The notes under the pieces: generated by a model
Databases searched by the model: none
What the model saw: only the letters and a program-made list of their open reading frames with translations
Told to the model about the DNA's origin: nothing
In this document: positions 1 through 64,000 of the stretch, piece after piece
Numbering within the stretch: the first letter of the stretch is position 1
Layout: each line of letters opens with the position of its first letter
Made by a program: the position numbers and the translations under genes
Source: an uncultured Bacteroidota bacterium
GTDB lineage: Bacteria; Bacteroidota; Bacteroidia; Bacteroidales; UBA12481
Direction: 5' to 3'
Length of the DNA stretch: 64,000 nt
NCBI GenBank assembly: GCA_903919065.1
Contig: CAIXHD010000426.1
Span: 1,580 to 65,579, forward strand

Positions 1-752
1 ATATCCCTTTGTATCCTGCCAATCCTGACACCGCTGCGCCATTCCTCAATCGTCATGGCAACATTATATTTTCCGATTTCAGTTGGTGCTGCCCAGATCA
101 GATCGCCCGTTCTTTCATTTACCACCAGGGAATCACTGAATGAAGGAAAGGTGTAACCTTCAATTTCCTTGCCCCCTTCACCGGTGCAAACAGCAAGTTT
201 ATAGGAGAGACTGTCACCATCAGGATCGAAAGCAGCCGGGTTATGAATAAAAGTATATCCGAGCGCAGCCTTGTCGATAGGTGGATTAAGCAGAACCGGC
301 GCACTATTACGTCCGATGGAAGGATTAATGATCAGTATACTTTTGACAGAAAATACGACGTTTACTGAATTTGGAATATTTTTAACATCCCTGTTCCGGT
401 TTGGGTCTTCAACAAATATCTGATAGGTCCCAGGCCCCGGATAGGTATGATCATAAGTATAAGTATTCCTTTCATAACAATCCGGAAGCAAATCCTGTTT
501 TACCCTTAAGACCTCAGCTTGGGTACCATCACCAAACTGAACATAGAGAGATCTCCTGAAGGCAACCAAATCCGGGCATAGCACTTTGTTTTGTTCACCA
601 GGATAGGTATATGTGGTAACTGTTATTCTATAGGTTAAATCGCTGATTTGCTTATACGTAATCTCCCCTGCCCTGTTGTGAGTTGCATATAACGACATTG
701 TCGGCCAAGAGAGGAGAAACAATAAAACAGCTATATTGAAACGTACTTTCAA
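1..752 (-). CDS. Secreted protein, N-terminal part (3' end lies outside the window). Resembles Bacteroidota gliding-motility/T9SS type-B cargo proteins.
   Basis: The minus-strand frame is open to the left edge, so it is absent from the ORF track (no stop in the window). My own translation gives a TTG 752 start (in-frame ATG at 698), a signal-like KVRFNIAVLLFLLSWPTMSLYA, then ATHNRAGEITYKQISDL... and FDPDGDSLSY. The ATHNRAGEITY N-terminus is recalled from CHU_C/T9SS cargo families. The sorting domain itself is not visible. Confidence 0.55.
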   Translation of the reverse strand, partial: MKVRFNIAVLLFLLSWPTMSLYATHNRAGEITYKQISDLTYRITVTTYTYPGEQNKVLCPDLVAFRRSLYVQFGDGTQAEVLRVKQDLLPDCYERNTYTYDHTYPGPGTYQIFVEDPNRNRDVKNIPNSVNVVFSVKSILIINPSIGRNSAPVLLNPPIDKAALGYTFIHNPAAFDPDGDSLSYKLAVCTGEGGKEIEGYTFPSFSDSLVVNERTGDLIWAAPTEIGKYNVAMTIEEWRSGVRIGRIQRD

Positions 753-790
753 ATTCAGAAAAATATTCGGTTAAGCTACAAATTTCGTAC

Positions 791-1306
791 CTACTTATTC
801 AGCTTGATGACGGTTTCCTGATCCTTATTTTTAAACTCAAATGCTGATTGAGTCTGGCCCATAACAAGAATAAACAAATTCTTCTGATCCGAATACAAAT
901 CAAGGAGAATTGAATTTCGGATTCTTATTTCGGACACAGGAAGCGGAGCAGAAATCAAAAATGTCAGCCAGGTAGCATCATCTTTGACCTTTATCCCGTC
1001 TAACTTCCAATTAGTCATTTCCACTGGCCTGGTATCGAACCATATAAGAAATTTTTTATCAAGCCAAAGTTTCAGCAGTTTTTCAGTTTCGTAGCTTTTG
1101 TCCTTGGTGCCAATAACTGCTTCCCGACCGGTTGATGTTTTCAGGTTTGATGAAAAGTCATCGGTGAATACTTTGATTGTCAATTGCCATCGGCTGGTTT
1201 TTGTATTAAACTCCAGATTCGTGAAACTCAGGTGCAAAGGATGGCTGTGCGCATTTATTGCAGCACACATCAGAACACCTGCCAACAAATATTTTAGTCT
1301 CATCAT
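791..1306 (-). CDS. Exported hypothetical protein, DUF6702-like
   Basis: 171-aa ORF with an ATG start and signal peptide MMRLKYLLAGVLMCAAINA. The HPLHLSFTNLEFN...IKVFTDDF pattern recalls DUF6702, which is often found next to HupE/UreJ genes in Bacteroidota (assignment from memory). Confidence 0.55.
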   Translation of the reverse strand: MMRLKYLLAGVLMCAAINAHSHPLHLSFTNLEFNTKTSRWQLTIKVFTDDFSSNLKTSTGREAVIGTKDKSYETEKLLKLWLDKKFLIWFDTRPVEMTNWKLDGIKVKDDATWLTFLISAPLPVSEIRIRNSILLDLYSDQKNLFILVMGQTQSAFEFKNKDQETVIKLNK

Positions 1307-1361
1307 TTCTTCTATAACCTTGTAAAATTAATACTTTTACGGTTAGCTAAATCAAAAGTCC

Positions 1362-1946
1362 ATGTCCACTTTCCAGATGTACCTTCAGCTTGGCATTGAA
1401 CATATCACTGATCTGAAAGGATATGATCACCTCCTTTTTCTGATCACGCTGATGGCTGTTTATCAGATAAAACAGTGGAAAAAGATACTCATTCTGGTCA
1501 CAGCCTTTACCCTCGGACATACAACCTCACTTATAATTGCCTCATTTGATTTAATCAGCATACCGTCGAAATGGATTGAGTTTCTGATTCCTGCAACCAT
1601 TTGCCTTACCGCCCTGATTAATATATTTCAGATGAAAACGGATACTTCCAAAGGACACCATATATATAAGTATGTAATGTCTCTTGGATTTGGGTTGATT
1701 CATGGGCTGGGATTTTCCAATTACCTGCGATCCCTGATTTTGAATGAAGATTCTATGGCCGGCCCCTTGTTTTCATTCAATCTGGGAATTGAAGCCGGTC
1801 AATTAATAATTGTTTCCGCATTCCTGATCCTGAGTATCATTTCGTTAGAAATATTCAAGGTAAAACTCAGGGAATGGAATCTGGTTTTTTCCGGTGCTGG
1901 ATTAGGTATAAGCATATTGCTAATGTTAGAAAGGTTTCCAATATGA
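1362..1946 (+). CDS. HupE/UreJ family metal (Ni/Co) transport accessory membrane protein
   Basis: 194-aa polytopic protein. GIEHITDLKGYDHLLFLITLM matches the HupE/UreJ His...DHLLF signature. Confidence 0.75.
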   Translation: MSTFQMYLQLGIEHITDLKGYDHLLFLITLMAVYQIKQWKKILILVTAFTLGHTTSLIIASFDLISIPSKWIEFLIPATICLTALINIFQMKTDTSKGHHIYKYVMSLGFGLIHGLGFSNYLRSLILNEDSMAGPLFSFNLGIEAGQLIIVSAFLILSIISLEIFKVKLREWNLVFSGAGLGISILLMLERFPI

Positions 1947-3607
1947 TAAGAAATACAATTATTGTTCTCGCGATCATTGCCGGAGCTTTCAGCCAATCTT
2001 TTGCCCAACGTGAAACATCTGTATTGGCCGATACTTCAGCGATCAGAAAGTCGCTGGAACTGATCGGGCTACCCTTTACACCGGCTGAGATTCTACAGAT
2101 GCAGCGTGGAATTGCTGACCAGAAAAGGAGTTACGAATCACTTAGAAAAACAGAGATACCCAACCAATGGATTCCCTCATTAGGATTCAACCCGATACCC
2201 GCCGGGTTTAAAATTCACGTATTTCCGGTAAAATCTGACTGGCCAAAATTCGTCGATCTAAGAAAACCGGGTAATGAAGCTGATATCGCATTTTTAACTG
2301 TTCCCGAATTAGCCCAACTGATTTCTTCACGGCAAATTACATCAACGGAGCTTACAAAATTATACCTCAGGCGACTGAATCAATACAAGGACACCTTGTT
2401 ATGTGTTGTCACCATTACTGAGGAGTTAGCTTTAAAGCAGGCAGCCCAGGCGGATAAAGAAATTGCTGCCGGCAAATATCGTGGATTGCTTCACGGAATA
2501 CCCTATGGTGTTAAGGATCTCATGTCGGTCCCCGGCTACCCAACCACTTGGGGAGCCAGGCCTTATAAGGATCAACAGATTGAAGAAACTGCAAATGTTG
2601 TAACCAAACTCACTGAAGCAGGAGCCGTTTTAGTAGCCAAGCTAACGTCAGGAGCGCTGGCCATGGGTGATGTATGGTTTGGCGGCACCACTCGAAATCC
2701 ATGGAATCTAAAGCGCGGATCAAGCGGATCTTCAGCAGGGCCTGCTTCAGCAACCGCTGCAGGATTGGTCGCTTTTGCGATTGGAACGGAAACGCTGGGA
2801 TCAATAGTTTCCCCATCAACCCGGTGCGGCGTTACCGGATTGAGAACTACCTATGGAAGAGTGGGCCGTACCGGAACCATGGCATTAAGCTGGTCGATGG
2901 ATAAAATCGGGCCGATCTGCCGAAATGCCGTTGATTGCGCCATAGTGCTTAGTGCGATTCACGGATTGGATTCTCAAGATCCTGCAACCACCAGCACAGG
3001 ATTCTCATACCAGCAGATAAAATCCCTTAAAGGCCTTAAAATTGGCTATTTGAAGAATTATTTCGATCAAAATTCATCCAGCAAAAAGACAGACTCACTG
3101 GCTTTAGTATATTTCCGTGAGCTTGGGGCAGATTTAATACCGGTGACATTGCCAGAACAATTCCCGGTCCAGGCAATGAGGATAATCCTCTCAGCTGAAG
3201 CAGCAGCAGCTTTTGATGGATTGACATTGTCAAACCGCGACTCATTGCTCAACGCTCAGGAGGCTTTCGACTGGCCAAATACCTTCAGAACAGCCAGATT
3301 AATTCCTGCAGTAGAATACATTCAGGCAAATCGTATCAGAGAACAACTCATCATCGAGACAAACAAAATCATGCAGGACTTCGATCTTATTATCACCCCT
3401 ACATTTGCCGGGAACCAACTCACTCTTACCAACCTCACCGGCCATCCATGCCTGGTTATTCCAAATGGATTTGACAAGGATGGCAATCCTTTAAGCATAA
3501 GCCTTATAGGCAATCTATACCGTGAAGATATCTTATGTGAAGCCGGATCATTATATCAGGATAAAACCGGCTATTTTAAAATAAAACCCATACTTTTCAG
3601 CCGATAA
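1943..3607 (+). CDS. Amidase-signature family amidase with signal peptide
   Basis: The ATG at 1943 overlaps the hupE stop (ATGA). Signal peptide MIRNTIIVLAIIAGAFSQSFA. Amidase-signature block GSSGSSAGPASATAAGLVAFAIGTETLGSIVSPSTRCGVTGLRTTYGRV and catalytic Lys context YGVKDL. The track start at 1874 lies inside hupE and was rejected. Confidence 0.85.
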   Translation: MIRNTIIVLAIIAGAFSQSFAQRETSVLADTSAIRKSLELIGLPFTPAEILQMQRGIADQKRSYESLRKTEIPNQWIPSLGFNPIPAGFKIHVFPVKSDWPKFVDLRKPGNEADIAFLTVPELAQLISSRQITSTELTKLYLRRLNQYKDTLLCVVTITEELALKQAAQADKEIAAGKYRGLLHGIPYGVKDLMSVPGYPTTWGARPYKDQQIEETANVVTKLTEAGAVLVAKLTSGALAMGDVWFGGTTRNPWNLKRGSSGSSAGPASATAAGLVAFAIGTETLGSIVSPSTRCGVTGLRTTYGRVGRTGTMALSWSMDKIGPICRNAVDCAIVLSAIHGLDSQDPATTSTGFSYQQIKSLKGLKIGYLKNYFDQNSSSKKTDSLALVYFRELGADLIPVTLPEQFPVQAMRIILSAEAAAAFDGLTLSNRDSLLNAQEAFDWPNTFRTARLIPAVEYIQANRIREQLIIETNKIMQDFDLIITPTFAGNQLTLTNLTGHPCLVIPNGFDKDGNPLSISLIGNLYREDILCEAGSLYQDKTGYFKIKPILFSR

Positions 3608-4951
3608 ATGGAAAACAAACCAGTACTTTTCGACCTGGCAATCGTCGGTGGACGCTGCCTGACCCTCGATCAGAATTTTAGCGAAATAGCAGATTCTTTG
3701 ATCCTTGTACGTAATGGCCTGATCAGCTGGATGGGAGAAAGGAAAGAATACAAGAATCGTTATCAGGCTACCAAAACATTACAGGCATCCGGAAAGCTGA
3801 TTATTCCATCATTCATAAATGCACATACTCACCTTAGCCTTTCGCTATACAGGGGATTGGGTACTGATCTGAAATTACATGATTGGCTGCGAAAGATCAT
3901 CTGGCCGCTGGAGAAACAGTTCTGTACTCCTGACAATGCTTATTTGGGCAATTGCCTTTCGTTGCTTGAAATGATCAAATCAGGAACCGGAACTATTGCC
4001 GATATGAACTTTTTCTCAAAGCTTGCTGCTAAATCAATAGAAGAAAGCGGATTACGCGGTTTGATAGGTGAAGCTTTATTTAGTTCACCCACACCAAGCA
4101 TTGCCGATCCGCAGGATGGGTTAAATGTGACGGCCGAACTGGTTGCCAACTATAAGAACCACCCGATGGTTCACCCATATGTAGTTCTCCATGCCCCCTT
4201 TACGTGTTCCGGTGAGCTTTACCAGGAGGCATCAGAAAAAGCAAAATCTTGGGGAGTAAAGGTTTGCGGACATGTTGCCGAGACCTTGACGGAAATTGAA
4301 CAGATAAACGAACGGTACAAGATGACGCCCTTTGAATGGCTCGATTCACTGGGAGTGTTGAATAAGGATTTTATTGCAATCCATGCCATTCATCTTTCTG
4401 ACCATGATAAAGAAATAATTTCGGAACGGAATGTTGGCATTGTTCACAATCCACACAGTAATATGATGCTTGGCAGTGGTATCTGTCCCGTTTCAGAACT
4501 GGTTATAAAAGGAGTACGCGTAGGTTTGGGTACTGACAGTGCCTCATCAAATAATTCACTGAGCATTTTGTCGGAGTTGCAGACTGCAGCAAAACTACAC
4601 AAGCTGGTTTCACTTGATCCATCCATGATGCCAGCAAAACAGGCTCTGCGGATGGCTACTTCGGTAAATGCCGATATCCTTGGCTTTTCAGGAATCACTG
4701 GTCACCTTGAAACCGGATATTCAGCTGATCTGATTCTTATTGACCCTTCTTCACCAAATATGATTCCATTGTATGATCCCTATGCTCAGATTGCCTACAG
4801 CATGGAAAATCAGGATATTGAATCGTTGGTATCAGGGGGCAAACTGATCATGGAAAAGAGGAAGATACTTACGTTTGACGAAGAAATTATACTTAAGGAA
4901 GTTAATAAATGGATGAAAGCATCGTCTGTTTATGATTTTATATCCATATAA
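3608..4951 (+). CDS. Amidohydrolase-superfamily deaminase (MTA/SAH deaminase / chlorohydrolase-like), copy 1
   Basis: 447 aa. Metal-ligand motifs NAHTHLS, HVAET and GTDSASSNN. The block RGLGTDLKLHDWL...IWP.E is typical of MtaD/TRZ-ATZ-type deaminases. The ATG directly abuts the amidase TAA. Confidence 0.8.
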   Translation: MENKPVLFDLAIVGGRCLTLDQNFSEIADSLILVRNGLISWMGERKEYKNRYQATKTLQASGKLIIPSFINAHTHLSLSLYRGLGTDLKLHDWLRKIIWPLEKQFCTPDNAYLGNCLSLLEMIKSGTGTIADMNFFSKLAAKSIEESGLRGLIGEALFSSPTPSIADPQDGLNVTAELVANYKNHPMVHPYVVLHAPFTCSGELYQEASEKAKSWGVKVCGHVAETLTEIEQINERYKMTPFEWLDSLGVLNKDFIAIHAIHLSDHDKEIISERNVGIVHNPHSNMMLGSGICPVSELVIKGVRVGLGTDSASSNNSLSILSELQTAAKLHKLVSLDPSMMPAKQALRMATSVNADILGFSGITGHLETGYSADLILIDPSSPNMIPLYDPYAQIAYSMENQDIESLVSGGKLIMEKRKILTFDEEIILKEVNKWMKASSVYDFISI

Positions 4952-4952
4952 A

Positions 4953-6272
4953 ATGTCAGAAATACAAAATATTGATCTCGCCATAACAGGAGCACATATC
5001 CTGACAATCGACGAGACTATGAAAGAATACAAACAGGGTTCCATTTACATTGCCGGCAATCGGATTAAATGGATGGGGCCCGATACTGAACAACCTGAAA
5101 ATTTTGTTGTACGGGAGAAAATTGATGCATCAGGAAAAATAATCATGCCTGTATTTTTCAACGGGCACAACCATGCATCCATGTCCTTTCTCCGGGGGCT
5201 CGGTAATGATCTTAGTCTGGATAAATGGCTGAACGACTTCATCTGGCCAGCCGAGAAGGTCATGATCAATCCCGATACGGTATACCTTGGAACCATGCTG
5301 TCAGTCATTGAAATGATCCGTTCGGGTTCAGGCATTTTCTCCGACATGTATTTCTTTGAAGATCAGGTTGCCCGCGTTTGCGAGGAGACAGGTATGCGTG
5401 GAATTATCGGGGAGGCAATTTTCGATTTTCCATCACCCAGCCGTGCCACACCTCAGGAATCCATGCAATTTACACGGGAATTACATAGCCGGTTTCAGGG
5501 TCATAGCCTGATAAATGTATCTGTGGCAGTTCATGCTCCCTATACCTGCTCACCTGATCTGATCAGGCAAGCCGGTGAACTTGCAAAAGAGCTCGATATT
5601 TCAGCCAATATACATCTGGCCGAAACGACTACAGAAATTGATATGATAGCCGGTTTATATGGAAAATCACCGGTGCAGCATCTGTATGATCTGAACTTTT
5701 TATCTGAACGGACCGTTGCACACCATTCTGTATACTTATCTCCTGAAGACAGGCAGTTAATTAAAGATAGCGGAACCAGTGTAGTTACACTTCCAAACAG
5801 TAATATGAAACTGGGATCCGGTGCATGTGCTGTTGGAGAGCTGATCAAGCTTGGTATTAATGTAGCTTTGGGAACTGACGGACCGGCAAGCAACAATCAT
5901 CAGAGCCTGCTTAGGGAAATGCAGCAACTGGCTCGATTGGAAAGGGTTGTCAATTATGATCCAACCAGCATTTCAGCTCAAGAGCTGATACGTATTGCAA
6001 CAATCAACGGGGCCAGAGCGTATGGTCTCGACAAAGATCTCGGTTCTCTTGAATGCGGTAAAAAAGCTGATTTTCAGATTATCAATCCGGACCAGCCCCA
6101 TTGGTACCCCCGCTACGACCCATATAACAGCATAGCTTATGCCATGCAGTCAAATGATGTTGAATCGGTAATCATTGATGGTAAAATCGTAATGCGGAAC
6201 CGTGTATTGGTTAACATCGATGAGAAACGGATTTCAAAGGAATTAAAAAAGAAAGCAGGAATGCTGTTTTAA
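4953..6272 (+). CDS. Amidohydrolase-superfamily deaminase (MtaD/chlorohydrolase-like), copy 2 (tandem paralog)
   Basis: Collinear with copy 1 (NGHNHAS, HLAET, GTDGPASNN; RGLGNDLSLDKWL). The ATG at 4953, 1 nt after the copy-1 stop, gives an N-terminus (MSEIQNIDLAITGAHILT) parallel to copy 1. The track start at 4932 is in-frame upstream. Confidence 0.8.
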   Translation: MSEIQNIDLAITGAHILTIDETMKEYKQGSIYIAGNRIKWMGPDTEQPENFVVREKIDASGKIIMPVFFNGHNHASMSFLRGLGNDLSLDKWLNDFIWPAEKVMINPDTVYLGTMLSVIEMIRSGSGIFSDMYFFEDQVARVCEETGMRGIIGEAIFDFPSPSRATPQESMQFTRELHSRFQGHSLINVSVAVHAPYTCSPDLIRQAGELAKELDISANIHLAETTTEIDMIAGLYGKSPVQHLYDLNFLSERTVAHHSVYLSPEDRQLIKDSGTSVVTLPNSNMKLGSGACAVGELIKLGINVALGTDGPASNNHQSLLREMQQLARLERVVNYDPTSISAQELIRIATINGARAYGLDKDLGSLECGKKADFQIINPDQPHWYPRYDPYNSIAYAMQSNDVESVIIDGKIVMRNRVLVNIDEKRISKELKKKAGMLF

Positions 6273-6296
6273 ATTCACTGCAACTCATTTTAACCT

Positions 6297-7706
6297 TTAT
6301 CCGAGAAGATCTGAAACCTTGCTGATCTCAAGGAATGAGGCTCCTTTTCGGGCACCAAAGGATCCACCAACAACGACGATCCGGTCTGATGGTTCCAGTT
6401 CACCATGATCCAGCAGATAGGAAACTACTGAACCTTTAAAGACATCCGTGCTTTCCTTGGGATCCATATAGAATGGATAAATGCCATAGGAAAGGGCAAG
6501 CTCACGCATCACCCTCACAGAATAGCAAGCTGCAAAAACCGGATTCTTATTTCGGAAGGCGGCCATATAGCGTCCTGTGCGTCCGGTCAGGGTATCAATA
6601 ACCACAGCGCTGATATTCAGGTTTTTTGAGGCATGGTAAGCAGAGTTGGCCAAAAATGCAGCAATTTCATTGTCGATTGAACTGATAGCAGCGCTCTGCG
6701 GTTCACTTGAATTTTCAACTTCGAGAGCAATTCGGGTCATCATGCTCACAGCTTCTGTGGGATATTCGCCGTATGCGGTTTCTCCACTGAGCATCAGGGC
6801 ATCAGTTCCTGTATAAATGGCATTTGCAACATCAGAGATTTCTGCACGGGTGGGCCTGGGATGCTCAATCATCGTATGAAGCATCTGGGTTGCAATGATT
6901 ACCGGCTTTTTGCGACGAATACAGGCTTTGATCAGCATTCTCTGGATACCCGGAATCTTTTCACCGGCGATCTCTATACCAAGATCACCCCGGGCAACCA
7001 TAATGCCGTATACATGGTTCAATATTTCCTCGATATTATCGACGCCTTCCTGATTTTCAATTTTAGCAATAATCTTGATTTTCGATTGCTTCTCCTTCAG
7101 TATGGATTGAATTGCCAAAACGTCCTCTTTAGTCCGGACAAAAGAATGCGCAATAAAATCAACATCATTATCGATTGCAAACTTTATATAGTCCTTGTCC
7201 TTTTCATTAAGTGACGGCAGCTTCACTGATACTCCAGGAACATTGACACTCTTTCTTGATTTTATGAATCCGGAATTCATTACTCTGCATTGCAGAGATT
7301 TTTCAGCTTTTTCCTCAACGATCATTTCGATCTCTCCATCGTCGATAAGAATTCTGTTTCCGATTTCCAGATCATCAACAAAATTGATATATGTGACACA
7401 TATTCTTCCCGGAATACATGGCAGATCAGGATTTCCAATAAATTCAACCAATTCACCGGCAATCACTTCAATAGGATCCCTGGCAACCGTGGTTCTGATT
7501 TCCGGTCCTTTAGTATCAATCAGAATAGCTATCTCGTCTGAGACATTTCTAACCGAATCAACGACTTTTTTGGACCCCTCCAGATTTTGGTGAGCCGTAT
7601 TCAGGCGGACCACATTCATTCCAGCCTCAAAAAGTTCACGGATATGGTCCTGCGAACAACGCTGATCTGAGATTGTGGCAACTATTTTGGTATGTTTCTT
7701 TTGCAT
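6297..7706 (-). CDS. pyk: Pyruvate kinase
   Basis: 469 aa with TKIVATI, NVVRLNTAH, DTKGPEIRT and MVARGDLGIE motifs. Confidence 0.92.
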   Translation of the reverse strand: MQKKHTKIVATISDQRCSQDHIRELFEAGMNVVRLNTAHQNLEGSKKVVDSVRNVSDEIAILIDTKGPEIRTTVARDPIEVIAGELVEFIGNPDLPCIPGRICVTYINFVDDLEIGNRILIDDGEIEMIVEEKAEKSLQCRVMNSGFIKSRKSVNVPGVSVKLPSLNEKDKDYIKFAIDNDVDFIAHSFVRTKEDVLAIQSILKEKQSKIKIIAKIENQEGVDNIEEILNHVYGIMVARGDLGIEIAGEKIPGIQRMLIKACIRRKKPVIIATQMLHTMIEHPRPTRAEISDVANAIYTGTDALMLSGETAYGEYPTEAVSMMTRIALEVENSSEPQSAAISSIDNEIAAFLANSAYHASKNLNISAVVIDTLTGRTGRYMAAFRNKNPVFAACYSVRVMRELALSYGIYPFYMDPKESTDVFKGSVVSYLLDHGELEPSDRIVVVGGSFGARKGASFLEISKVSDLLG

Positions 7707-7721
7707 ATTGATGAATTACAA

Positions 7722-8156
7722 TTATTTGGGTAGATTAAGAAAGACTCTCAGGCTTTCCACACCCAGTCGATATGAATCAAGGCCGAATCCCATTATGGAA
7801 CCAATACAATTTGGCCCGATGATAGATTTATGTCGAAAATCCTCTCTTTTAAGCAAATTGGATATATGAACTTCGACTACAGGCACTTTTATCGCAGCAA
7901 CTGCATCTGCCAGGGCCACAGAAGTATGTGTATAACCCCCGGCATTAAGAACTATACCATCATAAATACCGGGAGCCGAATGAAGTTTATCGATCAGTTC
8001 ACCCTCGAGGTTGCTTTGAAAGTACTGCATTTCGATACCTTCGAACACCGGCATCAGTAATTTAAAGTAATCCTCAAAAGATTGATTTCCATATATGCTT
8101 TTCTCCCTTGACCCAAGTAAATTAAGATTTGGGCCGTTCATGATCAGTATATCCAT
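7722..8156 (-). CDS. aroQ: Type II 3-dehydroquinate dehydratase
   Basis: MDILIMNGPNLNLLGSREKSIYG and HISN...REDFRH motifs. The start was moved from the track's TTG 8174 to ATG 8156 because the TTG lies inside the TATTTTTG promoter motif. Confidence 0.9.
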   Translation of the reverse strand: MDILIMNGPNLNLLGSREKSIYGNQSFEDYFKLLMPVFEGIEMQYFQSNLEGELIDKLHSAPGIYDGIVLNAGGYTHTSVALADAVAAIKVPVVEVHISNLLKREDFRHKSIIGPNCIGSIMGFGLDSYRLGVESLRVFLNLPK

Positions 8157-8171
8157 TGGAATAATTTTGTT

Positions 8172-8179
8172 CAAAAATA
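8172..8179 (-). promoter_or_regulatory. Bacteroidota-type -7 promoter element TAnnTTTG (TATTTTTG) for aroQ-pyk
   Basis: Exact match to TAnnTTTG on the minus strand, 16 nt upstream of the aroQ ATG. Confidence 0.5.
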
Positions 8180-8227
8180 CTAAATCCCGCCGGAAAAGAG
8201 GTTAATTTCGACTTTCAACACTGGCTT

Positions 8228-9139
8228 ATGGGTGACAGTTTTCCATATCGGGAGTCTTTCCGGGCGCATTTGCGACTGGAGAAATCATTGGCTGGCAATA
8301 GCATAGATGGATATCTTGCCGATGTTTCCAAGCTCTTCCAATTTTTGGATATGACCTACCCTACTTTACAGCCGGCATCAGTAACACTCAATCATCTCCG
8401 GGAATTCCTGTCGTGGCTCAATGAAATCGGACTGGGTGCGCGCTCACAGGCAAGAATAATCAGCGGGATCAAAAGCTATTTCCGGTTTCTGGTTCTCGAG
8501 AACCTTTTACCTGAAAGTCCGGCGAGCCTTATAGAAACGCCAAGGCTTCCGCGGAATCTGCCAGAGATATTATCTGTAGAACAGATCGAAAAAATGATCG
8601 GTGCCATTGATCTGAGCGGTAAACACGGACATCGCAATAAGGCAATGATAGAAATGATGTATGGCTGCGGTCTCCGGGTATCTGAGATAATCGGACTGAA
8701 GATCTCTCACATTTCATTCCAGGAAGGCTATATCAGGGTTCTGGGCAAAGGCAGCAAGGAACGGCTGATTCCTCTTGGCCATTCAGCCGGTCTGGCGATG
8801 GAGCAATACATTAATTTCGAACGGGTGCATCAGAATCCTGCATATAAAGATGCTGACCTTGTTTTTATCAATAACCGCGGAAATGGACTCTCGCGCGTCA
8901 TGATTTTCACTATTGTTAAAGCTTTAGCCCAGAAAACCGGAATCCGGGCACCGGTGAGTCCCCATACTTTTCGCCACTCTTTTGCCACACATCTGATAGA
9001 AAACGGTGCCGACCTCCGAGCAGTCCAGGATATGTTGGGCCATGAATCCATCTTAACGACAGAGATTTACACCCATCTCAACCGTGAATTCTTAAAAGTT
9101 ACGGTGAACAAGTATCACCCTCGGGCAAAAAATTCATAA
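8228..9139 (+). CDS. xerD: Tyrosine site-specific recombinase XerD-like
   Basis: 303 aa. N-terminal SAM-like core-binding domain. Catalytic blocks GLRVSE, HTFRHSFATHL and GHESILTTEIYTH. Confidence 0.85.
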   Translation: MGDSFPYRESFRAHLRLEKSLAGNSIDGYLADVSKLFQFLDMTYPTLQPASVTLNHLREFLSWLNEIGLGARSQARIISGIKSYFRFLVLENLLPESPASLIETPRLPRNLPEILSVEQIEKMIGAIDLSGKHGHRNKAMIEMMYGCGLRVSEIIGLKISHISFQEGYIRVLGKGSKERLIPLGHSAGLAMEQYINFERVHQNPAYKDADLVFINNRGNGLSRVMIFTIVKALAQKTGIRAPVSPHTFRHSFATHLIENGADLRAVQDMLGHESILTTEIYTHLNREFLKVTVNKYHPRAKNS

Positions 9140-9177
9140 GGTGATATAATACAGGTTTCTTCCTGATGAATTTTATG

Positions 9178-9185
9178 TAATTTTG
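9178..9185 (+). promoter_or_regulatory. Bacteroidota-type -7 promoter element TAnnTTTG (TAATTTTG) for ppdK
   Basis: Exact motif match 52 nt upstream of the ppdK ATG, in a 98-bp AT-rich spacer. Confidence 0.5.
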
Positions 9186-9237
9186 CGCCGTTTTTAAGAT
9201 TATAATATAGCTCTATACATAATTTAAACAATTAACT

Positions 9238-11952
9238 ATGTCAGTAAAACGAGTTTACACCTTTGGAGACAAGAAAGCTGAAGGTCGTGCCGACATGAAG
9301 AACCTGCTCGGCGGCAAGGGTGCCAACCTGGCCGAAATGAACCTAATCGGAGTTCCTGTTCCTCCTGGTTTCACTATCACCACTGATGTTTGTACCGAGT
9401 ACAATCAGCTGGGCGAGGAAAAAGTAGTTGAATTACTTCGCAGCGATGTTGAAGCAGCCGTTAAACAGGTTGAAACTATTATGGGGACCAAATTCGGCAG
9501 CAGCGAAAATCCTTGCCTTATGTCGGTTCGTTCAGGTGCGCGGGCTTCGATGCCGGGCATGATGGACACCATCCTCAACCTTGGATTAAACGACGAAGCG
9601 GTGGAAGGTTTGATCAAAAGGACTGGAAATGCACGCTTTGCATGGGATTCATACCGCCGTTTCGTTCAGATGTACGGCGATGTTGTATTAGGCTTAAAAC
9701 CAGCTTCAAAAGAGGACATGGATCCATTTGAAGTTATCATTGACGAAGTTAAAGAACATAAAGGTGTTGAGCTCGATACCGACCTTACCGTTGAAGATCT
9801 GAAAGAACTGGTTGTTAAATTCAAGGCAGCCGTTAAGATCAATACAGGAAACGATTTCCCGACTGACCCATGGGAACAACTTTGGGGAGCAGTTATGGCT
9901 GTTTTCAACAGCTGGAACAACGACCGGGCTATTTATTACCGCAAGCTGAACCGTATTCCTGATGAATGGGGTACTGCAGTTAACGTTCAAGCTATGGTTT
10001 TCGGAAACATGGGTGATAATTCAGGGACAGGAGTTGCCTTTACCCGTGATGCAGGAACCGGAGAAGATATTTTCAACGGTGAATACCTGATTAATGCACA
10101 GGGTGAAGATGTTGTTGCCGGTATTCGTACCCCACAGCAGATTTCGAAAGAAGGATCTCAGCGTTGGGCAGTTCTGGCCAATGTAACAGAAGCTGATCGG
10201 GCCTCAAAATTTCCTTCCCTCGAAGAAGCTATGCCAGCTATTTTCACTGAACTGAACCAGATTCAGCAGAAATTAGAAGACTATTTTAAAGATATGCAGG
10301 ACATTGAGTTCACCATGCAAGATGGCAAACTTTGGTTACTGCAGACACGTAACGGAAAACGTACCGGTGCTGCCATGGTAAAAATTGCTATGGACATGGT
10401 TCGTCAGGGTTCGATCGACGAAAAAACTGCTCTTAAACGTGTTGAACCAAATAAACTTGATGAATTGCTTCACCCGGTTTTCGAAAAAGCCGCTATGAAG
10501 AGTGCATCAGTTATTACCAAAGGGTTACCCGCCTCTCCAGGTGCTGCAACCGGCCAGATTGTATTCCATGCTGACGAAGCTGAAGAATGGGCTGCTGACG
10601 GTAAAAAGATCATCCTGGTAAGAATCGAAACTTCTCCTGAAGACCTTAAAGGGATGAACGTTGCTGAAGGTATCCTGACAGCCCGTGGCGGCATGACCTC
10701 TCACGCTGCAGTTGTTGCACGCGGAATGGGAAAATGCTGTGTTTCCGGAGCCGGCAGCCTCCAGATTGATTATAAGAAACGCACTTTGATAGTTAACGGA
10801 AAAGAATTGGTCGAAGGCGACTGGATTTCACTGAACGGTTCAACAGGTGAGGTTTATGATGGAAAAATCAAAACCATTACTCCTGAAATGAGCGGAGATT
10901 TTGGTGTGCTGATGACTATGGCTGATAAATATTCAAGGATGAAGGTCCGTACCAATGCCGATACTCCCAATGATGCGCGCATTGCACGCGAATTTGGTGC
11001 TATTGGAATCGGCCTTTGCCGCACAGAGCATATGTTTTTCGAAGGCGACAGGATTAAAGCTGTTCGCGAAATGATTCTTGCTGATGATGAAACTGGCCGC
11101 AGAAAAGCGCTTGAGAAACTTCTCCCGATTCAGCGGAGCGATTTTGAAGGCATTTTCGAAGCCATGGCCGGACTTCCTGTAACCGTACGGTTACTTGATC
11201 CACCATTGCACGAATTTGTTCCTCACGAAGAAGCTAATCAGCTTGAGATGGCCAAAGAAATGGGCATTTCTGCTGCTGAGGTTAAGGCTAAAGTTGAATC
11301 ACTTCACGAATTCAACCCAATGCTCGGACATCGCGGATGCCGTTTGGGTAATACCTATCCGGAAATCACCGAGATGCAGGTTCGCGCCATTATTGAGGCT
11401 GCCTTGATTCTTAAGAAACGCGGAATCGAAGCCAAGCCGGAAATCATGATACCGCTGACCGGAACTTTCGAGGAAATGAAACTTCAGGAAAACATCACCC
11501 GTGAAACTGTCAATAAGGTTTTCGCTGAAATGAACGACACTATTGATTACCTCGTTGGTACCATGATTGAAGTTCCCCGCGCTGCCCTGGTTGCAGACAA
11601 GATCGCTGAATCAGCTGAATTCTTCTCATTTGGAACCAATGACCTTACCCAGATGACCTTCGGTTATTCCCGCGACGATGCAGGAAAATTCCTCCCGGTA
11701 TACCTGCAGAAAGGTATCCTGAAAGATGATCCTTTCCAGGTACTTGATCAGGTTGGTGTTGGTCAGTTGATCACCATGGCTGTTGAAAAAGGCCGGAGTA
11801 CACGTCCAAAACTTAAAGTTGGCATCTGTGGCGAACATGGCGGAGAACCTTCTTCCGTTGGCTTCTGTCACCGTGCCGGAATGGACTATGTTAGTTGCTC
11901 TCCTTTCCGCGTTCCTATTGCAAGATTAGCTGCTGCCCAGGCTGCATTATAG
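9238..11952 (+). CDS. ppdK: Pyruvate, phosphate dikinase
   Basis: 904 aa with GGKGANLAEM, the phospho-His loop GGMTSHAAVVARGMGK, and C-terminal FSFGTNDLTQ and CGEHGG. Confidence 0.95.
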   Translation: MSVKRVYTFGDKKAEGRADMKNLLGGKGANLAEMNLIGVPVPPGFTITTDVCTEYNQLGEEKVVELLRSDVEAAVKQVETIMGTKFGSSENPCLMSVRSGARASMPGMMDTILNLGLNDEAVEGLIKRTGNARFAWDSYRRFVQMYGDVVLGLKPASKEDMDPFEVIIDEVKEHKGVELDTDLTVEDLKELVVKFKAAVKINTGNDFPTDPWEQLWGAVMAVFNSWNNDRAIYYRKLNRIPDEWGTAVNVQAMVFGNMGDNSGTGVAFTRDAGTGEDIFNGEYLINAQGEDVVAGIRTPQQISKEGSQRWAVLANVTEADRASKFPSLEEAMPAIFTELNQIQQKLEDYFKDMQDIEFTMQDGKLWLLQTRNGKRTGAAMVKIAMDMVRQGSIDEKTALKRVEPNKLDELLHPVFEKAAMKSASVITKGLPASPGAATGQIVFHADEAEEWAADGKKIILVRIETSPEDLKGMNVAEGILTARGGMTSHAAVVARGMGKCCVSGAGSLQIDYKKRTLIVNGKELVEGDWISLNGSTGEVYDGKIKTITPEMSGDFGVLMTMADKYSRMKVRTNADTPNDARIAREFGAIGIGLCRTEHMFFEGDRIKAVREMILADDETGRRKALEKLLPIQRSDFEGIFEAMAGLPVTVRLLDPPLHEFVPHEEANQLEMAKEMGISAAEVKAKVESLHEFNPMLGHRGCRLGNTYPEITEMQVRAIIEAALILKKRGIEAKPEIMIPLTGTFEEMKLQENITRETVNKVFAEMNDTIDYLVGTMIEVPRAALVADKIAESAEFFSFGTNDLTQMTFGYSRDDAGKFLPVYLQKGILKDDPFQVLDQVGVGQLITMAVEKGRSTRPKLKVGICGEHGGEPSSVGFCHRAGMDYVSCSPFRVPIARLAAAQAAL

Positions 11953-11985
11953 TTCATATTGCATATTGCTTTTCAGCATTTTTTA

Positions 11986-12028
11986 GAAAGTTGTCAACTC
12001 TTCATGAAGAGTTGACAACTTTCTTTTT
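11986..12028 (+). terminator. Rho-independent terminator of ppdK
   Basis: Perfect 17-bp stem GAAAGTTGTCAACTCTT / AAGAGTTGACAACTTTC with a CATG loop, followed by TTTTT. Confidence 0.85.
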
Positions 12029-12055
12029 AACTTTGCTCCCGATATATAGAATTAT

Positions 12056-12688
12056 ATGAATATCTGGATATCAATAATTTTCTTATTTCTGGCTTACCTG
12101 ATGGGTTCTGTTTCGTCAGCTGTATGGCTCGGTCGGTGGATGAAAGGCGTTGATGTACGTAACCTTGGCAGTGGAAATGCAGGATTTGCAAATGTGATGC
12201 GAAACCTTGGTCCACAGGTTGGCATACCTGTTCTGGTTATTGATACCATGAAAGGCTTTCTTGCAGTTGGACTGGCTTATTTAATCCCGGGACTGGAATC
12301 GGATACTGAAATATTTTATGTTGCCCAGATTGCTTTTGGAATGGCCGCGCTGATTGGTCACCTGTTTCCGATTTTCAGCGGATTCCGCGGAGGGAAAGGC
12401 GTTGCAACCGGATTAGGAATCGTTCTCGCATTATTTCCACTTGGTGCTATACTTTCTTTAGCTGTATTTGTGATCGCTCTGCTGATCAGCCAGTATATGA
12501 GTCTTGGTTCCTTATTGGCTGGAATATCATTCCCTCTTTTTGTGATGTTTCTTGAGCCAGCAGACAATGTGCCACTAATTATTTTCTCCTGGCTGGTAGC
12601 TGTCCTCCTGATACTTACACATCAGAAAAATATCGACAGGATATTGAAAGGGCAGGAGCACAGGGCCTCAATTTTCAAGAAAAAATAG
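12056..12688 (+). CDS. plsY: Glycerol-3-phosphate acyltransferase PlsY
   Basis: 210-aa polytopic protein with GSGNAGFANVMR and FRGGKGVATG motifs. Confidence 0.85.
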   Translation: MNIWISIIFLFLAYLMGSVSSAVWLGRWMKGVDVRNLGSGNAGFANVMRNLGPQVGIPVLVIDTMKGFLAVGLAYLIPGLESDTEIFYVAQIAFGMAALIGHLFPIFSGFRGGKGVATGLGIVLALFPLGAILSLAVFVIALLISQYMSLGSLLAGISFPLFVMFLEPADNVPLIIFSWLVAVLLILTHQKNIDRILKGQEHRASIFKKK

Positions 12689-13469
12689 TATCCCCGATTA
12701 TCTGGGGTAATACTTTTCTCAACTTTTCACCAGTAACTTTTCGTACCAGCTGTCCTTGGTTTGCATAGGAAATACTTCCTGTTTCCTCTGATACGACAAT
12801 GACAAATGAATCGGAATTTTCCGACATACCAACTGCGGCGCGATGTCGCAGACCTAACCCACCCGGAATTGATGGATTTTCCGATACCGGAAGAACACAA
12901 CGGGCTGCAGAAATCCGGTTACGCACCAATATCATTCCACCATCATGAAGGGGACTATCCTTTTTAAATATAGTCTCAATAATTTCTGCTGAGATCGCAG
13001 CATCCAAAGAACAGCCCGTTTCAGCAAAAGCTCTTAACTCTGATTTTTTTGCCAGAACGAGCAAGGCACCGGTTTTTGCTTTTGCCAGCCTTTCACAAGC
13101 GAGGATGATAGCTTCAAAATCCCATCCGCTGGAGCGTTGATTGTCGAGATGGAATAAATGATCAAAGGAAATTTTCCCATTCCTGAAATAACGGGTACCC
13201 AGTACCAGCAAAAATCTTCTCACCTCCTGTTGAAAAACGATCAGCAGGGCAATCAGACCCAGACCGATTACCTGACCAAGTATGGAGCCTAATAATTGCA
13301 TATTTAGTGCCCTCACAATAAGCCACAACATATAAATCAGGAATATGCCATAAAAGATATTTACAGCCACTGTTCCACGAACAAGTTTATAAACCTGGAA
13401 AAGCAACAATGCCACCAGGCCAATATCAATCAGGTCAATTAACCTTATCGTTTCAAGAATAAAATTCAT
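12675..13469 (-). CDS. cdaA: Diadenylate cyclase CdaA (c-di-AMP synthase)
   Basis: Three N-terminal TM helices plus a DAC domain (PLHDGGMIL, GLRHRAAVGMSENSDSFVIVVSEETGSIS). The 3' end overlaps plsY by 14 nt (convergent). Confidence 0.9.
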   Translation of the reverse strand: MNFILETIRLIDLIDIGLVALLLFQVYKLVRGTVAVNIFYGIFLIYMLWLIVRALNMQLLGSILGQVIGLGLIALLIVFQQEVRRFLLVLGTRYFRNGKISFDHLFHLDNQRSSGWDFEAIILACERLAKAKTGALLVLAKKSELRAFAETGCSLDAAISAEIIETIFKKDSPLHDGGMILVRNRISAARCVLPVSENPSIPGGLGLRHRAAVGMSENSDSFVIVVSEETGSISYANQGQLVRKVTGEKLRKVLPQIIGDTIFS

Positions 13470-14333
13470 TCAGTTCAGTTTAATCTTATCAATCAATTGA
13501 ATACACTCGGAAGCCTGCTTAACGTCGTGAACCCTCAAAATATCCGCACCTTTTAATAAAGCCACTGCGTTGAGGACTGTTGTACCATTAAGAGAGGATT
13601 CCGGAGCACTCTTCAGTACATTATATATCATCGACTTTCTTGACAATCCAATCAGAATAGGTTTATCGAACATCCTAAATTCAGCAGTCCGGTCCAGAAG
13701 ATTATAATTCTGATCAATTGTTTTACCAAATCCAAAGCCCGGATCAATAATAATATCTCCTGTCCCTAATTCTGAAAGTTGTTTGATTCTGTCCGCAAAG
13801 AAAAGAGATATATCGTTAACAATATCCCTGTAAACCGGATTATCCTGCATTGTGCGAGGTAATCCCAGCATATGCATCAATACGTAGGAAACTCTCAGCC
13901 TGCCAATGGTAGCCAGCATTGCCTGATCCTGATTGCCACCTGAAACATCATTGATTATCTGCACGCCAAATTCTTTTACAGCCCATTCAGCAATAGCCGA
14001 CCGATAAGTGTCAACCGAAATTACCGCGTCCGGAAACTCACGTCTAATCTCCTTTAATGCGCTATCAAGACGGCTCTTTTCGGTTGCTTCATCAGGCTCG
14101 ATAGAACCTGGCCGGGTTGAACAGGCACCCACATCAAGGATGTCAGCTCCATCTTCAAGCATTCGGGCAGCTTTCATCCGCATCAGATTCGGCGACTGGT
14201 ACATCCCACCGTCATAAAACGAATCAGGGGTTGCATTTATTATGCCCATAATCAATGGCTTATCGAGAGACAGAAGCCTATCGCCAGCACGCAGATATCT
14301 TTGTTTATTGAAAATATGACCGTTTGTGATCAT
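13470..14333 (-). CDS. folP: Dihydropteroate synthase
   Basis: IMGIINATPDSFYDGG, ILDVGACSTRPG, INDVSGG and IIDPGFGFGK. The stop abuts the cdaA ATG. Confidence 0.92.
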   Translation of the reverse strand: MITNGHIFNKQRYLRAGDRLLSLDKPLIMGIINATPDSFYDGGMYQSPNLMRMKAARMLEDGADILDVGACSTRPGSIEPDEATEKSRLDSALKEIRREFPDAVISVDTYRSAIAEWAVKEFGVQIINDVSGGNQDQAMLATIGRLRVSYVLMHMLGLPRTMQDNPVYRDIVNDISLFFADRIKQLSELGTGDIIIDPGFGFGKTIDQNYNLLDRTAEFRMFDKPILIGLSRKSMIYNVLKSAPESSLNGTTVLNAVALLKGADILRVHDVKQASECIQLIDKIKLN

Positions 14334-14391
14334 GCCTGATAAATATGCTCATAAATGTAAAACTTTGTCTGTGCTTTTCAGCCACAATTCG

Positions 14392-14399
14392 TATTTTTG
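14392..14399 (+). promoter_or_regulatory. Bacteroidota-type -7 promoter element TAnnTTTG (TATTTTTG)
   Basis: Exact motif 18 nt upstream of ATG 14418. It contains the TTG that the ORF track used as a start. Confidence 0.5.
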
Positions 14400-14417
14400 A
14401 CCCTTATTTCAGGCCAG

Positions 14418-14960
14418 ATGCAGAAAACACTGTTGCAATATAATCAGATAGTTACTATGTGCCGGGACATTTTCGAAAAGAAAATGAAAGACTACGGCAC
14501 CTCATGGAGAATACTACGGGCGGAATCAGTTACGGATCAGATCTATATAAAAGCTCAACGTATTCAGAGCATTGAGCAAAAAAAAGCCCAGATGATCGGC
14601 GATGATATCAGGTCTGAATTCATCGGTATCGTAAATTATGGGATTATCGGACTCATCCAGCTCGAAGCTGCTGTCGACCTCCCGGTAAATCTGGAACCGG
14701 ATGATGCGATGTCACTATATGAAAGACATTTGGATCGCGTTCGGACTCTCATGATTGCTAAAAACCATGATTACGGGGAAGCCTGGCGTTCCATGCGCAT
14801 CTCATCCTATACTGATTTGATACTAATGAAGATATATAGAACCAAACAAATAGAGGATAATCTGGGTCAGACAATGGTTTCTGAAGGTATTGATGCCAAT
14901 TATATGGATATGATCAATTATGCCATCTTTGCCCTGATCAAAATAGATTTTAAAGAGTAA
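14418..14960 (+). CDS. DUF1599 domain protein
   Basis: YGTSWRILR...TDQIYIKAQRI and a second HDYGEAWRSMR...LILMKIYRTKQIE repeat, typical of DUF1599, in its conserved position beside folP. The start was set to ATG 14418 (the track's TTG 14397 lies in the promoter motif). Confidence 0.7.
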   Translation: MQKTLLQYNQIVTMCRDIFEKKMKDYGTSWRILRAESVTDQIYIKAQRIQSIEQKKAQMIGDDIRSEFIGIVNYGIIGLIQLEAAVDLPVNLEPDDAMSLYERHLDRVRTLMIAKNHDYGEAWRSMRISSYTDLILMKIYRTKQIEDNLGQTMVSEGIDANYMDMINYAIFALIKIDFKE

Positions 14961-14966
14961 TCATTT

Positions 14967-16070
14967 ATGAAAGAGGCGATTAAGATTATCAGTAGGATAA
15001 TAATTGCGGCACTGTTTATTTATTCGGGATTTGTTAAGTGCGTCGATCCAACAGGAACTGCAATAAAATTCGAAGAATACTTCGATGTTTTCGGTACGAA
15101 TTTCATGATTCCTTTTTCCATGGCATTTTCTATCCTGATGTGTGGAGCGGAAATGCTGATCGGGATCATGCTCCTGCAAAATCTTAAGATCAAATGGGCA
15201 ATATGGTTAGCCGTTGCACTGATGGCTGTTTACACCCCGCTTACCCTTTGGCTGGCAATTACCAATAAAGTAACTGATTGCGGTTGTTTTGGGGATGCCT
15301 TAGTACTCACCAACATGCAAACTTTCCTAAAAAACCTCGCTATTGACTTGATTCTCTTAATTCTGGTTTTTAACAGGAATCACTATAAAAATCCGCTTAA
15401 ACAACCCATTCAGATTTATGCTTCAGCAGGTATGGCTTTGCTGGTTTTCGGATTTGAATTCTACAATCTCAGCCATTTGCCGGTTATTGATTTCATGCCG
15501 TATAAAGTTGGAGTGAATATCCCAAAAAGCATGATCGTTCCTGAGGGTGCACAACAGGATGTTTATAAGATGGAATTTTATTATGAAAAAGGGGGTAAGG
15601 TTCAGCAATTTACCCAGGACAATTATCCTCAGGACGACTCAACTTGGAAGTTTGTAGATTCCAAATCGATTCTGGTGAAAAAGGGATATTCGCCTCCGAT
15701 CCATGATTTCAGCATTATGGCTTCGGATGGGCAAGATGTTACAGACCTGGTTTTATCGGAGCCGGGTTATACCTTACTCGTGTTATTCGGTTCATTCAAA
15801 AAAGCTGACCTTAAAAACATCGGAAAAATTAATGAGGTAGTAAACAAAGCCATATCAAAAGAATATAAAGTAATCGGACTTACTTCATCTGTGCCTGAAG
15901 AGTTCGAGGTATTTAAAGAGAAGGCGAAAGCTACCTACCCCATTTACCTTATGGATGGGACAACCCTTAAAACGATGATCCGATCAAACCCAGGCCTTAT
16001 TCTTATTAAAAATGGGACGGTGATGGGGAAATGGCATCACAAGCAAGTTGGAAAAATTAAAGAAATTTAG
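14967..16070 (+). CDS. BT_3928-like membrane protein (DoxX/MauE-like TM domain plus C-terminal thioredoxin-fold domain)
   Basis: 367 aa with four N-terminal TM helices carrying VTDCGCFGDAL, then a soluble C-terminal domain. Its position between DUF1599 and tpiA is as recalled for Bacteroides. Confidence 0.6.
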   Translation: MKEAIKIISRIIIAALFIYSGFVKCVDPTGTAIKFEEYFDVFGTNFMIPFSMAFSILMCGAEMLIGIMLLQNLKIKWAIWLAVALMAVYTPLTLWLAITNKVTDCGCFGDALVLTNMQTFLKNLAIDLILLILVFNRNHYKNPLKQPIQIYASAGMALLVFGFEFYNLSHLPVIDFMPYKVGVNIPKSMIVPEGAQQDVYKMEFYYEKGGKVQQFTQDNYPQDDSTWKFVDSKSILVKKGYSPPIHDFSIMASDGQDVTDLVLSEPGYTLLVLFGSFKKADLKNIGKINEVVNKAISKEYKVIGLTSSVPEEFEVFKEKAKATYPIYLMDGTTLKTMIRSNPGLILIKNGTVMGKWHHKQVGKIKEI

Positions 16071-16099
16071 TCAATATTCTGATTATTAAACACTTATTT

Positions 16100-16861
16100 A
16101 TGAGAAAAAGAATTGTTGCCGGAAACTGGAAGATGAATACAGATGTTGCAGCCGGTGTGAAATTGGCAAGCGATTTAATGCAGCTATTACGCGATCAGCC
16201 AGCTCCTGAAAATGTTGGTGTAGCTATAGCACCACCATTTACCCATCTGAGTGAAGTAAATAAAGTTATAGATCCTGCCAGGATTTGTTTGGCAGCTCAA
16301 AATTGTGCTTCAGAAGCAAACGGTGCCTATACTGGTGAAGTATCTGTTGGCATGTTGAAAAATGTTGGCGTCATGGCCGTCATCATTGGGCATTCCGAAA
16401 GGCGTGCCTATTATAAGGAGGATCATGCAACACTTGCCAAGAAGGTAAATCTGGCTATTAAAAATGAGATGAGGCCGATTTTCTGCTGCGGCGAGGTACT
16501 GGAAGAAAGAAACGCCGGGATTCAGAATCAGGTAGTTGAAAAGCAATTGAATGAGAGTCTTTTTCACCTTGACAATGAAGATTTTTCCAGAGTGATTATT
16601 GCCTATGAACCGGTGTGGGCAATTGGTACCGGTGTTGTGGCTTCGCCAGACCAGGCACAGGAAATCCACAAGTACATCCGCTCATTGGTAGCCGCCCGTT
16701 ATGGTGCCGGTATTGCAGGAGAACTCACTATTCTTTATGGGGGAAGCTGCAAATCATCCAATGCTGCTGAAATCTTCTCAAAACCCGACGTAGACGGAGG
16801 GTTAATCGGTGGTGCAGCGCTTGATGCAGCTGAATTTCATCGGATCGTTCTGTCCTTCTGA
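16100..16861 (+). CDS. tpiA: Triosephosphate isomerase
   Basis: VAGNWKMN, IGHSERR, AYEPVWAIGTG and ILYGGS. Confidence 0.95.
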   Translation: MRKRIVAGNWKMNTDVAAGVKLASDLMQLLRDQPAPENVGVAIAPPFTHLSEVNKVIDPARICLAAQNCASEANGAYTGEVSVGMLKNVGVMAVIIGHSERRAYYKEDHATLAKKVNLAIKNEMRPIFCCGEVLEERNAGIQNQVVEKQLNESLFHLDNEDFSRVIIAYEPVWAIGTGVVASPDQAQEIHKYIRSLVAARYGAGIAGELTILYGGSCKSSNAAEIFSKPDVDGGLIGGAALDAAEFHRIVLSF

Positions 16862-16863
16862 AA

Positions 16864-19800
16864 ATGAAAATATCCGGCATTCTGCTTTTTCTTCTTTCAG
16901 GATGCCTGATTCATGTAATGGGTCAGGAAACGGTTCGTTTCCATGCCGACCCGAATATATTTATACAGGATGCCCGTAATTTTTTCGGATTTCGACAACC
17001 GGAAGAATCACGGGCAGTTCTTTTAAGGCTCGAGACTGCCCAAAAGAAAGGCCAACTGGAGGAAAACCATTGGATTGACCTTTCCGGGAAAGCTAATGCA
17101 ATGATAAAATCAGATACCCAATCCGTTTCTGATTTATTTCTGTTGATCGATGCTTTTCTTGAGGCTGCCACTCACACACGGGAACGGGCAGGATACCTCA
17201 TCTGGTCTGCATTTGCAGATAAACTTCTCATTCAGAATCGGAAGGATATTACCCAGGTCAAGAAATTCATGAAGTTCACACTGGACTATTCCAGAAATGG
17301 AATTCTATACAAATCAAGCGCTTTTGAATGGGGAGTAAAACCAGATTTAAATATTTACGGTATTGATTCCACATTTTATGTGATTGTAAATGCGGCTGAC
17401 CTTGTTGCCAGGGGAAGTGGCGACAGTACAGTAATTTTTTCAACCCGGGGAAGATATTATCCGGAAACAAACCATTTTTTTGGTGAAGGAGGCAAGGTTT
17501 CCTGGGAAAAGGTCAAAATTCCTTCGAGCCAGGTTTGTGTGAACCTTAACAAATACACTCTCGATTTAAAAAAATCATTTTACGAGATAGATTCTGTTAA
17601 TCTGATAGACCGGCGATATTTTAAGGAGCCGCTGATTGGCAGGATTGAAAACAAAATTCTACCGGGTGTTTCTGCAGAGACAGCCGGTTATCCCAAATTC
17701 ACTTCATACGATCATCGGAACCGAATTAAAAACCTTTACCCCGGTATGGATTACGAAGGTGGTTTCGCACTTTATGGATCAAAAGTGTTCGGTATTGGGC
17801 CGGCTTCAGCAAAAAGCATCCTGACAGTGTTCAGAAATCAGAAACCCATTATAAGGCTTGCCTCTACCTATTTTTCATTCCTGCCTGACCAGGCCCGCGG
17901 GATCAACTCAGAAGTCAGCATATATCTCGAAACTGATTCAATTTATCATCCAGGGTTGCTCTTCCAATATAATGGCAAGCAGAAAGAAATTTCATTTATT
18001 CGTGATGGACAAGGACTCTCCCCTTCCCGATTCATTGATTCGTATCATGAATTTGACCTGAATGTTGACTGGATTAGATGGACCATCGGAAGTAATTTCA
18101 TAAGCATGGCGGGCTTGCCCGGAAGTCTTGAAAACAAAGCTTCATTTGAATCAGCCGACTTTTTCAATATCGACCGGTACAATGAAATCCTGATAGTTGA
18201 TAAAACCCATCCGGTAGCTGCAGTAAAGAAATGTTCGGAATATTACTATTCACGGACGTTTACTCTCGAGGACTTATCAAAGTTTATGGTAAAACCGCAG
18301 CATTTGGTTGAAGAAATGCTGCTTCGTCTCTCCTTTCTTGGATTTGTCAGATATAATTCTGAAACCAAAATAGTGGATGTTCAGGAGCGTGCGTTCGACT
18401 TCCTGAAAAAGAACGCCGGGCAGCAGGATTACGATGTTATCCGATTTGAATCCTTGTTGCAGCAACCAGAAGTCAATGCCATTCTCAATCTGACCGATAA
18501 TCATCTGAAAGTAATTGGGTTAAAATCACTTGAGCTTAGCCAGACGCGGCAAGTAACCATTTATCCAACCAATGCTTCAATAGAAATTCTTAAAGGCAGA
18601 GACCTGCTTTTTGATGGAGAGATTCAGGGAGGGCTGATACGTTTTTATGGCAAGAAATTCCACTTTAACTATGATGATTTCTCTATAAGACTTGACGAGG
18701 TTGGAAAACTTAAGATCCAGGTTTATGAGAAGCCAAAAAATAAAAACCAGACCCCGGTGCTGGCAGATGTCACCTCGGTTATTGAATACACCAAAGGAAC
18801 CCTGAAAATTGATGAACCGAGCAACAAGTCAGGCCTGCGGGCAGATAAATATCCCGAATACCCCATACTGCAGACCGACACCAATGCCTATGTTTACTAT
18901 AACCAAAAGGAAATTCTCAATGGTGTATACCCACGCGAAACTTTCAATTTCAGTATATCCCCATTCACCTTGAGAGGACTGAATTTATACACATTCAGTG
19001 ACTCCCTGAACTTTCCCGGTCGACTTACCACAGCAGGTATTTTTCCCCCTTTAGAACTTGCCTTGAGGCACCAGAGTGATCATTCGCTCGGCTTCGAGAC
19101 ACTAAAAACTCCGGAAGAAGGATATCCGGTATATAATGGTAAAGGTCGCTTTTATAATAGTATTGCCATGAGCAAGGCGGGGCTGAGAGGTTCAGGAAGG
19201 CTTGAATATCTTAATTCCGCAGTTGAGTCAGATGATATACTCTTTCTTCCTGACCAGGTTAATACTTTGGCCAGCATTGCCGTAGCCCAAGACTCTTCTG
19301 ATACCGGCAATCCTGAAACAAGAGGTGAAAAAATGGCCATTAAATGGTATCCTGGCGGCGATAAACTTGTAGCTCAGAGCACCAAAGGTCCGCTTAACAT
19401 GTATGGCAAGGGAAAATTCGATGGCGTACTGAATCTTGAGCCCAACGGATTGATAGGAAAAGGAACAGTTTATTTTGATGGCTATTCCATTACTTCCAAT
19501 GAAATCAAGTTTAATGAGAATACCTATCAGGCTCCGAACAGCATTCTTCGGATCTTCAGGGATTCTGCAGAGACAAAAGCCGACAAGACTCCTTATCCTT
19601 ATTCCGGAACCCTGATGCAGGCCAGTCAGTTTAATGGTATGATTGATGTTGCTAACAAGAAAGCGCATTTTGAACCGGCTGGAACTCAATCCAGGATTGA
19701 GTTTACCCAGAATCGCTTTGAGGGAAAACCAGCCCGTTTTGACTGGGATATGGACAAAAAACAGCTGGTAATGGAGGATCTTACGCTAAAAATGGCTCGA

Positions 19801-21312
19801 AAACCTTCAGATTCGTTGAATTTCAAATCCGGGCAAGCCGAATTTTCACTTCAGGATCAATTAATTAGTGCACATAGTGTTGATTTTATCGATGTTGCTG
19901 ACGTGCGCATCTTTCCAGCTGACAGAAACATGGTGATCAGGACAGACGCAAAGATTGATTCTCTCATGCAGGCGACCATTGTTAGTAAGGATTCTTCATT
20001 GATTCACCGCATTAATTCAGCAACGGTTACCATCGTCGACAACAAAAATTATCATGCAAGCGGTAATTATCAGTATCGTGATGTTGCCGGACGAGAGTTT
20101 GCCATCCGTTTTTCCGATATCCAACCGGATAAAAACGGAATATCAACTGGCAAAGGGGATATCCCGCAGGAAAGTGAATTCAGTCTGAGTCCAGCATTCA
20201 AATATTACGGCAATGTTGAATGGAATAATAAGGAACCCCTGTTGCTCTTCAACGGGCAAACGCAACTCAGCCATTCCTGTCCGAATATTACTCTTCAATG
20301 GATTAAATTCAATAGCAGGATTTATCCCGATTCTGTGGCTATTCCAATCGATTCTATTACGACCAACGATAAGGACGAACGATTGTTTAAAGGCTTTTTC
20401 CTATCGAATCAGCCTGTTGAGTTATATTCCACTTTTGTGGGTCCGCATACCCGGTACAGCGACCAGCCACTGATTTCTGCCAAAGGCTGGTTATGGTATG
20501 ATGAACCGAAGGGGCAATACAAACTTGCGTCAGACGAAAAGAGGAAAGATCCTGAGGCAGATGGCCCCATTCTATTCATGGATGCCAATACATGCAAAAA
20601 CGAAGCAAAAGGACAGCTGACTTTTGGAGTCGACCTTGGACAGGTAAAATTAAGCGGTGCCGGAAAATTCGTTCATGATCTCAAAGCCGATAGTATCAGG
20701 GGAACTGTTCTTATGACCTCTGATTTCTTTATTGATGAGAAGCTTTTGAATTTTATGGCCAGTGCCATTAATAATGCATCAGGTCTTGAAGCGGTGAATT
20801 ACAGTAAACCCGAATTCAGGAGTTCCTTCAAGGATTTACTTGGAAGGGCCACAGGGGAGGAATTGCTCAAGCAGATCAGCCTGACCGGAAAGTGGAAAAA
20901 AATCCCGGATCAGCTTCTTCATACCATTGTCTTTAGCGATGTAAATTTCAAATGGAACCCGGAAACAGGATCCTATCAATCGGAAGGAAAAATCGGGATT
21001 GGAAATATTATGGGTGAACCGATTAATAAGAAAATTAAGGGTTTCATGGAGATTCTTCATCGCCGTGGTGGTGACGTTTGGACGATGTACCTGGAGCTTG
21101 ACAGGCAGAATTATTTCTTTCTCACTTATTCACGCGGCGTAATGCAATGTGTTGCTGGGCCAGGTCAGGAGAAGTTCAATACGATCATACGCAGTACCAA
21201 AGATGCGAACAGGACCCAAAAGATACTGCCAGGCGAACCGGAATACCAATATTATATTGGAACCTATGCCCAGGTTTCAGAGTTCTTGCGAAAGTTCAGT
21301 GTGGACAGATAA
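16864..21312 (+). CDS. Very large (1482 aa) exported protein of unknown function
   Basis: Single uninterrupted ORF starting 2 nt after the tpiA stop. N-terminal signal MKISGILLFLLSGC (possible lipobox L-S-G-C) or cleavage after VMG. I recognise no catalytic motif. Confidence 0.7.
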   Translation: MKISGILLFLLSGCLIHVMGQETVRFHADPNIFIQDARNFFGFRQPEESRAVLLRLETAQKKGQLEENHWIDLSGKANAMIKSDTQSVSDLFLLIDAFLEAATHTRERAGYLIWSAFADKLLIQNRKDITQVKKFMKFTLDYSRNGILYKSSAFEWGVKPDLNIYGIDSTFYVIVNAADLVARGSGDSTVIFSTRGRYYPETNHFFGEGGKVSWEKVKIPSSQVCVNLNKYTLDLKKSFYEIDSVNLIDRRYFKEPLIGRIENKILPGVSAETAGYPKFTSYDHRNRIKNLYPGMDYEGGFALYGSKVFGIGPASAKSILTVFRNQKPIIRLASTYFSFLPDQARGINSEVSIYLETDSIYHPGLLFQYNGKQKEISFIRDGQGLSPSRFIDSYHEFDLNVDWIRWTIGSNFISMAGLPGSLENKASFESADFFNIDRYNEILIVDKTHPVAAVKKCSEYYYSRTFTLEDLSKFMVKPQHLVEEMLLRLSFLGFVRYNSETKIVDVQERAFDFLKKNAGQQDYDVIRFESLLQQPEVNAILNLTDNHLKVIGLKSLELSQTRQVTIYPTNASIEILKGRDLLFDGEIQGGLIRFYGKKFHFNYDDFSIRLDEVGKLKIQVYEKPKNKNQTPVLADVTSVIEYTKGTLKIDEPSNKSGLRADKYPEYPILQTDTNAYVYYNQKEILNGVYPRETFNFSISPFTLRGLNLYTFSDSLNFPGRLTTAGIFPPLELALRHQSDHSLGFETLKTPEEGYPVYNGKGRFYNSIAMSKAGLRGSGRLEYLNSAVESDDILFLPDQVNTLASIAVAQDSSDTGNPETRGEKMAIKWYPGGDKLVAQSTKGPLNMYGKGKFDGVLNLEPNGLIGKGTVYFDGYSITSNEIKFNENTYQAPNSILRIFRDSAETKADKTPYPYSGTLMQASQFNGMIDVANKKAHFEPAGTQSRIEFTQNRFEGKPARFDWDMDKKQLVMEDLTLKMARKPSDSLNFKSGQAEFSLQDQLISAHSVDFIDVADVRIFPADRNMVIRTDAKIDSLMQATIVSKDSSLIHRINSATVTIVDNKNYHASGNYQYRDVAGREFAIRFSDIQPDKNGISTGKGDIPQESEFSLSPAFKYYGNVEWNNKEPLLLFNGQTQLSHSCPNITLQWIKFNSRIYPDSVAIPIDSITTNDKDERLFKGFFLSNQPVELYSTFVGPHTRYSDQPLISAKGWLWYDEPKGQYKLASDEKRKDPEADGPILFMDANTCKNEAKGQLTFGVDLGQVKLSGAGKFVHDLKADSIRGTVLMTSDFFIDEKLLNFMASAINNASGLEAVNYSKPEFRSSFKDLLGRATGEELLKQISLTGKWKKIPDQLLHTIVFSDVNFKWNPETGSYQSEGKIGIGNIMGEPINKKIKGFMEILHRRGGDVWTMYLELDRQNYFFLTYSRGVMQCVAGPGQEKFNTIIRSTKDANRTQKILPGEPEYQYYIGTYAQVSEFLRKFSVDR

Positions 21313-21324
21313 TTCAGGCAATTC

Positions 21325-21816
21325 TTATCGTTGCATTTCCCAAAGATCAAGATTTTCAATGCGGTCCCCATCAATATCAAAACGCACTGCGGTTCTTACC
21401 TGGTGAATCCCACGATTACCTGCTCCACCCGGATTGATGTGAAGCATCTGCCTCGACTTATCGTTATTTATTTTCAGGATATGAGAATGGCCACAGATGA
21501 ATAGCTTAGGCTTAAAATCATTTAACCTTTCAACCACTTCATGAAGATAATGTCCATAATTAAAGCCGATATGGGTGATCAAAACCCTGACTTTTTCAAC
21601 GGTAAATACCTGAAATTCCGGAAGTTCCCTTCGAACCTCCCAATCATCAATATTTCCGTAAACACCCCTGAAAACCCTTCCTTCAGCCAGTTCATCCATC
21701 ACCTTAATATCACCAAGGTCACCTGCGTGCCAAATTTCCGCACAGTCCTTAAAAAAATCCAATAATGGCTTATCAATGAAGCCATGTGTATCTGATAAAA
21801 CTCCGATTCTGATCAT
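21325..21816 (-). CDS. YfcE/MJ0936-family metallophosphoesterase
   Basis: IGVLSDTHG, WHAGDLG, GNID and CGHSH motifs in the canonical order. Confidence 0.8.
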   Translation of the reverse strand: MIRIGVLSDTHGFIDKPLLDFFKDCAEIWHAGDLGDIKVMDELAEGRVFRGVYGNIDDWEVRRELPEFQVFTVEKVRVLITHIGFNYGHYLHEVVERLNDFKPKLFICGHSHILKINNDKSRQMLHINPGGAGNRGIHQVRTAVRFDIDGDRIENLDLWEMQR

Positions 21817-21878
21817 TCAACAAATATAATGAGTTGGGGAATTTTTACATTTACAGAAATAATTCTAATCTACCTTAA

Positions 21879-22382
21879 ATGAAAAAACTTATTACCCTGA
21901 TTATGACGATCATCTTGGTCGCCGGTATCCAAACTATCAGCGCTCAGGAAGTGAAAGAAGTAAAAAAAATCTACAATCCTGAAGCTAATGCCAAGGAAGA
22001 TATCAGCAAAGCAGTTCAAAAAGCAAAGGAAGAAGGAAAGCATGTCATGGTTCAGATTGGAGGAAACTGGTGCTCATGGTGCCTGCTCTTCCACAAATAC
22101 ATCAATGAGGATCTGGAAATCAAAAAGATGATTGATGACAATTTTGTTTTTACGCTTCTCAATTACAGCCAGGAGGTTAAAAACGCCGAATTGATGGCAA
22201 AATACAACAACCCTGGCCGGATGGGATATCCGGTATTCCTCATTCTCAATGGCGAAGGACAACTTATCCACACTCAGGATTCCGGACTTCTTGAGGAGGG
22301 CAAAGGGTATAATAAAACCAAAGTGATGACCTTCCTGAAAAATTGGACTAAGGCAGCAGTTGATCCAAAGAATATCAGATAA
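21879..22382 (+). CDS. Exported thioredoxin-fold protein (CxxC)
   Basis: Signal peptide MKKLITLIMTIILVAGIQTISA and GGNWCSWCLLF, a redox CxxC in thioredoxin-like context. Confidence 0.7.
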   Translation: MKKLITLIMTIILVAGIQTISAQEVKEVKKIYNPEANAKEDISKAVQKAKEEGKHVMVQIGGNWCSWCLLFHKYINEDLEIKKMIDDNFVFTLLNYSQEVKNAELMAKYNNPGRMGYPVFLILNGEGQLIHTQDSGLLEEGKGYNKTKVMTFLKNWTKAAVDPKNIR

Positions 22383-22384
22383 AA

Positions 22385-23095
22385 ATGCATCTTTTTTACG
22401 CTCCGGAACTCTCAGACCAGAAGACATTCACATTGAATGCAGATGAATCCCATCATGCGGTGAGGGTTCTGAGATTAAGTCCAGGCATGGAAATAATTCT
22501 GGTTAACGGTCGGGGTGGCTGGTATCACACGAAGATCACCCACCCCGATCCGAAAGCCTGTACCGTTGAAATTACAAAGGTTCAATCCGATATTGGAAAA
22601 CCTGGTCACGATCTTCGTATTGCCATCGCCCCTACCAAGCAAATAGACCGGTATGAGTGGTTTCTTGAAAAGGCTACCGAGATCGGGATCAGTGAAGTGA
22701 TACCCTTAATCTGCGAACATTCAGAAAGAAAGGAGGTCAAGACCGATCGTCAGATGCGCATTGTCATTGCAGCAATGAAACAGTCACTTAAGGCATTTCA
22801 TCCAGTTATCCGGGAACCTCTGTCTTTCCGGAAGTTTATGAAAGAAGACATCTCCGGTACTAAAACCATTGCCCATTGTCAAACTGGGGAAAAATTGTGG
22901 TTAAATGAGATAATAAAACCCGCTGAACCTATAACCATATTGATTGGACCAGAGGGGGATTTCTCTGGATCGGAGATCACGGAGGCAATAGAAAATGGCT
23001 ATATTCCTGTTACTCTAGGAACAAGCCGACTGAGGACAGAGACTGCCGGAGTGGTTGCCTGCCATACCGTTTCATGGTTAAGCCGGGAGTTTTAA
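22385..23095 (+). CDS. rsmE: 16S rRNA (uracil1498-N3)-methyltransferase RsmE
   Basis: 236 aa. N-terminal PUA-like region with HHAVRVLRL, and a C-terminal SPOUT region with LIGPEGDFS and SRLRTETAG. Confidence 0.85.
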   Translation: MHLFYAPELSDQKTFTLNADESHHAVRVLRLSPGMEIILVNGRGGWYHTKITHPDPKACTVEITKVQSDIGKPGHDLRIAIAPTKQIDRYEWFLEKATEIGISEVIPLICEHSERKEVKTDRQMRIVIAAMKQSLKAFHPVIREPLSFRKFMKEDISGTKTIAHCQTGEKLWLNEIIKPAEPITILIGPEGDFSGSEITEAIENGYIPVTLGTSRLRTETAGVVACHTVSWLSREF

Positions 23096-23140
23096 GGAAA
23101 TATTCCGCAAAAAAATATTTCATATCTTTTTGTTATCTTC

Positions 23141-23617
23141 ATGGCTATGTTAGGACGCACGAGAAACAGGCGACAACTTGATATTTTCGAGGTTCCGATT
23201 GAAAGGTTTATTAATCGGGATCACGAATTTGCTATCGGTGCTGTTAACATCGATTGGGAATCACTCGAAGAACATTTCAAGCCCTTTTATGCTCCTAAAG
23301 GGCGTCCGTCGGTTCCACCCCGAAAAATAATCGGCATGATTCTTTTGAAAGAAAGATTCAGTCTGAGTGATGAGAAAGTTCTGAAAATATGGCCGGAAAA
23401 TCCATACTGGCAATATTTCTGCGGTGAAGTTCATTTTCAGACGAATAAACCATTCAGTGTTGGCGAGCTCACAAGATTCCGGCGAAGGATTGGTGCTGAA
23501 GGCCAGGAAATGATAAAAAACATCTCTATCAAACAATTCGGAAAACCGGATGGGAAAACCTATGATTCATACTCTGACCGGAAAAAGAAGAACTTCTGGA
23601 AGAAAATTATCGGATGA
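23141..23617 (+). mobile_element. IS5/InsH-type transposase, N-terminal domain-only ORF (DDE domain missing)
   Basis: 158 aa. FKPFYAPKGRPSVPPRKIIGMILLKERFSLSDEKVLKIWPENPYWQYFCG aligns by eye with the E. coli InsH N-terminal region ([33 protein letters not shown]). The ORF stops where the DDE catalytic domain should begin, and the next gene starts 33 nt later. No inverted repeats were found. Confidence 0.6.
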
Positions 23618-23650
23618 TAAGAAGATGAGATGATTAGTTGATGTGGTGAT

Positions 23651-25171
23651 GTGATGATTGAAAAAATGACACGGTTCAATCTTTTATTTCTTTTCGTTTT
23701 GATCCCGTTAGCGGGTATAAATCAAGAACCTATGCAATTAATAAAAAAAGACAGGCAGCCAGCGGTAGCCGGATCTTTTTATCCGTCGGATGCTATCGAA
23801 TTAAAGAAGACTATCGCCGGTTTCATGAATGCTGCAAAGCCTCAGCACGCAAAAGGGCTTGTCAGGGCAATTCTCGTTCCACACGCCGGTTACGTATATT
23901 CCGGAGGTGTTGCCGCATCAGGATACAATCAGCTGAATCCCGACCAGGAGTATAAAAGGGTCTTTATTCTCGCCTCATCCCATAGGGTGAGTTTTGGCAA
24001 AGCATCGGTTTATACTCAAGGTGATTATATAACTCCATTGGGCAGGATTCCGGTCGATACAGATATCGCTAAAGATTTAATACTCGATTCCAGATCATTC
24101 ACTGATTACCCGGAGGCTCACATTTCTGAACACAGCATTGAAGTGCATCTGCCTTTTCTTCAACTACACCTAAAATATCCATTCAAAATTGTCCCCATTG
24201 TTCTGGGGACGCAGGTACCGGCGGTATGCGAAGAAATTGCCAAAGCGCTCAAGCCCTATTTCACAAGCGAAAACCTCTTTGTTATCAGTTCTGATTTTTC
24301 ACATTATCCAGCCTACGCTGATGCTGTAAAAGTTGATGAATTAACGGCCAATGCTTTCTGTGCAAACTCTCCAGCTGAATTTCTGAAGGTCATCAGGAAC
24401 AACGATAACCTCCGGATATCAGAACTGGCTACCAGCATGTGCGCCTGGCCTTCAGGACTTACCCTGCTTTACCTGACTCAGGGAAACAGTGATCTGAGCT
24501 TTAACAAAATCGATTATAAGAACTCCGGCGATATCAAACCTTATGGCGATAAGGGCAGTGTAGTAGGATATCATGCTATCAGTGTAACAGAACAAAAAAA
24601 ATCGGAGTTTGATCTTTCAGAAGCCGATAAGCATGAACTGTTACGAATTGCCCGTACCACCGTTGATTCCTATATAAATTCAGGAATCACGCCTGCCCTG
24701 AATCCCGAAGGATACAGTGAAAACCTTAAGGCTAAAGCCGGAGCATTCGTAACATTAAAAATTGAGGATAACCTCCGGGGATGCATTGGAACCTTTGAGC
24801 CAACTGTTCCCCTGTATAAGGTCGTTCAGCAGATGGCAATTGCATCTTCCACCCAGGACAGCCGCTTTCAGCCGTTAAAAAGCAAGGAACTGTCGACGGT
24901 GCATATTGAGATATCAGTTTTAACCCCAATGCGAAAAATAAAAAATATCAGCGAGATACAGTTGGGCAAACATGGCATTTACATTAAGAAAGGATTCCAG
25001 GGCGGAACATTTTTGCCTCAGGTTGCCACCGAAACCGGTTGGTCGCTCGATGACTTTCTGGGCCATTGTTCGCGGGATAAAGCTGGTCTTGGCTGGACGG
25101 GTTGGAAGGATGCTGACATCTATATTTATGAGGCTCTGATCTTTGAGGAAGATAGCGTTAAGAAAAAATGA
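23651..25171 (+). CDS. AmmeMemoRadiSam system protein B (Memo-like) fused to protein A (AMMECR1-like), with N-terminal signal peptide
   Basis: 506 aa. Memo hallmarks AGSFYP and VPHAGYVYSG in the N-terminal half. AMMECR1 hallmarks GAFVTLK..LRGCIGTF and GGTFLPQVA in the C-terminal half. Hydrophobic leader MTRFNLLFLFVLIPLAG (alternative starts ATG 23654 and 23666). Confidence 0.85.
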   Translation: MMIEKMTRFNLLFLFVLIPLAGINQEPMQLIKKDRQPAVAGSFYPSDAIELKKTIAGFMNAAKPQHAKGLVRAILVPHAGYVYSGGVAASGYNQLNPDQEYKRVFILASSHRVSFGKASVYTQGDYITPLGRIPVDTDIAKDLILDSRSFTDYPEAHISEHSIEVHLPFLQLHLKYPFKIVPIVLGTQVPAVCEEIAKALKPYFTSENLFVISSDFSHYPAYADAVKVDELTANAFCANSPAEFLKVIRNNDNLRISELATSMCAWPSGLTLLYLTQGNSDLSFNKIDYKNSGDIKPYGDKGSVVGYHAISVTEQKKSEFDLSEADKHELLRIARTTVDSYINSGITPALNPEGYSENLKAKAGAFVTLKIEDNLRGCIGTFEPTVPLYKVVQQMAIASSTQDSRFQPLKSKELSTVHIEISVLTPMRKIKNISEIQLGKHGIYIKKGFQGGTFLPQVATETGWSLDDFLGHCSRDKAGLGWTGWKDADIYIYEALIFEEDSVKKK

Positions 25172-27516
25172 ACGCACCCTATTTACTGATACCCATAGGA
25201 CTGATATTGTTGATCTTGTATGGGATAAGCTATCTATTCAACCGATTGGAAATTCTCAGCAAATCGGTACACCGGAAAATCTGGAACTACTCGTTACTTG
25301 TTACGTTTCTGACGGCTGGTTGTCTGGGAATTCTCATGGCAATACAAATCAATTACAAGCTGGAGGTCCCCTGGACGGAAAAAGTATTGAAATGGCATGT
25401 CAACTTCGGCATCGGCATGTCCATGGTTGGTATGTTTCATTTATTATGGCACTGGCGCTACTATCTGCCAGTAAAATCGCCCAGGCGCAAATCGAATAGC
25501 AGCCAAATTTCATTCCTGAGCAGACTAGGTTCTGGTTCATGGCCCTTTCTGACCGGGTTCATCAGCATTGCTGTTCAAACTTTGATGATTCGCGAGTTAC
25601 TTGGCTTATTCCAGGGTAATGAACTTATGCTCTCCCTCATAATGTTCTTATGGCTTCTTATTACCGGCTTAGGGGCAATAGCAGGAAATCGCGGCAAATC
25701 AGGCATTCAAGAAGAATACCAATTAAATCAAAAGAAGTCATTTATACTGGTTCTTACCCAGTTCCTTCTGCCTCTTGTTCTCCTTCCACTGATGTATTAT
25801 TGTAAAAGTATTTTTTTTGCACCGGGTATAGAGGCGGGACCGATAGCCTTTTCCGGATTTTGCCTCTTAGTCCTGACACCATTCTGTTTTCTGACAGGAT
25901 TTTCTATCACATTTACAACCAGGTTATTTGCTTCATCAGGATTAAATATTCGGAGAGCCTATGCCTGGGAGAGCATCGGGGGAATTTCATCAGGAATTCT
26001 CTGTTCGATTGCCATTCTTACCGGAACGTTAACGCCCCCTGCCAGCCGGTGGTCACAAAAACTCTTTCATCCTAACGATGAGATCATTGCCTCCCGATCT
26101 GGTCCTGCCGGTCGACTGACCATTACGCAAAACGGCGATCAAATTAATATTTTCGAAAATGGCCTTCTGACTCAGTCCTCTGGAAATACCCTGATCATTG
26201 AAGAAATGACACACTTCGCAATGATTCAGCATCCTGATCCCCGGAATATTTTGGTCATCGGAGGATTACTTTCCGGTATCAATCAGGAGTTGTTGAAATA
26301 TCCTTTAACCCGGCTGGATCTGGCTGAACCCGACAACCAGATTTTCAGGTTGGCGAAAAGGCTTCACCTCCTTCCCCCCCCTGCTCCTTCGACACGGTTT
26401 ATCGATAAAAATCTCAATTCCTGGATTAATCATCCTGACATTCAATATGATATTATCCTGGTTATGCTTCCCGGACCTCAAAATCTATCTCTGAACCGAT
26501 TTTATACTGCTGAATTTTTTACTCAGATAAAGAATATCCTAACTCCAGACGGATTTGTCTCGGTGATGCTTCCGGGAACTGCCAATTACCTGTCAAAGGA
26601 GGCTATTGCTGCTATCAGCCCGGTGATAAATTCCATCAGGTCATCATTCCGCTTTGCTCAAATATTTCCCGGGGAGAACAATTACCTCATAGCAGGAAAC
26701 ACAGATCTGAAAACAGATATCTTATCAGAACTAAAATTAAAGAAAATCAATACCTTATATCTTTCAAAGGGTTATTTTGATGAGAGTCTTTTTCAGACCC
26801 GACTTAGTCAGGCAAACCTCCTGATGAAACCCTGGATGGCTAAAAACACCATACTCAAACCCGTTGCCTATTTTGCGCAGATTAACTGGTGGCTCGGACA
26901 ATTCCCGGGAAGGCTCTCGTGGCTTCTTGCCGGGATTCTTATAATTCTGATTTTCTTTAGCTTTTTTAAGGGAGGTACCTCTGGAAGTGCTATGTTCATT
27001 TTGGGAGCCAGCGCCTCAGGGATTGAGATCATACTTCTGTTAATGGTGCAGATGATTTCAGGATCGCTATTCTTATTTACCGGTCTCTTTGCCGCGATAT
27101 TTATGGCTGGGCTGGCGTTTGGCAGCCTAAAAAACTTTTCCGGCTATACAGGAAAAGTAGCAGGATCAGGAACAATAATCCTTATTTCATTCAGTATGAT
27201 CACAGCATTGCTGGCCGGAATGGTTTTCTGGATGACATTATCAGGACAATATATATTGGTTAAAACCCTGGTTATTGCATTAATATCATTTATGTCTGCT
27301 TTCTTAACAGGATTGTATTTCACTTATCTGACAAGAATAAATTTCAGCACAAACGATCAGGGTAATATATATATTTACGATATGCTGGGCGCAGCCTTCG
27401 GAGCCTTGGCCTACCCGATGGTAATAATTCCGATGTTAGGAATTTTACCCGCTTTAGGGATTATTTCCGGTTCAGGCCTATTAATTTTGATAATTCAAAA
27501 GGCATTAAGGAAATGA
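25168..27516 (+). CDS. Polytopic membrane protein with central spermidine-synthase-like (class I MTase fold) domain
   Basis: 782 aa. The ATG overlaps the upstream TGA (ATGA). There are many hydrophobic spans on both sides of a core that aligns with SpeE: ILVIGGLLSG (26248-26277), YDIILVMLPGP (26446-26478) and FYTAEFFTQIKNILTPDGFV. Confidence 0.7.
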   Translation: MNAPYLLIPIGLILLILYGISYLFNRLEILSKSVHRKIWNYSLLVTFLTAGCLGILMAIQINYKLEVPWTEKVLKWHVNFGIGMSMVGMFHLLWHWRYYLPVKSPRRKSNSSQISFLSRLGSGSWPFLTGFISIAVQTLMIRELLGLFQGNELMLSLIMFLWLLITGLGAIAGNRGKSGIQEEYQLNQKKSFILVLTQFLLPLVLLPLMYYCKSIFFAPGIEAGPIAFSGFCLLVLTPFCFLTGFSITFTTRLFASSGLNIRRAYAWESIGGISSGILCSIAILTGTLTPPASRWSQKLFHPNDEIIASRSGPAGRLTITQNGDQINIFENGLLTQSSGNTLIIEEMTHFAMIQHPDPRNILVIGGLLSGINQELLKYPLTRLDLAEPDNQIFRLAKRLHLLPPPAPSTRFIDKNLNSWINHPDIQYDIILVMLPGPQNLSLNRFYTAEFFTQIKNILTPDGFVSVMLPGTANYLSKEAIAAISPVINSIRSSFRFAQIFPGENNYLIAGNTDLKTDILSELKLKKINTLYLSKGYFDESLFQTRLSQANLLMKPWMAKNTILKPVAYFAQINWWLGQFPGRLSWLLAGILIILIFFSFFKGGTSGSAMFILGASASGIEIILLLMVQMISGSLFLFTGLFAAIFMAGLAFGSLKNFSGYTGKVAGSGTIILISFSMITALLAGMVFWMTLSGQYILVKTLVIALISFMSAFLTGLYFTYLTRINFSTNDQGNIYIYDMLGAAFGALAYPMVIIPMLGILPALGIISGSGLLILIIQKALRK

Positions 27517-27531
27517 TTTCCGGAAGAAGAA

Positions 27532-28659
27532 ATGAATAAGAGGGAATTTTTAAAGAATGTTGCTACGACAGGGATTCCCCTCTGTTTTTATGGTATTAAT
27601 GGAATTGGAGCTAAAACTTTTATCAATATGACCAGTCAGGATAACCTTAAGCCCGGTGAGCGCGAAGCCAGACACTACATTGAGACTCCCAGGGGAATTA
27701 AATGCCTGATTTGCCCGAATGAATGTACTCTCAAGGAGGGTGAACTCAGCATTTGTCATAATCGTATTGCACGTGATGGCAAGTTATATACAATGGCATA
27801 TGGGAACCCATGTGCTGTGAATATTGATCCCGTTGAGAAGAAGCCCCTGCTCCACTTTTTCCCTGGCTCCAAATGCTTTAGTATTGCTACAGCCGGATGT
27901 AATTTTGCTTGTCTGAATTGTCAGAACTGGGAAATCAGCCAGACTAGCCCAAGCAAAACCCGTAATTTCAATGCTAATCCGGAATCAGTTGTCAACCAAG
28001 CGATAAGAGAAGAATGCCACTCTATAGCTTATACCTATTCCGAGCCCGTTACTTTTTTTGAATACATGCTGGATACGGCCACTTTTGCGAGAAGCCGCAG
28101 AATAAAAAATGTATTGGTATCAAACGGGTATATTAATCAGGAACCGTTATTGGAACTTTGCAAAGTTATTGATGCGGCAAATATTGATCTGAAGACTTTC
28201 GATCCGGTTACGCATCTCAAGCTCACGGCCGGCAATTTGAAACCGGTACTGGAAACATTAAAAACGCTAAAAGATCAAGGGGTATGGCTTGAAATCACCA
28301 ATCTTTTAATACCCGATTGGACGGATAATTTTGATCAGATCACGAAGATGTGTGATTGGCTCGCTAAAGAGGGATTTCAGGATTACCCATTGCATTTCAG
28401 TCGTTTCCAGCCTCAGCACAAGCTCACCCGGTTGCCATCCACTCCACTGCAGTCCCTTACCAAGGCAAAAGATATAGCAATGAAGGCCGGCCTGAAATAT
28501 GTATATATAGGCAATGTCCCCGGCATAGGAGGCGAAGATACTTATTGTGCCAATTGTAAGGTTTTATTAGTCAAGAGGAATGGGTTTGAGGTTGAGCAGA
28601 ATCTTGTCAATAGTGGGCGCTGTCCGAAATGCCAGTCGACTATAGCCGGAAGATGGTGA
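27532..28659 (+). CDS. AmmeMemoRadiSam system radical SAM enzyme
   Basis: 375 aa. CxxxCxxC motif as GCNFACLNC, upstream Cys cluster CLICPNEC...SICHNR, C-terminal CANC...CPKC, and N-terminal Tat-like MNKREFLKNVATTG. Confidence 0.85.
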   Translation: MNKREFLKNVATTGIPLCFYGINGIGAKTFINMTSQDNLKPGEREARHYIETPRGIKCLICPNECTLKEGELSICHNRIARDGKLYTMAYGNPCAVNIDPVEKKPLLHFFPGSKCFSIATAGCNFACLNCQNWEISQTSPSKTRNFNANPESVVNQAIREECHSIAYTYSEPVTFFEYMLDTATFARSRRIKNVLVSNGYINQEPLLELCKVIDAANIDLKTFDPVTHLKLTAGNLKPVLETLKTLKDQGVWLEITNLLIPDWTDNFDQITKMCDWLAKEGFQDYPLHFSRFQPQHKLTRLPSTPLQSLTKAKDIAMKAGLKYVYIGNVPGIGGEDTYCANCKVLLVKRNGFEVEQNLVNSGRCPKCQSTIAGRW

Positions 28660-28755
28660 TATATATCAATTTATTATTGATCTACATCAGTTTTTCAATG
28701 ATAAATGATATTGTTAGCTATGGCAATATCTACATTTATATATAGGGGAAAATTC

Positions 28756-28763
28756 TACTTTTG
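28756..28763 (+). promoter_or_regulatory. Bacteroidota-type -7 promoter element TAnnTTTG (TACTTTTG) for the nuo operon
   Basis: Exact motif 21 nt upstream of ATG 28785. It overlaps the TTG used by the ORF track. Confidence 0.5.
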
Positions 28764-28784
28764 GCTCATAATTTTCTAAACACT

Positions 28785-29138
28785 ATGAGCAGCGAATCCC
28801 TGGTTCTGTTCTTTATTGTCGGTGTGGTTTTGGTTGGAGGAGCAGTTTTGTTCTCCCATTTTGTAGCACCGAGTTTTAGTAAGTCACCCGCGAAGTTCGA
28901 ACCCTACGAATGCGGCATCCCGGCCCAAGGTAATGCCTGGATACAGTTTAATGTCGGGTATTATCTGTTTGCCATTGTCTATTTGATTTTCGACGTGGAA
29001 ACGGTATTTGTATTTCCCTGGGGTGTAGTTATGAAAGAAATCGGCTTAAGGGCTTTTATCGAGATCGTAATTTTCTTCCTGATTCTCGGTTTAGGTCTAT
29101 TATATGCCTGGAAAAAAGACGCATTGAAATGGGTGTAA
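28785..29138 (+). CDS. nuoA: NADH-quinone oxidoreductase subunit A
   Basis: Three-TM protein with the FEPYECGIP motif. The start was set to ATG 28785. Confidence 0.9.
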
Positions 29139-29689
29139 AAATCAAATCCATGAAAAATGAAGATTTCCGGGATAATGAATCCCTGGAAATCTTCAAACAG
29201 TCTGGTGGCAATATTTTGTTGACTACCATTGATGACCTCATTAACTGGGGCCGGTCGAATTCGGTTTGGCCGCTTACCTTTGCAACAAGTTGCTGTGGTA
29301 TTGAAATGATGGCTGCGGGTGCTCCCAGGCATGATTTCGCCCGTTTTGGCGTAGAAGTATACCGAGCTTCACCTCGTCAGGCTGATGTTATTGTTGTTGC
29401 AGGTACGGTGGTACATAAGATGGCTCCGGTACTTAAACGGCTTTATGATCAGATGGCCGAGCCCAAATTTGTTATCGCTATGGGTGCCTGTGCATGTTCA
29501 GGAGGCCCCTTCTATTATAATACCTATTCCGTGGTAAGAGGTGTTGACCATGTCATTCCGGTTGATGTATATATCCCGGGCTGCCCTCCCCGTCCGGAAG
29601 CCTTATTATATGGCATCATGCAGCTGCAGCGCAAAATGAGAACTGAAACCATTGCGAGTCCGCGCGACCCCATGGAGAACTTTATTTAA
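29129..29689 (+). CDS. nuoB: NADH-quinone oxidoreductase subunit B
   Basis: [17 protein letters not shown] and PGCPPRPE (N2 cluster ligands). Confidence 0.93.
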
Positions 29690-29699
29690 TCAGCCGGAT

Positions 29700-30155
29700 A
29701 TGGAAAAAGAGCAATTAGGTTTAGTCCTGGCAGAATTGTTTCCTGCCATGGAGGTAGTTACCTCAGGGGAGCATGTGAGAGTTAAAGCCGCACCAGCGGA
29801 ATTTCATAAATTGGCCACCACCCTGCGTGATGACAGCCGGTTTCAATTCGACTTCCTTTTCAATCTTTACGGCGTCGACCGTGAAGACAAGTTTTCGCTG
29901 ATTTACAACTTTGAATCAACAAAACTTGGACATATCATCGATATTGAAACTGATCTCGCTGATCATGACAATCCTGTGATGGATACCGTGAGCGACTTAT
30001 GGAAGACAGCTGAATTTCAGGAGCGCGAAATCTATGACCTGATGGGCGTTAAATTCTCCAACCATCCCGATTTGCGCCGGCTTTTCCTGGAAGATGGCTG
30101 GGGTTTTCCGCTGAGAAAAGATTACAAGGACGATATTAACTTTATCGAACGTTAG
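29700..30155 (+). CDS. nuoC: NADH-quinone oxidoreductase subunit C
   Basis: EREIYDLMGVKFSNHPDLRRLF motif. The ATG at 29700 is preferred over the track start inside nuoB. Confidence 0.88.
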   Translation: MEKEQLGLVLAELFPAMEVVTSGEHVRVKAAPAEFHKLATTLRDDSRFQFDFLFNLYGVDREDKFSLIYNFESTKLGHIIDIETDLADHDNPVMDTVSDLWKTAEFQEREIYDLMGVKFSNHPDLRRLFLEDGWGFPLRKDYKDDINFIER

Positions 30156-30158
30156 CAC

Positions 30159-31289
30159 ATGCAGGAAGTTGAATTTTCAGATATTCTGACCGCCCAAGAG
30201 GACGGAGATTATATCGTAAATATCGGACCACAACACCCATCAACACACGGTGTTATGCGGTTTGTCGTTTCATTGAAGGGCGAAATGCTGGATTACGTTG
30301 TACCGCATTGCGGATACATACACCGGGGCATTGAAAAAATGTGCGAACGGATGACTTATCCTCAAATAATCCATCTGACTGACAGAATGGATTATTTATC
30401 GGCACACATGAACAACGAAGCTGTTTCCATACTCGTGGAAAAAGCTCTCGGGGTTGAAGTTCCCGAACGAGTGAAATATATCAGAACTATTCTCTCTGAA
30501 CTGCAGCGTATTGCATCGCACCAACTTTGGTGGGCTGCTTTCGGCATGGACATGGGCGGATTAACCTGTTTCTTCTATGGTTTAAGAGACAGGGAAAAAA
30601 TCCTGGATATTTTCGAAGAATCCTTTGGTTCCAGGTTATTGCACAGCTTTATTTGCCCTGGCGGCCTGATGGGTGATATACATCCGAACTTTCAAAAACG
30701 CACCAAAGAATTCATTACCTATTTCCGTAAAAAGCTACCTGAATATGATCAGTTACTGACAGGTAATATAATATTCGAGCAGCGGACAAAAGGCATGGGG
30801 ATCATGTCGAAAGAAGATGCCATCAGTTTTGGAGCTACCGGCCCAACCGGTCGCGGTTCAAATTTTGCCTGTGATATACGGAAGAAATTCCCATACAGTG
30901 CTTACGACAAAGTTGATTTCAAGGAGATCCTTTATACTGAAGGTGATTCCTGGGCACGCTACAAAGTCCGCGTGGACGAGATGTGGGAATCAATGAAGAT
31001 TATTGAACAACTGATAGATAATATTCCTGAAGGTGATTATTCAACCAAAATGAAGCCGATTATCAAGCTTCCGGAAGGCGAATATTCCCAGCGGGTAGAA
31101 ACTGCCAAAGGTGATCTTGGAGTTTTCGTGGTCAGCAAAGGGGAAAAGTATCCCTACAGGATGCATTTCCGGACCCCAAACTTCAGTAACCTATTTGTTA
31201 TAAGCCAACTGTGCAAAGGAAACAAGATTGCTGACCTCATAGCGATCAGTGGCTCACTCGACCTTGTTATTCCTGATATTGACCGATAA
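30159..31289 (+). CDS. nuoD: NADH-quinone oxidoreductase subunit D
   Basis: [21 protein letters not shown] and C-terminal DLVIPDIDR. Confidence 0.93.
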
Positions 31290-31312
31290 ATCAACCGTAT
31301 ATAATAATTAAG

Positions 31313-32404
31313 ATGCCGTTTAATATTTACGACTTCTCCGGTACCACCAAGGCTGTTGATCAATTCCTTTATTCCACGATGTCGCCAACTTGGGCATTTG
31401 TGGTGGAATTAGCCATTGTGGGGATAATTATTTTGCTAGTATATGCTGTCGTTGGCCTTTACCTTGTTTATGCCGAACGTAAGGTATGTGCCTTCATGCA
31501 AAACCGTGTAGGACCCAACCGGGTCGGTAAGTGGGGGCTTATTCAAACCATTGCCGACCTTATCAAGCTTCTTATGAAGGAGCTGGTGGTAATTAGAAAA
31601 GCGGATCAACTTCTATTTAATATTGCACCGTTTATATTGATCATTGCTTCGTTCATGGCCATTGCTGCTATCCCTTTTGCTAAAGGACTGCAAGCAGTTG
31701 ACTTTAATATCGGTGTGTTTTATATGATGGCCGTTTCCTCCATCGGAGTTATCGGAACACTTCTCGCCGGCTGGTCAAGTAATAGTAAATATTCCCTGAT
31801 CGGTGCGATACGTAGCGGTGCACAGGTGGTTAGTTATGAATTATCTGTCGGTCTTTCGCTTCTGGCAGTTGTTATTTTCAGCGGATCAATGCAGTTATCG
31901 GTAATAATTGAAAGCCAGGCAAACGGCTGGTGGATTTTCAAGGGGCATATTCCTGCAATAATCGCATTTGTCATGTTTCTGGTTGCCAGTACTGCCGAAA
32001 TCAACCGCGGACCATTTGACCTTGCTGAAGCAGAATCTGAATTAACAGCTGGTTTCCACACAGAATATTCCGGTATCCGGTTTGCCTTCTTCTTCCTGGG
32101 CGAATACATGAACATGTTCATTGTTGCATCACTCGCTGCAACGGTCTTTCTGGGTGGCTGGATGCCCTTACACATTGGCAATCTTGCAGGCTTTAATCAT
32201 GTGATGGACTTTATTCCTCCCATCGTATGGTATTTCGGTAAAACGGTTTTTATCATATATGTGATCATGTGGTTTAAATGGACATTCCCAAGGTTAAGGA
32301 TCGACCAGCTGCTGACCCTGGAATGGAAATATTTACTTCCGATCAATTTGGTGAACATTCTGGTGATTGCTTTCATCGTCCTCATGGGATGGTATATTAA
32401 ATAA
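31313..32404 (+). CDS. nuoH: NADH-quinone oxidoreductase subunit H
   Basis: [19 protein letters not shown] and [16 protein letters not shown] motifs. It follows nuoD after 23 nt, leaving no room for nuoEFG. Confidence 0.93.
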
Positions 32405-32409
32405 CGATT

Positions 32410-32949
32410 ATGAATTCAGTAGGCAAATACTTCAGTGATATTTTCTATGGAATAAAATCCCTCTGGAAAGGTCTTATGGTTACGGGATATTACTTCGTAC
32501 ATCCGGGAACTATTGTTACTCAGCAATATCCGGAAAACCGAAAAGAACTGAAAATGTTCGATCGGTTTAAAGGTGAGGTAATTCTCCAGCATGATGAAAA
32601 TAATTTTCATACTTGCAACGGGTGTGGCATCTGTCAGTTGAACTGCCCGAACGGATCCCTTGAGATCATTACGGATTCCGTAACAAATGAGGATGGAAAA
32701 TCAGAACGCATCATCGACAAGCATATTTATCACCTGTCAATGTGCACTTTCTGCGGATTGTGCATTAAAGCTTGTCCGAGCAACTCACTTGCCTGGGGGC
32801 AGGAATTTGAGCACGCCGTTTTCAATCGCGAAGCGCTCACCAAGATTTTAAATCAACCCGGATCTCTGATCAAAAAAACGCCAAAAGAGCCAAAAGCTCC
32901 AAAACCGGTGGTTACCGATACAGTTCCGACGTCAAACCCAGCTAACTAA
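32410..32949 (+). CDS. nuoI: NADH-quinone oxidoreductase subunit I (2x[4Fe-4S])
   Basis: CNGCGICQLNCP and CTFCGLCIKACP. Confidence 0.9.
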   Translation: MNSVGKYFSDIFYGIKSLWKGLMVTGYYFVHPGTIVTQQYPENRKELKMFDRFKGEVILQHDENNFHTCNGCGICQLNCPNGSLEIITDSVTNEDGKSERIIDKHIYHLSMCTFCGLCIKACPSNSLAWGQEFEHAVFNREALTKILNQPGSLIKKTPKEPKAPKPVVTDTVPTSNPAN

Positions 32950-32955
32950 ACTGAT

Positions 32956-33462
32956 ATGGCACTGAATGTTTTAATGTTTTATCTCCTTTCAGCCGTTATT
33001 GTGATCTGCTCAATTCTGACAATCACAACTACGAGGATCCTGCGTGCGGCTTTTTATCTTCTGTGCGTGCTGGTTGCCACTGCCGGCTTCTATTTCATGG
33101 TGGATTATCAGTTCATGGCAGGGGTACAATTGGTCCTCTATGCAGGGGGTATTGTTGTTTTGATCATTTTCTCCATTTTGCTGACCAGTCATATCAGCCA
33201 TAAATTTGCCAAACCAGAAGCCAGCCGGCTTATTATGGGCATTTTGGTTGGTGCTTCGGGATTCGCCCTGTCAACATTGGCGATTTTGAAGTATACCTTC
33301 ATTCCAACCACGAACCCGGCAATGAAAGTTGACATGCAGGCCATCGGGCTTCAGCTTCTCGGCACTGGTAAAAACGGATATGTACTGCCTTTTGAAGTGA
33401 TCAGTATACTTCTGCTGGCTGCAATGATCGGAGCGATCATTATTGCTAAGAAGGGTAAATAA
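32956..33462 (+). CDS. nuoJ: NADH-quinone oxidoreductase subunit J
   Basis: 168 aa, five TM helices, at the operon position and size of NuoJ. Confidence 0.85.
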   Translation: MALNVLMFYLLSAVIVICSILTITTTRILRAAFYLLCVLVATAGFYFMVDYQFMAGVQLVLYAGGIVVLIIFSILLTSHISHKFAKPEASRLIMGILVGASGFALSTLAILKYTFIPTTNPAMKVDMQAIGLQLLGTGKNGYVLPFEVISILLLAAMIGAIIIAKKGK

Positions 33463-33492
33463 TATTAAAAGTTAAAATCAAAACATCCTCAT

Positions 33493-33810
33493 ATGTTACA
33501 AGGAATTCCAATAACCTCCGTACTGATTGTCAGTGCATTTATGTTTTTTGCAGGTGTTTGCGGTTTCATTATCCGGCGTAACATGATCACCATTCTGATG
33601 TCTATAGAACTGATCCTGAACGCTGTAAATATTAACATGGTCGTTTTTAATAAATTTCTTTTCCCTGATCAGCTTCAGGGACAATTCTTCGCCCTGTTTA
33701 TTGTAGGTATCGCTGCTGCTGAAGCCTCAGTAGCAATTGCCCTCGTAATCAACATTTACAGGCGGTTGAATTCGATCAGTGTTGATAAAGTGAATGAAAT
33801 GAAGTATTAA
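33493..33810 (+). CDS. nuoK: NADH-quinone oxidoreductase subunit K
   Basis: 105 aa, three TM helices, with SIELILNAVN and AAAEASVAIAL motifs. Confidence 0.88.
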   Translation: MLQGIPITSVLIVSAFMFFAGVCGFIIRRNMITILMSIELILNAVNINMVVFNKFLFPDQLQGQFFALFIVGIAAAEASVAIALVINIYRRLNSISVDKVNEMKY

Positions 33811-33828
33811 TCCAACCAATAGGCTGTC

Positions 33829-35742
33829 ATGAATTATTCATTAACCATATTGATCCTCCTGATTCCATTCGCATCGTTCCTGTTTAACGGACTTTTCGGA
33901 ATGAAATTGAAACCGGTTATTGCCGGGCTCATTGGAACGGTTGGTCTTGGACTGGTCACCGTATTATCCTACCTCACCGCCTGGCAATATTTCTTTGTTG
34001 ACGGTATGGTCAATGGATCTTTTCCGAAGATCATTGCCATGTCGATGGACTGGATAAGTTTCTCCGACTTTTTAACTGTCAGGATGGGAATCCTTCTGGA
34101 CCCGATATCAGTAATGATGCTGGTGGTCATTTCCACCGTTTCATTCATGGTTCATATATACAGTCTGGGTTACATGCAGGGTGAAAAGGGCTTTCAGAGG
34201 TTCTATGCTTTCCTGTCGCTCTTCTCATTCTCGATGCTCGGGCTCGTATTGGCAACCAATATCTTCCAGATGTACATCTTTTGGGAGCTGGTAGGAGTTT
34301 CATCATTCCTCTTGATTGGATTCTATTATACCAAAGACTCGGCAGTTGCAGCCTCTAAAAAAGCTTTCATTGTTACCCGCTTTGCCGACCTTGGGTTCCT
34401 GATCGGGATTCTGCTTCTTTCGTATTTCACCAAGACTTTTGATTTCAGTGCTCTAACCGGTTCTGACCAGAGTATATTTGCCAATGCAGCAGGTGTTAGT
34501 TTTCTGGGCATGTCCGTTATGACATGGGCTGCACTTCTAATTTTTATGGGGGGTGCAGGTAAATCGGCCATGTTCCCGTTGCATATATGGTTACCTGACG
34601 CCATGGAAGGCCCTACTCCTGTTTCGGCCCTTATCCATGCTGCTACCATGGTTGTAGCTGGTGTTTACCTGGTTGCCAGAATGTTTCCGGTCTTTTATTT
34701 TCAGGCTCCCGAAGCTCTTACTGTTGTCGCCTATGTTGGAGGATTTACCTCCCTGTTTGCGGCAGTAATTGCCTGTACTCAATATGATATAAAGCGAGTG
34801 CTGGCCTTTTCAACTTTGTCGCAGCTCGGTTATATGATGCTGGCTCTAGGCGTTTCAGGATATGGCGGAGAAGAAGGAGTAGGATACATGGCCTCCATGT
34901 TCCACCTCTTCACCCACGCTATGTTTAAGGCTTTGCTCTTCCTGGGTGCCGGATCAATCATTCATGCAGTTCACAGCAACGTAATGCAGGATATGGGCGG
35001 ACTCCGCAAGTATCTTCCAATTACGCACGCTACGTTCCTCATTGCTTGTCTGACGATCGCAGGAGTACCTTTTCTGTCAGGTTTCTTTAGCAAGGATGAA
35101 ATTCTTGTAGCTGCCTTCCACCACGATAAACTACTGTTCGCAGTTGAATTTCTGGTTGCCGGTCTGACAGCATTTTATATGTTCCGCCTCTATTTCAACA
35201 TCTTCTGGGGCAAGGAGAAACATTATCATCATACTCCGCACGAATCGCCAAAAACGATGACTATACCATTGATGATTCTTGCTTTTGGTTCAATCTTCGC
35301 TGGTTATATCCCATTCAGCAAACTGGTTACTTCAGATGGCATACCATTTGAGACCCATATGAATTTCGCAATTGCCATACCTTCCGTACTGATAGGATTG
35401 CTGGGAATTACGATTGCATGGATACTTTATAAAAAGGAAACTGCAATACCAGAACGGATTTCAAAATCGCTGGGTGGTTTCTACACGGCCATTTATCATA
35501 AGTTTTATTTTGATGAGCTTTATCTGTTTATCACCAAGAAAATCATCTTTAATTATATATCAAGGCCCGTTGCATGGTTCGACAGACATATCGTTGATGG
35601 CTCCATGAATGGTATCGGCTGGCTGACAGTTACCAGTTCTAAGAAAATCAGGAACCTCCAATCAGGTAACCTGCCACAATATGGAATGGTCTTCGTTCTT
35701 GGGGCGATCATACTCGTTCTTGTTTTTGCTTTTATTATCTGA
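33829..35742 (+). CDS. nuoL: NADH-quinone oxidoreductase subunit L
   Basis: 637-aa antiporter-like subunit with WELVGVSSFLLIGF, GKSAMFPLHIWLPDAMEGPTPVSALIHAATMV. Confidence 0.92.
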   Translation: MNYSLTILILLIPFASFLFNGLFGMKLKPVIAGLIGTVGLGLVTVLSYLTAWQYFFVDGMVNGSFPKIIAMSMDWISFSDFLTVRMGILLDPISVMMLVVISTVSFMVHIYSLGYMQGEKGFQRFYAFLSLFSFSMLGLVLATNIFQMYIFWELVGVSSFLLIGFYYTKDSAVAASKKAFIVTRFADLGFLIGILLLSYFTKTFDFSALTGSDQSIFANAAGVSFLGMSVMTWAALLIFMGGAGKSAMFPLHIWLPDAMEGPTPVSALIHAATMVVAGVYLVARMFPVFYFQAPEALTVVAYVGGFTSLFAAVIACTQYDIKRVLAFSTLSQLGYMMLALGVSGYGGEEGVGYMASMFHLFTHAMFKALLFLGAGSIIHAVHSNVMQDMGGLRKYLPITHATFLIACLTIAGVPFLSGFFSKDEILVAAFHHDKLLFAVEFLVAGLTAFYMFRLYFNIFWGKEKHYHHTPHESPKTMTIPLMILAFGSIFAGYIPFSKLVTSDGIPFETHMNFAIAIPSVLIGLLGITIAWILYKKETAIPERISKSLGGFYTAIYHKFYFDELYLFITKKIIFNYISRPVAWFDRHIVDGSMNGIGWLTVTSSKKIRNLQSGNLPQYGMVFVLGAIILVLVFAFII

Positions 35743-35775
35743 TCATTAAGGTTTAATCCGAAATAGAAACCGATT

Positions 35776-37272
35776 ATGAATATTCTCAACCTGTTTGTTA
35801 TTATTCCCGTCCTTACGGTCATTGCGATTGTTTTTACCAAGGATTTTAAAGGCGCACGTGTTGCTGCAGCTGTTGGCATGTCACTTCAGCTCCTTACTGC
35901 GATAATTCTTGTGTTCAGCTATTTTGCCCAGCGCAAGGCCGGGATCACCGGGGATTTTCTTTATCTGAGCGATTACACCTGGTTTAAAACCCTCAATATT
36001 CATTATACTGTCGGAGTCGACAGCATTGCAGTATGGATGCTCCTTTTGGCTTCCATCGTGGTATTTGCCGGTATATTCGCATCATGGCAGGTTGAATACC
36101 TTGCCCGTGAGTTTTTTATCTCTCTGATTTTATTGGCTACGGGGGTTTTCGGATTCTTTATCTCTCTTGACCTCTTTACCATGTTCCTCTTTTATGAGCT
36201 TGCAGTAATCCCTATGTACCTTTTGATAGGTATCTGGGGTAGCGGTCCGAAAGAGTATTCCGCAATGAAACTTACCCTTATGCTCATGGGAGGTTCCGCA
36301 TTACTGATTGTTGGTTTATTAGGATTATACTTCTATTCTTCAGCTGCTGGTCCGGTTACCTTCAGTCTGCTGGAACTGTCGAAAATATCATTCCCGATCG
36401 CTATGCAGCGCTTCTTCTTCCCCTTCCTTTTTGTAGGATTCGGAATTCTTGGTGCTCTCTTCCCCTTGCATACATGGTCACCTGACGGTCACTCTTCCGC
36501 ACCAACAGCAGTATCCATGCTGCATGCCGGAGTATTGATGAAATTAGGCGGATACGGATGCCTGCGTGTTGCGATGTTCCTTTTACCTGATGCTGCACAG
36601 GAAATGGCCTGGATTTTCCTGATTCTGACTACCATCAGTGTTGTTTATGGAGCTTTCGGAGCTATCTGGCAGAAAGACCTTAAATATATCAATGCATATT
36701 CTTCAGTGAGCCATTGCGGACTCGTTCTGTTTGCTTTACTGATGATGAATAAGACCTCCATGGATGGAGCTGTTCTCCAGATGATCTCCCACGGTTTGAT
36801 GACGGCACTCTTCTTTGCTTTGATCGGCATGATTTATGGAAGGACACACACCCGGAATATTGATCAGATGGGTGGTTTAATGGCCGTTGTTCCTTTCCTC
36901 GGAGTTGCCTATGTTATTGCAGGTCTGGCTTCTTTGGGTCTTCCTGGCTTGAGTGGATTTGTTGCTGAAATGACCATCTTCTTTGGTTCTTTCCAGCACC
37001 CTGATACCTTCCATCGTGTTGCCACCATAATTGCAACAAGTTCTATTGTCATTACAGCTGTATATATCCTCCGGGTAGTTGGAAAATTGCTTCTCGGTCA
37101 GGTAAGGGAAAAAGAATATCTCGAATTCCCTGATGCAAAATGGTATGAGCGAATCAGTTTAGTTGTGCTGATTGTTCCGATCGCCATGATCGGCTTTTAC
37201 CCATCCTTTCTATCCAGCACCGTAATGGTTGCTTTAAATCCTATTGTCGAACGGTTAACAGCCATGCTATAA
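35776..37272 (+). CDS. nuoM: NADH-quinone oxidoreductase subunit M
   Basis: 498-aa antiporter-like subunit with FPLHTWSPDGHSSAPTAVSMLHAGVLMKLGGYG. Confidence 0.92.
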   Translation: MNILNLFVIIPVLTVIAIVFTKDFKGARVAAAVGMSLQLLTAIILVFSYFAQRKAGITGDFLYLSDYTWFKTLNIHYTVGVDSIAVWMLLLASIVVFAGIFASWQVEYLAREFFISLILLATGVFGFFISLDLFTMFLFYELAVIPMYLLIGIWGSGPKEYSAMKLTLMLMGGSALLIVGLLGLYFYSSAAGPVTFSLLELSKISFPIAMQRFFFPFLFVGFGILGALFPLHTWSPDGHSSAPTAVSMLHAGVLMKLGGYGCLRVAMFLLPDAAQEMAWIFLILTTISVVYGAFGAIWQKDLKYINAYSSVSHCGLVLFALLMMNKTSMDGAVLQMISHGLMTALFFALIGMIYGRTHTRNIDQMGGLMAVVPFLGVAYVIAGLASLGLPGLSGFVAEMTIFFGSFQHPDTFHRVATIIATSSIVITAVYILRVVGKLLLGQVREKEYLEFPDAKWYERISLVVLIVPIAMIGFYPSFLSSTVMVALNPIVERLTAML

Positions 37273-37284
37273 AACATTACAGAA

Positions 37285-38709
37285 ATGGACATTGCTTCTT
37301 TTAGCCTAATGCGAAACGAACTGATTCTGGTCGGTATCGTATTGATTTTATTGATTGCAGAGATCTTTACCAAGAAAGAGAATAAGCATAAGATTATCAC
37401 TCTTGGGACGGTTTTGTTCGGAGTTGCGACCCTGATCAACTTCCTTCCACTTGCGGAAGGGATGTTATTTGGTGGAAGTTTTCAGACCACGCGAATGACC
37501 ATGTTCATGAAGAGTGTTCTGAACCTGGGTGTTTTTATCGTTTTCCTTCAGTCAGTTACCTGGCTTAAGCGCGAAGAAAATAATGAAAAAATCAGCGAAT
37601 TCTTCATCCTGATCATATCCACTCTGATCGGTATGAATTTCATGATTTCATCCGGCGACTTTCTGATGATGTACATCGGGATTGAATTGGCAACCATTCC
37701 AATGGCTGCATTGGCTGCTTTTGAAAAATACAGTGAAAAGTCTGCTGAAGCCGGTATCAAGCTTATCCTTACATCCGCGTTATCTTCAGGGATTCTTCTC
37801 TACGGGTTATCCTTCATTTACGGAACAACCGGATCGATCTATTTTGCAGATTGCGTTGTCAACATCAACAACAATCCATTACAAACATTCGGATTCGTTT
37901 TCTTTGTTGCCGGGATGGCATTCAAAATTTCTCTCGTACCTTTTCATTTGTGGACAGCAGACGTTTACGAAGGTGCACCAATAAACGTTACCTCCTATCT
38001 TTCTGTTGTTTCCAAAGGAGCTGCTGCATTTACATTCATGATTATTCTTTACCGGGTATTCGGTTCAATCACTAAAGTTTGGGAACCTTTACTTTATACG
38101 CTGGCCGTTGCCACCATGACCATTGGTAACCTGTTTGCCCTCCGGCAGAATAACCTTAAACGATTTATGGCCTTCTCATCCATCGCGCAGGCTGGTTTCA
38201 TCCTTTTAGGGATTATGCAGGGTGGTGAATTAGGGATGACTACCGTAGTATATTTCATGTTGATCTATGTATTCACCAACCTGGCAGCTTTTGGAGTCAT
38301 TTCTGCGATCTCAGAATTCTCGGGTAAGGAAGAGATCACTGATTATAACAGCCTTTACAAAACCAATCCAAAATTAAGCCTCATCCTTTTGCTGGCTTTG
38401 TTTTCCCTGGCGGGCATCCCCCCTGTAGCCGGATTTTTCAGTAAGTTTTTCCTGTTTGCTGCTGCTGGTGCAAAAGGGTATTATATCCTGATTTTAATTG
38501 CCGTTTTGAATGCCACGGTGTCTCTTTATTATTATTTAAGGGTGGTAAAAGCAATGCTTATCGACCATTCTGATACACCGATTGCCACTTTCAAAACCCC
38601 ATGGCCAATGCGAATCAGCCTTCTGATTTGTGTTGCCGGTATTTTTGTTATCGGGTTCGCCAGTGCTATTTATGAGTATATTTCAAGTATTAGTTTCGGA
38701 ATTAATTAG
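37285..38709 (+). CDS. nuoN: NADH-quinone oxidoreductase subunit N
   Basis: 474-aa antiporter-like subunit with KISLVPFHLWTADVYEGAPINVTSYLSVVSKGAA. Confidence 0.92.
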   Translation: MDIASFSLMRNELILVGIVLILLIAEIFTKKENKHKIITLGTVLFGVATLINFLPLAEGMLFGGSFQTTRMTMFMKSVLNLGVFIVFLQSVTWLKREENNEKISEFFILIISTLIGMNFMISSGDFLMMYIGIELATIPMAALAAFEKYSEKSAEAGIKLILTSALSSGILLYGLSFIYGTTGSIYFADCVVNINNNPLQTFGFVFFVAGMAFKISLVPFHLWTADVYEGAPINVTSYLSVVSKGAAAFTFMIILYRVFGSITKVWEPLLYTLAVATMTIGNLFALRQNNLKRFMAFSSIAQAGFILLGIMQGGELGMTTVVYFMLIYVFTNLAAFGVISAISEFSGKEEITDYNSLYKTNPKLSLILLLALFSLAGIPPVAGFFSKFFLFAAAGAKGYYILILIAVLNATVSLYYYLRVVKAMLIDHSDTPIATFKTPWPMRISLLICVAGIFVIGFASAIYEYISSISFGIN

Positions 38710-38717
38710 TTACAACC

Positions 38718-39032
38718 ATGGCTCTTAATCAGGCTAAACATATCATTGAGGTTATCGACGGGACACGCTGCACTTTAGTAGAATCTGGCATGACTGCCGA
38801 GCGTAAAGAGTTTCTGAAAACTATCCTTGAGTTTAACAGCTACGTAGTAAAAGAAGCCTCAGATGAGGCAGGTACCTGGAAGATCGGCGTTACAGACGTT
38901 GTTTTCAATCCTACCATAAATATCTATAAGAGAAAACTTCACAGCCCGAATGGTCTTATTATAACCCCGTCCTACTGGCTGCAGAGCACTGATAAGCAGA
39001 CTGAGGCGGAGGTTAATTACTGGATACAGTAA
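38718..39032 (+). CDS. Small soluble hypothetical protein appended to the nuo operon
   Basis: 104-aa ORF with an ATG 8 nt after the nuoN stop. No TM segment and no motif I recognise. It is the last gene before the terminator region. Confidence 0.5.
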   Translation: MALNQAKHIIEVIDGTRCTLVESGMTAERKEFLKTILEFNSYVVKEASDEAGTWKIGVTDVVFNPTINIYKRKLHSPNGLIITPSYWLQSTDKQTEAEVNYWIQ

Positions 39033-39035
39033 GAG

Positions 39036-39098
39036 GTACTCAGTACTCAGTACCCAGTACTCAGTACTCAGTCGGCAGTACCCAGTCTTCAGGTAGCA
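39036..39098. repeat. Tandem 7-bp repeat array (GTACTCA)n, 9 units
   Basis: Read directly: GTACTCA x4, GTACCCA x2, GTCGGCA, GTCTTCA and GGTAGCA in strict 7-nt register, starting 3 nt after the stop at 39032. Confidence 0.9.
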
Positions 39099-39111
39099 GT
39101 TGGCTTAAATG

Positions 39112-39158
39112 AAAAAAGCAAGAGGCCGTCTCAGTATTGAGGCGGCCTCTTGCTTTCA
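39112..39158. terminator. Bidirectional-type intrinsic terminator hairpin between convergent nuo and psr operons
   Basis: Perfect 11-bp stem GCAAGAGGCCG / CGGCCTCTTGC (39118-39128 / 39143-39153), extendable through TCA/TGA. An A6 tract lies upstream, giving U6 for the minus-strand transcript. TTTC lies downstream, a weaker U tract for the plus strand. Confidence 0.75.
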
Positions 39159-39178
39159 TATCAGGTGATTTTGTTTAC

Positions 39179-39255
39179 TGCAGACTGAGTACTGAGTACT
39201 GAGTACTGAAGACTGAGTACTGGGTACTGAAGACTGAGTACTGTAGACTGCAGAC
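39179..39255. repeat. Tandem 7-bp repeat array (TGAGTAC)n, 11 units; inverted copy of the 39036-39098 array
   Basis: Read directly: TGCAGAC, TGAGTAC x3, TGAAGAC, TGAGTAC, TGGGTAC, TGAAGAC, TGAGTAC, TGTAGAC, TGCAGAC. It ends just before the stop of the rhodanese-like gene. Confidence 0.9.
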
Positions 39256-39258
39256 TAT

Positions 39259-39885
39259 TCAGCATCCTCCGGAAGCCTTTTTCTTACCCGGCTTCTTTGT
39301 CAGACCTGGTTTGACAACAGCACCCTGATCAGCAGGTGCAGCAAGCTGAACTGCTCCCCCACCCCCTAAAGCAGATCCTGCAGCCTGACGGAAATCATAA
39401 CGCGCAAGTTCTTCGTTTGGCGAAGTTGAAGCAGGCTTTTGCGGACTCATAATGGTTTCAATCCAATAATTCAGTCCACCTTCCAGCACAAACAGGTTGT
39501 TATATCCCAGCTGCCTGGTGATCATCCATGCCTCATTGGCTTCAACGCTTCCATTACTGTAAAAGATGTTGGCTTTTAAATCCTGATCCAGAACTTCCGT
39601 CCACTTCTCATTGAGCAAATCTATCAATGGGATATTGATAGCTCCGGGAAGACTGAATTTCTCAAATTCATCCTGATCACGGACATCGATCAATTGAACT
39701 GACGGATCCTTATTGACCAATTTTTCCGCTAATTCATCGGGGCTAAAAAACTGATTTCTTCCCTTGACCTCTTCAAGTAACTGACTTGGGGTTAGTTTAT
39801 ATGGATGAGTTGTATTTTCCGGCACTGCGGCTATTATAAGGCCGAGTCCAACAATGCTTATCGATAAGATTTCTCTGGCTTTCAT
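39259..39885 (-). CDS. Exported/anchored rhodanese-homology protein lacking the active-site Cys, with Lys/Gly-rich tail ending in ...GGC
   Basis: 208 aa. N-terminal hydrophobic segment ILSISIVGLGLIIAAV. Rhodanese fold LIDVRDQDEF...PGAINIPL...LEGGLNYW, but the catalytic loop reads FYSNGSVEA (Ser where Cys is expected). The only Cys is the C-terminal residue (KKPGKKKASGGC). Confidence 0.75.
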   Translation of the reverse strand: MKAREILSISIVGLGLIIAAVPENTTHPYKLTPSQLLEEVKGRNQFFSPDELAEKLVNKDPSVQLIDVRDQDEFEKFSLPGAINIPLIDLLNEKWTEVLDQDLKANIFYSNGSVEANEAWMITRQLGYNNLFVLEGGLNYWIETIMSPQKPASTSPNEELARYDFRQAAGSALGGGGAVQLAAPADQGAVVKPGLTKKPGKKKASGGC

Positions 39886-39896
39886 AATATTACTTT

Positions 39897-40487
39897 TTAG
39901 TATTCTTCACGAGGAAATTTCTTTTCGGCCCACTCAGCAACATAAAACATTCCAATGGCTGCCAGGATTACCAACAAGGCTGCCATTCCATCGGACAGTC
40001 CGAGCGACTCGCTGATTTTAGGTGATCCTTTAAAGGCCGAAGTATACAGGTCATCCCAGAGTGGGTAACCTTCGGAGAAAATTATAACACCAATAAACAG
40101 GCCTCCGATAAAAACCATAGCATCAATTTTACCTATGGAAGCACCTGCAAAACTTGTTCCCGGACAGAATCCACCGATAATAAATCCGGCGCCCATGACG
40201 ATACCGCCAATGATTGCAGAAGTCAGATAGGTTGGGTTAACATATACCAGGTTAAGGTCGAGCCATCCAAACAAGCTAAGGAATAGCATTCCAAGCATGG
40301 CGGTTATTGCTGCTGTAAAAAACACCTTTAGCACAACCGTATCATATCCATAAAAAACGCCGGCCAATTTTCTGCTCGATGAGAAACCACTGCTTTCGAG
40401 GACGAAACCAAATCCGATCCCAATAATGAAGCCAAGCAGTAAGTTCGTATTCTCAGAGATTAATTCATTTACAACTAACGGTCCCAT
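39897..40487 (-). CDS. YeeE/YedE family sulfur-compound transport protein (half-size, GGFCPGTS motif)
   Basis: Polytopic protein carrying GGFCPGTS. ATG 40487 is preferred over the track's TTG 40514. Confidence 0.75.
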   Translation of the reverse strand: MGPLVVNELISENTNLLLGFIIGIGFGFVLESSGFSSSRKLAGVFYGYDTVVLKVFFTAAITAMLGMLFLSLFGWLDLNLVYVNPTYLTSAIIGGIVMGAGFIIGGFCPGTSFAGASIGKIDAMVFIGGLFIGVIIFSEGYPLWDDLYTSAFKGSPKISESLGLSDGMAALLVILAAIGMFYVAEWAEKKFPREEY

Positions 40488-40504
40488 AATCAATCTTTTT
40501 AATG

Positions 40505-41035
40505 TTATATCCAATTTTTTCTAAAGAAGTATGCCAGGGCGAAGGCAGTACCAAAAATCGCTGCCATGGTAATGAACCCGCCCAACGATAAAATAGCCAT
40601 TCCGCTTAATGCAGAGCCGCTGGTACAGCCACGGCCCAGCTGCGAGCCAAATCCAAAGAGAATCCCTCCTGTTCCTGCCATGATGAGCCGTTTGCGCGAG
40701 GTAATTTTCGGGCTATGCTCAACTTTCAGTTTTAGCCTTCCCCAAAGGCTTCCGGATAGGAATCCTCCAATAAGAACACCAGCCATTTCAAAAACCAGCC
40801 AGTTTTTCAATGGATTGGGATGTTGCTTTACTGCTTCAGCATAGTAGGCATTGTTTTTAACATGTGTGGGAGCAACCACTTCTGTAGCTGCAACAATTAC
40901 ACTTTTAACTGCACCGCTGGCACCTAAGCCACGGCCTGCAACAAAATTTGCCGCAATTAACACCAGACCCAGCAATACTCCTCCCAGATATGGGTTCAGG
41001 TATTGTCTCGACCGGTCCTTTTTTACTGTTTCCAT
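40505..41035 (-). CDS. YeeE/YedE family sulfur-compound transport protein (half-size, GRGCTSG motif)
   Basis: 176-aa polytopic protein with GSQLGRGCTSGSALSG. Confidence 0.75.
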   Translation of the reverse strand: METVKKDRSRQYLNPYLGGVLLGLVLIAANFVAGRGLGASGAVKSVIVAATEVVAPTHVKNNAYYAEAVKQHPNPLKNWLVFEMAGVLIGGFLSGSLWGRLKLKVEHSPKITSRKRLIMAGTGGILFGFGSQLGRGCTSGSALSGMAILSLGGFITMAAIFGTAFALAYFFRKNWI

Positions 41036-41091
41036 TTGGTTTTCTTATTATCCCCGGATTGTAAACCGGGGCTATTGATAAATATTTAGCA

Positions 41092-42033
41092 TTAATAGAG
41101 CCACCGGCTCATTTGTCCTGCGTAGGCGATGATAAAACGAAGCATGATACCTCCGAACAGAACAAGGATTGCCGGGATATAAACAGGGATTTTAAATTTA
41201 ATCAATTCCAGAGCCTCAAGAATTGCAGGCAGGATTAGTCCCATTCCAACAACCAGCATCCAGAAAGGTGCGGTATAAGGGCCACCCAGGAAAAGGTTGG
41301 CTGCGTCGATCTGCACCTGCGTACTGGCGAGGAATCCCATAAACATGTGGACGATGAGGAAAAGCTCAATCGCAATCAACAGCAGATCAATCCTGGCGAA
41401 AGTTTTGCGCTCCTCGTGATTTTTTGAAAAAAGGATTGCGGTGGCCGCGCCTGTTGAAAGTCCGGACACCAGGAACAAAGGCCCTAATATCGAGGTATTC
41501 CACAGTGGGCGCGCATTGAAAGCTGAAAACAATATTCCGGTATAAACACCAAGAATGACTGAGTAGATAGCAATCAACCAGGCTATTACCTTTTTATACT
41601 TTTGGAAAAACATTTCCAGATCCTTAAGCCACTGATATTTCCAGTCCCACTTCGGGAACACTTCTTTTATATGGAGCGCTGCCCAGATAAAAGCCAGCGG
41701 GGTAATGATCATTAAGGTCCATGCGCCCCAACCCATGGGAGATTGCAAGCGAATGACCGTATAGAGCTGCCAGAAATAGGCCTTATGCTTTAGATCAAGA
41801 AACAGTGCAAACAAACCCAGAACGAGTAAAACAGGAACAATCATCGGAGCAATTTTCACGGCTGCCCGATACTCATTTTCCTTGCCTCTGAGATAAAACA
41901 GGGCCGCAAAAAACAGGATTCCGGCAGCGAGACCTCCGAGAAAAAGGTATAAAGGGATTTGCCAGTGCCAAATATGCAGGAATGGATCGATATTTGGATT
42001 CATCCTTCCACTGACTATAATTTCTTCTCTCAT
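41092..42033 (-). CDS. NrfD/PsrC-type polysulfide/thiosulfate reductase membrane anchor
   Basis: 313 aa with about 8 TM helices. N-terminal HIWHWQIPLYLFLGGLAAG is typical of the NrfD family. It lies downstream of the 4Fe-4S and Mo subunits. Confidence 0.8.
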   Translation of the reverse strand: MREEIIVSGRMNPNIDPFLHIWHWQIPLYLFLGGLAAGILFFAALFYLRGKENEYRAAVKIAPMIVPVLLVLGLFALFLDLKHKAYFWQLYTVIRLQSPMGWGAWTLMIITPLAFIWAALHIKEVFPKWDWKYQWLKDLEMFFQKYKKVIAWLIAIYSVILGVYTGILFSAFNARPLWNTSILGPLFLVSGLSTGAATAILFSKNHEERKTFARIDLLLIAIELFLIVHMFMGFLASTQVQIDAANLFLGGPYTAPFWMLVVGMGLILPAILEALELIKFKIPVYIPAILVLFGGIMLRFIIAYAGQMSRWLY

Positions 42034-42044
42034 TTATATCAGTA

Positions 42045-42578
42045 TTAGATTAAGAAATAGAGTTGCGGTTTGGTTCCGGCTTCCGGAATCAGTGTCTTAT
42101 GCTTGCGGTTTTTCAGTACCACGGATACAGGGCTTTTCGGATCATCGAGATCTCCGAAATACATGCACTTTGTGGGACACGTTGAAACACAGGCAGGAAG
42201 TAATCCTTTTTCCAGCCGATGCAGGCAGAACGTGCATTTGTCAACATACCCATCAGGATGAGTATATCTGGCATCATATGGACAGGAGGATATACAGGCA
42301 CCGCAGCCTATGCACTTATTATGTGTGACAATCACAACACCCCCTTTTTCATAATGGCTTGCTCCGGTTGGGCAGCAGCGAACGCAAGGTGAATTGTCGC
42401 AATGGTTACAGCGCTCTGAGCGAAGTTCAAGTTCCAGTGCAGGATAAGTACCGTCAGTTACCTCAACAACCCAATCCCGGCAATACCCGATAGGAACATT
42501 ATTCTCGGTTTGGCAGGCTACCACACAGTCACTGCAGCCAACACATTTTCTGGTATCAATCGCCATGGCGTATCTCAT
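42045..42578 (-). CDS. 4Fe-4S ferredoxin-type electron-transfer subunit (PsrB/PhsB-like)
   Basis: Four Cys clusters (CVGCSDCVVAC, CNHCDNSPCVRCCP, CIGCGACISSCP, CTFC...C). The ATG overlaps the upstream stop (ATGA). Confidence 0.87.
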   Translation of the reverse strand: MRYAMAIDTRKCVGCSDCVVACQTENNVPIGYCRDWVVEVTDGTYPALELELRSERCNHCDNSPCVRCCPTGASHYEKGGVVIVTHNKCIGCGACISSCPYDARYTHPDGYVDKCTFCLHRLEKGLLPACVSTCPTKCMYFGDLDDPKSPVSVVLKNRKHKTLIPEAGTKPQLYFLI

Positions 42579-44803
42579 GATTTAGCCTCCCCTTTTTCGG
42601 TTACAAAAGTCACAAAGTTGCCTCTCATACCCGTGCCTCCCATGGAGGGATCGACAAGAACATTTGTAATCATTTGAGTATCACTGGCCCCTTTACCAAA
42701 GCAGCGTTCAAGTTTCTTCTGGGTATGACCAAAACCATGCACCATATAAACTGAGTCCCATCGTATTCGTTCTGTCACCCTTACTTTTATCTGAAAATCA
42801 GAAATTATGCTATCCTGATTTTTTAGCCAGATATATTGATCATTTGTCAGGGCCCATTCTTTAGCGACTTTTGGATGTATCCAAACACTATTTTCGTCCA
42901 TCAGATCTGCCAGGTTTGGATTATTTGATGTCCTTGTGAAGGTATGCATCGGAGCCCTGCCGTATATCAGCCGGTAGAACCCTTCAGGCGGTTCTGCATG
43001 TGGTGTGTATACAGGAAGTGCCTGAAAACCTGCACCTTCCAGATCGCTTGAGTACAATTCAATTTTCGTACTGGTTGTGCTAAATTCAACATCCTCACCT
43101 TCAGTAAAGTATAGATCATCGGAGGTTCGCTCATTTGTTTTAACACCAATGCGCTGCATCTCTTCCATACTGGAGCCCATTTGCTTCAGCTGCCAGCTGA
43201 GCATTTCCTCAATATCCTTCCATGGGAAAAAGCCTCCGAGGCCCATCTTCTCCGCCAATTGTTTTGCCATCCACCAGGCAGGTTTTGAGTTGTATTTCGG
43301 CTTGATGGCTGGCATCCGAAGTGCCATCTGGGGTTTACGGTGCTGACTAACTCTAATGTCATCATATCTTTCCAGATAAGTGCATTCGGGTAATACAACA
43401 TCGGCATAGCCCGTTATTTCCATTGGCATGGTATCGATAACAACCAGTAATTCGAGGGCTTTAATAGCCTCAAGTGTATTAGCCTGATTAGGCATTGTTT
43501 CCACCAGGTTTGTTCCGTTAACAATCCAGGCTTTATATTTGGCTCCGCCCTCAGTATCCGGGCGGCTAAGATCGACGATTGCATTCGCAACAGGCTGATC
43601 AGCCAATGGATACTTATCGCCAAGAATATCTCTCCAGCCTATTTTAACTTCAGGATAATGGGGATGAGGAAATTCAGGAACCGTAAGGCTTTCCGGACGA
43701 TAAAAACCTCCCCTCCTCCCCCATGAGCCCAGAATGGCATTCAGAATGGCAACAGCACGCAACCGCTGCATATCATCGCCATACCAGGTAACGTGCCGGC
43801 CTGGATGAACAATGACTGCAGGAGCAGCATGCGCCATTTCCCGGGCAGTTTCACGTATCATCTGAGGAGCTATTGTAGTGATCCCATACGCCCATTCAGG
43901 AGTAAAGGGCTTAACATGTGCCTGTAGCTTGTCAAAACCTGTAGTGTACTTTTCAACGTAAGCCTTATCATACAATCCCTCTCCTATTATCACATTCATC
44001 CAGGCCAATAATAAGGCAAGATCTGTTGATGGCTTAATAGGTAACCAGTATTTGGATTTGCTGGCGACCGTAGAAAATCGCGGATCGACTGTAATAATGC
44101 TGGCTCCTTTATCTATAGCGTCGGACATTTCCTGAACCTGGCCATTGTGCATATTTTCACCTAGATGCGATCCGATTAAAACGAGGCAACGGGTATCGCG
44201 GATATCTGTTCTTTCCGGAGATTCAACTACTTCACCGAAGGTAGCCAGGAAAGCAGCTTCACGGGGACCTTTGCATTGCGCATAGGAAGGAGCGGCATTG
44301 CTGTTTGAACCGAATGATTTCAGCAAACTTCCGAAATACTTACCTCCGGATCCATGTGAAAACAATGCTACAGATTCTGGTCCGCTTGCGGCAATCACCC
44401 CTTTAAGCTTAGCTGCAATGTAATCGAGAGCTTCATCCCAGCTTGCTTCACGATAAGTTTGCTTACCTCCGACAGTTACTCTAAGCAAAGGTGTCTTCAA
44501 ACGATTCTCATCCGTATACATTCCAACACCACCAGTACCTCTTGGACAAAGCCTGCCGTTGGAATGAAGATCATCATCATTCCCGGTAATTTTCCAGATG
44601 TCACCTTCATCATTCTTATAAACCCAGCCAGCGCATTTCCAAAAGCAAATCTCACAATAGGTGGGTGTCCTTCGCATTCCTTCATATACCATGCGCTCAG
44701 GGTCGATCAGACCACCTGCCCAGGACTGTAAAGCCGGTATTCCAACAGCCAAGCCCCCGGCGCCCAGTGCAGAAATCCTGATAAAATCCCTTCTGTTTGC
44801 CAT
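42575..44803 (-). CDS. Tat-exported molybdopterin (Mo-bisPGD) oxidoreductase catalytic subunit, polysulfide/thiosulfate/tetrathionate reductase-like
   Basis: 742 aa. Twin-arginine leader MANRRDFIRISALGAGGLAV. N-terminal FeS motif CEICFWKC...C. Substrate specificity cannot be read from the sequence alone. Confidence 0.85.
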   Translation of the reverse strand: MANRRDFIRISALGAGGLAVGIPALQSWAGGLIDPERMVYEGMRRTPTYCEICFWKCAGWVYKNDEGDIWKITGNDDDLHSNGRLCPRGTGGVGMYTDENRLKTPLLRVTVGGKQTYREASWDEALDYIAAKLKGVIAASGPESVALFSHGSGGKYFGSLLKSFGSNSNAAPSYAQCKGPREAAFLATFGEVVESPERTDIRDTRCLVLIGSHLGENMHNGQVQEMSDAIDKGASIITVDPRFSTVASKSKYWLPIKPSTDLALLLAWMNVIIGEGLYDKAYVEKYTTGFDKLQAHVKPFTPEWAYGITTIAPQMIRETAREMAHAAPAVIVHPGRHVTWYGDDMQRLRAVAILNAILGSWGRRGGFYRPESLTVPEFPHPHYPEVKIGWRDILGDKYPLADQPVANAIVDLSRPDTEGGAKYKAWIVNGTNLVETMPNQANTLEAIKALELLVVIDTMPMEITGYADVVLPECTYLERYDDIRVSQHRKPQMALRMPAIKPKYNSKPAWWMAKQLAEKMGLGGFFPWKDIEEMLSWQLKQMGSSMEEMQRIGVKTNERTSDDLYFTEGEDVEFSTTSTKIELYSSDLEGAGFQALPVYTPHAEPPEGFYRLIYGRAPMHTFTRTSNNPNLADLMDENSVWIHPKVAKEWALTNDQYIWLKNQDSIISDFQIKVRVTERIRWDSVYMVHGFGHTQKKLERCFGKGASDTQMITNVLVDPSMGGTGMRGNFVTFVTEKGEAKS

Positions 44804-44931
44804 ATATATGCTTATCTAGATATTTAAATTATTCGATGTGTAAAATTAAACAATTTTTGATTGTTGATAATAAATTAACAGAAAAATTTTCATGTTTTAT
44901 AGCGTATTTTGCCACTCCCTCATAATAAACT

Positions 44932-45819
44932 ATGGAAGACCAAAAAAGCAAGCGATTACCCGAGTGGATAAAGCTGAAATCAAGACTTACTGCAGACGAA
45001 ACACAGGAAAGTGTTCGAAAGCTTGTCAAGGAAAATAATCTTAATACAATTTGTATTTCAGGCAATTGCCCGAATATCGGAGAATGCTGGCAGGCAGGTA
45101 CTGCAACATTTATGATTCTGGGCAGTATTTGTACCCGGGCATGCAAGTTTTGCGGAGTAGAAACCGGTAAACCTCTCCCACCCGACCCTGATGAACCCAA
45201 AAGAGTTGCTGATTCCGTAAAAAAAATGGGGATCAGGCATGCCGTTATTACGTCGGTGGACCGTGATGATCTGCCAGACCGGGGCGCAGGATTCTGGGCA
45301 CAAACGATAAAAACCATCAAAGAGGTTAATCCATCTGTAACCATGGAAACGCTCATTCCTGATTTTGATGGCAACCGGGAATTGATCAGTTTGGTAACAA
45401 ATGCCGCGCCGGATGTGATTTCTCATAATCTGGAGACCGTTCGACGTCTCACTCCAGCAATCCGAACAAAAGCCCGATACGATACCAGTCTGGCAGTAAT
45501 CCAACAGATATCAGAATCAGGAATTGTTTCCAAATCAGGAATCATGCTTGGTCTGGGAGAAAAACCTGAGGAGATTCTGGAAACCATGGATGATCTTTTG
45601 AAAGCCGGTTGTCAGGTGATGACTATTGGCCAATACCTTGCACCATCAAGAGAACACCTTCCGGTTAGTGAATGGATTACTCCTGAGGTTTATCAGAATT
45701 ACGAGAAAATCGGCTTAGAAAAAGGGTTCCGCTTTGTGGAGAGCCGACCGTTGGTGAGATCTTCCTATCATGCGGAAAAACATGTAACTTCACGCAATGA
45801 TACCAACGATCAGCTTTAA
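44932..45819 (+). CDS. lipA: Lipoyl synthase
   Basis: CPNIGECW auxiliary cluster motif plus the radical SAM motif CTRACKFC. 295 aa. Confidence 0.95.
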   Translation: MEDQKSKRLPEWIKLKSRLTADETQESVRKLVKENNLNTICISGNCPNIGECWQAGTATFMILGSICTRACKFCGVETGKPLPPDPDEPKRVADSVKKMGIRHAVITSVDRDDLPDRGAGFWAQTIKTIKEVNPSVTMETLIPDFDGNRELISLVTNAAPDVISHNLETVRRLTPAIRTKARYDTSLAVIQQISESGIVSKSGIMLGLGEKPEEILETMDDLLKAGCQVMTIGQYLAPSREHLPVSEWITPEVYQNYEKIGLEKGFRFVESRPLVRSSYHAEKHVTSRNDTNDQL

Positions 45820-46483
45820 AGATCTGGGTTCGATGGACTACCAGAATTCCTGGGATTATCAGGTTTCGCTTTTCAGTGAACGGGTAAACCAGAAGCTGAT
45901 CAACCGCAATCTTCCGAATGACCAGCATATTTATCCTGATAATCATTTGCTGTTTGTCGAACATCCTCATGTTTACACACTTGGTAAATCAGGTAACCAA
46001 AATAATCTTCTGATTGATGATGGGTTCCTGAAAAAAATCAATGCCACCTATTATCATATCGACCGTGGTGGTGATATAACCTATCATGGTCCCGGCCAGA
46101 TTGTAGGGTATCCGATTTTTGACCTTGAACAATTTGGAATGCACATCAAGCAATATGTTTTTGCACTGGAACAGGCTATTATCAACACCCTTGAAAACTA
46201 TGGAATTTCTGGCGAGCGACTGCCTGGTGCAACAGGAGTCTGGCTGGAACCTGACACAAAAAAGGTTAGAAAAATATCTGCAATAGGGGTAAAAGCTTCC
46301 CGTCAGGTAACCATGCATGGATTTGCATTCAATGTGAGTACTGATCTCAATTATTTCAATTATATTAATCCCTGTGGATTTCAGGATAAAGGGGTTACCT
46401 CCCTGGCCAAAGAGTTGGGTAAAGAACCGGACATGGCAGAAGTTAAAATGCGATTAAAAGAAAATATTGTCAGCCTGTTTTAA
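45797..46483 (+). CDS. lipB: Octanoyltransferase (lipoyl(octanoyl) transferase)
   Basis: HPHVYTLG, RGGDITYHGPGQIVGYP and AIGVK motifs. Overlaps the lipA 3' end by 23 nt. Confidence 0.9.
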   Translation: MIPTISFKDLGSMDYQNSWDYQVSLFSERVNQKLINRNLPNDQHIYPDNHLLFVEHPHVYTLGKSGNQNNLLIDDGFLKKINATYYHIDRGGDITYHGPGQIVGYPIFDLEQFGMHIKQYVFALEQAIINTLENYGISGERLPGATGVWLEPDTKKVRKISAIGVKASRQVTMHGFAFNVSTDLNYFNYINPCGFQDKGVTSLAKELGKEPDMAEVKMRLKENIVSLF

Positions 46484-46498
46484 AATCATAATCATTAG

Positions 46499-48877
46499 AT
46501 GGGCAAGCAAAACAGAAGGGATTTCATCAAAAAAGGCGCTGTAGCCGGAGGAGTGGTTCTCACTTCTCCCATCTGGTTCCCTGATGCCCTGGGATTCAGT
46601 CCCGGTCAGGCTGTCGCTCCCGGATTGTCTCAAAACGGCTGGATCAGGGCGGGATGTCCGGCACATAATTGTGGCGGACGTTGCTTATTAAAACTACTTG
46701 TGAAGGATGGAATAATCACAAGAATAGAAACAGATGACAGACCAGGAGATACCGTTGCGGACCCCCAGCTCAGGGCTTGTATCCGGGGTAGATCCTACCG
46801 CAGGCGTCAATATCACACCGACCGTCTAAAGACCCCATTAGTCAGGAATGGCAAAAGAGGCGAAGGGAAATTCCGTGAAGCAACCTGGGATGAGGCGCTG
46901 AGTATCATGGCGGCAGAGATGGTACGAGTCCGCAGTAAATATGGCAATGAATCTATTTTTGTTCCCTATGGAACTGGCAGTTACAGTCATTTGAACGGAC
47001 GATGGCCGGCTGCCCGGTTAATGAACCTGATCGGCGGAGCATTAGAATATTATAATTCCTATTCCTGGGCATGCATTTCAAAAGCTACTCCAACTGTCTA
47101 TGGTACAACGACTACCGGTAACCAACGACAAGATTGGCTGAATTCAAAATATATACTGATGTGGGGATGGAATCCAGCCGAAATGCGTGATGGCACCAAT
47201 TCAGAATTCTTCATTAAAAAAGCCCGTGAAAATGGTGCCCGCGTAGTTTGCATTGATCCCCGTATGACCTTTTCTGCAGTTTCCCTGGCAGATGAATGGA
47301 TTTCGATCCGTCCCGGAACTGATACTGCCATGATGAGTGCTATGGCGTATGTCATGTACAAAGAGAAACTTTATGATTCTGATTTCGTCAGGACACATTG
47401 CGTAGGATTCGATTCCACCCAAATGCCAAAAGGGGTGGAAGATGAGGAGTCTTATGTTGATTACCTCCTGGGCAAATTCGACGGTCAGGAGAAAAGTCCT
47501 CAATGGGCAGCTCCGATCACAGGAGTGCCATCAGAAACCATAACCCGCATAGCCCGGGAGTATGCGACCACCAAACCTGCCATGCTTTACCAGGGTTATG
47601 GCATGCAGCGCAGGGCCTATGGAGAGCAGCCAGTAAGGGGAGGTTGTGTTCTGGCTGCAATAACCGGGAATGTGGGAATCCATGGTGGATGGGCATCCGG
47701 AATCGCCCATCAGCCGGGGGGTGAACCCTTCTGGAGTATTTTTCCCACCGGAACGAATCCTGTTAAAGCAAAAATACCAACCTTTCTTTGGTCTGAGGCT
47801 GTTACGCGAGGCACTACACTCACTGCTAAAGAAGGACTTACCGGAGTTGACAAGCTGAATTCAAACATAAAATTCATCTGGTCAGTGGCTTCAAATATCC
47901 TGATGAACCAGCATGGCAATGTAAACAGGTCCGGCAGAATTCTGGAAAATGAGTCGATGGTTGAATTTATCGTGGTTCAGGATCAGTTCATGACTGCTTC
48001 AGCCCGATATGCCGACCTGGTTCTTCCTGTTTGCACCCATTTTGAAACCTGGGGTCTTGAGGATGGCTGGAAATATGGAGAAGAAGTTATCCTGATGCCA
48101 CAGATAGTTCAACCTTTGGGTCTGGCAAAATCGGATTATCGCATTTGCGCTGATCTGGCCGCCCGGCTTGGTGTTTATGAGGCATTTACTGAAGGTCTTG
48201 ATGAAAGAGGCTGGACGCATAAATTATGGGATGAGTACAGGAGAACCCGATTCCCGAATCTGCCGCCATTTGAACAATTTGTGGAATCCAATCAAGGGGT
48301 ATACAGCGTTCCTGTTAGTGATCCTAAGATTTCCTTCGAAGAGTTCAGGAAAGATCCAATAAAACATCCATTGCAGACTCCCAGCGGCAAGATTGAAATT
48401 TTCTCGAAAACGCTTTTCGATATGGGCATGAAGGAAGAGATTCCGGCGGTACCAAAATATATTCAGGAGTGGGAATCACCTTTCGGGCCAGAAGCGAAGG
48501 CTTACCCGCTGCAAGCCATCGGACCTCATTATATGGCTCGTGTCCATTCAACACACGACAATGTCGACTGGCTTCGTGAAGCATTTCCCCAGAGGGTCTT
48601 TATCAACCCTATTGATGCCAAAGACCGTAAATTAAATGACGGAGACCGGGTTTTGGTTTTTAACGACAGGGGAAAGATCAGCCTTCCATGCCGCGTGACT
48701 CCGAGAATCATGCCAGGAGTTGTGTCCATACCGCAGGGTGCCTGGACAAAACCTGGTCCGGACGGCATTGACAGGAACGGAAATATTAATATACTATCGT
48801 CTGAAAGATGGACGCCACTTGCATTTGGCAATGCACAGCATACAATTATGGTTGAAATAAAAAGATCTAAAAATTGA
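46499..48877 (+). CDS. dmsA: Tat-exported DMSO reductase family catalytic subunit A
   Basis: RRDFIKKGAVAGG leader. Collinear by eye with E. coli DmsA (GEGKFREATWDEAL, YGNESIF.PYGTG, TPSGKIEIFS, RVHSTHDNVDWL, VTPRIMPGVV). Confidence 0.88.
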   Translation: MGKQNRRDFIKKGAVAGGVVLTSPIWFPDALGFSPGQAVAPGLSQNGWIRAGCPAHNCGGRCLLKLLVKDGIITRIETDDRPGDTVADPQLRACIRGRSYRRRQYHTDRLKTPLVRNGKRGEGKFREATWDEALSIMAAEMVRVRSKYGNESIFVPYGTGSYSHLNGRWPAARLMNLIGGALEYYNSYSWACISKATPTVYGTTTTGNQRQDWLNSKYILMWGWNPAEMRDGTNSEFFIKKARENGARVVCIDPRMTFSAVSLADEWISIRPGTDTAMMSAMAYVMYKEKLYDSDFVRTHCVGFDSTQMPKGVEDEESYVDYLLGKFDGQEKSPQWAAPITGVPSETITRIAREYATTKPAMLYQGYGMQRRAYGEQPVRGGCVLAAITGNVGIHGGWASGIAHQPGGEPFWSIFPTGTNPVKAKIPTFLWSEAVTRGTTLTAKEGLTGVDKLNSNIKFIWSVASNILMNQHGNVNRSGRILENESMVEFIVVQDQFMTASARYADLVLPVCTHFETWGLEDGWKYGEEVILMPQIVQPLGLAKSDYRICADLAARLGVYEAFTEGLDERGWTHKLWDEYRRTRFPNLPPFEQFVESNQGVYSVPVSDPKISFEEFRKDPIKHPLQTPSGKIEIFSKTLFDMGMKEEIPAVPKYIQEWESPFGPEAKAYPLQAIGPHYMARVHSTHDNVDWLREAFPQRVFINPIDAKDRKLNDGDRVLVFNDRGKISLPCRVTPRIMPGVVSIPQGAWTKPGPDGIDRNGNINILSSERWTPLAFGNAQHTIMVEIKRSKN

Positions 48878-49497
48878 GCACTTTCGGATTTTTTTGCGAC
48901 ACATCTGCCTGTTCCGGTTGTAAAACCTGCCAGGTATCCTGCAAGGACAAAAATGATCTCGATGCAGGGATTCGTTTTCGCAGGGTTTATGAAGTTGTCG
49001 GTGCTAATTGGAACAAAACAGATGAAGGAGCCTGGGAGCATGACATTGTCGCCTATAATCTGTCCATTGGCTGTAATCACTGTGAAAATCCAGCATGCGT
49101 AAAGGCTTGTCCCACAAAAGCTATGCATGCCGAACTCGATGGGATGATTTTGATAGACCCTAATAAATGCATTGGTTGCCGGTACTGCGAATGGGCTTGT
49201 CCGTATGGAGCTCCACAGTACAATAAACTTAAGGGAATCATGCAGAAATGTGATTTTTGCCGGGATTATGTATTGGAGGGAAAACCACCTGCGTGCGTAT
49301 CATCCTGTCCAATGCGTGTTTTGGAATTTGGGCCCATAAGTCAGTTAATCGAAAAACATGGGGATAATCGCTCCGTTTATCCGTTACCTGACCCTTCTAT
49401 TACGCGGCCGGCACTGTTCATCAGAAAGCACCCGGGAGCTAAGCTGGCAAAGAAATTAAATGCATCAATTATAAATCGTGAGGAGGTTAAAGAATGA
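48874..49497 (+). CDS. dmsB: DMSO reductase family 4Fe-4S subunit B
   Basis: FGFFCDTSACSGCKTCQVSCKD, CNHCENPACVKACP, CIGCRYCEWACP and CDFC...C. The only possible start before the first cluster is TTG 48874, which overlaps the dmsA TGA (TTGA). Confidence 0.88.
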   Translation: MSTFGFFCDTSACSGCKTCQVSCKDKNDLDAGIRFRRVYEVVGANWNKTDEGAWEHDIVAYNLSIGCNHCENPACVKACPTKAMHAELDGMILIDPNKCIGCRYCEWACPYGAPQYNKLKGIMQKCDFCRDYVLEGKPPACVSSCPMRVLEFGPISQLIEKHGDNRSVYPLPDPSITRPALFIRKHPGAKLAKKLNASIINREEVKE

Positions 49498-50363
49498 AGA
49501 GCAGCGAATGGCCTTTAGTAATATTTTCATTGGCGATTCAATTATCGGCCGGGATAATGGTGATATACGACCTGTTCATCCTGTTTCCGATGTATCGCAG
49601 CAGGGTTGCTTTTCCTTCTAAATATCACTGGATACTGCTGATTGCTCTCGGTGCCGCCTTGGTCGGTGTAATTTTTTCATTTTTGCATCTCGGCAATCCG
49701 ACCAATGCCCCACGGTCTTTATCAAACATCGGGACTTCCTGGCTGAGCCGTGAGATCACCGGTGTATTGATTTATTCCGCCCTATTAATGGGCACAACAA
49801 TCCTGCATTTTGTCATGCCATCGGCAGGCAGATCGCTAAAATGGCTTGTTGATCTCACTGCTCTTACAGGAGTAATCCTAATTTTTATTATGAGCAAAAT
49901 ATACATGATACCGGCACGGCCAGCCTGGAATTCAGTCTTTACGCCGCTCGGATTCTATATGGCAGCTATCGTAATGGGAGCGAGCCTGTTATTGCTTTTT
50001 CAGATAAACCACGGGTCGTGGGCCAGTCAAAAATCACTGGCAATTCTCACCATAAGTATTCCGGTTATTCAGCTTGCCATATTGCCGATTTACATGTCGT
50101 GGCTTGGCCATCCGGATTTTGCCGGAGGAAAAGGATTAGCAATTCTTTTGCATAATCACCTTATTGCTTTCTATTTAAGGCTGGTTCTATATTTACTGGC
50201 CATAGCATTCGGATTCTGGGCATTCTTTACCATTCGTTCAGACACCACACAGAACCGCCTGCTCTTTGCCCCTGCCTTGCTGGCATGGGCTTCCATACTT
50301 GCGGCACAGATTGTCGACCGGTTACTTTTTTATACGCAGAATATTTCTCCCGAAGGATTTTAG
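49494..50363 (+). CDS. dmsC: DMSO reductase family membrane anchor subunit C
   Basis: 289 aa with about 8 TM helices and a DmsC-like N-terminus, SEWPLVIFSLAIQLSAG. ATGA overlap with dmsB. Confidence 0.8.
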   Translation: MKSSEWPLVIFSLAIQLSAGIMVIYDLFILFPMYRSRVAFPSKYHWILLIALGAALVGVIFSFLHLGNPTNAPRSLSNIGTSWLSREITGVLIYSALLMGTTILHFVMPSAGRSLKWLVDLTALTGVILIFIMSKIYMIPARPAWNSVFTPLGFYMAAIVMGASLLLLFQINHGSWASQKSLAILTISIPVIQLAILPIYMSWLGHPDFAGGKGLAILLHNHLIAFYLRLVLYLLAIAFGFWAFFTIRSDTTQNRLLFAPALLAWASILAAQIVDRLLFYTQNISPEGF

Positions 50364-51607
50364 GCTGACGCAACTTTTCTGGATTTCTCCCTGTAGCCTC
50401 GATAACCGAACAGGAATATAATCATAAAACAGACCATCGGGACCAGAAATCCAATCTGCATGCCATGTTTGTCCGCAATCCAACCCATGAAAACCGGGCA
50501 TAATGCTCCTCCCACTATTGCCATAACCAGGTAGGATGAGGCTGGTTTTGCCTGCGCCCCCAATCCCCGGATGCCCAGGGCAAAAATAGATGGAAACATA
50601 ATCGACATACAGAAATAGGTAACAAACAGAGCGATGAGTGAAATCCATCCGAGATTTGCGACAACAAGCAGCATGGTTACAACATTAACCAAAGCATAGG
50701 TGGCAATCATCCTGTTTGGCTTGATCCATTTCATGATTACGCTTCCGGAGATTCTTCCAAGCCAGAAGAAGAAAAATCCGAGGGACAAAAGTAAAGCTGC
50801 TTTCTCAGAGGAAAACCTTGGCATAGTTTCAGTTACATAATTTATAAAAAAGCTGTTAATACCTGTCTGTGCAGCAACATAGAAGAACTGGGCGATAACA
50901 GCATAGCGAAAATGACTGTGTTTCCAAAAAGGTTTTGTTACGGTACCGGCTTCATGATGTTCGAACTCATCCTCATTAATCTCAGGCAATTTTGTAAAGA
51001 CAAACATCAGTGCTACCAGAAGAACAAATGAGCCCAGAACCATATATGGCAATGCCATAGATGAAAACTTATTTCCTCCAACCTCAGCGGTATTACCCAG
51101 TATCAGGAAACCTCCTACAGCAGGTCCGATCATCCATCCAAGACCATTAAACGATTGAGAAAGATTTATTCGCTGTGCTGCGCTGTGCTTAGGCCCCAAA
51201 ACGGTGGTATACGGGTTTGCCGCAGTCTCGAGAAAGGTAAGTCCGCAGGCAATGATAAAGAGGCAAAGCAAAGTAAATTCAAATGTCTGTATATAGGTAG
51301 CAGGAAGAAACAGGAAAGCACCGCAGGCATAAACTACAAGGCCCATTATTATTCCCTTTCGGTAGCCAAAACGTTTCATAAAAAGGCCCGCCGGAATTCC
51401 CATAAGGAAATAGCCTCCATAAAGAGCAGCCTGAATCCATCCTGACTTAGCCTTGGTAATACCGAGAATTTCCTGAAAATGTTTATTAAGCACATCAAGG
51501 AGACTGTGAGCGAATCCCCATAAAAAGAACAAACTCGTAACAAGGATAAAAGGAATCAGAAAATTCCTTCCATCTACCTTAACAAGGGAAGTTTTAGTTG
51601 AACTCAT
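50360..51607 (-). CDS. fucP: MFS L-fucose:H+ symporter-type permease
   Basis: 415 aa. SLFFLWGFAHSLLDVLNKHFQ parallels E. coli FucP SLFFLWAVANNLNDILLPQFQ. Its stop codon overlaps the dmsC stop (convergent, 4 nt). Confidence 0.8.
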   Translation of the reverse strand: MSSTKTSLVKVDGRNFLIPFILVTSLFFLWGFAHSLLDVLNKHFQEILGITKAKSGWIQAALYGGYFLMGIPAGLFMKRFGYRKGIIMGLVVYACGAFLFLPATYIQTFEFTLLCLFIIACGLTFLETAANPYTTVLGPKHSAAQRINLSQSFNGLGWMIGPAVGGFLILGNTAEVGGNKFSSMALPYMVLGSFVLLVALMFVFTKLPEINEDEFEHHEAGTVTKPFWKHSHFRYAVIAQFFYVAAQTGINSFFINYVTETMPRFSSEKAALLLSLGFFFFWLGRISGSVIMKWIKPNRMIATYALVNVVTMLLVVANLGWISLIALFVTYFCMSIMFPSIFALGIRGLGAQAKPASSYLVMAIVGGALCPVFMGWIADKHGMQIGFLVPMVCFMIIFLFGYRGYREKSRKVASA

Positions 51608-51647
51608 TTCTTCAGATTTATTAGCAGATACTTTAATTAGATCTTTC

Positions 51648-51655
51648 CAAAGCTA
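51648..51655 (-). promoter_or_regulatory. Bacteroidota-type -7 promoter element TAnnTTTG (TAGCTTTG) for fucP
   Basis: Exact motif on the minus strand, about 40 nt upstream of the fucP ATG. Confidence 0.45.
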
Positions 51656-51671
51656 CCATTTTTGTCCATTT

Positions 51672-52832
51672 TTAAATACGCGAGGCTAAAATTGCCGGAA
51701 CATCTTCAATAGAAAGATCCCCGGCTCCACCGAGCATGTTAACATCATGACTTTTAAGCTGATCGATTACCTGTCCGATTACCTCTGCGCCAATGCCATA
51801 ATCCGACAGTTTAGTTTTCACGCCCAGACAGCGGAAAAAATCCTCGGTCAGCCTGATGGATTCCATAATTGCCGCCTGATGATCGAAACTGGTAATCCCC
51901 CAGATCCTTTCAGCAAACTGCAGCATTTTCTGTTCACGTTTCACGCTAAGGTGTGTCATTACACCCGGCAGAACTATGGCAAGTGACACTGCATGGTCAA
52001 ATCCGTAGAGTACAGTTAATTCATGTCCGATGGTATGAGTACTCCAGTCGCTGGTCACCCCCATCGAGATAGAGGTATTTAAAGCATTGGTTGCAGCCCA
52101 CATGAAATTAGCCATGTTATCATAATCAGGTTCTGAATCGGCAAAAACTTTTGACCCCGTGCTTCTCAGGATCATGAGCAGGCTTTCTGCAAACCGGTCC
52201 TGCACTTCAGCTTTAGATGGATAGGTCAGATATTGTTCGAGAACATGAATAAAGGCATCAATTATTCCGTTCGCGATTTGATTTTTCGGCAACGAATAGG
52301 TGACTTCAGGATCCAGGACAGAGAAAACCGGCATCACTGCAGATGAACCGAAAGCCAGTTTATGTTTTACTGAAAGCCTCGTTACTACTGAGTTTCCGTT
52401 CATTTCCGTTCCGGTGGCAGGCAAAGTAAGGACCGTTCCTAAGGGCAAAGCCACTTTGACGGCGGCATGCATGCTGAGTATTTCCCATGGGTCGGTACCG
52501 GTGTAACAAGCAGCTGCTGCCAGAAACTTGGCTCCATCGATTACTGATCCCCCACCTACGGCAAGAATAAATCCAATCTTCTTTTCCCTGATAATATCCA
52601 ATGCCGGCATCAGCTGTTCATAAACAGGATTCGGCTGAACCCCGGGATATTCGTAAAATTCAGTAGACCCCAATGCGCTGATTACTTGATCATAAACTCC
52701 ATTTTTCCTTATGCTTCCTCCACCATATACTAACAAAACAGGCACTCCCTCAGGTAAATGCATGCTGATTTTCGAAATAGCACCTTTACCAAAAAGGATG
52801 CGAACAGGGTTATAGTATTCAAAATTCTTCAT
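51672..52832 (-). CDS. Iron-containing (group III) alcohol dehydrogenase, possible lactaldehyde/aldehyde reductase
   Basis: 386 aa with GGGSVIDGAKF and the His-rich metal site (IDAFIHVLEQY, HTIGHELT) of the Fe-ADH family. Located next to fucP. Confidence 0.85.
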   Translation of the reverse strand: MKNFEYYNPVRILFGKGAISKISMHLPEGVPVLLVYGGGSIRKNGVYDQVISALGSTEFYEYPGVQPNPVYEQLMPALDIIREKKIGFILAVGGGSVIDGAKFLAAAACYTGTDPWEILSMHAAVKVALPLGTVLTLPATGTEMNGNSVVTRLSVKHKLAFGSSAVMPVFSVLDPEVTYSLPKNQIANGIIDAFIHVLEQYLTYPSKAEVQDRFAESLLMILRSTGSKVFADSEPDYDNMANFMWAATNALNTSISMGVTSDWSTHTIGHELTVLYGFDHAVSLAIVLPGVMTHLSVKREQKMLQFAERIWGITSFDHQAAIMESIRLTEDFFRCLGVKTKLSDYGIGAEVIGQVIDQLKSHDVNMLGGAGDLSIEDVPAILASRI

Positions 52833-52867
52833 GTCAGTTTGTGATTTTTATCAGTTTACAAAGCGAA

Positions 52868-52875
52868 CAAAAGTA
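52868..52875 (-). promoter_or_regulatory. Bacteroidota-type -7 promoter element TAnnTTTG (TACTTTTG) for the Fe-ADH gene
   Basis: Exact motif on the minus strand, 35 nt upstream of ATG 52832. Confidence 0.45.
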
Positions 52876-52920
52876 AGGGTTTTTACTAATTTTAGACCAT
52901 TAATTACCACTGACCCATAA

Positions 52921-54408
52921 ATGAAAACCCATGCCTTTCTTGCCGGCCTAAGCACGGTACCAATATTCTTTTCAGCAGGATCCAAGACTGATAATCAACC
53001 CGATCGGCCAAATATTGTAATTATTCTCGCCGATGATCTGGGTTACGGTGATCTTTCCTGCCTCAATTCTGAATCCAGAATCAAAACTCCCTTCATGGAC
53101 CAGATTGCACAGAGCGGAATGGTTTTCACCAATGCTCATTCACCCTCAGCAGTATCCTCCCCCACCCGATACGGAATGCTGACCGGGGAGTATTGTTTTC
53201 GGACAACCTTGAAATCTGGTGTTCTGACCGGTTATTCGCCCAGTCTTATTGATGCAAAAAAGACGACCATCGCAGAGATGATCAAGTTGGCCGGTTACCA
53301 GACCGCATGCGTCGGGAAATGGCATCTGGGATTGGACTGGGCTCGCAAAGATACTACCCAGCCTCTCATTAAAGGGGACCCATGGAATCATCCAAATACT
53401 GAAAACATTGACTATACGGCCACTATGCACGGAGGGCCTGACGACAATGGTTTCGACTACTCCTATATCATTCCGTCATCGCTTGATATAACCCCATATG
53501 TCTATATACGCAATGGCAAAGCGATTGCGAAGGTTGCAGATACTATATCGGGAAGGAATACCCCAAGAGGCATTTTCTGGCGCACAGGAGACATACAAGA
53601 TGGCTTTAAGCTGGAGACTGTACTTGAAACACTGACTTCTGAAGCAGTCGGGTATCTTAATCAGCAGTCGGCTTCAGGTTCTCCTTTTCTTCTGTATTTT
53701 CCATTAACAGCTCCGCATGAGCCATGGCTTCCCTCAGACAGCTACAAGGGTAAATCAGGAGCCGGAACCTATGGGGACTTTGTTACGCAGGTAGATGATT
53801 GTGTGGGCAGAGTTCTGGCTACTTTAGAAAAGAAGCATCTCGATAAAAACACCATTGTCATTGTTACCAGCGACAATGGTTCCAACTGGACATCTGAAGA
53901 CATCAAGACCTGGAATCATAAAGGCAACTGGATTTTCAGGGGCCAGAAATCAGATATATGGGAAGGGGGGCACCATATTCCGCTATTGGTAAGGTGGCCC
54001 GGTAAAATATCGAAAGGCCGGTCGACAGACCAGTTAGTCTGCCTGACCGATTTTTTTGCAACATTCGCTGAACTCACCAATTATAGAAAAAATCAGGATG
54101 AGGGTCCCGACAGTTTCAGCTTCCTATCTTCCTTAACCGGCAAAAAACCGTTATTGCCATTAAGAACAAGCATTATCCACCATTCGATTTCCGGGATGTT
54201 TGCCATTACCTCTGGAAGTTGGAAATTCATTGATGGAAAAGGATCAGGCGGATGGTCTGAAAAAGGACGCCCTGAGGATCCTGCCGGTCAGCTTTACAAC
54301 CTTAAATCAGATCCATCTGAAAAAACAAATTTATTTGATCAAAACCCTGATATAGTGTATAATCTGAAGAATCAGCTAAATGAGATTAAAAACCGGAGCT
54401 CCTTCTGA
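52921..54408 (+). CDS. Sulfatase (arylsulfatase family), Ser-type formylglycine motif
   Basis: Signal peptide, IILADDLGYGD, FGly motif S-S-P-T-R-YGMLTG (Ser rather than Cys at the modified position), and GKWHLG. Confidence 0.85.
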   Translation: MKTHAFLAGLSTVPIFFSAGSKTDNQPDRPNIVIILADDLGYGDLSCLNSESRIKTPFMDQIAQSGMVFTNAHSPSAVSSPTRYGMLTGEYCFRTTLKSGVLTGYSPSLIDAKKTTIAEMIKLAGYQTACVGKWHLGLDWARKDTTQPLIKGDPWNHPNTENIDYTATMHGGPDDNGFDYSYIIPSSLDITPYVYIRNGKAIAKVADTISGRNTPRGIFWRTGDIQDGFKLETVLETLTSEAVGYLNQQSASGSPFLLYFPLTAPHEPWLPSDSYKGKSGAGTYGDFVTQVDDCVGRVLATLEKKHLDKNTIVIVTSDNGSNWTSEDIKTWNHKGNWIFRGQKSDIWEGGHHIPLLVRWPGKISKGRSTDQLVCLTDFFATFAELTNYRKNQDEGPDSFSFLSSLTGKKPLLPLRTSIIHHSISGMFAITSGSWKFIDGKGSGGWSEKGRPEDPAGQLYNLKSDPSEKTNLFDQNPDIVYNLKNQLNEIKNRSSF

Positions 54409-54470
54409 GCAAAGGCTGTCAGGATTTGCTCAACCTTTAGTATTTTTAAGCCAAAATCAAGAATACCGCT

Positions 54471-55838
54471 ATGTTTAAGAAATCTGCACTCATCCTCTCT
54501 GTTTTAACATTGACGTTAACCATGGGCCTTACCGGACAGGAGAACTGGTCAAACATCTTTAACGGGAAAAATCTCAAAGGATGGAAACAGATTAATGGTC
54601 AGGCAAAATATGAAGCTAAGGATGGAACAATTACGGGTTCCACCGTTCTTTCCTCACCAAACAGTTTCCTTTGTACAACAGTCAATTACTCAGATTTCAT
54701 TCTTGAATATGAAGCGCTTGGCGACCCCCAGCTTAATTCCGGAGTGCAAATCAGGAGCCATAGTTATCAGGAATATCAGAATGGCAGGGTTCATGGCTAC
54801 CAGATCGAGATTGATCCCTCAGATCGTGCCTGGAGTGCAGGGGTTTACGACGAATCGCGCCGGGGATGGTTGTATCCCCTGACTAATAATCCTGCTGCAC
54901 AAAAGGCTTTTAAGCAAAACGAATGGAACAAATATCACATTGAAGCTATCGGGCATACGATAAGAACCTGGATAAACGGTGTTCCCGCTGCGAATCTGAC
55001 CGACGATATGGATTCAACCGGATTCATCGGCCTCCAGGTGCATAACGTTGGAAATGATCCTAAAAAAGCCGGAATAAAAGTCCAGTGGAGAAATATTCGG
55101 ATTATGACGAAAGATCTCTCCAAATATGCCTGGAAAATGCCATCCACTGTTCCTGAAATATCTACCATTCCAAATACGCTGACGGAACAGGAGAAAAAGG
55201 AAGGCTGGATGCTATTGTGGGACGGTAAAACAACCGAAGGCTGGAGGGGTGCGGATAAGACTGTTTTTCCTGCAAAAGGTTGGGAAATCAAGGACAGGAT
55301 ACTCACCGTGCGTGATGGCAGTGGTGGAGAAAGCCAGAACGGGGGTGACATCGTTACGATCAGGAAGTACGGAAATTTCGAGTTAACCCTTGATTTTATG
55401 CTTACCAAGGGGGCAAACAGCGGGATAAAATATTATGTGGTTGAAGGATTGAATAACGGAACCGGTTCAGCTATTGGCCTGGAATTTCAGCTCCTCGACG
55501 ATGCCAACCACCCTGATGCAAAGCTGGGTGTTGGCGGGAACAGAACAATCGGCTCGCTATATGATCTCATACCTGCGGTTGCCGATAAAACAGTCAATCC
55601 GGTGGAAAAGTGGAACTCGGCCCGAATTATAGCAAATAACAATCATATCGAGCATTGGCTGAATGGGAAGAAAGTGGTGGAATATGATCGTGGAACGCAG
55701 ATCTACCGAGCACTGGTTCAAAAAAGCAAATATGCTGCCTATGCGAATTTCGGGGAAGCAACGGAGGGACATCTGCTCCTTCAGGACCATGGCAATAAGG
55801 TTAGCTTCAAGAATATCAAAATCAGAGAAATTAAGTAA
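54471..55838 (+). CDS. Exported protein with two DUF1080 (3-keto-disaccharide hydrolase-like) domains
   Basis: Two repeats, each beginning W..(I/L)F(N/D)GK.L.GW and ending VQWRNIRI / [11 protein letters not shown]. Signal peptide present. Confidence 0.7.
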
Positions 55839-55858
55839 TCCGACAAAACATATTAGTT

Positions 55859-58207
55859 ATGAACCTGATAAGTGCAAAATTTCTCACCACTTTGTCCATG
55901 ATAATCATGACAGTAGCCTGTGTTAAGGAAAAAGATCCTGAGGTGTCGATCATTCCCAAGCCATTAACTGTTGTCCAGACATCAGGAATATTCAAGCTAT
56001 CCACCAGTATAAAGATTGTTGTTAATAAGGATTCAGGGTTAGCGGATCAGGCTGCATTCTTAAAGAACCGGATCAAGTCGGCCACAGGATTCGATCCGGA
56101 AGTAGTTTCAGAATCAACTGGTAAAGTGATTCGTCTTCAAACTGATCAGAACCTGTCAGCCAGCCTTGGTTCGGAAGGTTATAATCTCACTGTAACGACA
56201 AAGGAGGTAGTGATTGTTGCTTCAACGCCCGCAGGAATTTTCAACGGAATACAAACACTTTTCCAACTTTTGCCTCCGGAAATATTTGGCAATAAGGTAA
56301 TTGAGGGAATAAAATGGAACATCCCTTTGGTAAAGATTTCAGATAAGCCAAGGTTTCAATGGCGGGGTTATTTGCTTGATGTCTCCCGGCACTTTTTTCC
56401 TGTCTCCTATATATATGAGGTCATTGACAATATGGCCATTCATAAACTGAACAGATTGCAATTACACCTGACTGATGATCAGGGTTGGAGAATAGAGATA
56501 AAAAAATATCCCAGGCTTACTGAAGTAGGTGCCTGGAGGGTAAATCGTGAAGACAAGCACTGGAATTCGAGGGAAGTTCAAAAGCCGGGTGAAAAAGCAA
56601 CATATGGAGGATTTTATACTCAGGACGATATCAGGAAATTCGTTGCATATGCCGCACAGCGAAATATTGTAATTGTGCCTGAAATCGAGATGCCTGCACA
56701 CTCTACAGGTGCACTGGCTTCTTATCCCGAGTATTCATGCACTGGAAATCCACTGACAGTTCTTCCAGGAGGCATCTGGCCCTGCACAAATATCTTTTGT
56801 GCCGGTAAAGAAGAAACTTTTGCTTTTCTGCAGGATGTTCTGACCGAGGTTGTTCAGCTCTTTCCATCGGAGTATATCCATATCGGAGGGGATGAAGCCG
56901 ATAAATCGCAATGGACAAGTTGCCCCGCCTGTAAAAAAAGGATGAAAGCCGAAGGGCTGAAGAGTGAAAAGGAACTTCAGAGTTATTTTATCCGGAGGAT
57001 TGAAAAATTCCTGAACTCCCAGGGGCGTCAGTTAATTGGGTGGGACGAAATTCTTGAAGGCGGACTGGCTCCAAATGCAGCGGTCATGTCATGGAGAGGT
57101 ACGGAAGGCGGTATAGCTGCTGCAAAAGCCGGCCATCCTGTTGTAATGACCCCGACAGCCTATTGTTATATCGATTATTACCAGGGAAGTCCCGAAAGTG
57201 AACCATTGGCCATCGGAGGATATCTGCCTCTGGAAAAAGTATATTCTTTTGACCCGGTACCGCAGGGGTTAACAGCTGATGAAGCGAAGATGGTACTGGG
57301 AGCACAGGCAAACCTGTGGACTGAATATGTTGCAGATTCTTCCCATGCAAATTATATGACTTATCCGAGATTGACCGCGCTGGCTGAAATTTGCTGGACC
57401 TCTCCGGGCGAAAAGAATTTTGACGATTTCTCATTGCGCCTTGGAAAACAGCTCAAGCGGTTTGATGCCCGGGGGCTCAATTACTCAAAAAGCTTCAGCG
57501 CAGTAAACATTGTTACCGGTTACAATTCTGAAAAGAACCAGGTTGAGGTAACCCTGAAATCCGGCTTTCCGGGAACTGAGATCCGATATACTCTGGATGG
57601 TACCGACCCACTCCAATCAAGCCAGGTTTATTCAGCGCCCTTGATTATCAGTAAAACCTCCGTGATAAAAACTGCTGCATTTTCGAATGGCAAACCATTG
57701 TCGGCGGTAACCGAAAAAAACGTAATGATTCATCTTGCCACAGGAAGGGATGTTAAGTATACAAACCAATGGTCCGACGCTTACCCCGGAGGTGGCAAAT
57801 TTGCCTTGGTAAATGGTATTCGGGGAACTATCAATATGTCCGATGGAAGCTGGCAGGGTTTTGAAGGAACCGATCTGATTGCTGAGATTGACCTTGGATC
57901 TGTTCAACCCATTAAAAAGTTAACTGTTGGTGCTTTGCAGGCTATTGGAAGCTGGATATTTTTACCCACTCAGGTCGACATTTCACTGGCAACTGATCCC
58001 GGAGTTTACCTCCCGGCGGGAACAGCCATAAACAAAATCGATCCAAAAAATGGTGATCGCACGGTGATTGATTTTTCTGTTGAGATCCCATCCACACAAG
58101 CTCGTTATGTTCGTGTACACGCCAAAAATCTAGGAAAATGTCCTGATTGGCATGCTGGTAAAGGTGGCCCTGCCTGGCTTTTCGTAGATGAAATTATTGT
58201 AGAATAA
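55859..58207 (+). CDS. GH20 beta-N-acetylhexosaminidase with C-terminal F5/8 type C (discoidin)-like domain
   Basis: RGYLLDVSRHF, LHLTDDQGWRIEIKKYP and HIGGDEAD catalytic blocks, with a C-terminal ...YVRVHAKN...WLFVDEIIVE module. Confidence 0.87.
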   Translation: MNLISAKFLTTLSMIIMTVACVKEKDPEVSIIPKPLTVVQTSGIFKLSTSIKIVVNKDSGLADQAAFLKNRIKSATGFDPEVVSESTGKVIRLQTDQNLSASLGSEGYNLTVTTKEVVIVASTPAGIFNGIQTLFQLLPPEIFGNKVIEGIKWNIPLVKISDKPRFQWRGYLLDVSRHFFPVSYIYEVIDNMAIHKLNRLQLHLTDDQGWRIEIKKYPRLTEVGAWRVNREDKHWNSREVQKPGEKATYGGFYTQDDIRKFVAYAAQRNIVIVPEIEMPAHSTGALASYPEYSCTGNPLTVLPGGIWPCTNIFCAGKEETFAFLQDVLTEVVQLFPSEYIHIGGDEADKSQWTSCPACKKRMKAEGLKSEKELQSYFIRRIEKFLNSQGRQLIGWDEILEGGLAPNAAVMSWRGTEGGIAAAKAGHPVVMTPTAYCYIDYYQGSPESEPLAIGGYLPLEKVYSFDPVPQGLTADEAKMVLGAQANLWTEYVADSSHANYMTYPRLTALAEICWTSPGEKNFDDFSLRLGKQLKRFDARGLNYSKSFSAVNIVTGYNSEKNQVEVTLKSGFPGTEIRYTLDGTDPLQSSQVYSAPLIISKTSVIKTAAFSNGKPLSAVTEKNVMIHLATGRDVKYTNQWSDAYPGGGKFALVNGIRGTINMSDGSWQGFEGTDLIAEIDLGSVQPIKKLTVGALQAIGSWIFLPTQVDISLATDPGVYLPAGTAINKIDPKNGDRTVIDFSVEIPSTQARYVRVHAKNLGKCPDWHAGKGGPAWLFVDEIIVE

Positions 58208-58214
58208 AAAAATA

Positions 58215-59651
58215 ATGAGAACACCGAGTCTATTATTATCAGCACTGCTGTTCACCTGCTCGCTGCAGGCACAGCACGAAGTCAGCAAGAAATATTATGC
58301 TCCAACGGATCCTCTCGTAGCTGCAAAGCTTGAGCAGTGGCAGGATTTAAAATTCGGCCTTCTGATGCATTGGGGGCCCTATAGTCAATGGGGCATTGTT
58401 GAATCCTGGTCGATATGTTCCGAGGATGAAGGATGGTGTGAAAGGCCGGAGGAGGATTATATCGGTTATAAGAAGAAATATGAAGGGTTACAAAGCACAT
58501 TCAATCCAACAGAATTTGATCCTGCGAAATGGGCTAAAGCTGCGGCAGGTGCAGGCATGAAATACGTGGTATTTACTACCAAGCACCACGATGGATTCTG
58601 CATGTTTGATACCAAATACACCGATTATAAAATCACGGATCCAAAGACCCCGTTCAGCAAAAATCCAAAAGCCAATGCTGCCAAAGAAATTTTCAATGCT
58701 TTTCGGGCTGAGGGAATGTGGGCTGGTGCCTATTTCAGCAAACCCGACTGGCATTCGCCATATTACTGGTGGCCGAATTTTGCCACACCTGACCGGAATG
58801 TTAATTATGACGTGAAGAAATATCCCGATCGTTGGGAAAAATTTGTTCAGTATAGCCAAAACCAGATCATGGAATTGATGACCGACTATGGAAAGATCGA
58901 CATCCTGTGGCTGGACGGGGGCTGGGTTGAAAAACTCTCAACCGAGCAGATAAAAGGCTATATCAATTCACCAGATTACAAGTTCATGCACGTTCAGAAT
59001 CAGGATATCAGGATGGATGAACTCGCTGCCAGGGCGCGCAAGGCACAGCCCGGACTTATTGTAGTGGATCGTGCTGTGGAGGGTCCTAACCAAAATTACC
59101 TGACTCCGGAAAATCAGGTCCCTAAAGAATCCCTGTCCTATCCATGGGAATCGTGCATGATCATGGGAGGTGGATGGTCCTACTCATTCAATGCCAATTA
59201 TAAATCCAGCCGTGAACTTGTTCACCTTCTTGTTGATATTGTTGCTAAAGGAGGTAACTTGCTGCTGAACATCGCCCCAAGTCCGAAGGGTACCTGGGAC
59301 AATGCAGCCTACGAACGGCTTCAAGACATAGGTAAATGGATGGATATCAATAAAGAAGCTATTTACGGCACCCGAAAAATTGCACCCTATAATGAAGGAT
59401 CAATCTATTTTACAAGCAAAAAGGACGACAGTGCCCGCTACATTCTTTACTGCCTGAAGGAAGGTGAAAAAATACCGGAAGAATTCCTGGTTACCGGTCT
59501 GGATGCAGGTAAAAGTCCGACTATAGAAGTTCTGGGATATAAGGGAAAAGTAAACTACAGCCGATCTGAAAAGGGATTGGTAATTAAAGTACCGAAAACA
59601 CTGCAAAAGGAAACCATTATCCCTTACGCGGTTGTATTCAAGTTAAGATAA
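58215..59651 (+). CDS. GH29 alpha-L-fucosidase
   Basis: KFGLLMHWGPYSQWG, YVVFTTKHHDGFCMFDT and ILWLDGGW motifs. Signal peptide present. Confidence 0.87.
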   Translation: MRTPSLLLSALLFTCSLQAQHEVSKKYYAPTDPLVAAKLEQWQDLKFGLLMHWGPYSQWGIVESWSICSEDEGWCERPEEDYIGYKKKYEGLQSTFNPTEFDPAKWAKAAAGAGMKYVVFTTKHHDGFCMFDTKYTDYKITDPKTPFSKNPKANAAKEIFNAFRAEGMWAGAYFSKPDWHSPYYWWPNFATPDRNVNYDVKKYPDRWEKFVQYSQNQIMELMTDYGKIDILWLDGGWVEKLSTEQIKGYINSPDYKFMHVQNQDIRMDELAARARKAQPGLIVVDRAVEGPNQNYLTPENQVPKESLSYPWESCMIMGGGWSYSFNANYKSSRELVHLLVDIVAKGGNLLLNIAPSPKGTWDNAAYERLQDIGKWMDINKEAIYGTRKIAPYNEGSIYFTSKKDDSARYILYCLKEGEKIPEEFLVTGLDAGKSPTIEVLGYKGKVNYSRSEKGLVIKVPKTLQKETIIPYAVVFKLR

Positions 59652-59662
59652 CTCTGCAAGAA

Positions 59663-60811
59663 ATGCGGCAAAATAAGGTTAAGTCGAAGCATAAGGTTGA
59701 GGAGCTCGAGTATATTATCAGTAATATACCCGATTTGGTTATGCAGATTGACAGCAACGCCAGAATTTCCTTTATCAATGCCGCATCTGTCCTGTTTTTT
59801 AATAAACCCCCTGAGCTTCTGATTGGACGTGATTTAGAATCAGTAATTATTGAAGAAGGTCTTACCCCCTTAGATATTAATATTGTCAGAGGAGTAATCC
59901 AAAACCGTCAGGCAGAGATAATTGAAGGACAGATTATTTCAAACCAGGGCATGTTAAAAAATATTGAGATCAGGGTAATTCCAGAGCCTTTCGGATTAAG
60001 CAAGGAGTCGCATCTCGTGTTGCTTATCAGAGATAATACGCTGAGAAAGGAAGCTGAAAGAAAGATGCTGCTGGCTATTCAGAAGGCTCAGGAAAGCGAT
60101 TCATTGAAATCTGCTTTTCTTGCTAACATGTCACATGAGATCCGAACCCCGCTCAACGCCATAGTAGGCTTTTCACAAATCATTGTCGACAAGAATATTG
60201 ATCAGGAAGAGCAGGAACGATTTTTCCAGTATATTCAGGAAAACAGTAATCAGCTCATTAATCTGGTAAATGACATTATCGATCTATCAAAACTCGAAAG
60301 CAATCAACTGGTAATCAGGGAATCCATGACGGAATTAAACCAATTGATGTATGAATTAAAGGTAATGGCAGAGCATGAGAAAAAAACCCGTGAGAAAGAC
60401 CATATCCTGGTTTTCATGGAAACCGATCTTCTCGACAATAATGGGTTGATATACATTGATCAATACCGGCTAAAGCAAATCCTCACTAACCTTTTAGTGA
60501 ATGCCATAAAATTTACACCGAAAGGATATATTCATTTCGGTTACCGGCTTAAAGACAATGACACTTTACTGTTTTTCATCAGGGACACCGGCATCGGTAT
60601 CCCTAAAAACAAGCAAAAAGAGATTTTTCAATATTTTCATCAACTGGAAAATACGCTCAACAGGTCAAACTCCGGCACGGGTTTAGGGCTGGCAATTTGC
60701 AAAAAGCTGGTCGAACTGATGAATGGTACCATCTGGCTCCAATCGGACCCCGGCAAAGGCACCAGTTTCTTTATGACTTTACCTTATCATACAGCTTTGC
60801 CCAATTCCTGA
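59663..60811 (+). CDS. Cytoplasmic PAS-domain sensor histidine kinase (no cognate regulator in window)
   Basis: PAS-like N-terminal half, H-box FLANMSHEIRTPLNAI, and N/G boxes (LTNLLVNAIKFT, DTGIGI, GTGLGLAICK). No TM segment. Confidence 0.85.
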   Translation: MRQNKVKSKHKVEELEYIISNIPDLVMQIDSNARISFINAASVLFFNKPPELLIGRDLESVIIEEGLTPLDINIVRGVIQNRQAEIIEGQIISNQGMLKNIEIRVIPEPFGLSKESHLVLLIRDNTLRKEAERKMLLAIQKAQESDSLKSAFLANMSHEIRTPLNAIVGFSQIIVDKNIDQEEQERFFQYIQENSNQLINLVNDIIDLSKLESNQLVIRESMTELNQLMYELKVMAEHEKKTREKDHILVFMETDLLDNNGLIYIDQYRLKQILTNLLVNAIKFTPKGYIHFGYRLKDNDTLLFFIRDTGIGIPKNKQKEIFQYFHQLENTLNRSNSGTGLGLAICKKLVELMNGTIWLQSDPGKGTSFFMTLPYHTALPNS

Positions 60812-61802
60812 CAGGCCGGTTTTTCCAATCCCCGTTGTGATAAACATAACTGACCATTAACGGCAATACGGTTGTAGCTTCAGCATAGACCATCTGCTCA
60901 TAAATGGTTTCCACTTTACCCCATGAACTGGCTTCTTTAAGGGTAGATGAGGAACATGCACCATCCCTGACGTCGGCTACGGTAATTTGGACAGCATATT
61001 GATGCATAGGAACTTCTTTCCCCAGGATTTCAGCACAAACGACTGTATCCTGTGCAAAATTCTTAGGCACACCTCCACCGATCATGAATAAACCGGAAGT
61101 CGGTGCATCCATCTTGATCATGGTCAGTTCGCGAAAATCCCTGACACTGTCAATAGAAACATGATTGTCCGGGCGTTCCCACTGGTGTTTTACCAAACCA
61201 AAACCGGCACTGCTGTCTGAAAATGCAGGGCAGAATATCGGAACTCCCATTTCGTAGCAAGTCTGAATGAGCGAATCTTTTTTCACTGAGTGTTCAGTGA
61301 GGTATTTTCCCAGTTCCCAAATAAATTCGCGTGAAGAATATGGACGAGGCTCCAGCTGGTCAGCTACCTCTTTTATCGCTGAATCACAATTCTGCAATTC
61401 TTCTTCATCAATAAAAGTATCATAAATCCGATCGATGTAGCGGCTTCGCAGTTCACTGTCGAGTATATCCATGCGCCCACGGTAGTGCTTGAATCCAATG
61501 GCTTCAAAGAAATCCATATCGATAATGGAGGCACCTGTGGCAACGATTACGTCGACCATTTTATTCCTGACCATATCAACATAAACCTGCATGCAACCTC
61601 CGGCGCTGGTGCTTCCGGCAAGGGTTAACATAACTGTGCAATCCTTATTATTAACCATTCTCATCAGGATATCTGTAGCGTTTGCTGTATCGCGCGATGA
61701 GAACGACATTTTGCGCATTGCGTCAATAATCTTTGTTGAATCGAATGACTTGATATCGATATGTTCGATAACTTCGTTCAGGAGTTCTTTCTTGTTGCTC
61801 AT
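60771..61802 (-). CDS. Deoxyhypusine synthase family protein (possible homospermidine-synthase-like enzyme)
   Basis: 343 aa. LTLAGSTSAGGC...VDVIVATGASIIDMDFFEA and GGGVPKNF match the DHS fold. The ATG lies 2 nt after the agmatinase stop. The 3' end overlaps the kinase gene by 41 nt. Confidence 0.8.
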   Translation of the reverse strand: MSNKKELLNEVIEHIDIKSFDSTKIIDAMRKMSFSSRDTANATDILMRMVNNKDCTVMLTLAGSTSAGGCMQVYVDMVRNKMVDVIVATGASIIDMDFFEAIGFKHYRGRMDILDSELRSRYIDRIYDTFIDEEELQNCDSAIKEVADQLEPRPYSSREFIWELGKYLTEHSVKKDSLIQTCYEMGVPIFCPAFSDSSAGFGLVKHQWERPDNHVSIDSVRDFRELTMIKMDAPTSGLFMIGGGVPKNFAQDTVVCAEILGKEVPMHQYAVQITVADVRDGACSSSTLKEASSWGKVETIYEQMVYAEATTVLPLMVSYVYHNGDWKNRPVRNWAKLYDKVKS

Positions 61803-61804
61803 AA

Positions 61805-62644
61805 TTACTTAGATATCAGGCTGATTAATTGATAAACCAATTTTGAAGCTAAAAAATCGGAAGACTTTTCAGTTGAATTCGGACACAACTCCACGGCATC
61901 CAGGGCTATGATCTGGTGACGTTTAATTACATAATCAAGGAAACGGTATACTTCATAATAAAGCATTCCACCGGGCTCCGGGGTGCCGGTTGAAGGCAAT
62001 ACCGACGGGTCAAAAACATCCAGATCTATGGTAATGTATATTGGACCGGAAAGGAGTTTATCAGCAGTTTCCCACCAATCGTTCCTTCCACAAATATCGT
62101 GTGCATAGAAAATGCGGCCGGGTTGCAGGAAAGGCAATTCATCCGTACACATCGAACGGATACCTACCTGAACAATATCAGCCACTTCAGCTGCCCGGGC
62201 CATAATGCTTGCATGACTCAGCGGACTCCCTTCGTATTCGGGCCGAAGATCAGTATGGGCGTCAAACTGAAGAACTGTAATTTTACCATAATGGGCGGCA
62301 CAGGCGCGTATGGAACCGATACTAACCGAGTGATTTCCTCCGATAATAACCGGAAACTTTCCATCAGCGAGAATACCGGCGACAGCTGACTGAACCTCTT
62401 CCACCATAATCTCCGGATCGCTTCCTAATCCAACCGGATCAGCAGTATGAATACCTTCAAGGTATACTTCGCGCTTTGTCTGAATATCATAAAGCTCCAT
62501 ATTCGCTGAGGCTTCCATAATAGCATCAGGACCGCGGTCGGCGCCCCTGATCCAGGTGCTTGTTGCATCATATGGGACTGGGAGAATGACTACAGGTGAT
62601 GACTCATAGTCAGAATATTGTTCTTCGATTCCGCCGAAATTCAT
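61805..62644 (-). CDS. speB: Agmatinase (ureohydrolase family)
   Basis: IGGNHSVS, FDAHTDLR, ITIDLDVFDPS and PEPGGM Mn-ligand blocks. ATG 62644 (MNFGGIEE...) is preferred over the track's TTG 62680, which lies in the promoter motif. Confidence 0.85.
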   Translation of the reverse strand: MNFGGIEEQYSDYESSPVVILPVPYDATSTWIRGADRGPDAIMEASANMELYDIQTKREVYLEGIHTADPVGLGSDPEIMVEEVQSAVAGILADGKFPVIIGGNHSVSIGSIRACAAHYGKITVLQFDAHTDLRPEYEGSPLSHASIMARAAEVADIVQVGIRSMCTDELPFLQPGRIFYAHDICGRNDWWETADKLLSGPIYITIDLDVFDPSVLPSTGTPEPGGMLYYEVYRFLDYVIKRHQIIALDAVELCPNSTEKSSDFLASKLVYQLISLISK

Positions 62645-62677
62645 TATTGAAATTTTTCGTTCATAGTTAATGGGCTG

Positions 62678-62685
62678 CAAAGATA
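62678..62685 (-). promoter_or_regulatory. Bacteroidota-type -7 promoter element TAnnTTTG (TATCTTTG) for the speB/DHS-like operon
   Basis: Exact motif on the minus strand, 33 nt upstream of ATG 62644. Confidence 0.45.
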
Positions 62686-62760
62686 TGTCAAAATTGATTT
62701 ATCATCAGATTTCCCCAACTTTTTTCCCAAATTGCCCTTCAAACCAATGCAAAATCCAAG

Positions 62761-63376
62761 ATGGATATCCTGAACAAAATAAAAAAGATCCAGTCGCTTT
62801 CAGAAATCGGCACACATTATTCAAAGAACGACTTCGATTTGCTGCGTTATAAGGAAATTTCCGATTTGTGTTTCTCTGTTCTTGGACAGATGACGGATTT
62901 GCCCGAAGAAGAATTAAAGGTTAAGATGATCGAAACCGATGGATACAAAACGCCCAAAGTGGATGTACGGGCAGTTGTTTTTAACGACAAGGATGAGATT
63001 CTGATGGTGAGGGAAAAAATTGATGACTGCTGGTCAATGCCCGGTGGATGGGCCGATATTGGCTATACCCCCCTCTGAGGTGGCGGTTAAGGAATCACGG
63101 GAAGAGGCAGGAGCAGAGGTTAAACCTGTGAGGCTGCTGGGTATCCTCGACAAGCGCTGTCATGATCATCCTGCAGATATCTACTATATTTATAAAGTAT
63201 TTATTGAATGTGATTTTATCAGCTGGGTAGGCTCAGATAATATGGAGACCTCGGATTACGGGTTTTTTAGTCTGGGAAATCTCCCACCCTTATCGACCCC
63301 ACGGAATACCATCGCCCAAATGCGAACCCTGTTTGATTATCATAACGGGGCACTTACTGAACCCATGTTCGACTAA
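62761..63376 (+). pseudogene. NUDIX hydrolase (with N-terminal helical domain) interrupted by a +1 frameshift in a C6 run
   Basis: ORFs 62761-63078 and 63020-63376 together encode one protein. The Nudix box is split: PGGWADIGYTP (frame 1) | SEVAVKESREEAGAEV (frame 2). Removing one C from CCCCCC at 63068-63073 restores the continuous GGWADIGYTPSEVAVKESREEAG. Confidence 0.7.
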
Positions 63377-63391
63377 GCACCCCGTATCGAC

Positions 63392-64000
63392 CTATAACCC
63401 GAAACGATAAGAGAACTTTATCAATAATATATCGCGAGGTTTGATATCCGTCAGATTTTTAAAATCACGGTTTAAGGAAAAATCGCCATACGGGTCGAAG
63501 CCACTCCTCCCCTGCGACCAAACCAGGAATACAACAGAACCCGGTCGATATTCCCAGCGCATTACCAGGTTTGATTTAAATTCCTTGACATTGAAATCCG
63601 GATATCCGATGGTATAATCAGTAGTTTTATCCCTATTCTCATCAACATCACAATACCCTTCATCCTTATAGCAAGCAAGCTGATCTGCATCGTAAACGTG
63701 GAATCGGTCCTGATAGCTGGCAGCCATAGGGTCAGTAATATATTTCAAATCAGAAAACAGGCCTGATGCTATGAACGGCTGCCCCCAATACTGAATGGTT
63801 AGTGTGGGGGTGAGGGTAAGGTTGATGCGTAATGAAACTCCCAGTACTTTTTGATTGATGGATCCAAAAACGTATCTGTTCTCAGTACCATAGGTAGTCT
63901 GGGTGATATACTGCATATCTGAATAACTGGAGGTAAAACTTGGTGAAACACTCAACGACAGGGCATTAATAGGTTTATAGGTGATAGAAAGCTCTGTCCC
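63392..64000 (-). CDS. C-terminal part of an outer-membrane beta-barrel-type protein (DUF5916-like?); 5' end outside window
   Basis: My own translation shows the frame stays open upstream of the track's TTG 63955, up to position 64000 (GTELSITYKPINALSLSVSP...). Alternating beta-strand pattern with terminal ...LLIKFSYRFGL (aromatic-rich C-terminal strand). The family assignment is tentative. Confidence 0.5.
   Translation of the reverse strand, partial: GTELSITYKPINALSLSVSPSFTSSYSDMQYITQTTYGTENRYVFGSINQKVLGVSLRINLTLTPTLTIQYWGQPFIASGLFSDLKYITDPMAASYQDRFHVYDADQLACYKDEGYCDVDENRDKTTDYTIGYPDFNVKEFKSNLVMRWEYRPGSVVFLVWSQGRSGFDPYGDFSLNRDFKNLTDIKPRDILLIKFSYRFGL

Follow-up and report, generated by a model that had tools for sequence, protein, structure and literature searches.

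The window (the whole 64,000-nucleotide stretch of DNA analyzed here) carries three ORFs on the forward strand, located at 23651-25171 (506 aa), 25168-27516 (782 aa), and 27532-28659 (375 aa), which encode a Memo-AMMECR1 fusion protein, a polytopic membrane protein, and a radical SAM (rSAM) enzyme. As the initial annotation stated, the stop codon of the fusion ORF overlaps the start of the membrane-protein gene within an ATGA at 25168-25171, and 15 nt separate the 782-aa gene from the rSAM gene. The coordinates and domains first assigned to the fusion ORF hold, with the exception of its start. The longest reading frame opens at GTG 23651, but this codon is probably not used because ortholog starts correspond to ATG 23666 (MTRFNLLF...), which is probably the true start. 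The features of the locus are as follows:

23666..25171, + strand: Memo-AMMECR1 fusion gene (AmmeMemoRadiSam proteins B and A); TIGR04336, TIGR04335, ortholog-based start
23666..23731, + strand: predicted Sec-type signal leader of the fusion, MTRFNLLFLFVLIPLAGINQEP; ortholog leader hydropathy
23753..24583, + strand: Memo domain, residues 35-311 of the 506-aa ORF; PF01875
24635..25144, + strand: AMMECR1 domain, residues 329-498, with LRGCIG and GGTFLPQVA; PF01871
25168..27516, + strand: polytopic membrane protein (782 aa, 15 TM helices); hydropathy, AlphaFold2
25168..25464, + strand: N-terminal three-helix module, candidate b-type cytochrome (DUF4405-like); conserved His, weak DUF4405 match
25534..26034, + strand: TM helices 4-8 with the Q137, R142-E143, G150-N151-E152 motif; hydropathy, AlphaFold2
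26035..26913, + strand: SpeE-like soluble domain, predicted periplasmic; PF01564, Foldseek match 1uir, positive-inside rule
26914..27507, + strand: TM helices 9-15; hydropathy, AlphaFold2
27532..28659, + strand: AmmeMemoRadiSam rSAM enzyme (375 aa); TIGR04337
27532..27627, + strand: Tat-like leader of the rSAM enzyme, MNKREFLKNVATTGIPLCFYGINGIGAKTFIN; motif and weak hydrophobic core in orthologs

The domain calls of the initial annotation were borne out by the models it had named for checking them (TIGR04335, TIGR04336, TIGR04337, and PF01564), all of which score above their curated cut-offs. The 506-aa ORF indeed carries both Memo and AMMECR1, matching TIGR04336 with 228.1 bits (cut-off 26) and TIGR04335 with 164.1 bits (cut-off 99) over the residues listed above; the corresponding Pfam scores are 187.9 bits for PF01875 and 171.3 bits for PF01871. 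The Memo-domain motifs PHAGY, SSH, EHSIE, SDFSH, and MCAWP align with human MEMO1, and the AMMECR1 domain aligns to 1zq7 and 1vaj. The rSAM enzyme, recognized earlier by GCNFACLNC, scores 361.3 bits against TIGR04337 (cut-off 220), and its Cys motifs comprise CLICPNEC, CNFACLNC (CX3CX2C), and a C-terminal CxxC...CxxC.

A survey of related loci places the membrane gene between the fusion and rSAM genes in 47 of the 57 Bacteroidota loci that could be assessed on both sides, and this order is kept even where the membrane proteins share only about 30% identity. These three genes are the only conserved neighbors in the Bacteroidota loci, whereas every other neighbor varies, and the gaps between them are short or overlapping (medians of 18 and 64 nt). 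The membrane-protein gene is present in 80 of 80 related loci, adjoining the fusion gene, the rSAM gene, or both, and Memo and AMMECR1 form one ORF in all 67 loci bearing both domains. An adjacent rSAM gene is absent at L014, L018, L042, L049, and L057, and the fusion is absent at L061 and L067; in five loci lacking a nearby rSAM gene, the membrane protein and the fusion still adjoin. Some members of the membrane-protein family stand alone (L015-L017, L091, and L093). Judged by gene order and spacing, the locus is a self-contained cassette, probably encoded as a three-gene operon, in which the 15-helix membrane protein is an obligate neighbor of the fusion and rSAM genes.

The surroundings of the cassette are less constant. 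The rsmE and nuo flanks reported previously are present but are common only to the 12-13 closest loci, so their adjacency reflects general synteny and was dropped as a functional clue. What had been described as a transposase remnant upstream is an intact DUF772 gene (23141-23617), found at the same position with 70-95% identity in 12 related loci, and this gene is therefore not decaying. A scan of 22300-29300 for promoters and terminators gave counts at or below the shuffled expectation and was therefore uninformative.

Both soluble proteins begin with a leader that lies outside the family models, because position 1 of TIGR04336 corresponds to residue 35 of the fusion and position 11 of TIGR04337 to residue 55 of the rSAM enzyme. 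The signal-like character originally proposed for the fusion leader is supported: it is strongly hydrophobic in 63 of 63 assessable orthologs (median 12-mer Kyte-Doolittle [KD] value of 2.67), is open and in frame in all of these, and contains a lipobox-like Cys in at least 27. These features mark the fusion leader as Sec or lipoprotein-type. In the rSAM enzyme, the leader core is rich in G, A, L, and C and is weaker than Sec-type cores, as in Tat signals; its median best 12-mer KD value is 1.60, compared to 2.67 for the fusion (Mann-Whitney p = 2e-22). Thus, the earlier description of this leader as Tat-like stands with respect to conservation and the weak core. Its motif in the window, however, is N-K-R-E-F-L-K, which has K-R rather than the R-R of the Tat motif S/T-R-R-x-F-L-K. 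The pattern [KR]R-x-F-[LIVM] occurs in 63 of 67 Bacteroidota orthologs, with KR in 58 and RR in 5.

The rSAM leader is open and in frame in 67 orthologs. Leader length is constant in 11 of 12 close relatives, and substitutions are distributed among the three codon positions as 880/684/1191, the pattern of coding DNA. By these comparisons, both leaders are conserved coding sequence. A lipoprotein reading of the rSAM leader was also considered, since 62 of 67 orthologs have a Cys after the motif; because this Cys is often preceded by T, L, F, or Y, we claim no lipobox. A conserved internal Met follows each leader (M28 in the fusion and M33 in the rSAM enzyme), and public gene calls often start there, giving proteins of 479 aa and 343/344 aa, respectively. 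Leaderless cytoplasmic isoforms of both proteins may therefore exist. With approximate E. coli tatC and tatA sequences as queries, the 64-kb window gave no match, and the sole match among all loci examined was at L042, where tatC (PF00902, 205 bits) precedes the fusion gene by 3 nt. Tat machinery, identified by this match, occurs in the clade.

The 782-aa protein has many TM spans around a SpeE-like core, as first described, with 15 TM helices indicated by both the hydropathy of the family and an AlphaFold2 model (pLDDT 83, pTM 0.84). In the first three helices, two His residues (His77 and His91) are invariant and two more (His35 and His95) nearly so, all of them located in TM2 or TM3. When this segment is isolated, its best Pfam match is DUF4405 (PF14358), with 16.4 bits and an E-value of 0.013, below the cut-off of 26.7 bits; 5 of 22 family members match DUF4405 at E <= 1, the best at 0.0019. 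The module thus weakly resembles the heme-b cytochromes of this group. A homolog search with the module alone returned four fragments, all from the same family. The residues Q137, R142-E143, and G150-N151-E152 of TM4-8 form a motif common to other membrane SpeE-like proteins, and it is at this segment that homology with the L085 and L090 proteins begins. A Foldseek search with residues 1-300 gave no significant match (E >= 0.59), although several of the weak hits are MFS proteins. No Pfam MFS match is present in the window protein; a distant relative, P0290, carries PF07690.

Inserted between TM8 and TM9 is the soluble domain, which accounts for the match to PF01564 (43.7 bits, cut-off 22.9, residues 345-466) and for a Foldseek match to 1uir (E 3.5e-10, TM-score 0.64 normalized to the target). 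Foldseek searches with the full model yielded SpeE matches only, and the model suggests that the complete SpeE fold is kept, including the N-terminal beta domain. The counts of Lys plus Arg alternate on both sides of the domain in a manner that places it outside by the positive-inside rule, and we predict that it faces the periplasm. In SpeE enzymes, the aspartates of D-x-x-D-P are catalytic and the Asp of GGGDG reads the aminopropyl group. When aligned to 1uir and 1iy9, the first motif (DLTDP/DSTEP) is replaced by MLPGP and the second (GGGEG/GGGDG) by GGLLSG, while E387 is kept. The LPGP sequence is conserved within the family, and the replacement of the catalytic Asp is family-wide. All scores against NCBIfam equivalog models for SpeE fall far below their cut-offs (TIGR00417, 43.1 vs. 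249.55; PRK00811, 58.6 vs. 260; PRK03612, 76.7 vs. 472). With the catalytic aspartates of aminopropyltransferases gone, the domain is unlikely to yield a polyamine.

Related systems occur in other lineages. Among 150 rSAM cluster representatives, at least 21 begin with an R-R leader. In a Thermodesulfobacteriota MAG (L090), an rSAM leader with TRRHFLS is accompanied by a Sec-like fusion leader, an adjoining CxxCH protein, and a SpeE-like membrane gene; within this lineage, the membrane gene is paired with the rSAM gene in 29 of 32 loci, and R-R is found in 40 of 43 rSAM ORFs. In contrast, the canonical locus L088 encodes a leaderless rSAM enzyme and separate leaderless A and B proteins with no membrane gene. 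L081 has exported partners without a SpeE-like gene nearby, and related SpeE-like membrane proteins are found outside AmmeMemoRadiSam contexts at L091 and L093. Elsewhere, the same rSAM and SpeE-like partners lie beside, or in fusion with, modules of the DsbD_2, NapH-like, FMN_bind/ApbE, or cytochrome-c type. For example, the DsbD_2-rSAM fusion P0127 precedes a SpeE-like membrane homolog. The P0306 locus has the order ApbE, rSAM, Memo-AMMECR1 fusion, and SpeE-like membrane protein fused to FMN_bind and Fer4_5, with an rSAM enzyme of 344 aa, the leaderless size, according to its gene call only. P0146 and P0150 consist of one N-terminal helix, then FMN_bind, and then rSAM, with no helix between the last two; the FMN_bind domain is flavinylated and lies outside the cytosol (PMC11334425). 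Where NosR-like fusions combine FMN_bind-Fer4_5-rSAM with several helices, a cytoplasmic location of the rSAM domain is possible.

The four-component, envelope-directed variant proposed in the initial annotation is therefore supported by domain calls, synteny, leaders, and recurrence, and by the gene contexts above it recurs outside Bacteroidota. The cytochrome-like N-terminal module and the parallel electron-transfer modules of other lineages had been missed, and they shift attention away from what the substrate is and toward the servicing of an rSAM enzyme outside the cytoplasm.

We favor, with guarded confidence, the explanation that these genes encode an extracytoplasmic AmmeMemoRadiSam variant whose membrane protein links the system to membrane or cytoplasmic resources. 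The fusion would be exported by Sec, and lipid-anchored in many relatives, and the rSAM enzyme would be exported by Tat in folded form with its Fe-S clusters in place. The SpeE-like domain is expected to face the same compartment as these two proteins, such that the catalytic parts would all meet at the outer face of the inner membrane. We know of no periplasmic source of SAM. More speculatively, the membrane protein may be a service module that enables radical SAM chemistry at this site. Its His-rich DUF4405-like helices might pass electrons across the membrane and reduce the rSAM cluster, a role that DsbD_2, NapH-like/FMN_bind/ApbE, or cytochrome-c modules might fill in other lineages. The SpeE-like domain, rather than carrying out polyamine synthesis, might bind an adenosyl compound, either SAM or the by-product 5'-deoxyadenosine, and one can conjecture that SAM is delivered via the 12-helix core of the membrane protein. 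Memo-AMMECR1 would then act with the rSAM enzyme on a putative envelope or periplasmic substrate, which may be a lipid, a surface molecule, or another compound. The most complete form of this proposal is that the membrane protein, through a small b-type-cytochrome-like electron module and a catalytically dead SpeE-like domain that presents or removes the adenosyl cofactor, runs a Tat-exported rSAM enzyme in the periplasm, and that such loci form a cross-phylum class of self-sufficient radical SAM systems in the periplasm. We offer this only tentatively.

A different role for the membrane protein, close to the idea put forward in the initial annotation, would be that of a substrate-handling enzyme or carrier whose TM core holds a lipid-linked, isoprenoid, or other envelope molecule. 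The SpeE-like domain would transfer an alkyl group taken from SAM or a similar donor, and this envelope molecule would also be modified by the rSAM enzyme together with Memo-AMMECR1. Retention of the full SpeE fold with its N-terminal beta domain agrees with such a role, as do the glycine loop, the ribose-binding E387, and the polar residues N443, R444, N473, Y474, E503, and D538, which are invariant and specific to this family, all of which suggest a conserved active or binding site. So do the five loci in which the membrane protein and fusion adjoin without the rSAM gene, and the relatives at L091 and L093. However, across the whole family other residues stand in place of both catalytic aspartates and the GGGDG Asp, the tightest cross-phylum partner is the rSAM gene rather than a biosynthetic gene set, and the repeated attachment of different transmembrane redox modules elsewhere is left unexplained. 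We consider this role rather unlikely.

Less probable still is a system at the cytoplasmic face, in which the leaders are membrane anchors or are skipped via M28 and M33 and the membrane protein merely scaffolds the complex. The leaders are conserved as coding sequence and signal-like: basic residues at the N-terminus precede a hydrophobic core, and many fusion orthologs add a lipobox; N-terminal positive charges on such segments put the following domain outside, and charge bias does the same for the SpeE-like domain. Moreover, some relatives have canonical R-R leaders or are joined directly to FMN_bind behind a single helix. These observations outweigh, in our estimation, the K-R of the window leader, the shorter public gene calls that begin at the conserved Met residues, and the fact that all known radical SAM enzymes require cytoplasmic SAM and low-potential reductants. 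Finally, that an unrelated membrane "spermidine synthase" gene came by chance to lie inside an AmmeMemoRadiSam locus is hardly credible. Although some family members do stand alone (L015-L017, L091, and L093), chance is contradicted by synteny in 47 of 57 loci, down to about 30% identity, with varying other neighbors and overlapping or short gaps, and unrelated lineages show the pairing again, also in the form of gene fusions.

To our knowledge, few prokaryotic gene triads that lack a known substrate are as widespread as Memo, AMMECR1, and the rSAM enzyme, and MEMO1 and AMMECR1 are human disease-linked genes. An extracytoplasmic variant would add an obligate fourth partner, an address at the periplasmic face of the inner membrane, and swappable electron-supply modules; the address and the modules would narrow the search for the substrate. 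This site is unexpected for radical SAM chemistry and offers a new way into the system. As far as we know, the need for SAM and low-potential reductants is why radical SAM enzymes are generally regarded as confined to the cytoplasm. If confirmed, the conserved Tat leaders and direct FMN_bind fusions across this branch of the rSAM family would alter that view. Such export signals are easily missed because public gene calls frequently place the starts of both genes downstream of the leader. The literature we covered contained nothing on an exported variant or on periplasmic radical SAM enzymes; that coverage did not extend to Burroughs et al. 2019 (J Biol Chem), who reportedly analyzed Memo gene contexts.

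Compared to canonical AmmeMemoRadiSam systems, the window locus likewise has genes for all three models (TIGR04335, TIGR04336, and TIGR04337) together and above cut-off, and keeps the Memo site motifs, the AMMECR1 LRGCIG, and the rSAM Cys motifs. It differs in having fused A and B proteins, export-type leaders, and an inserted 782-aa membrane protein. This protein shares its soluble-domain fold and an attached polytopic region with SpeE/PF01564 proteins, including membrane-bound PRK03612, and a relative with 31% identity is named "fused MFS/spermidine synthase" at NCBI. Unlike those proteins, its domain lacks the catalytic Asp, lies between TM8 and TM9, is predicted to be periplasmic, and is accompanied by the His-rich three-helix module.

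Extracytosolic flavinylation-linked modules (ApbE, FMN_bind, NapH-like Fer4_5, DsbD_2, and DUF4405; PMC11334425) are fused or adjacent to close homologs of the rSAM enzyme and the membrane protein elsewhere, whereas FMN_bind, ApbE, Fer4_5, and DsbD_2 domains are all absent from the window locus. DUF4405 proteins bind heme b and have six helices and four central His residues (PMC11334425), compared to three helices and a Pfam match below cut-off for the N-terminal module. None of the papers we found on flavinylation-linked systems connects them to radical SAM enzymes.

The next-best NCBIfam matches of the rSAM enzyme are glycyl-radical-enzyme activases (PflA, 57 bits; YjjW activase, 60 bits), and its public annotation is "pyruvate formate lyase activating enzyme." However, both scores lie far below the cut-offs of the respective families, and it is distinguished by the TIGR04337 match, extra N- and C-terminal Cys clusters, and the Tat-like leader. 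Tat-exported Fe-S proteins include Rieske proteins and the Fe-S subunits of periplasmic reductases. The rSAM leader resembles theirs in pairing a basic motif with a weakly hydrophobic segment rich in G and A, and the rSAM enzyme, like these proteins, would have to fold around its Fe-S clusters before export. The differences are that the putative cargo here is a radical SAM enzyme and that the leader carries K-R in 58 of 67 Bacteroidota orthologs.

The cassette consists of three genes on the same strand, in the following order:

23651-25171, + strand: Memo-AMMECR1 fusion, 506 aa
25168-27516, + strand: membrane protein, 782 aa
27532-28659, + strand: radical SAM (rSAM) enzyme, 375 aa

Domain searches bear out the initial annotation in assigning both protein B and protein A of the AmmeMemoRadiSam system to a single ORF, which scores 228 bits with TIGR04336 (cut-off 26) and 164 bits with TIGR04335 (cut-off 99), and also matches PF01875 and PF01871. 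Motifs aligned to the Memo pocket of the human protein MEMO1 (PHAGY, SSH, EHSIE, SDFSH and MCAWP) are kept in the fusion, as is the LRGCIG motif of AMMECR1. Likewise confirmed are the ATGA overlap of the fusion and membrane-protein ORFs, the 15 nt separating the latter from the rSAM ORF, the spermidine-synthase-like core of the 782-aa ORF (spermine/spermidine-synthase domain PF01564, 43.7 bits; cut-off 22.9) and the rSAM partner (TIGR04337, 361 bits; cut-off 220). The frame of the fusion is open from 23651 as described, but the GTG at this position is probably not the start codon, because orthologs begin at the equivalent of the ATG at 23666 (MTRFNLLF...).

Homologs of the 782-aa protein were aligned, and the alignment was used to collect 80 loci from species-representative genomes, all of them Bacteroidota or MAGs labelled as close to Bacteroidota. 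Local tblastn searches of these loci revealed that the order fusion, membrane protein, rSAM enzyme holds at only ~30% membrane-protein identity. The complete cassette is present in 47 of the 57 loci with sufficient flanking sequence on either side (three loci with overlapping genes being scored as having the fusion), and this shared gene order upholds the proposal that a fourth, membrane component belongs to the locus. Memo and AMMECR1 form a single ORF in all 67 loci holding both domains. When all flanking ORFs were clustered, the three cassette genes emerged as the sole conserved neighbours. Their intergenic gaps are short (medians of 18 nt and 64 nt), and 4-nt overlaps are frequent. The exceptions are five loci that carry the fusion and membrane genes without a nearby rSAM gene, two with the membrane and rSAM genes without the fusion, and three with the membrane gene by itself. 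The five loci without a nearby rSAM gene (L014, L018, L042, L049 and L057) are a subclade, and no rSAM gene was found within 3.3-10 kb downstream; it may reside elsewhere in the genome or have been lost. In L042, small nuclease-like ORFs lie between the fusion and membrane genes.

The rsmE and nuo flanks reported for the locus are common to its closest relatives, but not beyond them. The locus was also said to follow a transposase remnant. The ORF in question (23141-23617, + strand; 158 aa) does carry DUF772, a domain that makes up the N-terminal third of IS5 transposases, but it is intact and occupies the same position in 12 related loci at 70-95% identity, being conserved as well as its neighbours. 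We therefore discard the idea of a decaying remnant; the ORF has the appearance of a domesticated gene. Farther upstream, at 16864-21312 (+ strand), an ORF of 1482 aa whose N-terminus resembles a signal sequence is conserved in nine close relatives (47-72% identity).

The signal-like leader originally noted on the fusion is a general property of its orthologs. In all 63 assessable cases, the frame stays open ahead of the Memo core and codes for a short, basic N-terminus with a strongly hydrophobic segment; in at least 27 of the 63 this segment is followed by a lipobox-like Cys in the form ...SC(N/K)SQ.... Because this Cys is missing from the window's own clade, its fusion leaders suggest a plain Sec signal.

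The Tat-like character proposed for the rSAM leader is matched by a conserved motif and a weak hydrophobic core, but the window sequence (MNKREFLK) has K-R rather than R-R. The pattern [KR]-R-x-F-[LIVM] occurs ~54 residues ahead of the first Cys motif in 63 of 67 rSAM orthologs, with K-R in 58 and R-R in 5. The G/A/L/C-rich segment after the motif is far less hydrophobic than the fusion leader (median best 12-mer Kyte-Doolittle values of 1.60 vs 2.67, p = 2e-22), and weaker hydrophobicity is a textbook difference of Tat from Sec signals. Leader length is constant in 11 of 12 close-clade loci, and substitutions per codon position in that clade (880/684/1191) follow the pattern of coding DNA. 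Of the 67 orthologs, 62 have a Cys no more than 22 residues past the motif, mostly outside a canonical lipobox. Bacteroidota leaders (27532-27627 and its orthologs in L001-L080) nearly always have K-R, whereas those of other phyla have R-R. The clade does possess Tat, since a tatC gene (PF00902, 205 bits) at 6206-7024 of L042 ends 3 nt before the fusion gene; the rSAM gene is not nearby in that locus.

Both leaders fall outside the TIGRFAM models (TIGR04336 and TIGR04337), and typical family members therefore lack them. Each is followed by a conserved Met codon, namely Met28 of the 506-aa ORF (23732-23734), present right after the leader in the close clade and about half of distant orthologs, and Met33 of the rSAM ORF (27628-27630), conserved in the close clade. 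Public gene calls often start at these internal Met codons, yielding products of 479 aa and 343/344 aa, respectively, and thus hide the leaders of both genes. Dual starts could conceivably give exported and cytoplasmic isoforms of the fusion and the rSAM enzyme.

Hydropathy averaged over the family and a model from AlphaFold2 (pLDDT 83, pTM 0.84) both indicate 15 helices for the membrane protein, arranged as three helices, five helices, a soluble domain (~residues 290-582) and seven helices. Because K+R counts alternate cleanly in the loops on either side of the soluble domain, this domain is predicted to lie outside the cytoplasm. The description of a polytopic SpeE-like protein is accurate as to helices and fold, which is complete (Foldseek vs 1uir, E 3.5e-10), but the catalytic residues are replaced: upon alignment, D-x-x-D-P and GGGDG of solved SpeE enzymes correspond to M-L-P-G-P and GGLLSG. 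Given these replacements and scores far under the cut-offs of all curated spermidine-synthase models, the protein is, judged by its sequence, not a spermidine synthase. The ribose-binding acidic residue (E387) and two glycines are retained, and the domain may still bind an adenosyl compound. NCBIfam has no model covering the membrane partner.

In the first three helices, His35, His77, His91 and His95 are invariant or nearly so. The top Pfam match of this segment is DUF4405, which falls below cut-off for the isolated segment (E 0.013) and is matched by 5 of 22 family members (best E 0.0019). Binding of haem b has been shown for DUF4405 proteins, which are proposed transmembrane electron carriers (PMC11334425). 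We regard a DUF4405-like haem-b carrier as a lead for this module.

The rSAM enzyme was also searched against 1.84 billion cluster representatives, and the best 150 were classified. Eighty-six lack a leader, canonical R-R leaders occur in 21 (e.g., MSTTRRRFLAAAAG and EDRRRFLKVCGL) and K-R or R-K leaders in 2; in one of the 21, the triple fusion P0213, R-R is probably a chance match. Long N-terminal extensions, including DsbD_2, FMN_bind and NapH-like Fer4_5 domains, are present in 17, and the other 24 comprise 14 fragments and 10 proteins with other extensions of 33-110 aa. In the representatives P0146 and P0150, a lone N-terminal helix precedes FMN_bind, and the rSAM domain follows FMN_bind without an intervening helix. 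Because FMN_bind domains are flavinylated carriers located outside the cytosol (PMC11334425), the rSAM domain of these proteins should lie outside the cytoplasm too.

A DsbD_2+Fer4_5 membrane protein gene is located upstream of P0146 in locus L086. In L085, a DsbD_2-rSAM fusion gene overlaps a gene for a 753-aa protein whose homology to the window membrane protein spans residues 107-765 of the latter; the 753-aa protein has the TM core and SpeE-like domain without the N-terminal module. The P0306 locus has the order ApbE, rSAM, Memo-AMMECR1 fusion and a 1281-aa protein whose SpeE-like membrane part is fused to FMN_bind and Fer4_5. In L090, from a Thermodesulfobacteriota MAG, the SpeE-like membrane gene stands beside a fusion with a Sec-like leader, an rSAM gene (...MTRRHFLS) and the following gene:

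L090 12056-12403, - strand: CxxCH protein, 115 aa, signal-like N-terminus, CATCH haem-c motif, just upstream of the fusion gene

A metagenome scan with the L090-type membrane-protein family recovered 47 loci. The rSAM gene adjoins in 29 of 32 assessable loci, 13 loci have two rSAM paralogs, R-R occurs in 40 of 43 rSAM ORFs, and the fusion is present in 9/20. In L100, L104, L109 and L111 (at ~9.3-12.3 kb), the SpeE-like membrane gene adjoins a tandem pair of TIGR04337-like rSAM paralogs that both have an R-R leader, and no Memo-AMMECR1 fusion was found within reach.

Twelve proteins unite rSAM, AMMECR1 and Memo in single polypeptides, in either order:

900-1100 aa: P0175, P0178, P0185, P0188, P0205, P0212, P0213, P0228, P0229, P0256
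~800-835 aa: P0128, P0234

P0128 starts with a hydrophobic leader, MKNNKFIKILIFTFL.... In P0126 and P0132, each with one N-terminal helix, an rSAM domain of the same family is fused to beta-propeller (Reg_prop/PorZ-like) or CBM_11 carbohydrate-binding domains, both typical extracellular modules.

Three independent lines would place the work of this system outside the cytoplasm: the leaders, which are of two kinds; the topology predicted for the SpeE-like domain from loop charges; and the gene fusions and gene neighbours of other lineages. A cytoplasmic-face system using internal start codons is a rival to this placement; the conserved Met codons accord with it, and the conservation of the leaders ahead of them speaks against it. 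Depending on the lineage, the same partners are joined by different redox modules, four or five in all and either transmembrane or periplasmic, which argues that the recurring need may be to supply electrons to an rSAM enzyme outside the cytoplasm. In the window, the His-rich N-terminal module of the membrane protein would be the local candidate for this supply.

The closest cross-phylum pairing is that of the rSAM enzyme with the SpeE-like membrane protein. Because this pairing is the tightest and the catalytic residues are lost, we favour a role for the SpeE-like domain in cofactor handling or docking. SAM might reach the periplasm bound to the exported enzyme, be delivered through the TM core, or be used catalytically. 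Alternatively, the membrane protein could be a true transferase or carrier, a reading with which the intact fold and E387 are compatible and against which the replaced catalytic motifs count.

Public annotation labels the parts separately, as “spermidine synthase,” “pyruvate formate lyase activating enzyme” and “AmmeMemoRadiSam system protein B/A.” One earlier paper reportedly analysed Memo gene contexts; the accessible literature, which excludes that paper, holds nothing on the membrane partner. The locus is a variant of the known AmmeMemoRadiSam system, and L088 provides the contrast: there, the rSAM enzyme and the A and B proteins are all leaderless, A and B are separate, and the membrane gene is absent.

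What the first reader, a model, noticed from the sequence alone, without database searches (positions are those of the whole stretch)
39033..39258. Inverted arrays of a degenerate 7-bp tandem repeat bracket the terminator between the nuo and psr operons
Seen in sequence:
- 39036-39098 is 9 consecutive heptamers: GTACTCA x4, GTACCCA x2, GTCGGCA, GTCTTCA, GGTAGCA.
- 39179-39255 is 11 heptamers of the reverse complement: TGAGTAC x5, TGAAGAC x2, TGCAGAC x2, TGGGTAC, TGTAGAC.
- Both arms share the same variant units (TGGGTAC/GTACCCA and TGAAGAC/GTCTTCA), so they are related copies.
- They flank a perfect GC-rich hairpin at 39118-39153.
- The consensus unit embeds the palindrome AGTACT, so each arm can also self-pair in several registers.

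The whole 226-bp spacer between two convergent operons is therefore a long, slippery, imperfect palindrome that fills the space from stop codon to stop codon.

Possible roles: a REP/BIME-like extragenic element, an array of protein-binding sites, a 3'-end RNA stabiliser or insulator between convergent transcription units, or a slippage-prone 7-bp VNTR.
Basis: seen in the sequence. Interest (0 to 1): 0.6.

Follow-up and report, generated by a model that had tools for sequence, protein, structure and literature searches.

The report
Hypervariable heptamer-repeat arrays after two stop codons
The spacer between two convergent operons holds two fast-changing runs of a 7-base repeat around an ordinary terminator; it is one of hundreds of such runs in this genome, a known but unexplained repeat class, and the closest relative carries a small Avd-like gene between the same arms at this site.

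Summary
Window 39036-39098 holds 9 GTNNNCA heptamers and 39179-39255 holds 11 inverted ones. They surround a 16-bp hairpin and fill the gap from stop codon to stop codon.

It is not a device specific to nuo/psr:
- The genome has about 107 arrays of this CAGTNNN family and 413 period-7 tandem arrays in at least 5 families.
- 60 of 100 CAGTNNN arrays start within -18 to +14 nt of a stop codon, with CAGTNNN on the sense strand. At a convergent junction this polarity gives inverted arms automatically.
- The two arms pair no better with each other than with arms from other loci.
- The central hairpin is a generic terminator of this genome. Terminators are not enriched next to arrays.
- Two congeners have no spacer here (TGA|TCA). 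Others carry different repeats.
- Assemblies with an identical flanking protein differ in unit number and order, so the array is a real hypervariable VNTR.

In the closest relative the same junction holds a PF05635 (23S-rRNA-IVS/Avd-like) gene between same-family arms. All 12 PF05635 genes sampled in relatives have inverted arms, 10 of them heptameric.

Verdict: a new member of the known heptamer repeat class (LSSR, STRR, TAACTGA, GGGNATC). The PF05635 link is the interesting lead.

The parts
38718..39032 (+). 104-aa ORF downstream of nuoN, with no Pfam or NCBIfam family. Its TAA stop (39030-32) lies inside a degenerate CAGTAAG unit at the outer edge of the left array.
   Evidence: Conserved in congeners at 73-90% identity.
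39036..39098 (+). Left arm: 9 heptamers of the GTNNNCA (= CAGTNNN) family, in sense orientation for the nuo/ORF104 transcript. The stop-proximal units vary between strains.
39111..39159 (.). Bidirectional intrinsic-terminator-like hairpin: an A-tract, a 16-bp GC-rich stem (39118-39153) with a GTAT loop, then a T-tract. The tail is UUUUUUCAUUU on the minus-strand RNA but only UUUCAU on the plus-strand RNA.
   Evidence: Folds. Similar hairpins occur at five other loci in the genome.
39179..39255 (-). Right arm: 11 heptamers that read TGNNNAC on the + strand, so CAGTNNN in sense orientation for the rhodanese/psr transcript.
39259..39885 (-). Rhodanese-domain gene (208 aa), the last gene of the convergent YeeE/YedE - NrfD/PsrC - PsrB-like cluster. 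Its TGA stop is at 39259-61.

Best explanation
The spacer consists of two solo tandem arrays of one genome-wide heptamer family (constant CAGT plus three variable bases) with a generic bidirectional terminator between them. Each array sits directly after the stop codon of one of the two convergent genes, in the orientation in which that gene's mRNA reads (CAGUNNN)n.

**Shown**
- The family has a fixed polarity relative to gene ends.
- The arrays gain, lose and reshuffle units in 7-nt steps between near-identical strains.
- The site is empty in some congeners.

**Inferred**
- The arrays grow and shrink by replication slippage, as proposed for heptameric long simple-sequence repeats.
- They persist in 3' untranslated regions because changes there are harmless.
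- The large 226-nt palindrome is a by-product of two such arrays meeting at a convergent junction. It is not a selected structure.
- An RNA hairpin spanning both arms would form only on read-through of the central terminator.

The arms have the same polarity and family as the inverted arrays that enclose PF05635 (IVS-protein/Avd-like) genes. The orthologous junction of the closest relative carries such a gene. This element may therefore be a gene-less descendant of that cassette, and this last step is also inference.
For: **Genome-wide family**
- 131 pattern hits against 0 for the control pattern.
- 107 arrays of at least 4 units.
- 413 period-7 arrays, against at most 76 for any other period.
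- 57% of arrays lie outside any ORF of 120 aa or more, although such ORFs cover 92.5% of the genome.

**Polarity**
- 74 of 100 arrays follow a co-oriented gene, and 60 of 100 start within -18 to +14 nt of its stop codon.
- Sense versus antisense counts at stop codons: CAGTNNN 37:10, AAGGCNN 24:0, GTGACNN 16:0, GGCAGAN 8:0.
- All 11 close pairs are F->R and none is R->F.

**Arms are independent**
- Same-locus and cross-locus complementarity do not differ (p = 0.16).
- 83 arrays have no inverted partner within 300 nt.

**Not conserved**
- G012 and G001 have TGA|TCA with a 0-bp spacer.
- G010 has a 26-bp spacer with about 3 units. G011, G006 and G008 carry other repeats.
- Only 3 of 41 relatives carry this heptamer at all.

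**VNTR**
- L184 and L185 have a 261-nt spacer with 12 units in the left arm instead of 8. L186-L192 show further unit orders. All encode an identical ORF104 protein.

**Cassette link**
- In G002 the same junction reads F arm, PF05635 gene, R arm.
- G002:C733 carries a PF05635 gene between GTACTCA/GTCTTCA arms.
- PF05635 genes of this genome lie between GTGACNN, GGGTNTN and AAGGCNN arms.
- 12 of 12 sampled PF05635 genes in relatives have inverted arms, 10 of them with period 7.

**Literature**
- Heptamers are the commonest long SSR class in prokaryotes, and TAACTGA arrays occur in Bacteroidetes (PMC4679880).
- GGGNATC repeats of Xanthomonas and Nostoc lie within 50 bp of stop codons on the coding strand (PMC4692102).
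Against: - Slippage alone does not explain why four positions (CAGT) stay constant while three vary freely. It also does not explain the strict polarity relative to transcription. Both point to a sequence-specific factor or a directional process that was not identified here.
- My gene calls are crude (a dicodon-scored ORF picker), so individual distances to stop codons may be off.
Termination at the hairpin and transcription of the arrays are therefore inferred only.
- A benefit cannot be excluded. The ancestral junction had no terminator at all, so supplying one may have been useful.
Confidence: 0.72

Rival explanations
1. Gene-less hairpin cassette. The two arms plus the centre form one unit descended from, or mobilised like, the PF05635-carrying 'intervening-sequence'-type cassette. 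Once transcribed, the arms pair into a long double-stranded stem that RNase III cuts, which excises the insert from the host transcript as in 23S rRNA IVSs. This overlaps with the best explanation. The difference is that it treats the palindrome as the functional unit.
For: - The orthologous junction in G002 carries a PF05635 gene between same-family arms. The outer junction with ORF104 (AC(T/C)TC-TTA) is shared by G000, G002 and G010, which suggests a single ancestral insertion.
- 12 of 12 sampled PF05635 genes lie between inverted arms.
- Arm polarity is independent of the strand of the enclosed gene.
- The full spacer folds to -132 kcal/mol.
- IVSs are bordered by complementary ends that RNase III cuts (PMC4990558).
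Against: - Most arrays of this family (83 of 105) have no partner arm.
- The arms here are no better matched than random arm pairs.
- The terminator in the middle should stop most transcripts before the second arm is made.
- No sequence similarity was seen between the centre here and the G002 cassette interior.
Confidence: 0.3
2. Selected 3'-end element: an RNA stabiliser, or an insulator that stops the two convergent transcription units from running into each other.
For: - The arrays lie in both 3' UTRs around a strong hairpin.
- Congeners with abutting stop codons have no terminator at all, so the insert supplies one.
Against: - The spacer is hypervariable between strains and absent or replaced in congeners.
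- The same arrays follow about 60 unrelated genes.
- Terminators are not enriched next to arrays.
Confidence: 0.08
3. Array of binding sites for a sequence-specific DNA- or RNA-binding protein that recognises the CAGT core with 7-nt spacing. The pentameric PF05635 protein is one possible candidate.
For: - The core is constant and the other positions variable in every family.
- The polarity relative to transcription is strict.
- PF05635 proteins are Avd-like (PMC10053308).
Against: - No binding data exist.
- PF05635 is present in 36 of 41 relatives, but this heptamer occurs in only 3.
- At least five unrelated heptamer families coexist, which would need several specificities.
Confidence: 0.1
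4. Assembly artefact: a collapsed or mis-joined repeat.
For: - Many contigs in this and other assemblies end inside such arrays.
Against: - Independent assemblies span the whole spacer. L189 is identical to the window except for one SNP, and L184/L185 show a longer allele.
- Each arm is shorter than a typical read.
Confidence: 0.02

Closest known systems
Heptameric long simple-sequence repeats of prokaryotes (Mrazek, Guo and Shah 2007, as summarised in PMC4679880), including the STRR heptanucleotides of heterocystous cyanobacteria (Mazel 1990, cited from my own knowledge)
   Same: - Head-to-tail 7-nt units.
- Hundreds of dispersed, mostly intergenic arrays per genome.
- Several coexisting unit families.
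- Sporadic, lineage-specific distribution.
- Copy number changes in 7-nt steps.
   Different: - The lineage is different: Bacteroidota, inferred from T9SS notes and relatives, and not named by any tool.
- The unit is different (CAGTNNN).
- The classical STRR sequences (CCCCAGT, CAACAGT, TTGGTCA) are not the ones found here, although two of them share the CAGT ending.
TAACTGA direct repeats of Beggiatoaceae, Cyanobacteria and five Bacteroidetes (MacGregor 2015, PMC4679880)
   Same: - Heptamer arrays between genes, including in Bacteroidetes.
- The reverse strand of the unit here, GTACTGA, shares ACTGA with TAACTGA.
- Long mixed-heptamer arrays that are absent from the orthologous spacer of close relatives.
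   Different: - In the Beggiatoaceae genome the arrays lie just upstream of start codons in forward orientation.
- Here they lie just downstream of stop codons, with the complementary strand in sense orientation.
GGGNATC / GGGGAYT repeats of Xanthomonas and Nostoc (Rehm et al. 2015, PMC4692102)
   Same: [quoted passage not shown]
- Under-represented between divergent genes.
- Copy number is variable.
   Different: - Those units carry G-tracts and form G-quadruplexes, with a preference for four units.
- CAGTNNN has no G-tract, and arrays here run from 4 to 26 units.
23S rRNA intervening sequences with an S23p/PF05635 ORF (Coxiella, Leptospira; PMC4990558)
   Same: - Complementary arms that enclose, in relatives and at the orthologous site, a PF05635 four-helix-bundle gene.
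- Sporadic distribution.
- A predicted long stem.
   Different: - It lies in an mRNA 3' region rather than in rRNA.
- No ORF is present in this copy.
- The arms are tandem heptamer arrays.
- RNase III processing is untested.

Membership tests
Heptameric long SSR / STRR-type arrays | Tandem head-to-tail units of 7 nt in several copies | tested here: met
   9 and 11 units.
Heptameric long SSR / STRR-type arrays | Genome-wide excess of period-7 arrays, mostly intergenic | tested here: met
   413 period-7 arrays against at most 76 for any other period. 57% lie outside ORFs that cover 92.5% of the genome.
Heptameric long SSR / STRR-type arrays | Copy number varies between strains in unit steps | tested here: met
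   The spacer is 226 nt here and 261 nt in L184/L185. Unit orders differ although the ORF104 protein is identical.
STRR in the strict sense (cyanobacterial STRR1-3) | The specific units CCCCAGT, TTGGTCA or CAACAGT in heterocystous cyanobacteria | tested here: not met
   The units here are GTACTCA, GTCTTCA, GTCGGCA and similar. The genome shows Bacteroidota-type features.
TAACTGA repeats (MacGregor 2015) | Unit TAACTGA in forward orientation just upstream of start codons | tested here: not met
   The unit differs at 2 of 7 positions. The arrays abut stop codons.
REP/BIME | Imperfect palindromic unit of 20-40 nt, often paired, associated with a RAYT (Y1 transposase) | tested here: not met
   The unit is a 7-nt direct repeat. 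There are two Y1_Tnp hits in the genome (C213 and C15). C15 also carries a 16-unit array about 900 nt from the hit. No association across the family was seen.
MITE | Conserved terminal inverted repeats, a shared internal sequence and a target-site duplication | tested here: not met
   The arms are not specific copies of each other. The centre is unique apart from the terminator motif. No duplication is visible when compared with the empty site in G012/G001.
IVS-type PF05635 cassette | Complementary arms that enclose a PF05635 ORF | tested here: not met
   There is no ORF between the arms here. The ORF is present at the orthologous site in G002 and between heptamer arms elsewhere.
IVS-type PF05635 cassette | Excision from the transcript by RNase III | not testable with these tools
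Intrinsic terminator (central hairpin) | GC-rich stem-loop followed by a U-tract | tested here: inconclusive
   The stem gives -33 to -36 kcal/mol. The minus-strand tail U6CAUUU looks good and the plus-strand tail UUUCAU looks weak. The scan tool did not call it. Similar hairpins sit at five other gene ends.

The most novel reading that the evidence does not exclude
Bacterial heptamer arrays, unexplained since the STRR reports of 1990, may be the arms and footprints of a mobile hairpin cassette that carries a PF05635 (Avd-like, pentameric four-helix-bundle) gene.

On this reading the cassette lands directly after stop codons or in rRNA loops with a fixed arm polarity. It can lose its gene and leave hypervariable arms behind.

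This locus would then be a natural series at one site:
- empty in G012 and G001;
- gene-carrying in G002;
- gene-less in this genome, G010 and G011.
Probability: 0.3. Interest if true: 0.8.

Novelty: new member of a known kind. Interest (0 to 1): 0.45.

Why it matters
As a regulatory element of nuo or psr it does not matter. It is a fast-evolving repeat that happens to sit there.

It matters in three other ways:
- **A clean example of an unexplained class.** Heptamer arrays are abundant in many phyla and no mechanism is known. This junction shows the empty state, the PF05635-gene-carrying state and the gene-less state in one genus. It also shows strain-level unit turnover.
- **Testable hypotheses.** This material allows a direct test of whether the arrays are made or spread by the PF05635 cassette, and of why they are welded to stop codons in one orientation.
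- **Practical consequences.** Such arrays break short-read assemblies, as seen in contigs that end inside them. They could also serve as strain markers.

Tried and rejected
- **REP/BIME and MITE readings.** Rejected; see the membership tests.
- **Arms as an inverted duplication.** Rejected. Same-locus and cross-locus complementarity do not differ.
- **Arrays generally flank terminators.** Rejected. 16 of 105 arrays against 97 of 534 genes at baseline.
- **Solo arrays hide a degenerate second arm.** Rejected. The best inverted match downstream equals the controls.
- **Rfam.** Only sub-threshold chance hits to the hairpin, mir-4524 and a plastid psbA 3' UTR model.
- **Stop-codon content or G-richness as the cause of the polarity.** No rule was consistent across the five families (my own inspection of the units).
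- **PF05635 presence versus GTACTCA arrays.** No correlation. PF05635 is in 36 of 41 relatives and the heptamer in only 3.
- **Other phyla.** Exact (GTACTCA)3 occurs in more than 119 loci of Acidobacteriota, Planctomycetota, Gemmatimonadota, Chloroflexota, Nostoc and others. These loci gave only 9 F->R against 3 R->F pairs and no PF05635 cargo, so that scan was uninformative for the cassette idea.
- **Crude gene calls.** They placed 174 arrays inside ORFs. Many of these look like ORFs extended through stop-free arrays. I did not resolve them.

Full report
**1. Observation**

- 39036-39098 holds nine in-phase heptamers of the form GTNNNCA.
- 39179-39255 holds eleven of the reverse complement, TGNNNAC.
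- Between them lies a GC-rich hairpin at 39118-39153.
- The arrays begin 3 nt after the TAA of a 104-aa ORF that follows nuoM and nuoN. They end 3 nt before the TGA of a convergent rhodanese gene. That gene closes a YeeE/YedE, NrfD/PsrC, PsrB-like cluster.

TRF finds both arrays. The 14-mer GTACTCAGTACTCA with up to 2 mismatches occurs 13 times, all at this locus, against 0.06 expected.

The hairpin is nearly perfect but not fully so. It has 15 Watson-Crick pairs and one T.G position. The whole spacer folds to -132 kcal/mol on the + strand and -125 kcal/mol on the - strand, with z-scores of -12 and -14.

**2. It is one of hundreds**

The window lies in a draft genome of 5.46 Mb in 621 contigs with 45% GC. 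Earlier notes of this scan mention T9SS/Bacteroidota-type genes in it.
- The 18-mer (GTACTCA)2.5 with up to 2 mismatches hits 131 times, against 0 for the backward-read control.
- I found 107 arrays of at least four GTNNNCA units.
- TRF reports 413 arrays with period 7, against at most 76 for any other period. They fall into at least five families, each with a constant core and 2-3 free positions: CAGTNNN, AAGGCNN, GGGTNTN, GTGACNN and GGCAGAN.
- 57% of the period-7/14/21 arrays lie outside every ORF of 120 aa or more, although such ORFs cover 92.5% of the genome.

**3. Position and polarity**

I used a home-made dicodon-scored gene caller that gave 4346 genes.
- 74 of 100 CAGTNNN arrays follow a co-oriented gene.
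- 60 of 100 begin within -18 to +14 nt of its stop codon, always with GTNNNCA/CAGTNNN on the sense strand.
- In eleven cases the stop codon itself lies in the first unit, as GTAGGCA or as ..taG|TC...
- The other families show the same one-sided polarity: AAGGCNN 24:0, GTGACNN 16:0, GGCAGAN 8:0, CAGTNNN 37:10.
- All eleven close pairs of CAGTNNN arrays are F->R and none is R->F. At least seven of them sit between convergent genes.

[quoted passage not shown] So two post-stop arrays at a convergent junction give inverted arms without any further assumption.

**4. The arms are not copies of each other, and the terminator is not part of the repeat**

- Same-locus arms are no more complementary than arms taken from different loci (mean 0.62 vs 0.59, permutation p = 0.16).
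- 83 unpaired arrays have no inverted partner within 300 nt.
- The central hairpin belongs to a small set of A-tract, GAGGCNGNCTC, loop, GAGNCNGCCTC, T-tract hairpins at gene ends.
- Terminator-like sites follow arrays no more often than they follow genes in general (16/105 vs 97/534).
- On the minus strand the stem is followed by UUUUUUCAUUU. On the plus strand it is followed only by UUUCAU. The scan tool did not call the hairpin on either strand, and I did not work out why.

**5. Relatives**

Among 40 relatives, only G002 (56 hits) and G010 (2 hits) carry this heptamer. G008 carries a different one.

The orthologous junction differs from genome to genome:

| Genome | State of the rhodanese / ORF104 junction |
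|---|---|
| G012, G001 | Stop codons abut (TGA\|TCA), 0-bp spacer, no terminator |
| G010 | 26-bp spacer with about three CAGTAGG units |
| G011 | CAGTA(A/G)G array plus two unrelated hairpin repeats |
| G006 | Element with GGCAGAG arms |
| G008 | Three tandem hairpin repeats of about 50 bp |
| G002 (closest, about 90% aa identity) | Rhodanese TGA, 4 CAGTNGG units, a PF05635 gene on the opposite strand (split over two contigs, one in-frame TAA), 11 CTGCCNA units, TTA stop of ORF104 |

The outer junction with ORF104, AC(T/C)TC-TTA, is shared by this genome, G002 and G010. That suggests a single ancestral insertion whose unit content has since turned over.

**6. Strain variation**

Instead I looked up contigs that encode exactly the same ORF104 protein.
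- L189 equals the window apart from one SNP.
- L184 and L185 have a 261-nt spacer. The left arm has 12 units instead of 8. The right arm has a different unit order, and the sequence to the right of the hairpin also differs.
- L186, L187, L190, L191 and L192 show further unit orders near the stop codon, and most of them end inside the array.

The array is therefore real and hypervariable. The inner units and the hairpin are the stable part.

**7. The PF05635 link**

This lead came from earlier notes of this scan, and I tested it here.
- This genome has 7 PF05635 hits. The copy at C13:25869 lies between inverted GTGACNN arrays, C250:480 between GGGTNTN arrays and C503:20454 between AAGGCNN arrays. 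The rest lie between inverted repeats of other periods.
- G002:C733 has a PF05635 gene between GTACTCA/GTCTTCA arms. G002:C505 has one between CAGTNGG arms.
- All twelve best PF05635 genes from eleven relatives have inverted arms, ten of them with period 7. The left arm always reads the same way, whatever the strand of the gene.
- As a baseline, 11 of 1903 small genes have arrays on both sides.
- PF05635 is the 23S-rRNA-IVS protein family and resembles Avd of diversity-generating retroelements (PMC10053308, PMC4990558).
- I found no paper in the searchable library that links it to heptamer arrays.
- The link is one-sided. Most arrays have no such gene nearby, and PF05635 is present in 36 of 41 relatives whether or not they carry this heptamer.

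**8. Conclusion**

The finding is a genuine, well-described instance of a known class: heptameric long SSRs, STRR, TAACTGA repeats and GGGNATC repeats. Here it appears in a new lineage with a new unit family.
- The mirror symmetry follows from the polarity of the family at a convergent junction.
- The terminator is ordinary.
- The element is not conserved, so a dedicated role for nuo or psr is unlikely.

Two features remain unexplained: the constant core and the strict polarity. Both argue for a directional, sequence-specific process. The PF05635 cassette is the best current lead, and this junction offers an empty, gene-carrying and gene-less series on which to test it.

Noticed in passing
G000 contigs C130:714-883, C140:272-441, C206:1584-1721, C340:8722-8855, C420:924-1189, C482:22232-22438, C537:2535-2771, C617:1442-1637: A MITE-like family. 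GGCAGAG/GGCAGAA heptamer arrays form the outer arms and a conserved subterminal inverted repeat (AATTAGT...ACTAATT) lies inside them, with variable cores of 80-205 nt. There are 42 array-end+AATTAGT junctions genome-wide. A copy sits at the orthologous rhodanese/ORF104 junction of congener G006.
   Followed up: partly
window 38718-39032 (+): A 104-aa ORF directly after nuoN has no Pfam or NCBIfam match. It is conserved at 73-90% identity and in the same position in congeners, so it may be an uncharacterised accessory of the nuo cluster.
   Followed up: no
G000 C198:14051-14220, C478:1888-2033, C420 and C537 spacers, C144:7436-7695: Small palindromic dispersed repeats lie nested between heptamer arms. 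Examples are ATAGCCATGGGTTTTAACCCATGGCTAT and GGTTCCCGCC..GGCGGGAACC-type hairpins; the latter motif occurs 25 times. They recall the small dispersed repeats reported in cyanobacteria (from my own memory).
   Followed up: no
G008 (same genus), whole genome and L156: G008 has 33 hits for the backward-read control heptamer (CATGACT-type array) and none for GTACTCA. Its rhodanese/ORF104 junction holds three tandem repeats of about 50 bp, each with a GTAGAGACGCATGATAATGCGTCTCT hairpin. A related hairpin is also present in G011.
   Followed up: no
Genome-contig loci L031-L149: Exact (GTACTCA)3 occurs in more than 119 loci of very distant phyla: Acidobacteriota, Planctomycetota, Gemmatimonadota, Chloroflexota, Actinomycetota, Nostoc and Bacteroidota. 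About 0.3 would be expected by chance in 596 Gb. The same heptamer therefore recurs far beyond this genus.
   Followed up: partly
G000 C173:6411-7220 and C250:14400-14930: Two PF05635 copies, one of them degraded, are flanked by inverted arrays of a longer repeat of roughly 20-22 nt (AGCGACAATTAGCGA...) rather than by heptamers.
   Followed up: no
G000 C15:1781-1966 and C15:2901-3012: A partial Y1-transposase (PF01797) hit lies about 900 nt from a 16-unit GTCTTCA/GTCTCCA array that fills a convergent spacer. This is probably coincidence.
   Followed up: no
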